Positions 1 to 61,582 of a stretch of DNA of 61,582 nucleotides are shown piece after piece. Numbering within the stretch: the first letter of the stretch is position 1; each line of letters starts with the position of its first letter. This DNA comes from Paraphysomonas bandaiensis (taxonomy: Eukaryota; Protista; Chrysophyceae). Under the pieces are notes generated by a model. It searched no databases and had not been told where the DNA came from. It saw only the letters and a list, made by a program, of their open reading frames with translations. Location: positions 1 to 61,582 of the forward strand of contig CBFFRP010000396.1 of the NCBI GenBank assembly GCA_965644295.1, written 5' to 3'. The translations under genes and the position numbers were made by a program.

Positions 1-247
1 TACGTTTCTGTCAACTTTTATCCACGCACTCATTTTTCTGTAAAATGTGGAAGGTGCCATTGCTCAGCCCACTTTTACCATAATGGTGTGGAACTATATA
101 AGTGGTGATGATGAGTGACCAGTGGTATGTATGGTGTTGCTGGTGAGTAATAGATCCAGGGAGGTGGGTGTTGAAGGAGGAGCTCTCCTAATAAGCATGG
201 TATCATACATACAGAACATAATAACAGCGAGAACATATCATAGTAGC

Positions 248-1212
248 ATGGAATCAACTACCACGGAATCAACTACCACAGAATCAACTACCACGGAATC
301 AACTACCACGGAATCAACTACCACAGAGGCATTAGAAAAGTCATTGGGGAAACCAAAAATCGTAACTCCTCTGCGTTAGCTCAGTTTGCAAGTACTTGGA
401 GATGCGGTTCGACGGGAAGAAGAGGTATAAGGAACTCATAGACAGTGATATAAATGTAGAACTATTTCAATGTTTCGGTGGCTTTTTGATCGATCACGCC
501 GTCCATGGAACAACGAAGAAGCCTTTGACCCTAGAGTGCTGCTTGGCAGTATTTGTCGAACACGAAGACTGCTATTAAAGCGATTTAAAAGAAATGAGTT
601 ATTAAACGGCTCAGCCAGGCGCAGCAGTACAAAGATGTGAGAGCGGCAGTATCAAAGCATATTATCAAGCAGTGTATCACACAAGGAGTGCGTATATCAG
701 AGAAAACAAGTCCAGTGGGAAAGAACTAATGAAGCCATAGGTGAATACATTATACATCAGGCATCTGATTTCTCGGTAAGTGGACATACCACCATATCTA
801 TGATTTACTGTATGCTAATAAACTTTATTTAGAAGTGAAGAAGTATTCATTGTACAATCTCTATTTGGTTTTCACGTTTGCTGCTGTTGGTCGGGTGTCT
901 GAAGCAATGTTTGCTTCGTATAATGATGCCAATGTGGCACTGCGATGGATACTTAACGTTTGATTGGACAGAATTGAAAGGTGGCTTCTATCAAAACAAT
1001 GAACTTTTCCCGACTACTCTTGTCTAGAGACTTGTGTTTTCTTCGCTTATTCAATGTACTGGATGTCCTGTACTGCAGCAGATCTCAACAGTGACTTCGT
1101 CTTTCCAGATCTAGCATTGACTACATCAAGCGCTAGTCAATTTGTTTCTAAGCTACTAAAACAAATGATCGGGAAGGTACCTGGAGTTACAAAGGAAACA
1201 ACAGGCAAGGGT
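248..1212 (+). pseudogene. Degraded Crypton-like tyrosine recombinase
   Basis: Frameshifted fragments LVFTFAAVGRVSEA (box I Arg), WTELK, FVFPDL, and TTGKGL breaking off where the box II HxLR-equivalent is expected; many stops. Confidence 0.5.
249..325 (+). repeat. 15-bp tandem repeat (ggaatcaactaccac) x5, encoding (ESTTT)n
   Basis: Directly visible; lies at the start of the degraded recombinase-like reading frame. Confidence 0.9.
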
Positions 1213-1498
1213 CTTATCAAATCACTTCATACCATAATATACAGCCCTTCACAGTTCCTCTCCATACAGCCTTATAAACCTCGTCCAGTAACTGCATATC
1301 TCATCTCACAGTTTCATGAAATAAGATGGTAGCAACATGTTATCACCTATCATTCAAGCACTCATTAACGTGTATCTGCTGCATATGGCTGCCTCGTCAT
1401 ATTACTATATACATATACTCGATGCATGTGATATGATGCACTATGCTATGATGCACTCTGCTGATTGGATCACTCGATGGGCGCACTTGCTGTGCGGC

Positions 1499-2142
1499 CT
1501 AGTAATCTGAGTTTGTAAGCTTGTTATATCAGTGTCATTATTAGTAATCTGAGTTTGTAAGCTTGTTATATCTGTATCATTACTTGCTATTTGAGCATTC
1601 AAATTAGAAATTATATTATCAACCGTTTCATTAAATGTATAGTTATAAACTAATCCAGAATCCAACATATTATTTACATCTATTATATCATGTTTAGAAT
1701 TTATATTGTTCTGTAATGTTATATCTTGGGCTTCTAAATTTGCAACATCCGCTTGCAAATTCGGTATATTAATTAAGTCTATATCTTGGAGAGCATCAAG
1801 ACCGTTAAAACTTGCTGTCAATGTATCTAATTGTGATTGTATAGTTTCATTGGTATTTATACCGTCTAATGTTTGTATTTCATTTCCAGTGAGGTTTAAT
1901 AATCTTGTATTCATATCTGACAACATATTATTTTTTGAATCTGTGAAAGCAACTGTTTGGGGTTCATTATTTATGGTTAAGTTATTACCATTCAAGATTT
2001 CAACGTTCGCTGTAAATTTAGCATTGTCCAATCTTGCATATTCCGCCATATTTAATATTACTCTTGCTGTTTCAATCTGTTTATGATTTTCTGCATTAAA
2101 AATAGCGTTATTGCTTGTTTTTGGCTTTGTATAAATTGACAT
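1499..2142 (-). CDS. Viral fiber/coiled-coil-like protein, 3'-truncated
   Basis: N/D/T/I-rich protein with repeated NDTDITSLQTQIT (42-bp unit); the frame runs into unrelated higher-GC DNA below about 1499. Confidence 0.55.
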
Positions 2143-2248
2143 CTATATATATAATATAACAACATTATTATATTCTATAATTAAATTAGACTTCAAGGTT
2201 TTATAGGGTTTTTGTATAAATTTGTTTTCTTTTCTAATTATATATACA

Positions 2249-2506
2249 ATGTTAATCGATGTAATTATTAAGTATAAAAAAAAAAGTGGCCCACTCTGTG
2301 TAGAACTCTTTGAATCATTAGACCATTCTAAATTTACCGCTCGTAGTGTACAATTCTTTAAAGAAATAGACCATTCTAAATTTAACGCTCGTAGTTCTAA
2401 CCCTAATTTGTTTTGGCATGATTATACAATAAATATTAAAGACTTTGAAGAATTTGTCATGCATTTTGAAGATGTGATCGATGAAATTCATGTAAGAATA
2501 ATATAA
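2249..2506 (+). CDS. Small hypothetical viral protein with internal duplication (DHSKFxARS x2)
   Basis: ATG at 2249 preceded by TATATA; duplicated tagaccattctaaattta.cgctcgtagt. Confidence 0.45.
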   Translation: MLIDVIIKYKKKSGPLCVELFESLDHSKFTARSVQFFKEIDHSKFNARSSNPNLFWHDYTINIKDFEEFVMHFEDVIDEIHVRII

Positions 2507-2657
2507 TAAAACTGAGGGTTTTAAAAACAAAATTGGGGGTTTTATTTCTAAAATTAAGGGTTTTTATATAAATCAAGGTTTTTTATATAAAAATTGGGAC
2601 TTTTTTGCTTAAATTCAAGATTTTTATATAATTTTTTTTGGGTTTTATATAAACTGA

Positions 2658-2812
2658 AAATTCTGTTGTACTCGCGAGTCGGCGGCCAGAAATTTGAAAC
2701 AGTGTTTCAAATATCTGTCACCGAGTACAACACACTTTGGTTAACTCTCATCCAATCAATTCTGTTGTACTCGCGAGCGGCCAGAAATTTGATACAGTGT
2801 ATCAAATATCTC
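2658..2812. repeat. Two related palindromic units forming long hairpins
   Basis: tgttgtactcg (2664) pairs with cgagtacaaca (2722); inner palindromes tttgaaaca-g-tgtttcaaa and tttgataca-g-tgtatcaaa. Confidence 0.85.
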
Positions 2813-3056
2813 GATCGGTAGTGTTTTGTGTTGCTGTGTATGTTGTTTGTGTATGTTGTCTGTGAGCTGAGTATATATATACATATATATATATTCATTC
2901 ATAATATTCATTGTCATTGTGTCTATATCATTGTGATATATAACAAGCATGGAAATAAAGGAAATATGATGATGTCATGATGAGTGCATATCAGGTATAT
3001 TGTCTTTGTTTGGTTGTATGTATCGTATTCGTTATATTCATTGTTATGTAGGGTTC

Positions 3057-3563
3057 TTATTCTCTTTCACAAGCATTCGTGAAAACTCCAAAGGCTTTGT
3101 TCGCTCTTTTTATTCTTGCTTGTTTTGCTTCTTCTATTGTATCAAAGTATCCAATGTGGATATTAATGCCGTCTAATTGTATTTGCGCTCTCCATTTCGT
3201 TTTTCTTTTGTCATAATGCACCCCTTTCACGCCGGATGTATTTGCTTTGCTCAACTTTTGGTTATAATTATTCTCTTTGCGCGTTGCCCATCTCAAATTA
3301 TTAATATTGTTGTCTGATGTGTTATTATTTATATGATCTACACAAGGTTTATTTTCTGGATTTAGTATAAAAGCCAATGCAGTTAACCTATGGACCATAA
3401 CTGTTTTTTTCTTTCTATTTAAACGTAAGTTCAATCTGTAATAACCATGTCTGTCTAATCTAGGTTTCAATATCTTATCTGTCTTATTATTCTTTACATT
3501 TCCTTTGTTTGATACACTATAATTATTGTTGTAGCCTTCAATCACTTTCCATTCTTCAATCAT
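3057..3563 (-). CDS. NUMOD4-HNH-AP2 homing endonuclease
   Basis: EEWKVIEGY..YSVSNKGNVK (NUMOD4), VHRL..AFI..VDHINN...N..NNLRWAT (HNH_3), SGVKGV..KWRAQI..IGYFDTIEEA (AP2). Confidence 0.93.
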   Translation of the reverse strand: MIEEWKVIEGYNNNYSVSNKGNVKNNKTDKILKPRLDRHGYYRLNLRLNRKKKTVMVHRLTALAFILNPENKPCVDHINNNTSDNNINNLRWATRKENNYNQKLSKANTSGVKGVHYDKRKTKWRAQIQLDGINIHIGYFDTIEEAKQARIKRANKAFGVFTNACERE

Positions 3564-3592
3564 AGTAATAATATATATATAATAATTTCTTT

Positions 3593-3756
3593 TTAAACCA
3601 TTTTATATATATTTTCAATCTGTTTATGATTTTCTGCATTGAAAATGGCATTATTGCTTGTTTTGGGCTTTGTATAAATTGACATCTATATATAATATAG
3701 CATTACATTATTATATTCTATATTTAAATTAGAATTCAAGGTTTTATGAGTTTTTG
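3593..3756 (-). repeat. Second copy of fiber-gene promoter plus first 24 codons (direct repeat of 2070-2215); forms a 30-aa stub ORF at 3593-3685
   Basis: Translates MSIYTKPKTSNNAIFNAENHKQIE-NIYKMV*; first 24 aa identical to the ORF starting at 2142. Confidence 0.92.
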
Positions 3757-3766
3757 CTTAAAGCTT

Positions 3767-4250
3767 CGCCATTATATCACTACAACTACATTCCAGAGCT
3801 TTAAGCATATTCGCCATTATATCACTACAACTACATTCCAGAGCTTTAAGCATTGCCATTATACATTATTATAAAAAAGTCATATAGATAACAAAGTAGA
3901 TTTAATAAGTAGTTTTAATGGTAGAATCCCGGGGTTTTACAACCTTTACAAATTTAAATTATTTTTCATTTTAATTTTTCCCTCCCCCTATATCTACTAT
4001 TAAATCTACTTATTAAATCTACTTTACTATCTATATTACTTTTTATTATAAACATTATAAATAATATATAAAGTTATTAATTTTATTTAAGAATATAAAT
4101 AATATATAAAGTAATTAAAAGTTATTAATAATATATAAAGTAATTAAAAGTTATTAATAATAAGTTATAAGTTAAACTCACAAAGAGAAGGAATTACAAC
4201 CGAAGGTTGTAATTGGAAACACTCGAAGAGAAGAGGCCCCTTGAGGGGCA
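3767..4250. repeat. Repeat/hairpin-rich noncoding region (tandem ~45-mer, ~42-bp inverted repeat, GAA-loop hairpin)
   Basis: cgccattatatcactacaactacattccagagctttaagcat x2; arms 3871-3912 and 4006-4047; aattacaacc-gaa-ggttgtaatt at 4192-4214. Confidence 0.85.
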
Positions 4251-4538
4251 TGTGGGGTAGAAAAAGGCTTGTCCTTGTCCTCTCCTCCCCGTTTTTTTTT
4301 TAATGTGATGTAGTTTTGGGTTTTGGTGATATATGATAAAACTATTACACCCTTACTCCAGCAGGACAGCTTCCATAATATATCTCATGCTTATTTTGCC
4401 CTCAACAATAACCATTCGGATGTCGAACCTTTATATCATTAAAATTTACAATGTATATCATATTGAAAGACTATTTTATTAAAAATTTACGTACAAATAT
4501 ACACATAGTCAATACTACTTCAATGCACACATATTTAA

Positions 4539-5300
4539 TTATCCATACACAACATCTGTACGAAGTAAATACTTTGTACCAGAAATAACTGCCGCCCCCT
4601 CATGTGTGAGACACCTGTCTCCATGTCCATGCAGCAATAATCTCCCTTGATGTGGAGACACTTTTACCTGTACAGGCGCATCTCTATTATGGTTCGCGTA
4701 AAACAGAGTTTCTCCACCTGCAATATGGCGATCTTCTGAGAGTGAAATAAGACTAGAACAACAAATAGTAGAATCTAAACCATTCAAGTAGATCAATAAC
4801 GTGTATTTGGTTACACCATGAACGCCTTCTTCGCTAACATACGAATGAGACTCATCGATATGTTTTCCGAATCTTTGTCCACAATCGTATCTATACAGTC
4901 TAATATTGCTACTACAGCATAGCGGAGTCAGTCCGTCCACCTCCTGTGGAAGAAGAGGAGCCAGCCGTTGATATATCTTATCAGCAATATCCACTCGGCA
5001 GAGCTGAATGCGTCCGTTGTCTCTATGCGCATACTCCATTGACTCCTCCTGAGAGTAATACTCAAACCCCTTGCTATCACCATATGTTATCCATGCAGAG
5101 CATTCCTCAGGTAATAAAAAGTCATCCACTATATGCAAGAAGCTTCCAAGATCACGCCTGCTGAGCACATGATTGATCACTCCACTGCTCTGCACTCTCT
5201 TAAAGGGAGATATGGGCCTCAAGCGAGAGTGAGTAAACTGCACCTGTGCACCATTAGCAGCTTGTTTCGAGGTGTTCTTACTCTTCTTCTTAGGCGGCAT
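4539..5300 (-). CDS. 2OG-Fe(II) oxygenase, prolyl 4-hydroxylase-like
   Basis: RLYRY..GQRFGKHID (HxD), TLLIYLN, GGETLF, HEG, KYLLRTDV. Confidence 0.9.
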   Translation of the reverse strand: MPPKKKSKNTSKQAANGAQVQFTHSRLRPISPFKRVQSSGVINHVLSRRDLGSFLHIVDDFLLPEECSAWITYGDSKGFEYYSQEESMEYAHRDNGRIQLCRVDIADKIYQRLAPLLPQEVDGLTPLCCSSNIRLYRYDCGQRFGKHIDESHSYVSEEGVHGVTKYTLLIYLNGLDSTICCSSLISLSEDRHIAGGETLFYANHNRDAPVQVKVSPHQGRLLLHGHGDRCLTHEGAAVISGTKYLLRTDVVYG

Positions 5301-5386
5301 GCTCTAAGCCTTTGATACTCTTGATATTGACTCCCTCCACTCTTATCACCCCCCACGACCTACCTACAATAATATCTATATACCGG

Positions 5387-5715
5387 TACATACATACATA
5401 CATACATACATACATACATACATACATACATACATACATACATACATACATACATACATACATACATACATACATACATACATACATACATACATACATA
5501 CATACATACATACATACATACATACATACATACATACATACATACATACATACATACATACATACATACATACATACATACATACATACATACATACCTA
5601 CATACATACATACATACATACATACATACATACATACATACATACATACATACATACATACCTACCTACCTACCTACCTACATACCTACATACATACATA
5701 CATCCATACATACAA
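5387..5715. repeat. (TACA)n microsatellite
   Basis: Directly visible, about 90 bp upstream of the oxygenase start. Confidence 0.98.
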
Positions 5716-5888
5716 ACAGACACCTCTGTATCCAAATGTACTGCTGTACTATAGACAGAGGAAGACAGAAACAAGTCAAGGAGTTGTGTTCGCTAACGTA
5801 TCTCAATCGTGTAGAGGAGGGGCGAAGCAACTTGAGGAGGAATTATATACATATATTATTTTAGTAGCAATTTCTTAAGTGCTGAAGT

Positions 5889-6900
5889 ATGCTCAATGCC
5901 GTTAGAACTGTATTCGAGAAGAAGAAAACTGCGACATTGAAACTCAAAAGTTTACACGCAGAGTGTGATCGTTGCGTGGATAAGTCCGGAGATATCTCTC
6001 CTACATCAGTTTGGGAAGATCATGGTACAAAGTTTGAAGATTTAGATCAAAAATTACGCGAGAGATCTTCAAAACCTCACTTTTGGAAATAGTTATCCTG
6101 GTTGACTGCTGAATGAATAGTGATCGGTTTCATGCAGCAGGGATACACTTTAGGAGAAGTGGATCTAGTAGTATTTTTATCCGAACGTTGTATAATAGAT
6201 ATCGACCTCGTGTATAACGTAGCATAGTCTATATGCGTATATGCATCGACGTAGGTGTTCCTTAACAGGTTGTGATCGTATTATTATTATTTTAATTTAA
6301 TAATATATATCAATGATATCGCTACATTCTCTTTTTCTATGCTTGCAGCATAGTGGACTAGACGGTTAACTTTGTTCGCTGTGAACTCAGTAAAATTAGA
6401 TTGCTGTTTGCTGTGAACATTATATCTATAGCTTGTTGTGTATAGAAAAGTAGAATATATAAAACGTAGAAATTTGAGTATAGGGCTGCAAAAAATATGT
6501 GCCTACTCTTTCAGGAAAGATGCTGCAACGGCAGTAGCCAATTGCCCTGGTGATTCAAGTGTGATTAATATATGGCTGCGAGCGACTCAGAATCGATACA
6601 GGAGCAGGTGGTATCAATTAGTTCCTAGGGAAGATACAGGCATGTCATGTAGTGATCCCGATTTTTTTTCTTTTACCTCACTTCGATGACAGTAATATTC
6701 CACTTCTACCAGTTGAAGAGTGAGAAGACTTTCTGCAAGGCTGCATAGCGTTCTATCCCTAAGAAAGAGAGGGGTTTTCCATACCATCATGACTGGCTAT
6801 TCGAAACGCTATAACTAAATCATCCTTCCTTTTTCGAAGGGTTTGGACAAGTGGTAGTCTACAATATCTACTCCCAAAGGTATTTACTGGTGTCTTTTGT
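5889..6900 (+). pseudogene. Degraded CryptonS-like tyrosine recombinase
   Basis: YSFRKDAATAVANCPG.SSVINIWLRA...QNRY followed by frameshifted GAGG-xQLV resembles the Crypton HSxRKGAAT...LRAGW...QDRY...GDQ motif. Confidence 0.65.
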
Positions 6901-8121
6901 AATGAGGTTTCAGAAATGAGTGCTGCTCCACTCCGAGAGCGCGCCCTAGTAAAAAAATGCTAGTCTCGATTAAACATTAAGCTTAGTAACGTATAGCTTT
7001 TAAATTTTAATATAATTCTTTGTCTGTCGGCACCAAGCAAGCCCCAGCTACATGTACACTATACTTGCAGTAGTGAATGTCTGATAATTAGCAATAGGCG
7101 TGTATGAGTCAGATCTAATATAGCAAAACATTTAAAATAACTATTGCTTACCTCTGATGTCCTACTTTTTAACCTCTGCACTGAAAGTTACTTGTGCGTC
7201 ATCGCAAGCACCAAGGCGCAGCCACTTTCGCTCTATCGCTCAAAGCAAACGCGGTGAGCAAGCAGAATGTGGATATACCTGACTTCTGCTGTCTTCAGGA
7301 TTGTGAGGACCCTATACATACATAGTCCATATGAGATTACGCATTCTAGGGGAGGAGGGCGGACAATATCACGCTAGGCATGCATGGTCACGAGAAGCTT
7401 CGCGTAATCTTGTTGGGTGATGGGAAGGTAAACATGGCCCTACTATCTACTATTATCTGCGTTCATTCCTATGTGATTCTAGCAAAGCGTTGCTGAAAGC
7501 GAGTGTAGGAAACCTGAAACCTGTCTACGGATATGGAAAGTCTTATTATTAGCAGTAGGCGTGAAGAACCAACACTAGACAAGTAGTTAGATGAAGACTA
7601 GTCAAGCTAGATCGCCACTTTATTATGTAGCGCTACAGAAGCTGCTTGTGCGTCGCCGCAAGCACCAAGGAGCAACAACTTCCGTGCCTTATGAAAGGGA
7701 TGAATGCTACATACAAGAGTCATGATGTAAGAAAATGTTAGTATGCTACACTTCCGGAGTCATGATGTAAGAAAATGTTAGACAAGTTACTGTTAATGGC
7801 GCAGTTCCTGTAACTAGTACCAACCTTGATAAGTTGATCCACACTCTACATGATACTGTTCTAAAAGAAAAAAGCAGATATCATTTCACTTCACGGCACT
7901 ATTGATAGTTTATTGTAACATATGACGAGATGCAGTATGCGATACTAACACACCTCAACTTAGAAGACCACTTCACAACAGTGTACCCAATAACAAACAT
8001 ACTACCATTCTGTTCGACCACGTTACGTAAAAGCGGGCCTTCTATATATAACTTTTTGCCGTAGAGGTTGTGCTATGGGCTAATAATAGCATGCCTAGAT
8101 GTTAATAGAGTACGTATAGGT

Positions 8122-8617
8122 ATACATACATACATACATACATACATACATACATACATACATACATACATACATACATACATACATACATACATACATA
8201 CATACATACATACATACATACATACATACATACATACATACATACATACATACATACATACATACATACATACATACATACATACATACACACATACATA
8301 CATACATACATACATACATACATACATACATACATACATACATACATACATACATACATACATACATACATACATACATACATACATACATACATACATA
8401 CATACATACATACATACATACATACATACATACATACATACATACATACATACATACATACATACATACATACATACATACATACATACATACATACATA
8501 CATACATACATACATACATACATACATACATACATACATACATACATACATACATACATACATACATACATACATACATACATACATACATACATACATA
8601 CATACATACATACATAC
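8122..8617. repeat. (TACA)n microsatellite
   Basis: Directly visible, about 85 bp upstream of the carrier start. Confidence 0.98.
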
Positions 8618-8700
8618 AGTGCCTATAGCAGTGACCACATGCACACATCTTGCTCTGTCTTCGTCCAATTCACTCCTGATCGTACATAAATATAACTATA

Positions 8701-9584
8701 ATGGGAGGTGATAACTTCCAAAAGCTGTCCCCTGTAGAGAACACAGTGGTTGGTGTGTGTATCGGTGTTATTGAGGTTACTCTCATGCAGCCCACTCTGT
8801 ACCTTAAGAACGCCGCCCAGCAGAACCTTCCTTTCACCATAGACCCGAGGAAGCTATACAGGGGTCTCGCAGTGTCTATTGGAAACATGTCTGTGTTGAC
8901 AGGGCTTCAGTTTCCTCTTACAGGAATAGTTACTAATGTTATCACTGGAGGACAAAACAGGAAACTGAGTGCCTCAGAACAGATCTCTTCGGGGTTTGCT
9001 GGAGGTGCTTTATCCGGATTTGCGTGTGCTCCCATGGAATTGGTTCTTATTCAACAGCAGAGATTCGGTGGATCTTTGCTATCTACGCCTCATAGAATAG
9101 TAACATCATTTGGACCAATGACTATGTTTCGAGGGCTGTTAACAGCATGTGGTAGAGAGGGAGTATTCACAGCTGGGTATATGGGTGTCGGACCTGTAAT
9201 TTCGAATTATATGGAACATGAACGTAATATGTCTAATATGAACGCAAAGGCTGTTGGTGCCGTTGTTGCTGGAGTGTTGGCGTCAACTCTATCTCACCCT
9301 ATGGTTTGAAAAAAAAAGTGATATGTACTTACTATTTTTCACTGCGTTTTATCCTGCAGGATACAATCAAGTCGTGCATGCAAGGTGATCTTGAGAGGAA
9401 AACATATACTTCCCTCGTCAGTACCACGCGATTGCTACTTGCTGAAGGTGGACCACGTCGCTTTTTCTCTGGTTGGAGCTTTAGGACGGGAAGGATGATA
9501 GCTGGAGTGTTCATTATGAATGAATGCAAAAATAGAATTGCACCACTTTTATTTCCTCATCACTTTGAATCTTGTCTTCTGTAA
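8701..9584 (+). CDS. Mitochondrial carrier (SLC25) protein, one intron (about 9304-9359)
   Basis: Three carrier repeats QPTLYLK, APMELVL, HPM|DTIK; GT-AG intron. Confidence 0.92.
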
Positions 9585-9949
9585 CTCGTTCATGAATTGC
9601 CATTGCGAATAGTGAGTGATAGAAAAGAGTGGTGCTTAGCTCGCTGCTATCTAATATCTAACAAGCACTCTTTTTTATATGGTATATTTTGTATATAAGG
9701 CTAGAAGTTTATTGCTAGAAGAGTAGAGTGTATACAGTGAATAATACATAGATTCTAATTTGGACTTGCTTTGTTGCACACAAAGCTTACCGCTCTACTC
9801 TGCAGTATGCAGAACATACGAACATACTACCAATTTCCAAAGATGAATTGCTCTGACCTCTGACTAGTCAAAAGAATTATGTAGCATCTAGTATCCATCT
9901 CTTTCCTTCACAATTGTTTATCATATGTTTACTAGAGTACATTGTATTT

Positions 9950-10845
9950 ATATCAGTGACATATTTATCAGTGACATAAGTCTTGCTCGCTTCCGCTGCC
10001 TGCTACCATCAAACAAACGTTGCGCTGCGTCGTCATTCGGAGCTAGACTCGCACCGTCATAATCTTCTTCTTCCTCATCGAACAAATATATTTTAGTTTG
10101 ATCCTTTGCCGTCCGAGTTACGGCTTCGTTGCCACATTGAATCTTCACGACTGCCTTTTCGAAAACAGCGTTAAAAATAATAGCAGCACTGTCGCCCAGA
10201 TGACGCTCAACAATCGGGTGCATTATGAAGGGTTCGTCAATCAATGTGCAAACGCCGTGGAAGTCAAGCTGGTGTTAACTTTACTTCTGTAATTGTACTA
10301 CACTTATTTTTATAATACAGGGCATAATATACATGTATATACTCTGTATATAGGTGGATAGTCCTACAATTAGACTTTTAACACATCGGAACCAAACTCG
10401 AAAGATCGCATATGATTAGATAGAAGCAAGTAGCGGTCAATCACGGAAAATGTGGAGCCCCTTTTCCTGCAGGACAAATCTCTATTGCAGCCTCTTCGTT
10501 ATTATTATCATCATTTATTTACTTTCTCAAAGAACACTCGTGCAATGACTTCTGGTGCCAATTTGTCGCTCCTATCGCTAATTAATTAAATGAATTACTA
10601 TGTGAGATAATCCTATGGATATTATAGTCTTTCACCAATCTTCGATTTTTATCCTAAAAATTGGATTTTTTTACTAAAAATGCCGTTTTTTAACAACTCT
10701 TCAGCATAAAAAGGTGGGTTTTTTAATATCAATTAATTGAAGCTAGCTGGAGTCAATTATAATTGCAATTATGAATCGATGTCCCAATTTCAACAATTGC
10801 AATTTCAATAATTGACAATTAATTGCAATTAATTGACGCTGGTTG
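9950..10845 (-). mobile_element. Degraded hAT transposon remnant
   Basis: AAIIFNAVFEKAVVKIQCGNE resembles stramenopile hAT transposases; repeated caattaattgcaatt subterminal-like motifs at 10730-10840. Confidence 0.5.
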
Positions 10846-11303
10846 TAGACAATTATAATCGTATATTGCAAGCTGCTTTCTCAACTAAGGACTTACTTAA
10901 TAGTGAATGAACTGAATGATCATGGTAATATAATAATAATTTTATAGAAAAGCCCATAATATACTGTCTACGCTGATATCATTTTCTAGAATACGTATAA
11001 TAAAGAATTGATCTTAGTAATAGTAAAACAATGTTGAGATTATTAGAGTGTAAGTAATGAACACGATAGAGTGAGAATTATAAATAACAATTTAAGACAT
11101 AACTATCATGCACGTTATAGTTAGAAGTGTAACTGATAATGACGACGTTATGATGACAATCATTTATCTTCAACAGATAATCTCTCTAATTCAGTCATGA
11201 TATATTTCATTGAACATTATAACTCACAGTTACAATCTTGTATTAAGCTGAATCCTAATACATATATATAAAGACAACCATAATACTATACACTATACAG
11301 GAA

Positions 11304-11597
11304 TGTTGAGAAACGCTCATTTTACACTAGATCACAGAGAGAATTTGTCGTAAGACTAGATAGATTTATTAGTATCGTTTACACGAAGTTGTGATAACCA
11401 ACACTAACTCATTATAATCCCTGCATAATATCCTACATATGCGAACCTCTCGTTACTGAACATATCTTGAACGATCAAACTATTTCAGTTTCTCAATATC
11501 ATCACAGCATTTGTACATCACTATATTTCACTGTATTCTCGTACATTGTCTTGAAGTGACATACTGAATATACTAGAATAAGATCCATATTCTAATA
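11304..11597 (+). repeat. Dispersed repeat, probable copia solo-LTR remnant (inverted copy at 32320-32609)
   Basis: Starts TGTTG; about 290 bp alignable with the reverse complement of 32320-32609. Confidence 0.75.
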
Positions 11598-12606
11598 AGG
11601 AACAGGCTACTCTTACCTCTTACGACTGTATATACTAGATACTAGTAATCATAGCAGTGTAAGAGTCAGAACTAATTTGGCATTGCAATTTAACTAACCA
11701 GTGCTGAGCACTTATATCCTACTATTTAAAGCTACTCCTCTCATATGGGTGTTCACCTTCTTGAGAACTCAAAATCCTGAAGTCTATCAACATTCTGGAT
11801 GCTCACTGCGTTAACACCCTATTATTTAGATATTGCACAATCTGAGAGGCTGAAAATAGAGTGTCAGCAAACAGCACAGTATTGATGTTGGTGCATGGTA
11901 GTTTCGGACCAATAATATCATAATATATTGCTTTCTCTCTCCTACGAGATGTACCCCTGCCTAACTAAACTTAACATCTTCATTTTATATAAAGGAAAAA
12001 TGGGTAGGAATAGAAAAAAGTGGGAACATGGGGTTTTAGGATTTGAATACGTCTCATCTCCTCGTACTTTATAACCCATAGCACAAAGATTGAAACGTCA
12101 AAAACATTATTGAAAAAGAAGTATCGGATTAAGTACAATTACTGCGACGCAGCACACTCGCTCTAAGAACAGACAGTGCGCCAAAAACGAAATATACTGC
12201 AGTACGAAGCAACAACGTTGCACTACCACCGATTTTTTGAATTATCAAAACTTTGGTAAAGAGTCAATATTTCAGTACAGGGAACAATACAAGCATGTAA
12301 GTCAGAAGCAACAAAGATAAGGAGTGGTATAGATAGAGATATACGGCGAATACGGAGATAGAAGGAACATAGCAGGCAGAAATACGGGCATATGGGGAAG
12401 TCCATTTCAACATAGATAGGTATTGTCCAGTTGAAAGGATTAGTGTACGTAAGTACTTGGGATGGAGTCGAGTGCCTTGAATCAAATCAACAGATATTGG
12501 TTCCAGGCGAGACAGTGTGAGCTAATAACTACTATAATAAAGCTAACTACTACATAGTATAACTAGAGGTAGAACGATGGAATCAGACCTTGCCAAGCAC
12601 CTTACT

Positions 12607-14461
12607 TTAGGAGCCACCGAAGTTAAAAACTCCACCAGGAGGACCTCCACCCCCCTGAGGACCAGTACCGAATCCGAATTGTGATGTACCGCCAACACCT
12701 CCCTGAACAACTTGTGGGGCCACAGCACCCTCATCCTCTTCTTCACCCCCGAAGTATGTCTCAATAATCTTCACCGCTCGTTGGTAGATGTTGTGATTTT
12801 CGTGGTTCTGAAGTTCCTCGATACGAGTGAGGCCGTCATTGTCAGCCACCATCTCAGCCATAGGATTGTTTTGGTGGTTGCCATTTGCGGCCTGTAATCC
12901 TACCTTCAATATATTCTCGATTCCTTCGAGAGCCACGGTTACGATTTTCGTATCCTTCACATCCAACAGGTTGCAGAGCGGTCCCATTGCACCCTGTTGT
13001 ACAATGTAAACAATTTGCTGAGGAGAGCCACCTGATGTCGCGTTGCTAACTGCCCAAGCCGCTTCTTTTTGAATGTCAAACTCTGCGTGTTGAAGCATCT
13101 CGATAAGCTTGGGGAATATTCCGGCATTCACTACAGCCTGAATCTGGTCAGAAGTACCAGCGGTGATGTTGGATATTGTCCAACAAGCCTCCTTGCGGAT
13201 GTTTTTCTTCGGATGGTCGAGGAGCCAAAGAAGGGCAGGCAAAGCACTTAGATTGATAATTAGCTGCGTCTGCGTGTCATCACCGGTTACTATATTTCCC
13301 ACTGTGCGCAAGGCGGGGGTCTGTACAGATGGAGTGTTGTTGCCCAGTAGCTCCACCAGTCTAGGAGCCACGCCAGCGCTAATTACTGCGTCAATTCTGT
13401 CATTGGGACCGTCAGACATGTAACTGAGGGCCCAGCACGCGTCAGTCACAGTCTCCATGTCATTAGAAAAAAGCAAGCGTGCGAGGAGCGGAAGCGCAGG
13501 GCGGACCAAATCGAACTTGGGTGGGGGTTTCCCGCGGCAAAGATTAGACAGTGTCCATGTAGCATTGCGGATCGTGGACAGCCGAGAATTCTCATTGAAG
13601 CTTGCACTAACCTCTAGAAGAGCATTGAGAGCATTCATACTCAATACTAGATCGCGGCACTGAACAGAGTCTCCAGCCACATTACCGAGAGCCCAAGCAG
13701 CTTGCTCCCGCACATCCTCGTTGGGGGACATAAGCAGCTGCACAAAAATTCCAACAGCACCAGCCTCAATTACCACACGGGTGTGTTCGGAGGTCCCAGA
13801 AGCAATGTTTGTGAGAGCCCAGGCCGCCTCAAATTGAAGTCCAGGGTTATCATTGCATTGAAGAAACTCAACAAATCGGGGAACAACTCCAGCTTCAATA
13901 ACTTGTTGGATAGGGGGATGGCGTTCTGAAATACGATTCTATTAGTCCAGGACATCTAAGCAATATGACCAAACAAACCTATGGAGAGTAACCTCCTAAA
14001 CTGCTGGGTGGCCTTCAGCTGCTGATTGGGGTCATTACTGAAGACACTCTTTCTATGCTCCGCAATCAAAGCAGGAGAAACTTGTTGGGTAGTAGACGGG
14101 ATGCCAGCATTCGGAGAGGGGTCAGAAGTTTCCAAAGCCTACAATAAAACAGTAAGAATACTGAATCATTTCTCTGTACACAGGCGCGTATAGAGCTCAC
14201 CGTTCTTCTGCGCTGATTGAGCCGCTCCTCTTTTTTGTTCTTACGGATCTGAATGGTAGTTTCTGTCCGTCTATACACACACATCACACTCACAGTCATC
14301 ACACACATACAGTGATACATCACCTGCGTCTAGCCTCATCCTGATCGACGCCCTTCTTCATGTTTTTCTTACGGCCTGATTGCTGTGAGAAGAGAATGTT
14401 AAGCGACCGCATACACTCATATCATATACCGTACCTCGTATGACTCATTGCCACCTTCCAT
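12607..14461 (-). CDS. KPNA: Importin subunit alpha (multi-exon)
   Basis: IBB domain ([22 protein letters not shown]) and ARM repeats ([39 protein letters not shown]). Confidence 0.97.
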
Positions 14462-14978
14462 GGCTGAATAAATTCAAGATTAGTAGTGTTTTAATTGACT
14501 AGTGCCCCCTTGTTCTTGATCTTCTATATATGGACCACTCTTCTATCAGTCCTCATGTACGATACTTGTATATACAGCCCCCACCACACCATACCACATC
14601 TCCACACTACAGTTCTACAGCCCCGCACTTCTCCTCCCTGTTCCACACATGTCGACTACACTATCTTGAACAGTCAGAATCATAATTCAGTTTCCTTCAA
14701 TCCCAATAGTCTTCAGTCATCATAACTAACAACACTCTCATTGGCTATCTACTGTATATACCGTATATAGGCGTGTATTTCTACTAGGATATTAGAGTAC
14801 ACTGCAACTGTAGTCTACATAACTGTATCCTGTCGTATATAGAGCGTATTCCTGTAAAGTATGAAATGGTATGTAGGATTAACTGTATGGTTTGGTCAGT
14901 TCAGCCCATGGCACATATAGAGAGAGCGCGAGCTGTAAGCTCACAGTAACATCAGATCTCTGGTCATTGTGCCGCACA

Positions 14979-16315
14979 ATGAACTGTGGCTGGAGCCCCA
15001 ACACCCCCTATGTGGTTGTTCTCTTCTATAAATATTGTGATATCGAGTCTCCTGATGACTGGCGGTTGTATTTCAATCAGCTAGTGCATAAGTACAGTCT
15101 ATTGGGACGAATCCTCCTTGCTAAAGAAGGTATCAATGGAACACTGGCAGGGTCGAAGAACGGTATTAAGGGATTTGTAGAAGAAGTTTCTGGGAATATT
15201 CTGTTCAGTAAAGTGGACTGGAAGTACTCAGAGGGACACGGAGACAGACTGCCTTTTCGTGACGTTCATTTGAAGGTAGTGAATCAGATAATATCTGTGG
15301 GGAGTGTGGATTCAGTTATACAGAGTCATATATTTTACGATGAGAATAGTTTCGGCGGACTCGGAGGTGTGGGTCACCATTTGTCTGCAGATGAGTTTCA
15401 TGATGCACTGTCTGACAAGAGTGGTATAGTGCTCGATATTAGAAATGATTTTGAGTACAACATTGGTCACTTTGAAGGTGCTCGCAGTGTTAATACTGAT
15501 ACATATGCAAACACATGGGACAGTTTAGATAAGTTAATAGATGGCGATGGCGGTGAAGAAGAAGTGAAAGACCGCAAAATATTTATGTACTGTACTGGTG
15601 GAATTCGGTGTGGTACGTGAAATCATAATTCTAGCCAACAATGTGTCCGTCTAATTCTTGTACTAGAAAAAGCATCTGCATACCTTCTAGCTAAGGGGTG
15701 TAAGAATGTGTATCAGGTGTGTGCATGATCGAACATACTTGGCGAATGTGATGTTTGTATCAGCTTCAAGGTGGGATTCACAGATACCTTGAGCAATTCC
15801 CTGATGGTGGAAAGTTCGTTGGTAAAAACTATGTGTTCGATGCACGTTACAGCATCCCAGCCAAAACCTCAGGAGAATACCTAGATGGTGGTATGGAAGA
15901 AATTGTAGGCCGATGTTTCTACTGCAATTCTCCACACGATAGCTATAGACCGGACACTACATGCACAGTGTGTAATGCTCAGCTACTGGTGTGTCCAGAG
16001 TGTATCGCGACCAATCCTGTGTGTGGAGAGTATCACTGCCGTACTCACTGGTGAGTGCATCTTCGCCATATTTGTACTGGAACTCATATTACTATCACCA
16101 GGCATTTGAGATCGATGTACTTCACTTCTCTGGAACCGTTTAGTGCGAGAGATCTGAAGCAACAGGCTCAGGACTTAAACCTTTTGCTTAACTCTTTGGA
16201 AGGAAAGAACCAAAAAAATCGCAGGAGAACACTACGCAAGCAGATACAACGTGTAGAAAATAGATTAGAAGAGCTAGAAGTCTTGATGTCTGATAATGAG
16301 TCCGAATCGGTGTAA
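14979..16315 (+). CDS. TrhO/TSTD2-like (UPF0176) rhodanese-domain protein, 4 exons
   Basis: LFYKY, GRILLAKEGINGTL, LDIRNDFEY.IGHF, MYCTGGIRC|EKAS, QLQGGIHRY, GKNYVFD. Confidence 0.92.
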
Positions 16316-16820
16316 TCTAACCTCATGACAGTTGACAGTTGCTTTTACCTACAAATGAGTTTCCTTCTGATAGCTACTCGTTGCTCTCAATCGAGTTGTT
16401 AGGTGTGTCATATACATGACATCGAACATCAGAAATATTGCTAATTCCTAATTCACTATGTGTACGAATAGATAATGCGAAAAATTGACATTCTTAACCT
16501 TTGAATGAAAGTTAATAAACCCAATAAACACAACACTCAATTAATTAAAAGTAGTGGTAAACATTTCTCATCCTTCACTTGCAGCTTGCCATGAACAGTT
16601 ACGAATTTATATATGGTCGTCACATTACACTTTGTATACTCTATTCCATAGCACTTCATTGAACCACTGATTTGTAACAACGGATACAAACAGAAAACCA
16701 ACACTACATCATTTGGTCGTTTAATTTTAAGCGGAGAACGACTTATCAGTCACTAAGAAACTAATTTGTTATATACTGAGTAGTTAAACCGGAAGCACTA
16801 CATAAATAAAATTGCTGATT

Positions 16821-18923
16821 TCATGACGAGGTAAGGAGTTTATTCCTGAGAATATATATGGAAGGCTTAAGACGAAACTTAACTGGTCCCAGGAGCCTTT
16901 GAATTTCATCAGTGTTGTCCTCACTGAGCCAACTACCGCTTCTGTCAATAAAATAGCCATCAAAAGATTTCACTATGTGCCAGACCTCGAAGTTATTCAG
17001 GTGGGCATCCCTGAAACCGAAGGAAGAAGTAATATGTCAACTTGACACAGTAGCAGCAGGCAAAATAACGTACTCTGGATATTCTCCAACAAGCCAATCA
17101 AAGGAGTCATAATCTAGGTTTTCGTTCTCGTCTTTGGAATAACGAATCGTTGGTGTGGAACACAAAACAGAATCATCAAGACACAATGGGTTTAGTTGTA
17201 GAAACCTTCATACAACTATCACTTAAAAGTTGGCCCAAAGTGGTATTAAATCACCTTGTTACTCCTGTCATGGCTGCAGTCGCGTGAATATGAACACTTA
17301 TATTGCAATCCCGCAATGGCATAACCTGTTTTCCGTACTTATATATGCACACGCCGTTAGCAGTCGTCTCATACGATGACAAAACATGCTTGTTAAGTAT
17401 AGAAAGAGCTTCTCCTCCAGGGTAATTGTGCTGTGCAGCGACTGCATATCGAATGAAATATCATACAAGCGATTCACATTACTCTGTATACCTGAAAATG
17501 TCCATGTAAGAAGCAACATACCGACAACGAACACAACAAACCCAACCCTAGTACCCAAATAAGGTATGAGAAATACACTGACTAGTTTCAAATCTTACCA
17601 AACTATAGTACGCATTATCCTATATACTGCAGGGAGAACAGTCTTAGTTCTATAGTCCGGCAATGTGTTGTGCAGACCAACAGCGGCAGCAATAGTCAGC
17701 ACAGGAAATACCACAAATATGAATCGCAGTTCCTGAATAAAGCACTTGTTACAGTCCGTAGTGCAAGATATTTGAGATGTGAGTGACCTTGTGTGGCAGG
17801 AAACTATAAAGCGTAGTGAAGGCAAAAACAGGAGTGATATGGTACCAAAGTGTCCGCATAGAGATGGCAGAAGAATGTGTGGTGACAGGGCTGAGGTAAC
17901 TGGAAAGTTTGAATCCACTCAAGCCGACAGCCACTAGAGGGAGACTCAAATGTAATGCCTAAAATACATTTGCTAAGGGTAAATTGTACACAACGCAGGT
18001 AGTACCCTGGGGATAGCAGAAGTGAAGTACCAATGCCAGGGGTAGACACCCCACTCAGAGGATCGGTTGGATACTGTGTTGAAGAATAGAACAATACCTT
18101 CCGGCCAAAGCAACCTAATTATATATTTAATAACGTCATAAAAACGGGGATGGCGAGGTATACAGAGCAGAAAAAACTACCTGTTCCAGAAGTAGGAGTC
18201 CACAATTACCGTGAGCACGAGGGCACAAAAACATGTGCCAACGCCCATTGCTAGGGTCGAAAAGAATGGTACCTGTAAGATAGATTGTTAATAATATAAA
18301 TTTAACATGCGTATGTATATAACCTCTTGTGCAACTAGCATCTGCAATGCAAGTGGACACAACAGCACCAACAGATCGCATCGAAACACCACCATAGCTG
18401 CACCCACTACACAGAGCGCCGCTCGAGGCTGTTTTTGTATCCATAATGCATATGCTTCTATGACCGCTGCGAGAGCAAATGTATTCGGCAGAGTCCGTGT
18501 CGCATAGAAGGGGATGTGAAACTGAAGACTCAGCAGAAGAGAGAACAATAAAGCAACGCGCTGTCCGTAGCTGCTGCTCACGGCATCTCTCAAGTGACAG
18601 AGAGGGACCCATACGATAACTCCGACCACAGCACGGCACATATATTGATATATAAATACATCACCAGAGGCGCTGCTAATATACGCATAACACACGACAC
18701 TCACAGGACACAGCACCGCTGAGACCACAAGAGCACCGAGGAAGGTACGAGGAACAACTCCGGGAAATGAAAAGTGATCGTAGTTTATGAGCGTGCTCCC
18801 GTATAGTATGACATCATGCATCGCCTGTATATTAAAGCTCTCCTCTACTTTAGTATACGGGCACATAACCATATGGGCCATAAAGGATACGAGCAATACA
18901 TAGTCTACAATCCACCGGGACAT
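16821..18923 (-). CDS. ALG12: Alpha-1,6-mannosyltransferase ALG12 (GT22), multi-exon
   Basis: [47 protein letters not shown]|ELRFI. Confidence 0.95.
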
Positions 18924-20294
18924 GCCGGCCGGACCAGGCTTCACGTTGATAGTCTTGGATTATATGTATGACACCGGTGCAGCCGTATGTCCGAAGAGTA
19001 TGATACTGCAGGCGTGACTCTTATGTACTGTCACTGCACACGAAGTCAAGAGAAGTGAAAGCAAGTGAAGTGAGAAGGAGGAATATATGCAGTGTCTGTA
19101 TATACATGTATGTACCCTATTCAGCAGTGTAGGAATACTGCAGTATAACGGTGTATTTTACACATATATACAGCACAAGTACTATGTACTGGTGTACTGT
19201 ACATCTGTACATCTATACATGTACAGTACTACAATCGTATACAGAGTACATCTTCCATTATACAGCCCTGCCTCCACTGTACATACATAGCTGAGGCTGG
19301 TGTGGCTCCTCTATATTCCGTGCACTGATCCTCATATCCTCAAGCAGGAATGGTTAATGTAACTCTTTTGCTACTCCGAGTAGTGTTGCTTCTGAATATT
19401 CTGGCCTGGATCTAGGATTGATATGATTGGCTGTAGTCTTCTATAGTAATATACCTGTATATGTATGTGTATATGCTGTATGTATATGTATATGTATGTG
19501 TGTAGGAGCAGAGCGGAGAGGGTATCTCTGTATATACATCATCGACATCGACGGAGTGGCATATGACTGTGAATAACTAAGAATATAATAGTAATGGTAG
19601 TATGTATGTATGTATGTATGTATGTCTTTAACTGAAGTGTCGAAACGCAGTCGACTGCTACAAGAAACGCCATGCTGTAAACAATCATTGTAATCAGTTA
19701 TATACAGTTTCATCTTAAGGAGTATCAGCGTGTATGGCGAATTCAACAGCTAGCAACACACAGAGACTGTAGTGACCAACAATACAATGTATAATTTTAT
19801 ATTATGGTCTCTCAATTGCATACGCCGATTTTTATACATATTATACGTTTGAAACAGGCCAATTATAGTGGATATATGGATATGTATACTAAGATCTAGG
19901 ACATATTAAGGTAATGACAAGATGAGCATGCTACAAATAATATATTTCTTGACTTGGAAGTTGCTTGTAGTTAGTCAGTAGTTGTAGAAAAATAAATTTC
20001 TGTTGGCTCACTTTTTGGACTTGACGAACCAGGGTTTAATGATATGGTATCTCATACTCTCCTAACCTCACAATATATTATTTCTAGAAATGCATATAGT
20101 TTAATTCAAATAGTTTTTTTTCGACCTAAATTGGGCTCAACTAAATGATCATATTATTAGCATATATCTTCTATCTTAAACATGATATTGGCAGTCATTC
20201 CCATGTGATTTCATTACATTAAACAATTCTAGGGAAACCACCACGCTGCAAGTTATATTCCATCCTTCGTCTGATGCGGAAGATCATCATAAGA

Positions 20295-21455
20295 GGCTTT
20301 AATGGTAATGCTATTGTAATTGCCGGGAACTGGACTACCATTAATGGAGTGTACAGGTATTAGAGTACTTGATATATGATATATGCTATATATTGAACTT
20401 AGTGAAATCAAGCAAGCAATGTTAAACGAAGTTCATGCAACTCTACAGCTACTTTATCAGCGGCACACTTAATGCTATAATAGTTAGAACATAGATTTCT
20501 GTGCCCTGATCAACACAATAACTACGTACTCTGCTGAAAAACTCTAAAAAAGCATTAAAAGTATACGTATTTCACCTAGAAAACATTCATAAAATACTCT
20601 TTTTTCTTAAAGTTGAAAGAAGCTGTTGTATACAACTAAACAAAATAGTTATACTCCGTAATTTTACCATATACTAATCAACGAGCACCTTCCTTTGTTT
20701 GGGCTTGATGTTTTGTTTTCTGACACTGAGCGAGCAAACTGGCATTCCTTGATGAAAGATCTAAAGACGTTTAAGAATGCCAGTTTGCTCTCATCCGATA
20801 GCAATCAATACAAAAGTGCAGGAACCAGGAACTAATTTTGCACAGGGTATTCTGGATAGTGCCGAGGTTGGTACCTATGAGTCCAGCTACCATTGCTTGC
20901 TTCATATCGAATCACAATCTAATGTTGTTGTTGAGAGGGGCTCTGTAGTCGTGAAAAGTTGATTATGACACCTGATCGTAGAAACATGAATCCATATCGT
21001 CTAAAATCGTTGAAATTCCTACGAGCTAATTACATGTTGTGGAATGCTTCAGGCCTGGTAACCGTTAATAACGGGAATATCATTATAATTGCCAGGACAT
21101 AATTAATACCATTTTAGTTGCCGGAAACCAGACTACCATTAATGGACCATTAATGGCATACACTGCTATATATTTCTCTACACTCCGTTAATGGTTTCCA
21201 GGCCCTGGAATGCTTATGCCATCCATGAAGCCCTACTGCAAGATGATCCTGATGTGTCAGTGGAGAGCGAGATATAGTTACGATTCGTAGTCTGTTGTTA
21301 CACTAAATTAGTAATTAAGGGAGCACCACACTATATATTACATATTATGAGCGGTATTATCTACTTAGGTGTTAATGGACCATTAATCATTAATGACCAT
21401 TATAGTTTTCGGGAACAGGATTACCATTAATGGGCCATTAATGGTAAAGGCCCTG
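20295..21455 (+). mobile_element. Degraded hAT element with C-terminal dimerization-domain remnant
   Basis: SNVVVER..., LIMTPDRRNMNPY, FLRANYMLWNA; ccattaatgg subterminal motifs at both ends; right end ...ggccctg at 21455. Confidence 0.75.
21050..21207. mobile_element. 158-bp hAT MITE with 8-bp target site duplication
   Basis: gaatgctt at 21042-21049 and 21208-21215 flank caggcctgg...ccaggccctg. Confidence 0.9.
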
Positions 21456-22048
21456 CACCATAACGATGTCAATTCGAGTGATTAACAATTACAATCGAGA
21501 GGAGTTCAAATGCCATATCTGATTCACAAGGTGATATGAGCAGTGGCACATAGTCCTTTCCGGTTTGTGACTCGTGCGACTATATTTTTTCACATTCATC
21601 ATCACTCGCGTTTACGTACGAATTTCAAAAAGTATGCAGTCTATTTACACATTATTATTACTTTTACATATAATTTTAATTTGATATATTTTATTTATTT
21701 ATTTTATATAATTTTAAAGCCCGGTTTTCAGAGGGCGCCAATATGAAGCGATAGTGGAATGTTAGATGAAAAGAAAGGAAATTGAATTATTTTTTCGTCG
21801 TCGTGTTGTGTGTGTTGTCTGCTAAAACGGTACCAGCTTTTCAATAACACGATCAGTAATCGTGCGATCCAAGTAATCAATCAATCAAGATGGCCAACAA
21901 TAATTTAATTATATAACATATAAGATCCGACTTAAGTACTCTAGATATTAAAAACACACGCCACATATATACCTGCTTACACGCAGTTTAAATGAATATT
22001 GGATAATCGAACAACCTAATATTTATTCATGCGTTAAGACGGCATGAG

Positions 22049-25000
22049 CTATATCACATCACCACTAGCATCACACACTGCACCATATATATTTACATCA
22101 CAGCGAAATATTGGAGGTCCACCACCATACATATCAGACAATACTCTCCAAACTCCTGGACTCACCACCAGGTAGTCATAATCTATCCTCAGATCAACAA
22201 GTAAATGCTCATTCAAGACAACTTCATCACGAGTAGTTTCATTGGGGGACTGAAGGTTGGATGCATCACGAATCGCCTTTCTATGAGGGCTGTCTCGGCA
22301 TAATAGCCTGAAGTTACTGATAGGGCCAGGTGGAGACTGCGGATACTCAATATCTTCATGAGACCCGGCCTGTACAAAGAGTCGCCATCTGTCTAGCCAT
22401 GGCTTATGGATAATGCAACAATAACATACATCTTGAAGCGGTCTAACATGCAGAATACTGTGAATTGGATCCTTCGAGGAATTATCACCTAATTTTTCAT
22501 TTTCCTCGTCAATAATTTCGTCTCCATTTGCACAATGTACGCTATTCTCGAGGATAGCCGACGGAGGGGAACGCAACTTCCGACTACTTTCAGAATTGGA
22601 AAGTGATGACGGATCATTATTCACAGCATCTACTTCCTCGCTTTGTAGACTAGGAAGCTTCTTATTCACACCTAAGGCGCTAAGCCGGAACGACTTCCTA
22701 TCAAACCAGTTCTTTGGTTCTTCACAATCACTCTTCGCGCTTGATTCTGGGCTAACTGCAACTGGTGCAGTTTTGCGACGAATAGTGACCCATGCACTCG
22801 ATATCATTTCGACCACTCCTGTAGTAGAGCGAAACCTGCGACGTGTAACTTCGATATCATTGGGACACTGGGACACTGATGCAACACTTTGTGATTTTAC
22901 GCTACACGGAAGAAGTTTAATGACAGGCTTCTCTCGTTTCTTCAGCTCTGCCTGAACCTCTCTCATAATACATTCATCCGTTTCTTCAGGAAGCGGATCT
23001 TCATATCCGTCCAAGATATTCTCAACAACTACGCGTTCCATCTCATTGCTGCGTCGGTCCATCAGTGCAGCGTGCTTTTCCATGCACTCCAAACAAGGTA
23101 CCATGTCCCTGTCAGGAAACATAAGGGAACAAACATGCGCAATATATAAGAAACTTACAACAATGGCCTGAATAGATCCTTGCTCTTTAACTTTCCATCT
23201 TTCGGCGGTGGAACATTATCCATATTGTCCTTGTTGTGAATAGCATAACCGTATTGCTCATATAAGTAAATCTCTATGTGCTTCCACAGCTCAATATCCA
23301 CAGGAATGCATACATGTTTCTTGCAGGCGTGCAAGTGCGGTTTGAGATGACCATGTGGGCATGCAATGTCATCGTTACAAATGGGTCCAGGGTCCGAGAA
23401 GCTCAAAAACCTCATAATCCAGTACAGAGATATAAATACTTGCGATTTCTTCGGGGGCGTGTCAAGAATCACATAATTAAGGGCATTCTCATATTCTTCG
23501 TCATCAAAATCTTCAATCTCCCCTCTCTCATGAGCCAAGCGACCTAGCAAAGACCCTTTAATTTCGTTTTTGATCCCATTTAAAGCCCTGGCTCTGGGTG
23601 ATAATGGCCCTATAGTAGCCCTTGATTTCCGTCGTATCTCCTGCCTGGTTTCTATCTCCTTCATACGGGTCGCTTTCCCGTCTCTAGCAATCTTCCTCAT
23701 ATTTACTTGAACCACCTTCCATTTCGATCCAGGTTTAAGCCTGCCGCTCGAAGTTGAGTTTTTCTCCACAATACTTCTACGAGCGAGACTAGCGATGCTC
23801 TTTTTACTAAAATTTGATATCCTTCGAATAGCACTCCCAAAAGCTTTAGGTGTTTTAACATTACGTTTCTTCCAGTACTTAAGCACATGCATAATACCAA
23901 ACCTTCTAAGTTTGTTTCTCTCTTGTTCAGCTAAATCTTTTAGATATTGTCGCTCTTCCTCTACCAGTTTCCACCGCGTCACCACATTTTCTTTCAGTCT
24001 GCACTGCAATTCTTCGAGGGGTGGATGGAATTTACAATTCGTCGTATCCTTCGGTGGCCCACGCTTAACGTAAAACAGCATCAAAGCCTCCCGGCTCCTC
24101 ACATACCGCTCTGACACTTGTTTCACAAGGTGGTCCTCATATTCGAACCATATATCTTCAGGCATGTGTCGGGCAAGTGTGTTATATTGACTCTTGAACT
24201 TGTTCGTACCAGCATGTTCGATCACAACTGCCAAGTCATAAACCGGATTCTGCTGCCACGAGCTTTGAAAATAGCCGGATGAACTGTCAAGGTGGTCCCG
24301 CAGGTCAAAATCATTAATCGGAAAGTCAATTTTTGAGTTTATTTTCGAATGGTGGAACCCCATATTCACAAACCTATTGAAGTAGATAACTAACACTTCA
24401 GGGGCCGTGGCGATATGCATCGTTTTCTTCATCTCGCAGTCTTCACCACAACATGGGCAGTATTCCAATGATGACTACATATTCACCACATTACTCTTTG
24501 CATAAAAAATATATAGTAATCGACATACTCGAGATGCGAAATTTTGCTTGAGGCAGTCAGTCAAAGACACTGTACTTCCTAATCCACGAATACCGAATTC
24601 AATCCTAATACAAAAAAACTAAGTATCTGTAATGATTAAACTTTTGGGCACACATACTTAGCAGCATGAGCTAATTGTCCCACAGTTCTGGGGAGATTCT
24701 TCATAAACGTAGTGAAGCTACCATCATCAAGTATACTCGACCCAGTAGTCGACATAGGCATAGTTTGTGATTCAGAACTTTCTTTCTCGGCAGCATCTTG
24801 TTCCTCGCCTGAAATAACACTCTTAGAACTGCACCAACAATGATATATCGACTCACGTGGACTCATCTTACTCAATTGCATTCTGATGGAGGAGTTCCTT
24901 CGCTTACGAAACGGAATAATAGCGGACCGCTCATCCTCCTCCTCAGTGAGTGACTCGTCAACCCGAATATATTCGTGTTCTTGCTTCAGAAACTCGTTCG

Positions 25001-27060
25001 GAGTAGGCTCAATTGTTCCTTCTCGCAAAACTTCTTTCCGAAACGGTCTTGCAGCTGCAGAAGAAGTTGTGTTTGAATTCAGAATATCGGCGTCTGTGTC
25101 CAATGTACATATAGTATGCAGACTAAGACTGGGCATGGGCTCACTCGGTACGGGATAAGATGGGATATCATCACAATTAGATGGTGTCAACAGCATTGTA
25201 TTCGTCGACTTCCCGTCTACCAAGTTAGCTTCATATTTACTTACTTCATTGTTTAGCTCCGTGCAATCCGCCCGGGCGCTGTTCGTTGCAAAGCTACTGT
25301 TTACTGACCCCGAGCTAGCTCTTGTAATGTCCTTGTCGTCTTCTTCTGTATCATCACCGGTGGATGGGTTAGACGGAGTTCGCTTGATTACTTTCTTTCT
25401 TTGGGACCTTCTTTTGTCCCTACTCTCTGTTGATGTCTGGCCACTGCTGGTATCACCAGCTGCAACACTGATGCCATCAATGCTTCCGTCACTGCTAGCT
25501 GTATGGTCACCCCCATCACACTCCTTTGACTCGGGTGGGGCTCGGAATGATGTCTCAGGGTGTGATTTCGACCTCGCTAACGGAGTTACGTCCAAGGGGT
25601 CAGGGGGAAGAATCGCCGATGTTGAGGGACTTCTATCATGTTCATCACATGACAACTTCTCAGATGTGACCCTTATAATTTTCAAATTTGAATTTTCCTG
25701 ACTCATAGCACCCGTACAATTTTCGATTCCCTGCTTGAGAGGTTCCATGACTTCGACTGGAGTGTGGGTGTCAACCTCCGCTGGCACCGCTACTCGATTG
25801 GAATTATCTGGTGTGGATGTCTGCACATCCGATTGTCTAAATCGAGTGACAAAAGAGTATGATAGTTGACGCAATTTTTCTGACAACGGTACAGATGCTG
25901 ATCTGCCCCCGCCCTCCGACGCACTTCCACGCAGTACAAAATCCTCTTCACTACCCATGCTCTGCTGCTTCTTCGATGGACCCAGAGAGTCTATTCTTAT
26001 CAGCGACAACGCCCGCATCCAATGAATTGCCTGACCAATTTTACCAGGCTCTTTACTCCGCATAACCTTCCGGCTTGATTTTTTTGTGAAGCTAGAAAGA
26101 GCAGGATTGTTGTCCTCTCGAAATCCCCCGCTATTTAGATGCCCCTGACCTGTAATACGCACCATGTCGATTCTGGGGCCAAAGTAAGTATGAGTGTATT
26201 GTAAATAAGAGCATACTTACTTGAGAAAGAGAAGCGGGTCCATGGTTTCTTCCTTTTTCCCACACTTTGAACAAGTTGACGTTAGCATTGTCACACCCTG
26301 CACTGCGTCGGAAACCAAAGAGCGCTGATACGCATACTCACTTCCACTTCGCTTCATCATCCAAACCGGACTGCAAAATTTGACAGAGTTAGTATTTCTT
26401 TCCACAAAATTTACGTAGCTATTTACGTAGCTATATGGGGTTGTACTTACCCTGAATCACTTAAGTTGACTTTCGGCTCAAAATGAGGTGGTACAATTTG
26501 CTGAAAACTTTCATGAAGTCTATGATAGTTTCATAAGGTATGGTGAATACTATGCTTTCAAGGTTATACTTACACTTCCATCAGATAGATATATGTGTCC
26601 TCAATAGAAGTATTTAAAATGGCTTCTTTAAGAACTGGAATCTGGTTCATACGTCGAATCAATACCGCAGGAGTTATTACCACTCGTTTATCTGTCCACA
26701 TCTCACACAAAACTTTCCGCAAAGCGAGGACAATATCACTGATAGAAAAGCATGAGTACAGCGCCATTAGCAGCAAGTGTTGCGAACAAACCTTCTGTTT
26801 TTTCTCTCGGTCTGGTCCTCAACTCCACCCACAGATCTAATATAATCAATAGGCGCCGTCCTTTAAGCAACAGAGAAACATAAGACGAGATTATCGGTTA
26901 CAGAGAATAATAACCTGATCATAAAGCATATCTGCTCAATGTTTGATAGGGCTTGAATGATGGCATTCACAAAACTAGAGTTGCCATAATTCACTAACCC
27001 GAGTTTGCCTTGTAACGAAAACTCATTCTTCGGCTCTCGAGAGAACAGAGTCAGATCCAT
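22049..27060 (-). CDS. USP-family (USP20/33-like, DUSP domains) pseudo-deubiquitinase, multi-exon
   Basis: GLVNYGNSSFVNAIIQAL Cys box, APEVLVIYFNRF, YDLAVVIEHAG, WFEYED; DUSP-like PGPICN and PGPISN...YGGGP. Confidence 0.85.
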
Positions 27061-27918
27061 CGCTGCTATATGTATCCGTGAATATGTACGTGCGGAACAA
27101 CTGCTCAGACACAGAAATAAACTGAAACTTGATTAAATCTCTGCAGATGACTTCAGGTAATAGTACAGATAGAGTTGGTGTACAGGCCGTCACAGATGAG
27201 TCATAGAATGCTCCAGACTCTCATGGAATAGTCCACGACACGCTGTGTCATGAAAGGCCACCATGTAGGGCTATTCTAATGTATCTCTTTGTGTTGCATG
27301 CTTCAGTTCAGCGGCTATTACTGTGAAGCCTTTGCTTGGTTTGTTTCACTTGTCGTCTCTGCAGTCGCCCATACATGGACGTCTATGTATGTATACGGAG
27401 ACTGGGTGCTGACATCTTCATATACAAAAACAGGTTCGTTTCTCTTGGACGTATTCATGGGTCTGTGGCTTCATTCATACGTACGATGATTCTTCTTCGC
27501 TCCAGTGCTCCGTGTGTCCTCATCATCCCAACATCGTCATTCTCAGTATCTTGTAGGCTAGTATCATACAGCATCAGCACCAGTTCAGACCACAGAATAC
27601 AGTGTATACCAGAATACTCTATGTGGTGAGATGGTACTGTATATATCTGTATTTCGCGGTATTTGAGATGCACAGACTGTGTGCTGTTCGAACTGCTGCT
27701 GCTGCTGTCTGTAGTGTATCATAGCGTATTGTGCCATTATATGATGTGATGTATAGCACTGCTGTGTAAGTATGGTATGCTACTGTAGCATGTACCAGTC
27801 CAGTGTACCTCACCTGGATGTTACTATCATCACATCCTCTCCTCTGCAGTGGTCATACAAAGCAATAATCAGGCTTTAAACTCTGGAGCTGTAACGATCA
27901 CTCCATTGCTGCTTCATT

Positions 27919-30900
27919 ATGATATCCTCCGTTGAAGATATTCTTCAGAGCCGCTCTGTTCATGAGTTGCGTGATCTGGTCCATGATCTCGACAGAGAGA
28001 GCAAGACCAAGCAGAGTGAGCTGCAGCAGATGGTGGGTTCAACATATCTCGACTTTATTCAGTCGGCGGATGCTATCAGTGACATGAGGGTGAGTGGTTT
28101 GTGCTGTATGACCTTTTCTGACAATAGAGTAGAAGAAGGCGGAGTTAATGGACCAGCAACTAGCATCGTTTGGTGCACTCTCTCAAGATATTGTGGATAA
28201 AACTAAGTTTCTTCTTGACCAATCAAGCGTGTTTGCATCTAAGTCTAAAACTGGTGCCGTTAGCACTGCTGTTAACGACTCTGGATCCAACGTAATTACA
28301 CCATGGAGATTTCACGGTAATTAACTAATGCCTTTTTCTTCTAAAACTCACTCTATGTGCAGAATTGGATAGCTCATCTGTGTGGTCATACTTAGATAAT
28401 TGCAATATATTCAAAGCTTGTCAGGTATTACCTCGTATATTATATTTCTTTTTGTTGACGAGATATTGGCAAGATACTTGTGTTATCTGAATCAGTAGTT
28501 CGCCACTGTGGGGATAGTGCAACCAATACCAAGACAGAACCCCACAGTTCTCCCATATTAGACAGTTTATTAGAAGGAAATGCGAAGGCCATGATGGCTT
28601 CACTACCGGGCGATGGGGAGCGGTGTGAGGCGCTGTGGAAGTGTGCCGGTGTGAGATATCTGCGTGAGGTTGTTTATATAACACATGCTGCCGTATGACC
28701 TGGTAATCTACTATTGTGTGCTGTGCGCAGACTGTTATCGATGACTGTGAGATTCTTCTACTATATGGAAACCTTGGTTTCGACGATGCCGCTAAAGTGA
28801 TGGCTGGCGTCGCAGGGCTTGATCTGTCATGTACCACCATAACGGAGACTGTACCTATGGATGCTTCGAATTTATTATCTCAATATCTTCGGGGTGTAGA
28901 GTGTCGAATCAAAGACATGTTCCCAGGAATGATAGGTGAAAATATATCTGAGGATGATTCACATGAGCATCGTGCAGTCAGAACAGCGGACTCATTAGCT
29001 CATGTGGTGCGGTTGCTGCAGCGCACAGTGATGGATATCTACACTATTTTCTTTCATATGGATGACGACACCACACAGACGATATCGCACCCGATACGTG
29101 GACTTTTCGGGTGTTATCTTCGTGAGTTTCTTGAGAGTGTGGTAGGTAGTCAAGGTGAGTTTGACTGGGCCAACTACGGAAGTACCCTCTCTGCGGGCTT
29201 TTCTCAGTCCACTGTCTTGTCTGTATGGAGAGAATGGATAGCTAAGCAGACAGAGTCTATTCAGCATGCCTGTGAGAAAGCATTTGCTCATATGAAATCT
29301 GCCACAGAAGTGGCAAGATTGCAGCGGGTGACCCTTCATGAGTGTCTTGGTGATGCCCTTGCGCAGTCAGACGGTGCTGCTGATGCATGTGAGAAAGTTA
29401 GCTTGTGGGACACTGCATGTAGACTGCTCTTGCGGCAGTCAAGCTACGTGTCTTCGTCATCTGGAACAGACAGTAGTGGCGGGATGCTACTGTGGTCTGC
29501 GGTTTTTAGAGACCCTTTTATTGCGCAGGTTAAGCGCCTTCTTAAGGTGTCGTGTCGTGATGTGTTCAACCGAACAAGGAGACGTATTGTGCGAACTATG
29601 TCTCGACTGGGCGTGCTGAACTCTCCTAAATCGATGTCAATGGGAGCACTACGTATTGACCCACATAGCCTAAAGTTGTCTTTTACTGTAGCCGAGGGAT
29701 TTAGTCAGGAGGAAGAGTACCAAGATGTGACTAATTGGAAGTGGGCTGAAATGGATATGGATCCGCAGGGTCCTATTGTATCTGCCAATTCATCGGACAT
29801 TTTTGTCAGTGCAGAAAAAATTCGTAGATTCTTGGATACAGAGATATCATCTTTAGTTGAAGAGCTCTTTGCTCCGGTAGGTGCTTTTACTTCCTTCAAT
29901 CAAATTTAATCGCTTTGTGTAGAGTCATAGTTGTGAAAATGTTGGTGCCAGTGACCCCGAGTCATTATACACATTGACCCGAGCACTACAAGTCCAATCC
30001 TGCGAGTTAATTGGACAGCTCATTGTTCTGCTACGTACTTTGTTACAGAGTTGCTTGTCAAGTCATAGGCAGTTATCCGAAGTCAACAGTACAAATAAGC
30101 ATCGAGCTTCAGGACATAGCACCATCCCATCTGTAACCTTGTATAGACAGACGCAGCTGCGAAACTGTATTCTATTTGTTTGTCGATTTGCATGGCTTCT
30201 CAAAACTCCTAATGGGCAATTTTTAGACGAAGCACTGAGCATGACGCCGGAATCCCTTTCGTTGCTTCGTAGCCGTGGACAGCGGATTGATCCATCCACT
30301 GCCCTTCGCAAATTCCAGGTCTCCACTTATCAATATATGACTTCTTATGACCAGCTTCAGTCGGCATTCGATATCGCTGACACAGATGGAGATGGTTATG
30401 TAACATTTGAAGAAGCTGTAGAGGTAAGTGTTAGTACTTTTTTTGGTAATAATGCTAATGTGTACATGTATGTTTTACCATAAAGGCGGTGCAGGCGCTA
30501 TGGATATCTCCCAACAGTGGAGATGAGAATGGAGGCCCTCCTAATCTTGATTTCTTATGGTTTGATGCAACAGCTGGTGTCGATCATGCTCATGAATTCC
30601 CAGCAGCTCTCAAGTATAGTATTGATGAGTTTCGACTGGTATGTGCACAGATGGTGTGTCCACCAACGAGCGCTCCGCAGTCCTCTGCGGCTGAGGAGGA
30701 CGTTTCGCCATCGTCGTCGTTAAATAGATGCTTGGATAGTTTAATGATGTCGAGTCTATCGTCGTGGGCGGGATTTATTGTCGATCTTATGAAAGTGTCA
30801 CTGCAATCGTCAATGGTTTCCGATTTCCCATTGGGTAAGCTTGTTGAATCCGCCGAGGACGATGGTCTGAGGCAGCGGATACCTTTCGGCATATCCCCGT

Positions 30901-31911
30901 TTACGGTGTGGTGGAAGAGTAGAGAAGTCGATCTTGGAGATACAGATGAAGGCGAAGCAAATAAAGAGAGGGTGCATGTACCCACATGCCCATCTCCGGC
31001 CGTATTCAGAGCTCTCGCCGCACTGAACAGAGCACTGAGCTCATCTTTTCTGTCTGTTGATACTACCCAGAGAATTCCCAATGTGAGTCGACTACAGTCA
31101 TCGGCTACATGCTGCTTGCTGGATTCTGCGAGAGATATCATATTCGAAAAAGGCTTGGATGCTATTGTGGAGGGAATGCATGATAGACATAGAAATTTAT
31201 CTGAGATAACACCTCGCATTTCATCCGGCAATTCTGACCTGCTTCAAAAATATGAAGATTATTGCTTACAAGTTGTGTTTGATGCTCAGATTTGTGAAAA
31301 AATACTGTTGTCGCCGTATTCACAATCGAGTGACAGCGGAAATAGTCTCAAAAGTAGATTGGATCTCTGTCGAACTATGTGGCACGATTCAATTGACCCG
31401 ATTAATACTCATCTTTTAGTCCCTCTGATGGAAGAGGAGGTTAGTTCATACATCCGTCGCTGTCATTTACTACTTCCACATCCCGGAGACTACACTCTTG
31501 TTCCACTCAAAAAGCTTGACGAATCGTTGGATACTCAAACCACGCTTCAGAGTATGCAGCAAAGCCTTAAGTCTGAGAATACTGATACCGCACTATCCAA
31601 CCTTTTTGCGAAGCCACCTTCTAGCGACAGATCATCTGATAAAAATACATCTAGGTGAGTATATTCTGATTACAATGCGTTAAATTGAAAGCTATGTGAA
31701 CAGGTTTTCATTGCTACCACTGCCTGTTAGTTTTGGAAACAGTGGGGGGAAAAGGTCCAACGCAGACTCATCGAACGGAAGTACTAGGAGTATCAAATCC
31801 AACACTATGTACTCTGAGGTCGGAGTTGATGGGGTTGACATTGATATAGATGAAAATGTTGATTCTGGAGGAGGGTTATCCGGTATGCTAAAAGGATTTA
31901 AAGCGTGGTAG
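27919..31911 (+). CDS. COG1: COG complex subunit 1 (Vps51/COG1 N-terminal domain), multi-exon
   Basis: KQSELQQMVGSTYLDFIQSADAISDM N-terminal motif; VPTCPSPAVF; IDP; C-terminal RFSLLP. Confidence 0.8.
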
Positions 31912-32319
31912 TATTCTATCTTGTATGAGTTGGTGTTTCGAGCACAATTGTATGAACTCGAAGATTAAAATTTATTTATAGTAATTTAGCTCTAATTTGA
32001 TGCGATTTCTTACAAAATATGAACTCGACTTGTTACAAAGAAAATGTCACTGCAGCGGATGTGATATTTTATGCACCCTTTTATACTGTAGAGATTATGA
32101 CCGAATAGAAGTAAGTATTGATGTTGAACATATTTGTTTTACAGACTTTCTTTACATACGTTCTTTCTGGAAGATGAGATATAAGGCCTTAATGTAGGAA
32201 TGTAAATTTGTCTTGGAGTGAGTCCAAACCAGTCCCAAATACTTAATGCTTTGTTTTCAAAAAAAGTATAACGTGACCCATAAGTTGGTAGTATACCGAT
32301 GAAAAAAATGTGTATAGAA

Positions 32320-32609
32320 TATTAGAATATGGATCTTATTCTAGATTCTAGTATATTCAGTATGTCACTTGAAGACAATGTACGAGAATACAGTGAAATA
32401 TAGTGATGTACAAATGCTGTGACGATATTGAGAAACTGAAATGGTTTGATCTTTCAAGATATGTTTAGTAACGAGAGGTTGGCATATGTAGGATAATATT
32501 ATGAGTTTGTGTTGTTTATCGCAACTTCGTGTAAACGATATTAATAAATCTATTTATTCTTTCGACAAATTCTTTCTGTGATCTAGTGAACAATGAGCAA
32601 TTTCCAACA
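32320..32609 (-). repeat. Dispersed repeat, probable solo-LTR remnant (inverted copy of 11304-11597)
   Basis: Ends ...ccaaca; reverse-complement match. Confidence 0.75.
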
Positions 32610-34148
32610 TATAATGTAAAACTCATATATTAAGTAAATTACAAAACCTTGTATGGATATATTACAATACTGCAATCGATATACTTTAGCGGGTTATTCA
32701 CTACAGCTCTTGGCAACGAGGGATTTGAGAGAACTGGAAATATCAAAATAGTAAAACACTTGTTTCCATGTAATCATGCTTTCTACTTTCGAGGGCAAGT
32801 GTAATATGAATCAAAATAGCAAAACAAGCACAACGATTTCTCCTTATGATGATAGGCTTACACTCCTCGCGATAAAGCGCAACTATGCGACAATGCAACT
32901 ATACGAACTGTTATTCATAGACTTAACAAATAACTACATAATACATAATAAAACACGTAGAATGGAATATATAATATATATACTTAGCTACTAGGGCTAA
33001 TTTCAAGACACTAGAACAGTATACGTTTTGTTATTAAGCTGTACATATTTTACTCCTACCCGTAGGTTGCTTGTGTATCAAATGCAGTCTTGATATTTCT
33101 TCGTAGAGATAAAAGCAAGCTAATTACATCCTCTACTTGATATAGGAATTTCTATTTTCACTACATATATAGTCTCTCTAACAACCCGTTGTAATGATAC
33201 CCTGTAAGGAATAGGCACGTCATAGTAACCAATCAATATCAGTATATCAGCAATCGCTCTTCAGTTGAAGCCTCATGTGTTATAGTCATCTGATGTATTC
33301 TCCGATAGCGCTATATGGAAGGAGTGTATTGACCCCTCTGCTGTGCCTGGTCCTCATGGTTTATTCCCTTTCGGTGGGTTGAAGGCTTCTTGCAATTCCA
33401 CTAGATGGAGGGTGTCATCATTTCATAGGCAATCTGTAAAAAATTGTTGGGTTTATTCACATCGAAACAGATTCCACTCCTGGGACAAAGACGGAATGTA
33501 TTACACTTAAATCACGTGGGCACATGTCAGCTTGCTTTTCGGACGGGTAGCGGCATTACACTGGGACATATATACGGTCGTTCGAAGTAATGAGGTACTG
33601 CATATTCTCTTTCTCTTCACAGGTAGCTATCAACGCGGAAACCAGAAACCAGATTCCGAGAATCGGGAAAATATTAACAGAAAGTGATGTGGACCGAACT
33701 CATCATACGATTATCTGCTCATGAGAGTCAACAGACAGATGACAGGAGTGTTCAACGACTGCTCAGATGTGAGCACTGGAGTCCCATATCCATACACTGA
33801 TACACTGCACAAATGGGACAGCGCATACGATCATATGTAGATAGATATCTGGATATCCAACATTCACACACTGCTCTTTCTTGTATTTTTCCTGGATTTT
33901 TAGATTTCTGAAGTTTTTTGTTGAAATCAATTTTTACTGCTCCAGTGTAAGCAAACATCCCCCCAAATCACCCATCACACAGCCAATCAAGAGAAGGAAT
34001 ACTATCAACAAGCTCTATAATTCGCTCCTGTTATTCTGACGACATGCTCTCTCAGTGGAGGGATAAGCGGATGAACACGTCACACCATAACTCCATGTTC
34101 GAACTAATTCACATCATTAATCCGATGGAATAGCACTGCTCGTTGAGT

Positions 34149-36877
34149 ATGCCTGGCTTATTACGCGGTGCCCGTGTCTCTGCAGGGGGGCTCAGAAGAA
34201 AGGAGTCTCCTGTCATCAGTTCAACAGATGAGAACAGCAATGAGAAGAAAACTATTGACACGAAGCCTCGTCAGGTGACTATATTCAGAGGGCTTGTTTT
34301 AGTGACTCTCTTTGTTGTTGCTATTCTATGTGGATCGCTCTCGTATATTATACTAAGCACATGGGAGGAGTCACTGTACCGGTCGCAATTTCTCGCTGCC
34401 AGTAATCAGTTAAATCGTTCTATATCTGATACTATTGAAAAGTTTAGTAACTCTGGTGGTGAACTTGCGGCTATAGCTGGCATGTATCATCCTAATGCGT
34501 CGACCTGGCCTTTCGTCACTATACCGAAGTATTACAAGTTTGATGTGGAGTTAAACAAGGTAACTGGTGGAACATATTCAGGGGTGCTTCCCATTGTTCA
34601 TGCTGACCAAGTGGCTGATTTTGAGGCGTATGCCAAATCCCACATCGACAGTGACCCATATATATCATCTTTTCCTCAGTTGTATTCCACATTGGGATTC
34701 GGAATATATAATTATTATAATAGTGGTTTCCAGTTCACCCCTGTATCTAAGCTCAACTCTTCCAGTGAATTTTATGTTCCGCTGTACAACGTTGCCTCTG
34801 TAGTACTTAATGATGGCATTCTAATGTATAACATGCATGATGAGCCATACAATCGCGCAGCAATGGAGGCGTGTCTGGACTGTGTTAATAATGAAGCACT
34901 GGATTCAACTCGTTGCACTTCCATGGCGGATTTCATTTTCGGAAAACTAGTACATTCAACTATTCTACGCCCTATTTTACCTTACAATGATTTGAGTGAA
35001 GTAGTGGGATTTGCAGCGGTTGGCTTCGATTGGGAAGACGAACTAGGTAAGGCATCTGTTGGCCTTCAGTCAATGAATTGCGTACTTTCATCGCCATCTC
35101 AAACTCATACGATTTCGGTGGAGGATGGAAAAAGTCAATACAAGGGACCTGGGCAGGTCTATAGTAGTAAATACTCTGATATGAGAAGGACATATACGCT
35201 CACTCTTTCCGATTCCAGTTCTGAGAAGTCAGTGTCCTATGTCTTAACTGTGTATCCCACTAACCGGTTTAGATCGGATTACAAATCAAACACACCACTG
35301 TACACATGCCTAGCGTCTGTATCTCTTATTTTTTTTACTTCGATCATATTTTTTACATATGATTACTTTGTCACGGAGGAAGATCGTGCTAAACAAGACT
35401 TAATTAGGATGAAACGAGACTTTGTGCGTTTTATATCACATGAGATCCGTACTCCTCTGAACACCGTCTCAGTGGGTCTGAAACTGATGGAAGATTGCAT
35501 CACGTCGAACAAGTGTATCTCCAAGGATGAACTGCTGGACCTCAACCGCGATGTACAATCTGGCTCTGCAGTTGCTGTAAGTGTTCTGAACGATTTGCTG
35601 AATTTTGATAAGCTTGAAGCTGGGGAGTTCCGTGTGTGTGAAGAACCAGTGAAGATATGGGGTCTCACTGAGAGCACGGTCAAAAGCTTCTCGATGATCG
35701 CATATGCAAAGGATATACGCATGACATGCACCTTTCAGAATGATGATGATTGTCCAATCAGTCAAAATGAAATCATTGTTATGGGTGACAATATGAAGAT
35801 CTCCCATGTTTTGCGCAATGTCATCTCGAATGCACTAAAGTTCACTGAGAAGGATGGCTTCATATCTGTATTTCTATTGTGGACGCCGTCAGTAACATCA
35901 AAGTGCTCGACAACATTCCAAAGGAAGATATCTACTAAATCGAGGTCGTTTTTGTCAAATAGCATGTCGTTTAAGTTCCAAGGACGAGGTAAACGGAATT
36001 TGGAGAGTCAGGAAGAGGAGGCTCCTGTGTTCGGTAAGATCACCATTGCTGTGAAGGACTCAGGGTATGGAATATCGGAGGAGAATTTGCGCTTGCTCTT
36101 TAGAGATGGGATGCAGTTCAAGGCTAATGAGCTACAAGCTGGACAGGGGAGTGGGCTGGGGCTGTATTTGTCTCGAAAGATAGTTCAAATGCATGGAGGG
36201 TAAGTGGTTTTAATTCCTTATATTAAATGTATATGTAACCAACCATTAGGCGCACATGGGCTACATCTGAAGGAGAAAACAAAGGGTCAACTTTTTTTGT
36301 AGAACTGCCAGCTTATTTGTCTCAATTTAGTCAAACAGATTCTAGGATGTCTTCCACAAAAGATGGCATGCGCTCACCGAAGCCCGATTTTAACTTGACA
36401 GCTGGAGTTGACCTTCCAGTCGATACTGTCGAGTTGTGCGACACACCCGCAAGTGTGAGCAACAAATATGTAACACCTGAATTAAGTAATGTCAGTAAGG
36501 CTGGCAATTGTATCAAACACGTCCTTGTGGTTGATGATACAACTTCTAACCGTAAAATGGTGTGCAAAATCTTGCACAATCGGGGATTTGTATGCACCCA
36601 AGCTAAAGATGGGAAAGAGTGTATTAGCATAATGGAGAATTCTGAAAATAAATTTGACTGCATTTTAATGGACTATGAAATGCCTATTATGAATGGCCCT
36701 ACTGCCACCCGGCAGTTGAGAGCTATGGGATATACACTCCCTATAATTGGTCTAACTGGAAATGTAATGCATGACGATGTGCACTATTTCTTGGATAGTG
36801 GTGCCGAACATGTGCTATCGAAGCCGTTTTGTATTGAGAGGTTTTTTGATGCTATTGCTCATGAGATTGAAGAGTGA
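34149..36877 (+). CDS. Membrane hybrid sensor histidine kinase (TM-sensor-TM-HisKA-HATPase-REC), intron 36200-36249
   Basis: FISHEIRTPLN H box, RNVISNALKFT N box, DSGYGI, GSGLGL, GSTFFVELP; receiver LVVDD, LMDYEMP, SKP. Confidence 0.95.
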
Positions 36878-37690
36878 TATCCATCCTCCAAACAAGTTGG
36901 TGTGATTGTCGTAATACTGCATATTTTTCATTCATATTTATGTAGTTTCCCGTATATTTATATTTAGGCTCGTTCTGGTATTGAATCGGCGAGTAGCTGT
37001 TCTGAATGTAGTTGCATTAATATGTGTTTATATTACTTTTAAATTAACAGTAATATGAATTTTAATTAATTTCGCGTTCTTCTGTGCAAAACGTAATGTA
37101 TATCAGAAAGTTAGTACATCCGTAATTGTGCTTCTCAGGAAGAGCTTTATCAGGGTGGGTACCTTTGTTACGCATATATAATTTTATTAAACAATACTAT
37201 ACTGATGCACTGTACTTGTTTACTTCGATCTTATATATTATATATATATGTATGTACTATGTACGTATGTACCGATTGTTCTAGCGGGCCTACTTTTATA
37301 ACATTATTACTGTAATTGTGGTTGTAATGTACAGATATATTTGATATATGATCAATGCCTATAGTTTTAATGTATAGATGTTGTAATAACAGATCTGTAA
37401 TCGAGGTAATGTTGACACTGGTATTGGAAGTGAGATGTAGTGTAGCTAAGTAGCTAAGTAGTTAGATGCAGTATGAAGTATGAATTACTTTTATTAGGGT
37501 CATCCATAATTGCAGGTACACACGCCTCTTGTCAGTATTACAAAGGACTTATTAGCTGGTGTACGTTTCTTTTATACAACACACCATATTCCCCTGACCC
37601 AACAATATCTCCGCGATAAACACTTTCTACTTTTACTTAAGTACAATACTAACACTTCTGAGGGGTTGTCTGATCTAGCAAAAATATTGT

Positions 37691-39502
37691 CTATAAACGC
37701 TTGAATTTCCAAGTACTTTTATCACCTACATCTTTAATTTCTAGCCCTGATTTCGTAGCAACATCACTTCTCACAGAATCACATAACTTCATAATGTCAT
37801 TTAAAGTCACTTGACAGGCATCACCAATATCAGTGCTGTTACTACCGGCCTGCTGATTTTTGTTTAACCTTTTGATAGTTTGTAATCCTTTCAGACATGT
37901 GGACCTAACGTCTGCTCTATATGATACAAATGTGCCTAAAGTATCTTGCGTGTTAAAAGTGTCCTCGTGCCGATGAACATGTGATGTCACTGGAGCCCCC
38001 ACAATACTTGTCAGGCCAGTCTGTTTGTATTACCATCATAAAGATATAGTATGAATAATAGAGCCCAACTCACCTCAGTATCTTCAACCACATGCAAGCC
38101 CAGTACTGATAGCATCTCGGATATAAATCCTTTCACAGCCGGGAGCGGGTCAGCTGGTCTATTGGTGGTATCTTCTAGTGAGCACCGTGCATGTGCACTA
38201 GCCTTGACAGCCAAGCATTGGAGATGTCCCAAAGCAGAGGGTGTATCGAAATCGTCTCCTAACGCCAGCTTAATGTTCCTGCGACACTCCATAAGAGAGT
38301 GTTGCAACTCCAAACCACGGGCATCCAAACGCGACGGTCTGTTTGGCGCACGCTGCAGCGATCCACAGAATTGTAATGCATCTTCAAGCTTCTTCCGCCA
38401 GACTACGGCTTCACCTATCCTATCTAAAGAAAAATGGAGTGCAGAGTGATATTTGTGCTGGAGAAAAAAAATTCGCAGGTCGGCTGCTGCGGTCCGGGCA
38501 TATGAACTGCACCGTTCGTGCTGTTCTCCTCTCCATCTTCCAGTTAGGTAGTCGTCAATAGTGATAAAATTCTTAAGACTCTTAGACATCTTCAAACCGT
38601 CAATGTGTAAGTGCCCAGTATGAAGCCAGTAGCTCACCCAGTGGTCACAGCAGCCATGGGCCTCACTACACGTACATGTAAGTGTCGAAAAATGAACAAA
38701 AACTGATTCGTTACCTCTGTGCTATCTCATTGGTATGATGTGGGAAGCGCAAATCGATTCCACCAGAATGAATATCCACCCCATGCCCAAAATACGCATG
38801 ACTCATTGCAGAACACTCAATATGCCAACCAGGTCGCCCACGGCCCCATGGACTTTCCCAGAACACTTCAGTGGAATCAGCATTGTTGATAAATTTCCAT
38901 AGAGCGAAGTCTCTTGGATCTCGTTTTCCATGTAAACTGACATCGTTGTTCTCCATTTCACGAACAGGAATATTCCCAAGCTTGCCATATGAATTAGCTG
39001 TGCTCGACACATCAAAGTAGACCCCAGTGTTTGTGGAATACGCTTTGCCCTCGCTTATGATCTTTTCGATATATAAAATGATATCGTCGATGTGCTCTGT
39101 GACTCGTAATACAGTATCTGGCGCTTTAACATTTAGAGCCTCCATGTCATAAAAAAAAGACGACTCGTAGTGTCTAGCCATATGCTTCCAGTCCGTCTCT
39201 CTCTCTCTCGCCCGGTGCACTATCTTATCGTCTATATCAGTCATACCCATAGCAAAGTTAATGTCAAACTTAAAGTAATCGACTAATACACGGCGCATTA
39301 TATCTGTGTTGATGTAGGTCCTCGCATGCCCGATATGAGCATCATCGTATACAGTGGGGCCACAGGCGTACCAGTTTAAGGGTCTATCAGAGGACAGCGC
39401 GGTGTGTCCCGCCACTAGACTGTTCCTTATGCGTACAGTGCACATACTCCTCATACAGACACGAGTCAACGCACTGGGATATAAGGAACGCTGCATGTAC
39501 AT
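37691..39502 (-). CDS. cysS: Cysteinyl-tRNA synthetase, probably organellar, 3 exons
   Basis: YACGPTVYDDAHIGHAR, DFALWK, GRPGWHIECSAM, KMSKS. Confidence 0.97.
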
Positions 39503-39837
39503 GCTGCTTTATTGAAATACCATACAACACGCTGTCTATGTTAGGCCCGGCTTACTATGACTGCTCCACCCTTCTTGCAGAGCTCTGTCGGCTGGTATGT
39601 ATATGCTGTGGCTGTATGTACTGTATATGTATATGTATATCTCAATTGACCTTATACCGTGGTATACAGCAATGTATACATTTCCTACTGTTGCACCTTG
39701 AGAATGATGTAATATATTGTTCTGTACCTTTACACCTGTACATCTGTACACTTGTACCTCCGTATTTTAAGAGCACCTTTTTGATATCTATCTCTACACA
39801 CTCTTCGTAGGTCCCGTACCTCCACATACGCTGATCT

Positions 39838-39928
39838 ATGTCCCCTTAGATCTGCATGTCTAGAGGTACATGAACCCTTCCCACTGTCGGCTTCAGATCT
39901 GCTCTGCATCCACATGAGACACTTATAA
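39838..39928 (+). promoter_or_regulatory. Cluster of four short upstream ORFs before ODC
   Basis: MSP* 39838-39849, MSRGT* 39856-39873, MNPSHCRLQICSAST* 39870-39917, MRHL* 39914-39928. Confidence 0.55.
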
Positions 39929-39948
39929 ACCGCCACACACCCGCCAAG

Positions 39949-41235
39949 ATGACAGATTTCGAATGGAAGGGTGTGATGCAATCTGTATCTGGGTCGACAG
40001 GAGATCTAGTGCGAGAGGTGTCTCCTGATAACCCTGTGTTTGTGTTTCGCCCTCATAGAGTATCAGCTGCTGCTGAGTGGTACACAACACACTTCCCTGG
40101 AGAGACATACTACGCGGTCAAAGCCAACCCCGCGCTGCACATAATCCAGGCCTTGTGGCACGGAGGGGTGAGAGGGTTTGATGTGGCCTCATGCAATGAG
40201 ATCCAGCTCGTACACTCGCTATTCCCTAATGCCAAACTTGCCTTCATGCACCCCATTAAGAACCGTAAGGTTATAACCCGGGCATACAATGAATTTGGTG
40301 TCCGTCGTTTTGTTTTGGATTCTCCTGCTGAGTTGAGCAAAATTTTGGCTGCTACTAACAATGCTACAGACTTGACTCTGATAGTGAGGTTCAGTGTATC
40401 TAATTATGGGTCATCACTACCACTCACCGGAAAGTTTGGAGCAAAGAAAGAAGAAATTGCTCAGCTTCTTGTGGACACCCGATTGGCAGCGAGTTCCCTT
40501 GGCGTGTCTTTTCACGTTGGAAGTCAAGCTTTGATGCCCGCGGCTTACGAGATTGCGCTTAGCAACATTTCTCAGGTAATTGCCTCAACTGCCCCTCTAA
40601 ATGGTGGTGAAGAAGTGCGAGTCGATATTGTTGATGTCGGCGGAGGATTTCCTAGTATCTACGATATGGAGTCTCCTCCCCCACTAGGGGCTTATATTGA
40701 GGCGATAACGAACTCGCTCACGAGCTCAAGGGTATTAAAGGACTCCACTCTGTGGTGTGAACCTGGTCGTGCACTCTCCGCTGAGTCAGAGAGCTTACTG
40801 ACTCGAATAGAAGGTGTCAAGACTGGTACTTTGTATCTAAACGATGGGTCGTTTGGTGCCCTTTACGACGCCGTGCATGAGCGCTGGAATTTCCCTATTC
40901 GAGCGATATCTTCCAATGGAGTTGTCCTCAGCATGGCACCAGAGGAACTCGTGCCATACACAGTGTATGGACCGACCTGCGATAGTGCAGATTGCTTTCC
41001 TTCTCCTGTACTTCTTCCTCGTGGCCTCGATGAAGGAGACTACCTGGAGTTTGGAAATATTGGAGCATATGGACGCTCCATGTCCACCCGTTTTAATGGG
41101 TTCGGGGAACACGACACCATACAGGTGACTGACTCCCCGTGGCCTTCACTTTATACTCCTCCTGTTGAGGAGCCTGCTCTATACTTTACTGAAGCCGCTG
41201 TTATTACTGTGTCAGAAGAATTGGAGACTAGCTAA
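39949..41235 (+). CDS. ODC: Ornithine/lysine decarboxylase (fold type III PLP), intronless
   Basis: YAVKAN, FDVAS, FHVGSQ, DVGGGFP, EPGR, GPTCDS, GAY. Confidence 0.95.
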   Translation: MTDFEWKGVMQSVSGSTGDLVREVSPDNPVFVFRPHRVSAAAEWYTTHFPGETYYAVKANPALHIIQALWHGGVRGFDVASCNEIQLVHSLFPNAKLAFMHPIKNRKVITRAYNEFGVRRFVLDSPAELSKILAATNNATDLTLIVRFSVSNYGSSLPLTGKFGAKKEEIAQLLVDTRLAASSLGVSFHVGSQALMPAAYEIALSNISQVIASTAPLNGGEEVRVDIVDVGGGFPSIYDMESPPPLGAYIEAITNSLTSSRVLKDSTLWCEPGRALSAESESLLTRIEGVKTGTLYLNDGSFGALYDAVHERWNFPIRAISSNGVVLSMAPEELVPYTVYGPTCDSADCFPSPVLLPRGLDEGDYLEFGNIGAYGRSMSTRFNGFGEHDTIQVTDSPWPSLYTPPVEEPALYFTEAAVITVSEELETS

Positions 41236-41634
41236 TTGTGGGTGTATCCCCCAAAATGTAGCTGAATTGTGGTTTTTATTTGATATCTTCTCTTATAACA
41301 AGAATGAGTTATGCCGAACAACTGTGCACGCGTTCTATTTGCTGAATTTTTTGGTGTGAAATGTGTGAAAATAGTAGTTCGGATATACTAAAAACTTATG
41401 CCATCAATGCACCAATCATCTTTATAGTAGAATTACTATACGCTGTCTGTTGCTAACAGGCTATCAGCTAACACGTTATATTCAGTTTGAATGCTCACCT
41501 CGGAATATATTCGTTTTTCGGGAATACAAAAAGCATTTACATTCGAATTTAATAAGAAGTCCTAATATACATGTATATTGTATATAGATATTGCTAAGAA
41601 TTGTCAATATCTATCGCAATGTATTTTGTATTAC

Positions 41635-43135
41635 TTATTTATTGTCATTTTTGGCAACACTTGATGCAATGAATTTCGCAAGCCTTTCCCTTTCATCAGC
41701 TTCTATTAAGCTGCTTATAATGGTATCTAAGGTTTCACCTGACAACACTCTCTCAATACCAGTTGTAGAAAGTCCGATTCTATGGTCAGTGATACGGTCC
41801 TACGTGTAATTAATTCTGAGCCTTTAAAAACTACAATTGAGCACAGCTATACCTGAGGGAAATTGTATGTACGAATCTTATCAGACCTATCCCCAGTACC
41901 CTGAGCAGCAGATCGGAGTTCTGCTCGTGCCTCTGCTTGCTTGGATCTCTCCAGATCATAGACTCTATACACGATCATCAGAAATATAACATTCGAATAC
42001 TGAAACTCAAACTCACCTTGATCGCAAAATTTGCATAGCCCGGAGTTTATTCTGTACCTGTGAGCGTTCATCCTGCATGGTCACAACTACTCCCGTAGGT
42101 AAATGTGTTAGACGAACTGCGCTGTCGGTGGTATTCACACTCTGTCCTCCGGCCCCCTGGGAGCGGTACAGGTCCACCCGAATATCCTGTGGACGAAGAT
42201 CAATCTCCACTTCCGTCGGTTCTGGGAGAACGATGACAGATGCAGCACTGGTTTGAATTCGCACATCATTAACTGGCACTCGCTGAACACGATGTACACC
42301 AGATTCGAATTTCATCCTCTCAAACACCGCATCTCCTTTAATATTCGCCTGGGCTAAAGTGAAGCCACCAATATCGCTTTTGACCAGGGACATCTGTTCC
42401 CACCGCCAACCCCTTTGGCTACAATACTTTTCGTACATTTTGTACAACTGAGAGGCAAATAATGACGCCTCTTCACCACCGGTACCTGCACGAACTTCGA
42501 GAACGATGCCCATCTCATCCGCTTCATCTCTATAACAAGCACAGTCATTTAAGCGGTCGTTAAGCATGAACTAAAAACCACATACCTGGGCATAATGACA
42601 GATATCAGCTTCTCTTCTAGAGATAACAGCTCCTCACGAGCCTCGCCTATTTCTGCCAGAGCCATTTCCGCAAGCTCTATAGATTCCCCGCCCCTACACG
42701 TCTCTGTGATAAGCAGTGGAAATTCAGTACGTGCTGCAGCATACCTCTTACGCTCCTCGTCTTCCATTTGCTGTAAGTCTTGTATTGTCTGTAAAAGCTC
42801 AGCTCTTCTTACTATTAACTCTGCCTTCCGCCCCAATATACTATATTCTTTACTGAGTCGGGCGATTTCTGTTGGAGAGAGCTCCAAGTTAGTCAGTTGT
42901 GATTCTAACTCCTGATACTTCCTAATAACAACGTAACGCATCAGTGATATTCACACACACTCACACATGCATACGTTTGAACGTCTTTGAAATACCCTTC
43001 AAACTGCGCAAGGGTTGTGCACGGCCGCCTCATGAGTGTGAGTGTGTTGATCGAGCCCCTCCAACCCTTCAAAGCAAACCTCCCCATCATAGATACATTA
43101 CACCGCAGCATATGAGACATGCACACCATTGGCAT
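41635..43135 (-). CDS. prfA: Organellar (mitochondrial) peptide chain release factor 1, multi-exon
   Basis: [50 protein letters not shown]|DRITDHR; N-terminal presequence-like peptide; start uncertain. Confidence 0.95.
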
Positions 43136-43750
43136 TGTGATCGATATATTCACCACTCAATCACCATATGCTTCCAAGCAGCAGTGCTTAGATCTGAGGA
43201 GGTTCAGCCTTCAGTGTTCACTGCTCAGTCTTCTTGAGCTGATCCTCTCAAGTATGATATACGTATATACACCCAGTATAATATGGTTGGGACAAACAGA
43301 CCTCTGGTGACGGAGGGGTGGAGGAGTGGTGCAGAGAGGTACTCATAGGAATACTGTGAGGTATACGCCGTATATTCCCTCCCTCTCTGTGCCATGCATG
43401 TGATACAGATATAGTATACGGTATACATACACACCTACAACCCTACAACACTGTAGCATACAGGGGTATAGGTATACATGCACATACATATCCATTACAT
43501 GTACTGCTGTATATATGGTATGTGCTGTATGTGTGTGTGTATGTATGTATGTATATGTGTATGTGTATGTGTATGTGTGGGGTCGAGTAACTCTCAGCTG
43601 CCTGCACATTATTTCGATCAGCTGCTTGCATTCCCAACACACTAATATTGATTGCATGATACATGCCCAGTATAGAATGCAAGTCATCGCTTAGGTGATC
43701 ACAGCCCACGAGATATTAACACAGTGTTGATTTGATTGGAATTGTTTGTA

Positions 43751-46700
43751 ATGATTGCAAAGAAGGGAGATTTTGAGGTGCGTATATATGTATATGTAAT
43801 GCTCACCATTCAACTCATAGGGTGTCACAGGCATTAGGAAAAGTTGCCGAACAGCTTGCTGAGCAGCTGAAGACGGATGAAAAATCACCAGATCTGCGCG
43901 CTCAGTTTGATTTGCACGGAAGCGTCGAGACAGACCACAAGTATTTTTTGGAGCCATATCGCACTGAATGGAGCCCTATGGTGAGTAGACTACAGCGTAT
44001 GCGGAGTATGCAAGTAACTTTTAATTCAGCTGGAGCATAAGGCATTTATTCCCATGCCAGTTAGCATTACAGAACAATATGATCGTGTGTCGTGTGCATC
44101 TTTTATGGGCATTCTGCCGGAAATAAATCGAGCGTGGATAACCGTGGATAGCCGCTTGTATTTATGGGATTATATGAACCCATCCGATTATCTACAATAC
44201 GATGGTCTGAACGAGGTTATTGTGTCGATTGGGTTAGCCGTCCCACGGGCAGGAGTATTCACTGATGTCGTGAAATACATACTAGTGATTGCAACTCCTG
44301 TTGAAATTGTCTTATTGGCAGTGACTTGGAACGAAGACAAGCGGCATATTCGATTGCAGCACACCAAATACGCTATTCCATCTGACGATGTAACAATGTT
44401 GAAAATTGTGTGTGCTCAATCGGGACGTGTATTTATGGCCGGCAATGACGGAAATTTATATGAGCTCATATATGAGAACTTACAGGACTCGTGGGCGACA
44501 TATTTGGGTGTGGGTGAGCCACATAAATGCCGAAAGATCAATCACAGTGCGTGGAATATCGTCAATGTGGTTCCTCCCGTGGTAAAGGAATTCGTCGGAT
44601 GGGACGATACTTTAGTTGATGTTGTTGTGGATAACCTGCGTTCCCTTTTATTCACTCGATCAGCAAGAGGAAATATAAACATGTTCTTCCTTGGAACAAA
44701 TGAAAGTTGCACTCAGTGTGTAGTAAGCAATTTTAACGTCTTCCAGAAAACGAGGGATTTTCTGTCTCGTAGATCGGGTAGTACCTACCCTGATGCCCGA
44801 CAGTTTAACGACGACCATAACTTGATGATAGTTTCTATGCATGTCGTATCACTCTTTGAGTCTAAATCAGTTAACTTGTTACTAGTGTTGTCTAGTGGTG
44901 TGCGAGTATATCTCAGCACTGCTACAGACACTTTTTCTTCCTCGGCGCCTAATACGCTGTCTGTGGCGCACGTCCGCACTCCTCCTATGGAACGTAACAC
45001 TCTCCCGGCTACCTCTGTCGGGGGCATGACGCCACTGTCTAGTAGTGCCGTGCGCGTTGATAGAGCCTTCTATTCCCACGGTGTCATGCTAGCAAGCGGG
45101 AGGTTCTCTAATACGCAGGTGGGAAGGGAAGAAAATACGACTGGCCAAGACACGTTGTTGGGTCTTACTGAGGACTTGATATGTCGTGACTCTGTACGGG
45201 GTTTACAGCCGTCACTGCGCGAGGCGGTGTCGCTGATCACCACCTCTCGGCAGCAAAGCGCTGCGGGTGCATCCGGAAGTAGCCGCGGCCGTGTTCACGA
45301 CATCAAAGAGTCGTGCCCGCAGCTTCATGGCTTAGGACTCTCAAGGATACAAGTTCTATCAAGCCTGTCACGTACTGCTCCGAATGAGTCTAGGCGTGTA
45401 CATGTTAGTGGTAATAGCAATTATACAGTACTTGGAGTAGCTAAGGATGTCCCTCCAAATCCTCCTCCAGGCTCGGCTCCCTGTTTATCGTACGCGCACC
45501 GGCCACCTGAAGCAGGCGTCCCACTAGAGGACATGCATAATATATGTCAGTTAAATGAGTTTGCATGGACGCACCTGCCAGTACCATCGGCTGCTGTGCA
45601 GAGACAGTTATTATGTTTGACCAATCAGGGGATGCATGTAATAAACAAACTACGACCAGTGGACTATCTCATGCGTATACTATCTATGCGTGGAACAGGT
45701 CACGAGTACCTCTCTGCTGCACAGTCCTTTTTTGGTCACTATGGTGCCGTACAGTCGTGTGCCATGTGTGTGGGGATAGCATGTGGGCTTCCAGGTGATG
45801 CTGGTGGTGGAGAAGGGATCGACCCGTCTATTCCGATTACAGCGCCTGCTGCTGATGAAGTGCGTCGCAGGGCTGTGTCCATCATGCTCCAGTTAGGTGG
45901 GGCAGCAAGCTTTCGGCGAAATAAAGTACTAGGATGGGCTCCAAACGTTGCAGATATCACGTACTCGCAGAGCTACGATGCAATTACATTATTTGCCTCG
46001 CGAGTCCTTCGTCCGATTTGGTTCCGTGAAATAATTTTTCATGAAAAACATTCCGGAAGTTCTGTAAGTGGTAATGTTATACCAGCAAAGAATAGGCTAA
46101 AATTTTTATTGAGCCAATTTGATATGAATAGCATCCGGCAACCACTAATTCAACTCTTGGGAGTATTGAGAGAATACTTTGCATCTGCTATTCGAAGACC
46201 CCCGCAAGAAACCTCTCGAAATGCTCCAACGAATAGTGTGCAAACTGGAAAAGCCAATGTAATTGTGCGTCAATTGGGCATGAATTCTCGTGCGCGGGAT
46301 GCCGAAGTAACTCGTGAAATAGACGCGAAACGTCAAGAGGAGGCAGCTTACAATGCCTTATATCGTTTGCTTTCCAGGAGTTGCCAGGCACTGTCACTTT
46401 TTGATATTCTTTTATCTGCAGAAAGAAACCACAATATCAGCATAAATTGGAGTGATTTAAATGGGAAAATGTTTTCTGATATTGTGACCACTGCTGCAGC
46501 TCATGAGAGTGTAAAGCGGTTGGTCAACGGTGCGCTTCAGGATCAGTCATCATCTTCCAGAACAACTCATGTGGCTGACGAGATAACTTTGCAATTGTCT
46601 CGGTTTTGTTACCTTTGGTTTTCCCGAGGCGATAAATTTTTGTATGAAGGTCTCAAAGCCCTTATGGCTGGTCACACTGCACCTGCGGGTTCTTCTGAGC

Positions 46701-48943
46701 GTGCATCTTACGTCACACAAGCAGGCGGATTATTATGCCAGGCCGCTAGATATTGGAGATCTCTGAATGATGTGGAGGGTGAAAAGAGCATTCTGTGGTC
46801 CACGTGTGCCCAACTTATTACGCTTGGTGGAAACGCTCCGGAACGTGTCGTTGACTTATGTGTATCAGCATCTGAAAATTTTGGGGGTGGCAAGGGTAGT
46901 TCGGATAGTCACCATTCCCTGATGTCGGCATTCGAGTCTGGTGCAGAGAGCGAAGAATGGGAAAAGGACTTATACCATGGAGGTGGAGTATTTACCTCTG
47001 AAGAGCGACTGAGGGCGAGAAAAGATTGTTATGAGTGCCTTTTGAACGAAATAAAACGCGTGAGAGTATCAGCGGACAGATTGGGTGGTGGTGTTGTAAC
47101 AGTAGATGCGGGACAGAATAACTCCGAAAATTCCCAGTCCACTGCATCCCGTATGATTGCTTATGCACTTGCAACAAGTGACGACAAGGTGTTTCACGAG
47201 CAGTTGTACGAAGACTTGTATAAGTTAGACTCGGAGCAGCTGGTGTATATTCAATCTCGGCATATAGAGAATTTCTTACGGGAGAAAGATGCATTAATTC
47301 TTTACAGGTGCTACCTATATCAGTGATGTACAGGAATATCCGTCAATTGCATTTATTTATGTTATAATGCGAATGTTGTGTGTAGGCACTATGTCTGGCA
47401 TGGTCGCCATGCCCAGGCCGCATTTCTCATGGATTTGTTGGCCCACCGAGAGGAAGACACTGAAATCGATACTCGCATTGAGCACTTGATACGTGCTGTG
47501 AACAGTGCGAATCGTGCGTGCAATACTGCGGACACGACAGCTGCTATGAGAGTGGGTGTTGAGAGTGCGGAAGTGTTGGCCAATTACTCGTTCGATAAAG
47601 TTGAGGATTTGACAGGAAAACTACAAATTGCTGGTACGTGAACTTTGCTTGCAGTATATATGATTAAATAATTTTTGATTTTTAGAGTTACAAAGGGAAG
47701 TGTCCAATACCCTGAGGAAGGAACTTCAAGACATTGATAGACAAGTGGTTTCACAGGAAGGAAAGAGGCAGAGAGATCAGCTGGCAGATATTGTACACAG
47801 GCTTCGGTATCAGCTGGTTGATGTCAGCGAGTTGTACAATAACGTTACGGAACCTTATATGCTTTGGGAATCAAATTTGGTAATACTTTGCACTTGTAAG
47901 CACGACGATCCTGGTCTCGCTAAACGATTGTGGAAGTCCATAATATACAGGTAGTAGATGACAACACTGATACATGTCCTCCTCGTGATTTTTCCACAGA
48001 ATTGTACCAAAGAAAGCTTCAGACGTGGATGTGCAGGAATTCTTAGATGAGCAGCGTCGCAAATCGAATGTAATGGTGGATAAGCGGTATGTTTAGTTTT
48101 ATTATGATGTAGGGTCGTAACTTTCCTGCAGTCGCCAACGTACCAGCGTCCGATTTGAGTCTTATGATCAGTGGGTTCCAGATTTGGTGGATCGTGTGAT
48201 CGATTTAGGAACCAAGCTTCGCACGGACAGTCCCATATATGGCAACACTTCGTCGACAACAGGGACTGGTGTTGGGGGACGCACGTGCTTTCCCATATTA
48301 ACTATTGTTGAAGAGCTCGAGGAGATAACAGCAGTTGCTGCAGGCACAGTGGGCTCCACACCTGGTGCTTTCGACAGGGGATGGGTATTTAGGTATGCTG
48401 CAGTAAAACCGATCACGTCTCGTACAAGCTTGTTTCTTTGTTGCGCAAGTTGTGCCCATTCACATAGGTAACGCTGATACATAGGTGCATGCTGCGTGCT
48501 GGCGTTACGCATGGTGAGCTGTTAGAGTGCTATATGGACATTATTCCTCGCTGGGGGGGACAAAAGCCTGGAAAAAGATTGCAGCCACTTTCCTCTGCTG
48601 CTGCAATTGCGGTAGAGTGGGCTCGTCTGACTGCCAGGTAGGAAATAGACTGTACCTTAATTGCGGTGATCATACCTTCAATATTGAAATATTTTTACAC
48701 GTAATATGTTCACCACACTCACTTCTCTACTGCAGTTATAGCTCTACTAGCTCGGGTGAAGCAAGACAATTTATTGTTTGTGCACGATCCGGCAAAATGC
48801 GGAAGTGGCTTCAGTCTCTATCCACGGACCTCAACAACTTATCTGGGCATACTTTGTCTTCTGGAGAAAACGTTCAGTTAAAGGTTGCACGTGGTGATGT
48901 GACGGATGCGGAGCAGAGACTAACCGCGCTTTTATTAGTTTAA
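43751..48943 (+). CDS. NUP155: Nucleoporin Nup155/Nup170, multi-exon
   Basis: MGILPEINRAWITVDSRLYLWDY, ILVIATPVEI, GRVFMAGNDGNLYEL, CRKINHS, SRVLRPIW. Confidence 0.95.
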
Positions 48944-49385
48944 TTAAAGTTCACCACCCATGGTTTTCTGTATTCCAGGAGACATATATTGTTGCGACGT
49001 GTCGTTGTTGATATCGTTGTCATTTACTGGGAGTGTCGCAGTTTTGGTACTGAAAAGTCTTGCAAGCTATTACTCAAATTGCACAGAAGTAACTTCAAGA
49101 ATAATATACGCATAGCAGTTAGAATTTGAGTACTACGGTACATCAGCTAGGCTTGGGCCACATAGGTACTTGGTAGCACGTAAAATTTTAGCTTGATGTG
49201 ATAATAAGCATTGACATGATAATATTTTTTGTAAATGTTAATGGCTACTTAAATTCATGTGTAGTGCAATTATTAACTGTGAATGATGACAGAGCTCCGC
49301 TGATTACAACTGTGTATTTAACTTTATGGTTAACCCAGTGTTGACATATTTTACATGACAACACACACTTGTGTAGGCAATATAA

Positions 49386-49969
49386 CAGGGATAGGGAACA
49401 ATATATTCTACGCTCAGGTGTGATAATCAACTTTGCACGACTAAAGAACCTCTCAGCAGCGCTGCAGATAGAGGAATTACATGATTTATAGATTGTGCTT
49501 CAATATGAAGCAAGCAGCTGTGGTTGGATTCATAGGTACCAAGCCGAGTTCTTTTGGTGACCTCGGCGGTGTTCAGAATCCAGAACACCCTCTTGTGTAA
49601 AATTAGTTCCGTACTCTCTCGTACACTTAATACATACTCTGTTGTTTCTGAAAGCTTATCGACAGTTGTGGCCGGATGCAAGCATATTTCAATTAATATT
49701 GGATGAAAATGGTGATGTTGGCTCAAAGGATGAGTATGAGAAAACTTTTAAATAGTTAAAAAGTAGTAGGTTTGATTATCAAATGACCTTATAATGACAA
49801 GTTGTACTAATAATTGAATCTACGGATGTGTTTACTTACTGATAAAGGATAAAGGATACTAAAATGTTTCAATAGAATGTTCTATGTTGGGTCGGTTTAA
49901 ACACTCCATCAATACTATTGATGGAACGCTATCAAACAATAGTATTGCAATATATTTTCTATTTCCCTG
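49386..49969 (-). mobile_element. Internally deleted hAT element
   Basis: Imperfect TIRs cagggatagggaacaatatatt / aatatattttctatttccctg; ERFFSRAKLIITPERR remnant, related to the 20.8-21.0 kb copy (GTYES.H.CLLHIE.QS). Confidence 0.7.
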
Positions 49970-49970
49970 A

Positions 49971-50214
49971 TGTTGAGATCTGAAGATTCTATATATACTT
50001 GCAATTGAGTGCAGTATTATGTGAAATGCAAGGATCGAAAGATATATATGTAATTAGTACATTATATTGTGTAGTATGAAACTGAAGTAGAAGTGGGTGA
50101 CTATACAGGATACGATCACTGAGTGTGTGGTTTGTACACTATAGTAGTAAATGAATGGTGTTGAACACATCGAACACAACTTAGGTTCTTTATCATGTAA
50201 TGTTTATAATTTCA
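49971..50214 (+). repeat. Putative 5' LTR of copia element
   Basis: TGTTGAG...TTTCA immediately before a short leader and the gag ATG; no 3' LTR in the window to confirm. Confidence 0.55.
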
Positions 50215-51460
50215 TCTTATCAGTTGAGAATAGTAAACCTTAGCAAATAATGTCAACTTCTGTTATGGTAGCGGATGGTAGTTGTAGGGATGGGGAAGAT
50301 GACAAGAAGCTACGGTTTGACAAGAACCAAGCAGACTATTCAGCGAGAAAAATCAAGATGCATCTAATGAAGAAAAACCGAAACCATCTTGGCTTGGAGG
50401 ACCCGCCAGCCGGAGGAAGGAATTTAGAGTCATGGAGAGAGCGTAATGATACCTGTGTTAGTACTATTTGGGAGGCTTGCGAGCATGACCCTGATGTGTT
50501 GGAGGTAGCCAATCAATATTTGGAGGGGAAGGCAATTTTACCTGCTGATGATCCTGCTAAGGAGGTGTTATCCAGTGAGCTCCTTCAGACACTGGTTGAT
50601 AGGTTCAGAGGCGAGATTGGGACTGTATTGGAGAAGACTACGGCAGAATACCATTCGTTCAAAATAAGGCCGGGGGAAAAGGTGTCTGTTGGGGTAGATC
50701 GACTGAACGGTATAATCCAGAAGCTCATAAAATTGGGACAACCGCAGACAGAGGCAAGTAAATTAGCAAAGATAAAAGCAGCGCTGCAGATAGAGGAATT
50801 ACATGATTTATGGATGTCGGTAGCGATGATGCCTAAAGCAACAACTACATTTGATTCGGTGAAAGAGGCTTGTGAAGAGTATGACGAGGCTATGACGCAG
50901 CTGAAGAAACTAAAGGGAGACAAGTCTGAAGAGATCAATTTTACAGCGTCGAAGGAGCCAGTGGTTTGTTCATTTTGTCGGAAGAAGGGACATGTAGCAG
51001 CGAATTGTTATGCTAAGGAACGACAAAGAAAAATGGATAAGTTCAAAAGAAAAGGGAAGACAAAGGAAAAGGCTTCGAAGAGTGTGCAGCAGCCAGGATC
51101 AAAGGATTATACTGGTTGTCATATCTGTGGAGATTTTAGTCACAAAGCCCGACAGTGCAAGTCGAAAAAACGGAAGAACATAAAAAACCCGGATAATGAG
51201 AATCCTCGAAAATCGAACAGGAAATTCGAGACAGAATGGAAGAAATACGTCAACGACGGAGAGTCGTCGGATGATGAAGCGAATATGTTTGGAGAAGAGG
51301 TTTTGCTATCGGTGGATACGTCGGAAGAACCTCGTGTATATCTGGACAGTTGTGCAAGTAAAAGACTGTTTATAGTAAAGGATAAAATTGCACTGGAGTC
51401 ATTTACTCCAGAGTTTGGGGCAATCCAACTAACTAGAAAGGGTTCTCAATTGGAGACACA

Positions 51461-52430
51461 TATATAAAGATCTGATTATTACATGAGAGAACTTGTTGCA
51501 TTTGTCTATCTATTATTCTAGACTAGTGATAACACAGATTACGAAATGCTCAGTTGTCTCGGGACTGCTTGTGCATTGCTGCAAGCACCTTGGTGCAACC
51601 ATCCCTTGTTTTACGTTTAGTCAGGTGGTCTTCCTTTGGGTAGTGTGTCTGGTGGTCCAGTTCCGTGTGCGAGCCGGGGGGAGGGGGGTGACGTGCCATT
51701 CTGTGAATGTGTGGCAGCGGGGGTTTTGTGTTCACTAGTTGTGGTTGGAATTCTGTAGGGAATGAGTGTCGTCTGCCTCCGGATCGGGTTGGCAGGCCCG
51801 CGTTGGGGACGAGGTCTCTTGGGGGGCACGGCTCTGGGGGTGGATGTTACTTTAAGTAGCTGGAGGATCGTCGAGTTGGTGGCGGAGTGTGTGTGGTGTG
51901 GTTGTGAGCTGGCGTTTGCCAGGGGTGGTGTCATTGTTGTCGCGTCGAGTCTGTGAAACCTACAGCCTCTGTTTTTGAGCATGTTTAGTCCTCCATTGTA
52001 GAGAGGGAGCAGAATTTTGGTGACTGATTTTTCGAGCTTGTGGAACTGGTGATCAAGTAGCGAGGTGGAAATGTTGTGGCCGAAAGCGTTAGCCAGTTGC
52101 GAGGCTGTTAGTTGGCCGGTCCAGTATCTCTCAACTTGAGGTGTGTCGGGATCCCAAGCAGCCCTCGCGAGTCTACGTAGGGCATTGTGTAGCCAGGGGA
52201 TGGGTTGTCGTTTCTCATGGAGTTTGGTAAGCTGAGTTTGTTGTGCGTGGAAGGCTTTTTCACGTATTTGGGCGATCTCAGGGTGCGGACATTGGAGGAG
52301 CATGTGCGCCATGTTGTCCAAGTTGTGGTTGCAGTCTGTACATTTGGCTGCTGTTGTGAGTTCGTCTCCTTGTTTGCCCTTGGCTCGATTTCTGCCCATC
52401 GCGTAGGATTTATCCCACACGTATGCGGTT
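51461..52430 (-). mobile_element. 5'-truncated non-LTR retrotransposon inserted in copia with 15-bp TSD
   Basis: tcaattggagacaca at 51446-51460 and 52431-52445; CTDC..DNMAHMLLQCPHP zf-RVT-like finger; removal restores the copia frame KGSQLET-QGTG. Confidence 0.9.
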
Positions 52431-55098
52431 TCAATTGGAGACACAGGGAACTGGTACATTCGGGGAATGGAGAGACATCAGAGTTAGTGAAGAAGCGGTG
52501 AAGAACATTGTGTCAGGAGGAATGCTGAGATCAATGGGATACGGATTACAACTGCTCCGAAAGCCTAAAATCGTGGAATTGGACTCTGGAAACGAGGTGT
52601 TGACTGGAGAGTACGATGAGCATGGAGGAATGCCGTATGTGGACTTGATGGAGGTGTTAAATCTGCCAAATGTGTCTATGTGCAATCAGATGGAGGAGGT
52701 AAATTTGTCGGATAATACAGGACAAGATGCGTTGGATCGCTTACATGAGCGTACTGGACATGTCTCGAAATCGAAGTTAATAGAAGCTCACCGACACATG
52801 TTATTCAGAGGATCAGGACTACAACGACATCACCTTTCGAAAGCAAAAGAGAAGAGTTGCAATAAACCCCTGTGTAAATGGTGTGCCAAGGCGAAGATAA
52901 CCAGGCATTCGTTCAAATCACGGGACAACGAAGAGCTAAGCGCAGTCAGGTTTCTGGAAAGAGTGACAGCGGACATCTCAGTCTACCTCAATTGTGAATC
53001 CAGACAAGGGTATAAGTACGTGCTCCTATTTACGGACGTGGCAACAAAGATGATATATGGGAATATGGTTTGAGGACTCGAGCGGAGAGGAGGTGTTCAA
53101 ATGTCTACGACACTTGTGCGAGGTCCACTTAGTGAAGTACGAGGGGTGGAACCGTATAGTGGAGTATCATGCCGATGGAGGATCCGAACTTATTAGTCAG
53201 CAGATAAGAGAGTATCTGTTGCAGCGATATGGGACTCGGGTGTCACATACAACACGAGACACGCCAGAGCTCAACGCGGTGTCTGAGAGGAAATTCCGAA
53301 CAATTGGGGAGATGACACTGACGATGTTGACGGCATCCGGACTTCCAAAGTCGTTCTGGTTTGATGCTTATCAAACTGCATGTTACATTGTGCGACGAAT
53401 GCCAACTCGGACGTGGCAAGGATGGATGTCTCCATATGAGTGTGTCCCAGGGGGGAGCGTTCCCAGCCTATCGTGGCTACGGAAATGGGGGTGCAAAGCA
53501 TATGTGCTAAGCTAACACCCAAGGCCGACAGGAGGAAGGACTGGGAGGACAAAGCAATGACAGGTTATTTCATAGGGTATCCAGCTGATCGAAAAGGATA
53601 CAAGGTGCTAGTGGGGGACACCGTAGTACACTCTGTACATGTATTATTTATGAATCGGTACCTGAGAGGTCTCAGGATTATTATAGAGAGCTGGAGGAGG
53701 CTCAAGTGGCTATAGATCCCGAGGCTCGTCAACCGGGTGAGTTTGAGTATCTTATCGGAAAGCACCATGAGGATGGTGGTCTGCTATACAAGACTAACAG
53801 AGTGGTGATAAGGAAGGGACTTATTGTGGGATACCGGTCGTTCGTTACTGGTAACCAGGGTCAAGTGGAGGATAAAACTCCTATTCATATTGCTGACATC
53901 AAGAAGATGACAGAGGATCTTGCGCAGAGGGTGGTTAGGGCCAGAGTTACTGACAACCGTGACGGCGGTATCAGCGGAGTGGTGCCACAGCAGTCGGAAA
54001 GTGGGCAGGTGCAGCCCCAGGCTGACTCAGCATTACCTTCGGGGGAAGGGACCCCTGCCGAGAATCATCCGCACGGCAAACGCGCAAGAACTCCAAGGAC
54101 GGTAACGAATGTGTCGGTGTTAGGACAAATCCATCATTTGAGTGATGAGAGTGATGTGAGTGACCTTTTACAGGAGGCAGACTCAGTGTGGATGTCAGCG
54201 GAAGAGTCGACAGTGCCTCAGACACATCGTGAGTCCTTGGAGAGTGCCGAGCACAGGGAGTGGAGACGAGCTCGCCGTGTAGAGCGAGAGGGTTTGGCGA
54301 AGCGAAATACCATGGAGGTGACTCGTATACCGGACGGAGTCGTCCCACTGCACTCCAAGTACGTCTATGGAAAGAAGTACGATAAGGAGGGAGAGGTCCG
54401 CCGATATAAGGCTCGTCTTGTAGCAATCGGTTGTGGACAGCAGTCGAGTGGTTGGGCGAACCATTTCGCACCCGTTGTTAAGGGGGTAACAGTGCGACTG
54501 TTAATCGCCATAGCTTTCGTGATGAACATGGTAATTCATCAACTGGATGTGTCTAACGCATTTCTATATGCAGATATAGAGGGGGAAGTATATATGAAGG
54601 CAACTCCGGACTTTCAGCTGCCTGAGGGGTACTGCTTTAAACTGAAGAAGTCGTTATACGGGCTTCGGAGTTCCCCGCGGTCGTGGTGGAAAACATTGGA
54701 TAAATTCATACGATCTATGCATTTTAAACCATGTGTATTAGACCCGTGTTTGTATTATCAGTATAAGGGCGATGAATTGATATTATTAACGATATATGTG
54801 GATGATATCCTAGTGTTAGGTCGTGATGTCAACATAGTGAAGGATATTAAAGCTCAACTGTGTGCCCGGTTTGATATGAAGGATATGGGCGAGATGGAAC
54901 ATTTTCTGAATGTTCGAGTCACAAGAACGCCAGAGTATATTCGTCTTGACCAATCAGTATATGCGGCTAAGATCTTAGAAAAGTTTGAAAAGTACCTTGG
55001 GTCACCGCGAAAGGTACGGAAGAGTCCTCTACCGGCGGAAGCAATGGATTTAGTGGCAAAAGGGGCGCGGCATGAGCATACCGAGGAGGAACAGCTTA

Positions 55099-55620
55099 TA
55101 CATCGATGCCATCCCCAATGGGATCAACTCGACAGTTCGCCAAGCCCTCGAGGAAAACGGACTGGTCGTCGCTGGCTTCCGGGGATAACCTACCCAGGTT
55201 CCCCTTGATGAGGTTGGTGTCAATGGAAAGAAATCGACAAGACTTATTGCGTCGACAAGCTAATGCCAGCGTACTGCACGGGGTGGTCCTGAGCTTCATC
55301 ATTCGGCTCGCATTGTTCAGTAGATGGATGTTTGTTTCTTCTGTTGTTCTGAGATGTTGTGGGATGTGCTCCATAATGTTACGAGAAATCGAAATGTGAA
55401 TCGCCATCAGAAACTGAAAACCCCCCCCGATCTTTGTAAAACTAAAAACAGGATTTTCGAGAGTTGTGTACACGAGAAAAATTATTCTCTATTGTAGTGT
55501 GTGTGAGTTTTTGGGTTTAGCGAAACTAGAAGAACTATGTAAAATGAATTACACAACCTAAACTAAAAAATCCCCTGGTTTTTCACTCAAAAATGTCACA
55601 AAACTACACATTTTCAAAAT
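55099..55620 (-). mobile_element. Unrelated fragment truncating the copia RT, possibly the 5' end of a non-LTR element
   Basis: Abrupt loss of copia similarity; minus-strand ORF start with T-rich leader; no diagnostic motif. Confidence 0.3.
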
Positions 55621-56959
55621 AATAATCGGCATATTGTCCACAGAATCCAGAGACAGGCAGATGTCTGTTAGCTTCACATACAGGATACGATTGTCATGTA
55701 ACACCAGAGGAGTCTTACGGTAACGTTCTTGAATTATGTTGTGAAAATATTTAATTTAGAAATTTTGATTCTATGATACAGAGCATATGAAGAAAATGAC
55801 GCTTCAGAGTTCGATAATGGAGAGACCCACGCAAGAGTAACTTCAATTGAGTATGTATATACTAATATGAATGTAAGATATATTACTTTCTCACTGTGCC
55901 CTATACGTATTGATGTAAATAAGGACGGTGTATTGAAACATGTCAATCATTGTCACCTAGATATAGGGTGCTTTGTATCTTGATATCTACCATCTATCAT
56001 AAATAGAATATTAGTGCTACCTGTAACACTCTGCAGAGGATGAATACGCCAGCCTATTAGTAGAATATTATGTTGACATTACCATGATACCTGGTAATCG
56101 TAGGTAGTATATATTAATTATTCATAATAAGATGCAATTTCTTCACTCTGGAAGTTGCTTGTAAATAGTATTGTAATTGTAGACTTATCCATAGTTGTTG
56201 ATTTATTGCTATTATGGAAGAAGCGCCTAAGTTAAGTGCAGCTATTGCAGTACTAAGAATGGTGTTGGAAGAAAATGATCCACTAATGGCTGGTTACCCC
56301 AATGAGGAGTATGTCAGGAGCGTTGGACTTACGGTTGGATTAAATGATGCCGATATCGACATATGATATTGCACTAATACACGTGCCTAATTGCCTCCCT
56401 ATAGGTGGTATCTATAACCTCTACATTTTCTACTGATAAGTATCCCTATTTATATTAAAATGTACCTATAGGCACTGCCTGCATGTATCAATACTACCTA
56501 TAGGTACTACCTAAAAATATAATACCAATACGACCTAGAGGTACTATAATTAACAATAATAAACACAGTATAATATATATTGCAAAGTAGAAAATAATAT
56601 AAAAACCAGCAATATTGCAGATCTGTATCAATTATGAAAAGAAAAAGCATGTATTCAATTAAAATAAGACGATGTTCGCATTAACATATTACGAAGTAAA
56701 AATTAACGGCAATTACTACTTAGAACCTACTAATATACATAATACCACGAGAAATCTCAATCAAAGTGTAAACTAGCTCCCAATCACCTGCTAAGAAGCA
56801 GAAGCATTGTGCACTTCAGATGTCTTCACCGCCAATCTGAGTTCAGTTAGCTTCCAAGGTAATGATAACATTTGTTCGTCCAAGCCATCTTACACCGATC
56901 TTACACCGAGATAACTTCTGGGGTACGATACTGATACAGAGGTGTATATATACTCATAC

Positions 56960-58240
56960 TGCTGAGAGGCGGTGAAGAAGCGATGTCCGAAGGCGCTGCA
57001 GAAGTTTCATCTGAAGCACAAGGAGTTCAAGGCAGCTGAAGGAAGGAATAACAAGTTCAACGCCAGAGAGATGGTTAGCACTCAAAACAAGATTAGTGCT
57101 CTGCTTGCTCAGTTTGGATAATTCGAGATGAAGCCAGGGGAGACCGCAAAAGAGTATGTACTGCGTTTTGAGCTGCTTCTCCGTGAACTTCAGGCGCATA
57201 AGCAAACGGTAACGGAAGAATCAAAGATTAGTCGGCTGAAGGAGGGAATTATCAGTGATGAATATGACGGTTTGAATTATGCTCTGTATTTAATGCCCGA
57301 TGATGTACCATATGAATTGTTATCCAAACGTATCGAACAGTTCGACGACACCAAGTATGGGAGGAAAATCATAGAGAAGAAGCGCAAGAGCACGGAGGAG
57401 CTGAATCATATTGAAAAACCTCGAAAGAAAGAGAGAGTATCTACAAAGAGGAAGTGCACTTATTGCTCGAAGAAAGGTATAATACACAATCATAATACAG
57501 AACAATGTAGGAAGAAAAAGGGGGAAACGAAGGGACAAAGACCGGGCAGTAAGGAATATACAGGATGCAGAGTATGCAAATCCAAAAACCATCGCGCGAA
57601 CGAATGTCCCCGAAATTCAACTGGAAAGACCAAGAGACCCCAGAAATCTGGGAAGGTTTTCACGTTCGAGAATATCCGCAGAGGAGGTACCGAGTCTGAC
57701 TCGGAGTCCGAAGCGAATATGCTTTATGACTGCGGTGTTGATATATATGTGATAAAAGTGACACATGTAGTATGATTGACACTACTGCTGAACACTATAC
57801 ATACATAGATACATGCTGCTCATCGTCTATGTTTTTGATAAATGATCAGCAAGTATTCGATGAATCAATTCCATCAGCTAGAGTTATCAGAGGCTCCAAG
57901 AAAGGAACGGTGATCAATGTAACGGCAACAGGAAGGGTAAACGACTGGAAGGGTATCGAATACAGTATCCGAAGATATCAACAGATTTCTGTGTTCGGGG
58001 AAACGTTTGAACGATATGGGTTATGAGTTCATCGTTTGGAATGGAATTCGAATTGTGGATCACAACACTGGAGCGATAGTATTATTATTGGAGGGACCCA
58101 TGCTTAATGGTATGACTGCGGTCCCTACGCAAACCTTACTGAGTCTGCCAGATGTATCCAGCTGTAGTAGGGGTGCACCAGAAGCAAATTTGACTGATCA
58201 GTATATGGAGAAGATGAGTTGGAACTGCTGCATAGGATAT
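56960..58240 (+). mobile_element. Degraded second copia gag-protease, same lineage as the first
   Basis: PGSKEYTGCRVC..H...C vs PGSKDYTGCHIC; ESDSESEANM vs ESSDDEANM; YIDTCCS protease. Confidence 0.85.
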
Positions 58241-58297
58241 GACCAAACCCGGGGTATCACACCGGGTGCAGCTATGTATATGAAATGAATGTGCGAA

Positions 58298-59041
58298 TGT
58301 AACAAGTAACTAGCTAATATAGAGATAAAAATGCTTATTACTTTGCCCTGCAACTGCCTGAGCACCCTCAAGCACTTATCTGAAGACACCTCCTCAAACG
58401 TGTTAACAGCAAGGCTAGTAACATAATAATGACAGCACATAGAACACAAACAACTCATACAGAACCATTTACATTCTATGAACTATCTAGAAACACAGCA
58501 GAGAACATAGAACAATATTCTGCAGAAAATTCAGCAACATTTCACCAATTTTGTGGAGATATTCACCTTCTGGAAGATTTACGTAGAGGCCTATAGGAAG
58601 AGCCTTAAACCAACTCAACAGCCACAGACCAAAAATGCAGTGACTAGCCAATCAGCGTTCAGCAGTAATACATAATACAGCAGCTGTATAATCTGTATAA
58701 TGATATTCCCTACATGTACCTATAACTGCATCATTGCGTACTTATGTACCTCGTGTCACACAACACACTCTGCAAACACATCACCACCAAGTACAGTCCG
58801 TATTCCAACACCATACAGTATACAAAACAGTATAACTCGAGTACACCAATCAGATCTCTCCATTGCCCATACAGCAAAAACAGTGGCACTTGTAATCCGA
58901 GAGTGAAGTGGAAGTGTGTCTTCATCCGAAGATAAGATGCAGGCTGTACATACACACACAGTCCACTAGAGCCCCCCTTGTAGCATATTAACCTCACTGG
59001 TCTTTTGTGGTATGCGATGAGTTTGACGCCTCGGCGTTACA
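58298..59041 (-). repeat. 3' LTR of Ty3/gypsy element
   Basis: Minus strand TGTAAC...GTTACA termini, directly preceded by polypurine tract agagagggggagggggcag (59042-59060). Confidence 0.8.
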
Positions 59042-59066
59042 CTGCCCCCTCCCCCTCTCTGTTATG

Positions 59067-61582
59067 CTATTCAACTATGCGGGGATACCTTTTGGCTATG
59101 TCTGCATCCACCAGCACCATGTAGGTCTCATCGAAGGTCTTGACGGAGCCCCACGCAAACACAAGATAATTATCAAGGGCGTAAGTAGCACCATTAAGCA
59201 GAAAACGAGCGCTAATCTTCTTTTTAGATGTCCTGTGGTACCAATGCGTGTATTCGAAGACCACCACATACGATTTTGTAGAAAAGTCTGGAAGGTCCAA
59301 GCTCTGATACCACTGATCCCCAAAGAAACGAAGATCCACATACACTCTATCACCTACTTGCACTGCTGTGACGTCTGCCCTCCTGAGCTGAGTCTTGAAA
59401 GGAGTGACCTGATTCTGATCCAGGATGAGGTGATGTAAGTACTTCCTAGATTTACAGAAATCTTCATATGCCTGACAATCGAATAGATCTCTACTCCATG
59501 GTACTTCCAGTATGTCCCCATCTGCATACTCCACAATGAATGTCATGCTAGTACGGTGGTTGGAATCTCCCTTGTACCCATGAATCACCATGACTCTGAA
59601 TTGCTCTTGATCTCGGATGGCAGCTTCCACGGCATCCTCCTTTGAACCCACAAAGTACTCTAGGTCAGTTACAGAATATTTGTGAATAGCCCCTGTTAAT
59701 ACATTTCTGCAGTCTACGTCATTCTTGTACTGGTGAACTACCTCGAAAGGTCCCTTGCGTTTTGTAGACAGCTTCGGCACCGGTCTCACTCCTGGGTCGT
59801 ACAAGACCAGATCCCCTTTCTGGAATTTGTTCTGGGGACCCATCCTCTGGTTAGGACCCTCCACTCTCTTCTTGATCAGAGTCTCTTGGTATTGTCTAGA
59901 TGCGTTGCGTAACTGGTGAAGGTTCTCGTGCATCTTCTGGAGGTATAGATGCTCAAGGACGCGCTCGAATTTCTTCGCGAGATCACTATAGACTGAGTCT
60001 GGTGTCCCAAAAGTCAGCTCAAATGGAGTATAGTTTGTCTCTGCTGATCTGTGTGTGTTGAGAATGATTTGGACGCTGGGGATGAAGGTTGGGTCGTCAA
60101 AAACATCCTTCTCTCTGGTGTCATATACCAATGCTCGCAAGTGTCGTCCCACTTCCTTATTCACCCGCTCGCAACCATTGACATGTTTGTTCGCAATGCT
60201 GAAGACATGCCGAACTCCCACCAGATCGGTCAATTCCTTGAATAACGCTGAATTTAAATCTGGTCCCAAATCAGATATGATCATGTCAGTAAAACCGAAA
60301 TTCGCCCAATACTTCCAGACTGAATCCGCCAGGGTCTTTGCTGAGCATCCTTTCACTGGGTTCAAAAACGCTAGCTCCGTAAACAAATTCACAATGACGT
60401 TAATGTGTGTCTCTCCATTGCGGCCGTGGGGTGTAATGGCTAATGCATCTATACCGATTGCGGTCCTGTGTGTTGGAGGTTTCAAGTGTCTCTGCACAGG
60501 GATCAGCCGAGTTTTCATCTCCCTCCTGGACTTCTGGCAATTTGCGCATCGGTCTATATAGTCCTTAACTTGTCGCTGGGATATGCCATGCCCAGGGAAA
60601 TCCCTGTTCAGTCTCCTCCAGGTCTCGCGCTCTCCCCAGTGTCCGACTTGGGCATTGTGAACCTGATCTAAACACTCCGTTGGTGTGAGCTGCAAATGGT
60701 TAGGGGTGGGTTTGATCTCCTCTCCTAGCACCTCTTCCTCATCAAACATATTGCATAAGGTACTCATGCGCTGTTCATATTCTAACTCCTCCTCCTCAAA
60801 TTCGTCATCTTCATTACACAGGTGGCATAGCCCTTCCGCTGTATGACAATCTTCATGCTCGTCCTCTTCAGCAACACATAGATGGAGTCTGGAGAGTGTA
60901 TCGGCCAGTACATTTTCTTTTCCAGGGATATGTCTCACCTTAAACACAAATGACTGCAGGTAAATTCTCCATCGTATAATCTTGGGTACTTCTGACGCTT
61001 CTATCCATCTCAGGTTGTTATGATCCGTCTCCAACAAAAACTCCTTCCCGATTAGATAATACGCCAGTCTCTTGACCACATAGTAGATTGCAAATCCCTC
61101 CTGCTCAATAGTATCCCACTTCTGTGCTTGCTTAGAGAATCTTTTGGAGATCAGCGCTATAATTTGCTCCTCCTTTGAACCGTCTGCATGTGTCTTGATT
61201 TGAATGAGGACTCCGCCAACACCTATCTCACTCGCATCAGTTCTTATCACCCATGGCAGCTCGTAATCTGGGTAATGAAGTGCACATGCCTCTTGCAAAT
61301 CCTTCTTGAAATCTTCGAATTCCTGTCTATAGTCGTGCTCCCACTTTGACTCATCTGACCAGTCGAATTCAGGTTTCGTAAGATCTGTCAAATGTCTAAC
61401 TTTCTCACTGTAATTTTTCACAAAAGGTGCAAAGAAAACTCCACATCCTAATAATGATCTGATTTTCTTGGATCTGTTCCCGGATTCTGGAAAAGGTATC
61501 TCAAGTAATGCAGCCTTTCTATCCTCTGTCAACTCAAAGCTCTGGTGCTTACATCTATAGCCAAAGAACTTGACTTCTCCAA
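59067..61582 (-). CDS. Ty3/gypsy pol (RT end, RNase H, integrase, chromodomain-like); continues beyond the window
   Basis: RTDASEIGVGGVL, EQEGFAI, ETDHNNL, NVLADTLSR, H..GH..CANC, IGID/ISDLG/ERVN, KGPF, chromo-like FIVEYADGD..EVPW; uninterrupted ORF. Confidence 0.96.
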   Translation of the reverse strand, partial: GEVKFFGYRCKHQSFELTEDRKAALLEIPFPESGNRSKKIRSLLGCGVFFAPFVKNYSEKVRHLTDLTKPEFDWSDESKWEHDYRQEFEDFKKDLQEACALHYPDYELPWVIRTDASEIGVGGVLIQIKTHADGSKEEQIIALISKRFSKQAQKWDTIEQEGFAIYYVVKRLAYYLIGKEFLLETDHNNLRWIEASEVPKIIRWRIYLQSFVFKVRHIPGKENVLADTLSRLHLCVAEEDEHEDCHTAEGLCHLCNEDDEFEEEELEYEQRMSTLCNMFDEEEVLGEEIKPTPNHLQLTPTECLDQVHNAQVGHWGERETWRRLNRDFPGHGISQRQVKDYIDRCANCQKSRREMKTRLIPVQRHLKPPTHRTAIGIDALAITPHGRNGETHINVIVNLFTELAFLNPVKGCSAKTLADSVWKYWANFGFTDMIISDLGPDLNSALFKELTDLVGVRHVFSIANKHVNGCERVNKEVGRHLRALVYDTREKDVFDDPTFIPSVQIILNTHRSAETNYTPFELTFGTPDSVYSDLAKKFERVLEHLYLQKMHENLHQLRNASRQYQETLIKKRVEGPNQRMGPQNKFQKGDLVLYDPGVRPVPKLSTKRKGPFEVVHQYKNDVDCRNVLTGAIHKYSVTDLEYFVGSKEDAVEAAIRDQEQFRVMVIHGYKGDSNHRTSMTFIVEYADGDILEVPWSRDLFDCQAYEDFCKSRKYLHHLILDQNQVTPFKTQLRRADVTAVQVGDRVYVDLRFFGDQWYQSLDLPDFSTKSYVVVFEYTHWYHRTSKKKISARFLLNGATYALDNYLVFAWGSVKTFDETYMVLVDADIAKRYPRIVE

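Follow-up and report, generated by a model that had tools for sequence, protein, structure and literature searches.

The locus described here, part of a 61,582-nt stretch of DNA analysed as a whole (the window), raises the question of why an intact HNH endonuclease gene should stand between two ~150-bp repeat copies, each made of a leader and codons 1-24 of the same fibre-like gene. An earlier note on this DNA had read the arrangement as a homing cassette that replaces the 5' end of its target gene and brings along a recoded, possibly cleavage-resistant head. Our answer, to which we give a probability of about one half, is that the insert is an end fragment in which the HNH gene entered the fibre-like gene once, at codon 24/25, and that the second leader and head came from another lineage.

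Layout of the insert and its duplicated gene head

The locus lies in an AT-rich insert (~1500-4290) among the eukaryotic genes of the window, a 2.8-kb end fragment of a many-copy, virophage-like endogenous virus. On the minus strand, the order runs from the terminal hairpin region through two 44-bp repeats, leader 1 with the stub, the HNH gene, hairpins and an AT array to a small opposite-strand ORF, leader 2 and the continuing fibre-like gene from 2142:

3874..4290, minus strand: terminal region, with the element end near 4272-4290, AT-rich repeats and a long hairpin
3765..3853, minus strand: identical tandem pair of 44-bp units lying upstream of leader 1 (repeat family D8)
3686..3762, minus strand: leader 1, putative promoter by position, beginning with the 12-mer TTTAAGCAAAAA (3751-3762)
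3593..3685, minus strand: stub, fibre codons 1-24 (to 3613) followed by 6 unrelated codons and a stop
3564..3612, minus strand: HNH leader, with AAATATA, a 7-nt microhomology with leader 1 at joint 3607-3719 of stub-less alleles
3057..3563, minus strand: HNH gene, free-standing NUMOD4-HNH-AP2, 168 aa, I-HmuI family, catalytic motif intact
2658..2816, minus strand: hairpin array downstream of the HNH gene, folding z -5.95
2506..2657, minus strand: AT-rich array of leader-like units, variable among copies, containing the second 12-mer
2222..2506, plus strand: small ORF, 94 codons from TTG or 85 from the ATG at 2249, with a 48-bp tandem repeat
2143..2220, minus strand: leader 2, putative promoter, 8/62 sites unlike leader 1 over 2143-2204
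1500..2142, minus strand: continuing fibre-like gene, 214 codons and then broken off, whose head has the minority four-site silent haplotype

In a self-comparison of the window, the repeat pair (3613-3762 and 2070-2220) aligns at 90.2% identity over 153 columns (E 1e-52), and no second pair of this kind was found elsewhere in it. Codons 1-24 of the two copies show exactly four differences, in codons 7, 12, 13 and 15, all of them third-position and synonymous. The alignment confirms the minus-strand order and the 24-codon repeat as the earlier note had given them. That drift rarely leaves silent changes only, as the note had argued, also agrees with the chance of four random substitutions all being silent (0.001-0.007); neutral drift after a simple local duplication was rejected because this probability is below 0.01 and both heads are alleles in the population. 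The clustering that the note saw in codons 7-15 did not hold up, since 4/45 sites differ up to codon 15 versus 0/28 after it, which is not significant (Fisher p 0.29), and the leaders (8/62) differ at a rate similar to that of codons 1-15. The silent differences lie 28-52 bp away from the codon 24/25 junction. The stub ORF has 30 codons, with its stop at 3593, and its codons 12, 13 and 15 are those of the majority allele. A second identical copy of TTTAAGCAAAAA lies at 2602-2613 in the AT array, and it is here that alleles lacking the HNH gene are joined to the 44-bp repeats. Both leaders are called putative promoters from where they stand.

The HNH protein matches NUMOD4 (1e-14), HNH_3 (3e-8) and AP2 (1.4e-6, below the curated cut-off), and ENA assemblies hold 14 full-length close relatives, 76-97% identical to it. 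Residues D76, H77, N85 and N98, which correspond to the active site of an I-HmuI-type HNH enzyme, are invariant in 15/15 close variants, the window's included. Residues 34-57, presumably the DNA-reading stretch as in I-HmuI, are hypervariable among these 15 sequences, with a mean entropy of 1.11 against 0.21-0.53 in the rest of the protein; a permutation test (p 0.0002) shows the set to be mosaic. The four invariant residues align with the DH and N positions of 1U3E, and I-HmuI (1U3E, 1e-25) was the only PDB entry matched by the family profile. The enzyme is a predicted intact nuclease of the I-HmuI type, and its gene is likely a selfish one that encodes a DNA-nicking enzyme. Such a diversified, mosaic set of enzymes may serve as a natural panel for how I-HmuI-type nickases change their specificity. 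The HNH gene forms a separate ORF and the stub terminates in a stop codon, a layout free of intron or intein splicing, just as the note had proposed; no intron family was found in Rfam at E up to 1, the sole match being a chance miRNA, and the intron reading was rejected.

The long hairpin of the terminal region has 52-bp arms (3874-3925 and 3993-4044; z -8.95). Hairpins within 2600-2860 have a z of -5.95, with none of 200 shuffles as good, and the array downstream of the HNH gene likely consists of giant-virus-type transcript-end hairpins; parts of the literature mention terminator hairpins in virophages, and a hairpin rule for transcript ends is described there as well. For the small ORF, Pfam, the Atlas and the retrieved loci yielded no homologue; 2/4 of its variants among those listed are silent, and it may not be a gene.

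The fibre-like gene is cut off at ~1500 by the start of a different repeat, and the window's copy of the element is therefore a dead fragment. Its protein resembles 1,100-2,100-aa coiled-coil proteins, several of them with Ig-like domains, as well as genes of virophage-like contigs, similarities that suggest a fibre. A first fibre scan (7 loci) returned low-complexity coiled-coil matches only and was not used; with the fibre's first 80 residues as query, 0/225 candidates were confirmed in metagenome_contigs, and a DNA pattern search for close relatives gave 0 matches in viral_contigs. Three viral contigs with such a fibre gene (L171-L173) all encode a protease-like protein, and L171 and L172 also encode a capsid-like protein; in the Atlas, the clusters nearest to it belong mostly to Preplasmiviricota and include capsid clusters of the Sputnik type. 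The capsid assignment follows this Atlas result and not the AlphaFold model of the L171 capsid, which is poor (pLDDT 41.6) and whose fold search was only consistent with a double jelly roll. The closest HNH loci carry related capsids and A32 ATPases, and capsid, protease and ATPase occur in loci with fibre relatives (L171-L173) and with HNH relatives (L101, L102, L107, L112). The 2.8-kb fragment itself holds no capsid or other core gene; because the fibre and HNH relatives sit with Preplasmiviricota-like capsids, proteases and A32 ATPases, the element is, by association, likely a virus of the virophage type.

Alleles of the locus in public runs

Twenty of the 24 public runs listed contain the stretch or part of it, 12 of these at least half of its words; the runs include marine metagenomes. 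Alleles were analysed in four of the 24 runs (X1, X3, X4 and X5), and the contigs, joints and variants reported are among those listed. Depths are contig means rather than copy numbers and serve as rough within-run ratios, blurred by AT bias and overlapping contigs; subtraction of depths did not resolve in X1 and was used for X3, X4 and X5. The element is integrated in many copies in a eukaryotic genome, with single contigs in X3 at 143-180 against a flank depth of ~2.4. Depth drops to host level past ~4290, an X4 contig departs from the window sequence at 4280, and a single-copy junction contig of X1 (4272-4500) spans the element end.

Both heads run on into fibre codon 25 in the public runs, which shows that both are alleles of functional genes in the population, as the earlier note had supposed. 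Its resistant head fares less well. In X4, a single unbranched contig (1922-2097, depth 87.1) represents all continuing fibre genes and extends from 28 bp before to 148 bp after the codon 24/25 junction without variation, so that occupied and empty copies look alike around the junction in this run. The four-site head was recovered in contigs without differences at 2068-2151 in X4 (11.3) and X5 (624.6) and at 2068-2136 in X3 (19.2, where all continuing fibre genes have a depth of 180.5). It accounts for ~9-13% of the continuing genes over X3, X4 and X5 (X3 ~11%, X5 ~9-12%), while the HNH leader reaches 56% of their depth in X4, 61% in X3 and 36-86% in X5. As the four-site head makes up only 17-23% of the HNH-bearing depth in these three runs, a cassette with a fixed recoded resistant head is not supported; most downstream copies appear without the four differences, which are therefore probably not a required shield against the enzyme.

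The stub-type codons, in turn, are common outside the stub. In X4, two contigs whose codons 12, 13 and 15 are stub-type have a combined depth of 99.6, and because subtracting the stub depth (23.8 by one subtraction and 22.0 by another, independent one, in agreement) leaves most continuing genes stub-type, these codons are assigned to ~87% of the continuing fibre genes. In X1, stub-type letters make up 82-93% of the depth at 2098, 2104 and 2107. As to the note's question whether empty alleles carry stub-type codons, these codons are in the majority among continuing genes; for leader 1, the corresponding statement comes from subtraction. Since its depth exceeds that of the stub in 3/3 runs (X3, X4, X5), leader 1 would also precede continuing fibre genes (37-47 of 87 in X4, 30-51 of 180 in X3, up to ~2,900 in X5), no contig among those listed phasing it with both the terminus and the fibre body. 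X3 also contains an intermediate head haplotype (depth 47.7), and a third silent allele exists at codon 7, three in all. A TA run between codon 7 and the leaders forks the contigs and so separates codon-7 alleles from leader types.

What the note had treated as one cassette unit comes apart in the runs, where the small ORF side occurs without the HNH gene and the HNH gene occurs without the stub. Stub-less HNH alleles show three different joints, one at 3607-3719 with 7 shared bases in X3 (57.9) and X4 (26.8) and two others in X1, and they represent 57.9/110.3 of the HNH-leader depth in X3 and 26.8/48.8 in X4. HNH-less alleles keep the small ORF side and lack leader 1, stub and HNH gene; their joints, six among those listed, run from 2601-2607 to 3752-3799 in X1 and X4, near the 12-bp repeat. 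A joint at 2187-2529, present in all 4 runs, may correspond to loss of the small ORF or to an extra array unit. No contig among those listed spans the whole stretch, and long-range phase is that of the window assembly. Its many integrated copies make the element a stored population: single runs contain alleles of the empty-like, full, stub-less and HNH-less types together with many enzyme variants.

Origin of the stub and of the second head

Most likely, the stub is the scar of a cassette entry that came with a second gene head from another lineage. We hypothesize a single non-homologous entry at codon 24/25, in which the end of one lineage would have been joined to the HNH block of the other, leaving the resident leader and head as the stub and the foreign leader and head behind the HNH gene. 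The four silent differences would be ordinary allelic differences between the two lineages, given the comparable divergence of the leaders; in most downstream copies, recombination has likely since put the common codons in place of those of the foreign head. Spread would occur by nick-triggered gene conversion while viral copies replicate together, with the element end and the stub as homology arm on one side and the fibre body on the other. Published passages on I-HmuI describe recognition of ~24 bp and nicking of intron-plus and intron-minus alleles alike; a nicking enzyme of this family therefore need not spare its own allele, and no recoding would be required. The block has since been trimmed, likely by short-homology deletions that took out either the stub or the entire HNH part. 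Should resistance play no role, the case shows that silent differences in a duplicated gene head are by themselves no evidence of recoding.

A second locus (L105) has the leader and head of the next gene duplicated around an HNH gene of the I-HmuI family, in frame at the HNH start and at 84% identity over 134 bp; its enzyme is devoid of the Asp-His pair, and it lies outside the set of eligible loci that follows. We examined 163 loci of the HNH family, 121 of them with enough flank, and found a duplicated downstream gene start in 0/121; a repeat on both sides of the HNH gene occurs in 6/121, leader-like only, with two of the six apparently the same contig. Weighing against the proposed entry, the same alleles also fit an HNH gene that captured leader 1 and the head and landed before a resident small-ORF/leader-2 gene, and the "empty" allele is also explicable as a pop-out between the repeats.

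Such a promoter capture, which we regard as doubtful, would limit the mobile unit to leader 1, stub, HNH gene and hairpins (~3755-2607, between the 12-bp repeats), inserted before the resident small ORF, leader 2 and fibre gene; the stub would have been carried along by the borrowed promoter, and any target that the enzyme has would lie elsewhere. The joints of X1 and X4 would then define an HNH-less allele that retains the small ORF side, in agreement with the identical 12-mer at both ends, with HNH point depths in X1 that are 0.14-0.52 of the small-ORF depths, and with the stub-less fractions of HNH-leader depth in X3 and X4. The HNH family adjoins many different viral genes, and the slot ahead of the same fibre gene is occupied, in a related virus, by a SET gene (L172) or a GIY-YIG-like gene (L173). 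Since these two carry different genes before a fibre start that is 99.8% identical, with the switch ~75 bp before the ATG and without a stub, the slot is a cargo site in related viruses too. However, the HNH-less joints are of low depth among those listed (X1 7.9-34.5, X4 13.5) and can equally be read as deletions between the 12-mers, the existence of three distinct stub-less joints points to a stub that was lost repeatedly and not gained late, and L105 is another instance in which the entry lies shortly behind the start of a gene. A different origin, by assembly chimera or local decay, would reduce the locus to mis-joined repeat copies or to a rearrangement in one dead insertion; the element is indeed highly multi-copy, this copy is truncated, and spanning contigs are absent among those listed. 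We consider this very improbable, given that the passage from small ORF to leader 2 is covered without differences (X5 2160-2299, X3 2161-2234), that difference-free contigs of independent runs lead from the four-site head into the fibre body, and that the stub-HNH join, although shown directly by no listed contig, is backed by two agreeing X4 depth estimates.

Resistance might also be specific to each variant, as in the WHO elements of yeasts: each HNH variant would nick sensitive fibre heads in codons 7-15 and carry a silently recoded resistant head, and the window would show one young intact element. This we find unlikely, even if the layout is the mirror image of WHO, the variation of the mosaic HNH set is focused on residues 34-57 and codon 7 has three silent alleles. 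In WHO, resistance is described as allele-by-enzyme specific, with 8/24 silent changes conferring it, in the part of the preprint concerned (Osborne et al., bioRxiv 10.64898/2026.08.13.744650). In X4 and X3, the depth of all HNH variants together agrees with that of this leader alone (X4 48.8 vs 48.8-53.2, X3 110.3 vs 113.4), for which reason the HNH variants likely share this locus. Against the view without resistance, and as variant-specific resistance predicts, the window's HNH variant and the four-site head are similar in depth in three runs, the HNH letters at 3162/3364, as upper bounds, giving 797/645 vs 625 in X5, 10.4/7.1 vs 11.3 in X4 and 13.1/8.8 vs 19.2 in X3. Yet this match is weak, as a share near 10% is expected for any one among 5-10 variants; X1 does not show it (77-96 vs 1,390, overlap-inflated), and X4 and X5 lack the letter that the window has at 3099. 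Moreover, ~77-83% of the HNH-bearing depth cannot precede the four-site head (X3: 33% counting a two-codon partial head), and a site in codons 7-15 would persist intact in the element's own stub. The invariance in X4, from 28 bp ahead of the junction to 148 bp beyond it, also contrasts with WHO resistance changes, which, in the passages on the cut site, lie within 7 bp of it (PMC7282813). Improbable as well is a WHO-style arms race in a virophage, in which HNH specificity variants would shuffle DNA-reading strands and compete for one terminal slot, each swapping the fibre promoter and head for a silently different, self-spared head, with one young matched pair preserved in the window.

Comparison with known homing systems

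The earlier note knew of no description of such a mechanism for protist endogenous viruses; as a kind, it has been described, since end-replacing homing without splicing is already established in yeast nuclei (WHO elements) and fungal mitochondria (mORFs), as the mirror image at the 3' end. What is said of known systems here follows those passages of the cited papers that deal with them. In the yeasts Torulaspora and Lachancea, the 3' half of FBA1 is replaced by WHO elements, with a fragment left behind (Coughlan et al. 2020, PMC7282813). As in WHO, a free-standing endonuclease gene stands between the complete gene and a duplicated piece of one of its ends, no splicing is involved, the fragment can act as a homology arm, diverse enzyme variants occur at one locus, and fragments and enzymes are deleted over time. 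Unlike our locus, WHO involves LAGLIDADG enzymes with a zinc finger, double-strand breaks, the 3' half of nuclear FBA1, meiosis and resistance at a 28-bp site; here, an HNH enzyme from a nicking family goes with the leader and head at the 5' end of a viral gene, with no sign of a fixed resistant head. In place of the intein-like LAGLIDADG and zinc-finger protein beside FBA1 that marks WHO proper, a NUMOD4-HNH-AP2 gene adjoins a viral fibre-like gene. The locus is built as a 5' mirror of WHO, yet we do not file it as a WHO or mORF member, because the occupied alleles do not each carry a distinct replacement end at the cut site, the four-site head being confined to the share given above.

Fungal mitochondrial mORFs, reported for atp6 of Allomyces and for atp6, atp9, cox2 and nad3 of Glomus, bring a foreign C-terminus (PMC3630166), and free GIY-YIG genes duplicated with the atp9 N-terminus are mentioned as well (PMC7487136). 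They share with the present locus an endonuclease gene that arrives together with one end of the host gene from a foreign source; a hybrid gene results, and the native end stays behind as a duplicate. They differ in having LAGLIDADG or GIY-YIG enzymes, organelle genes and mostly C-terminal duplicates at 64-81% identity, whereas here we see an HNH-AP2 enzyme, the 5' end, ~90% identity and many coexisting viral alleles.

The enzyme itself is closest to I-HmuI and I-BasI (PDB 1U3E; PMC3017599), with which it shares the NUMOD4-HNH fold and the catalytic motif (E 1e-25); those enzymes are encoded by group I introns of Bacillus phages (PMC3017599), whereas the present one is free-standing with a C-terminal AP2-like domain. 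Like the seg and mob endonucleases of T4-type "intronless homing" (PMC2988022), which are intergenic, borrow host promoters and can carry promoters of downstream genes, it stands between genes, but a duplicated gene head is not described for them in the passages concerned, the string "duplicat" having 0 occurrences in that review (PMC2988022). Free-standing HNH genes are known in polinton-like viruses (PLVs), among them a NUMOD4-HNH-AP2 gene in a Symbiodinium PLV (PMC12220804). As in virophages and PLVs (Preplasmiviricota), the fibre and HNH relatives lie beside genes for a double-jelly-roll capsid, an adenain-like protease and an A32 ATPase; the virophage and PLV passages of that paper report no head duplication (PMC12220804), and for the window, which is without a core gene, the assignment is by association. 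In the literature on viruses and phages that was searched, mainly open full text, no virophage is described in which a duplicated gene head flanks an HNH gene, and supplements of PLV and virophage surveys may list such loci. If our reading is true, end-replacing homing would extend to eukaryotic viruses, with an endogenous virus of virophage-like type providing a variant that acts at the 5' end by means of an HNH enzyme.

Head duplication and variants of the HNH gene

The layout at this site of the window, in which the leader and head of a fibre-like gene are duplicated around the HNH gene, has a second instance in L105, another locus of this HNH family. Within L105 1657-2741, the HNH gene begins in frame with a second copy (84% identity) of the next gene's leader and head, and the encoded enzyme lacks the Asp-His pair. 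On another contig, L013, which is virophage-like and carries repeated hairpins, two tandem HNH paralogues (407-1494; 72% DNA identity over 385 bp) adjoin a collagen-like gene.

The window HNH gene (3057-3563, minus strand) and its 14 close relatives (P0024-P0037) make up a set of 15 variants, all intact and mosaics of one another, with differences concentrated at residues 34-57. A single leader, that of the window locus, seems to be common to the HNH variants in sequencing runs X3 and X4. This variant set possibly reflects specificity shuffling at one viral locus.

Fibre genes and upstream cargo

The virophage-like fibre genes of two viral contigs, L172 (1-437) and L173 (940-1716), are nearly identical, whereas the cargo immediately upstream differs, being a SET-domain gene in L172 and a GIY-YIG-like gene in L173. 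The sequences switch about 75 bp upstream of the fibre ATG. Related giant fibre-like proteins form clusters P0007 and P0150; among the matches listed, 19 proteins of these clusters are encoded on ENA contigs 16-483 kb long, which suggests that a related virus is present in many endogenous copies in another eukaryote.

Element ends and host-side repeats

Near the element end, a long hairpin with 52-bp arms (window 3874-4044; z -8.95) shows high depth in all four runs compared (contig means), and may be a replication origin or a terminal signal. At 1300-1500, a separate multi-copy host repeat adjoins the fibre gene and cuts it off; in X3 this repeat runs on into other sequence.

Long (TATG)n microsatellites at 5299-5760 and 8100-8620 produce spurious ORFs in several frames. 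By eye, ORFs in 50244-55208 and 57122-61580 resemble what we take to be pieces of Ty1/copia-type and Ty3/gypsy-type retrotransposons, and ORF 51617-52477 (minus strand) resembles what is presumably a non-LTR fragment.
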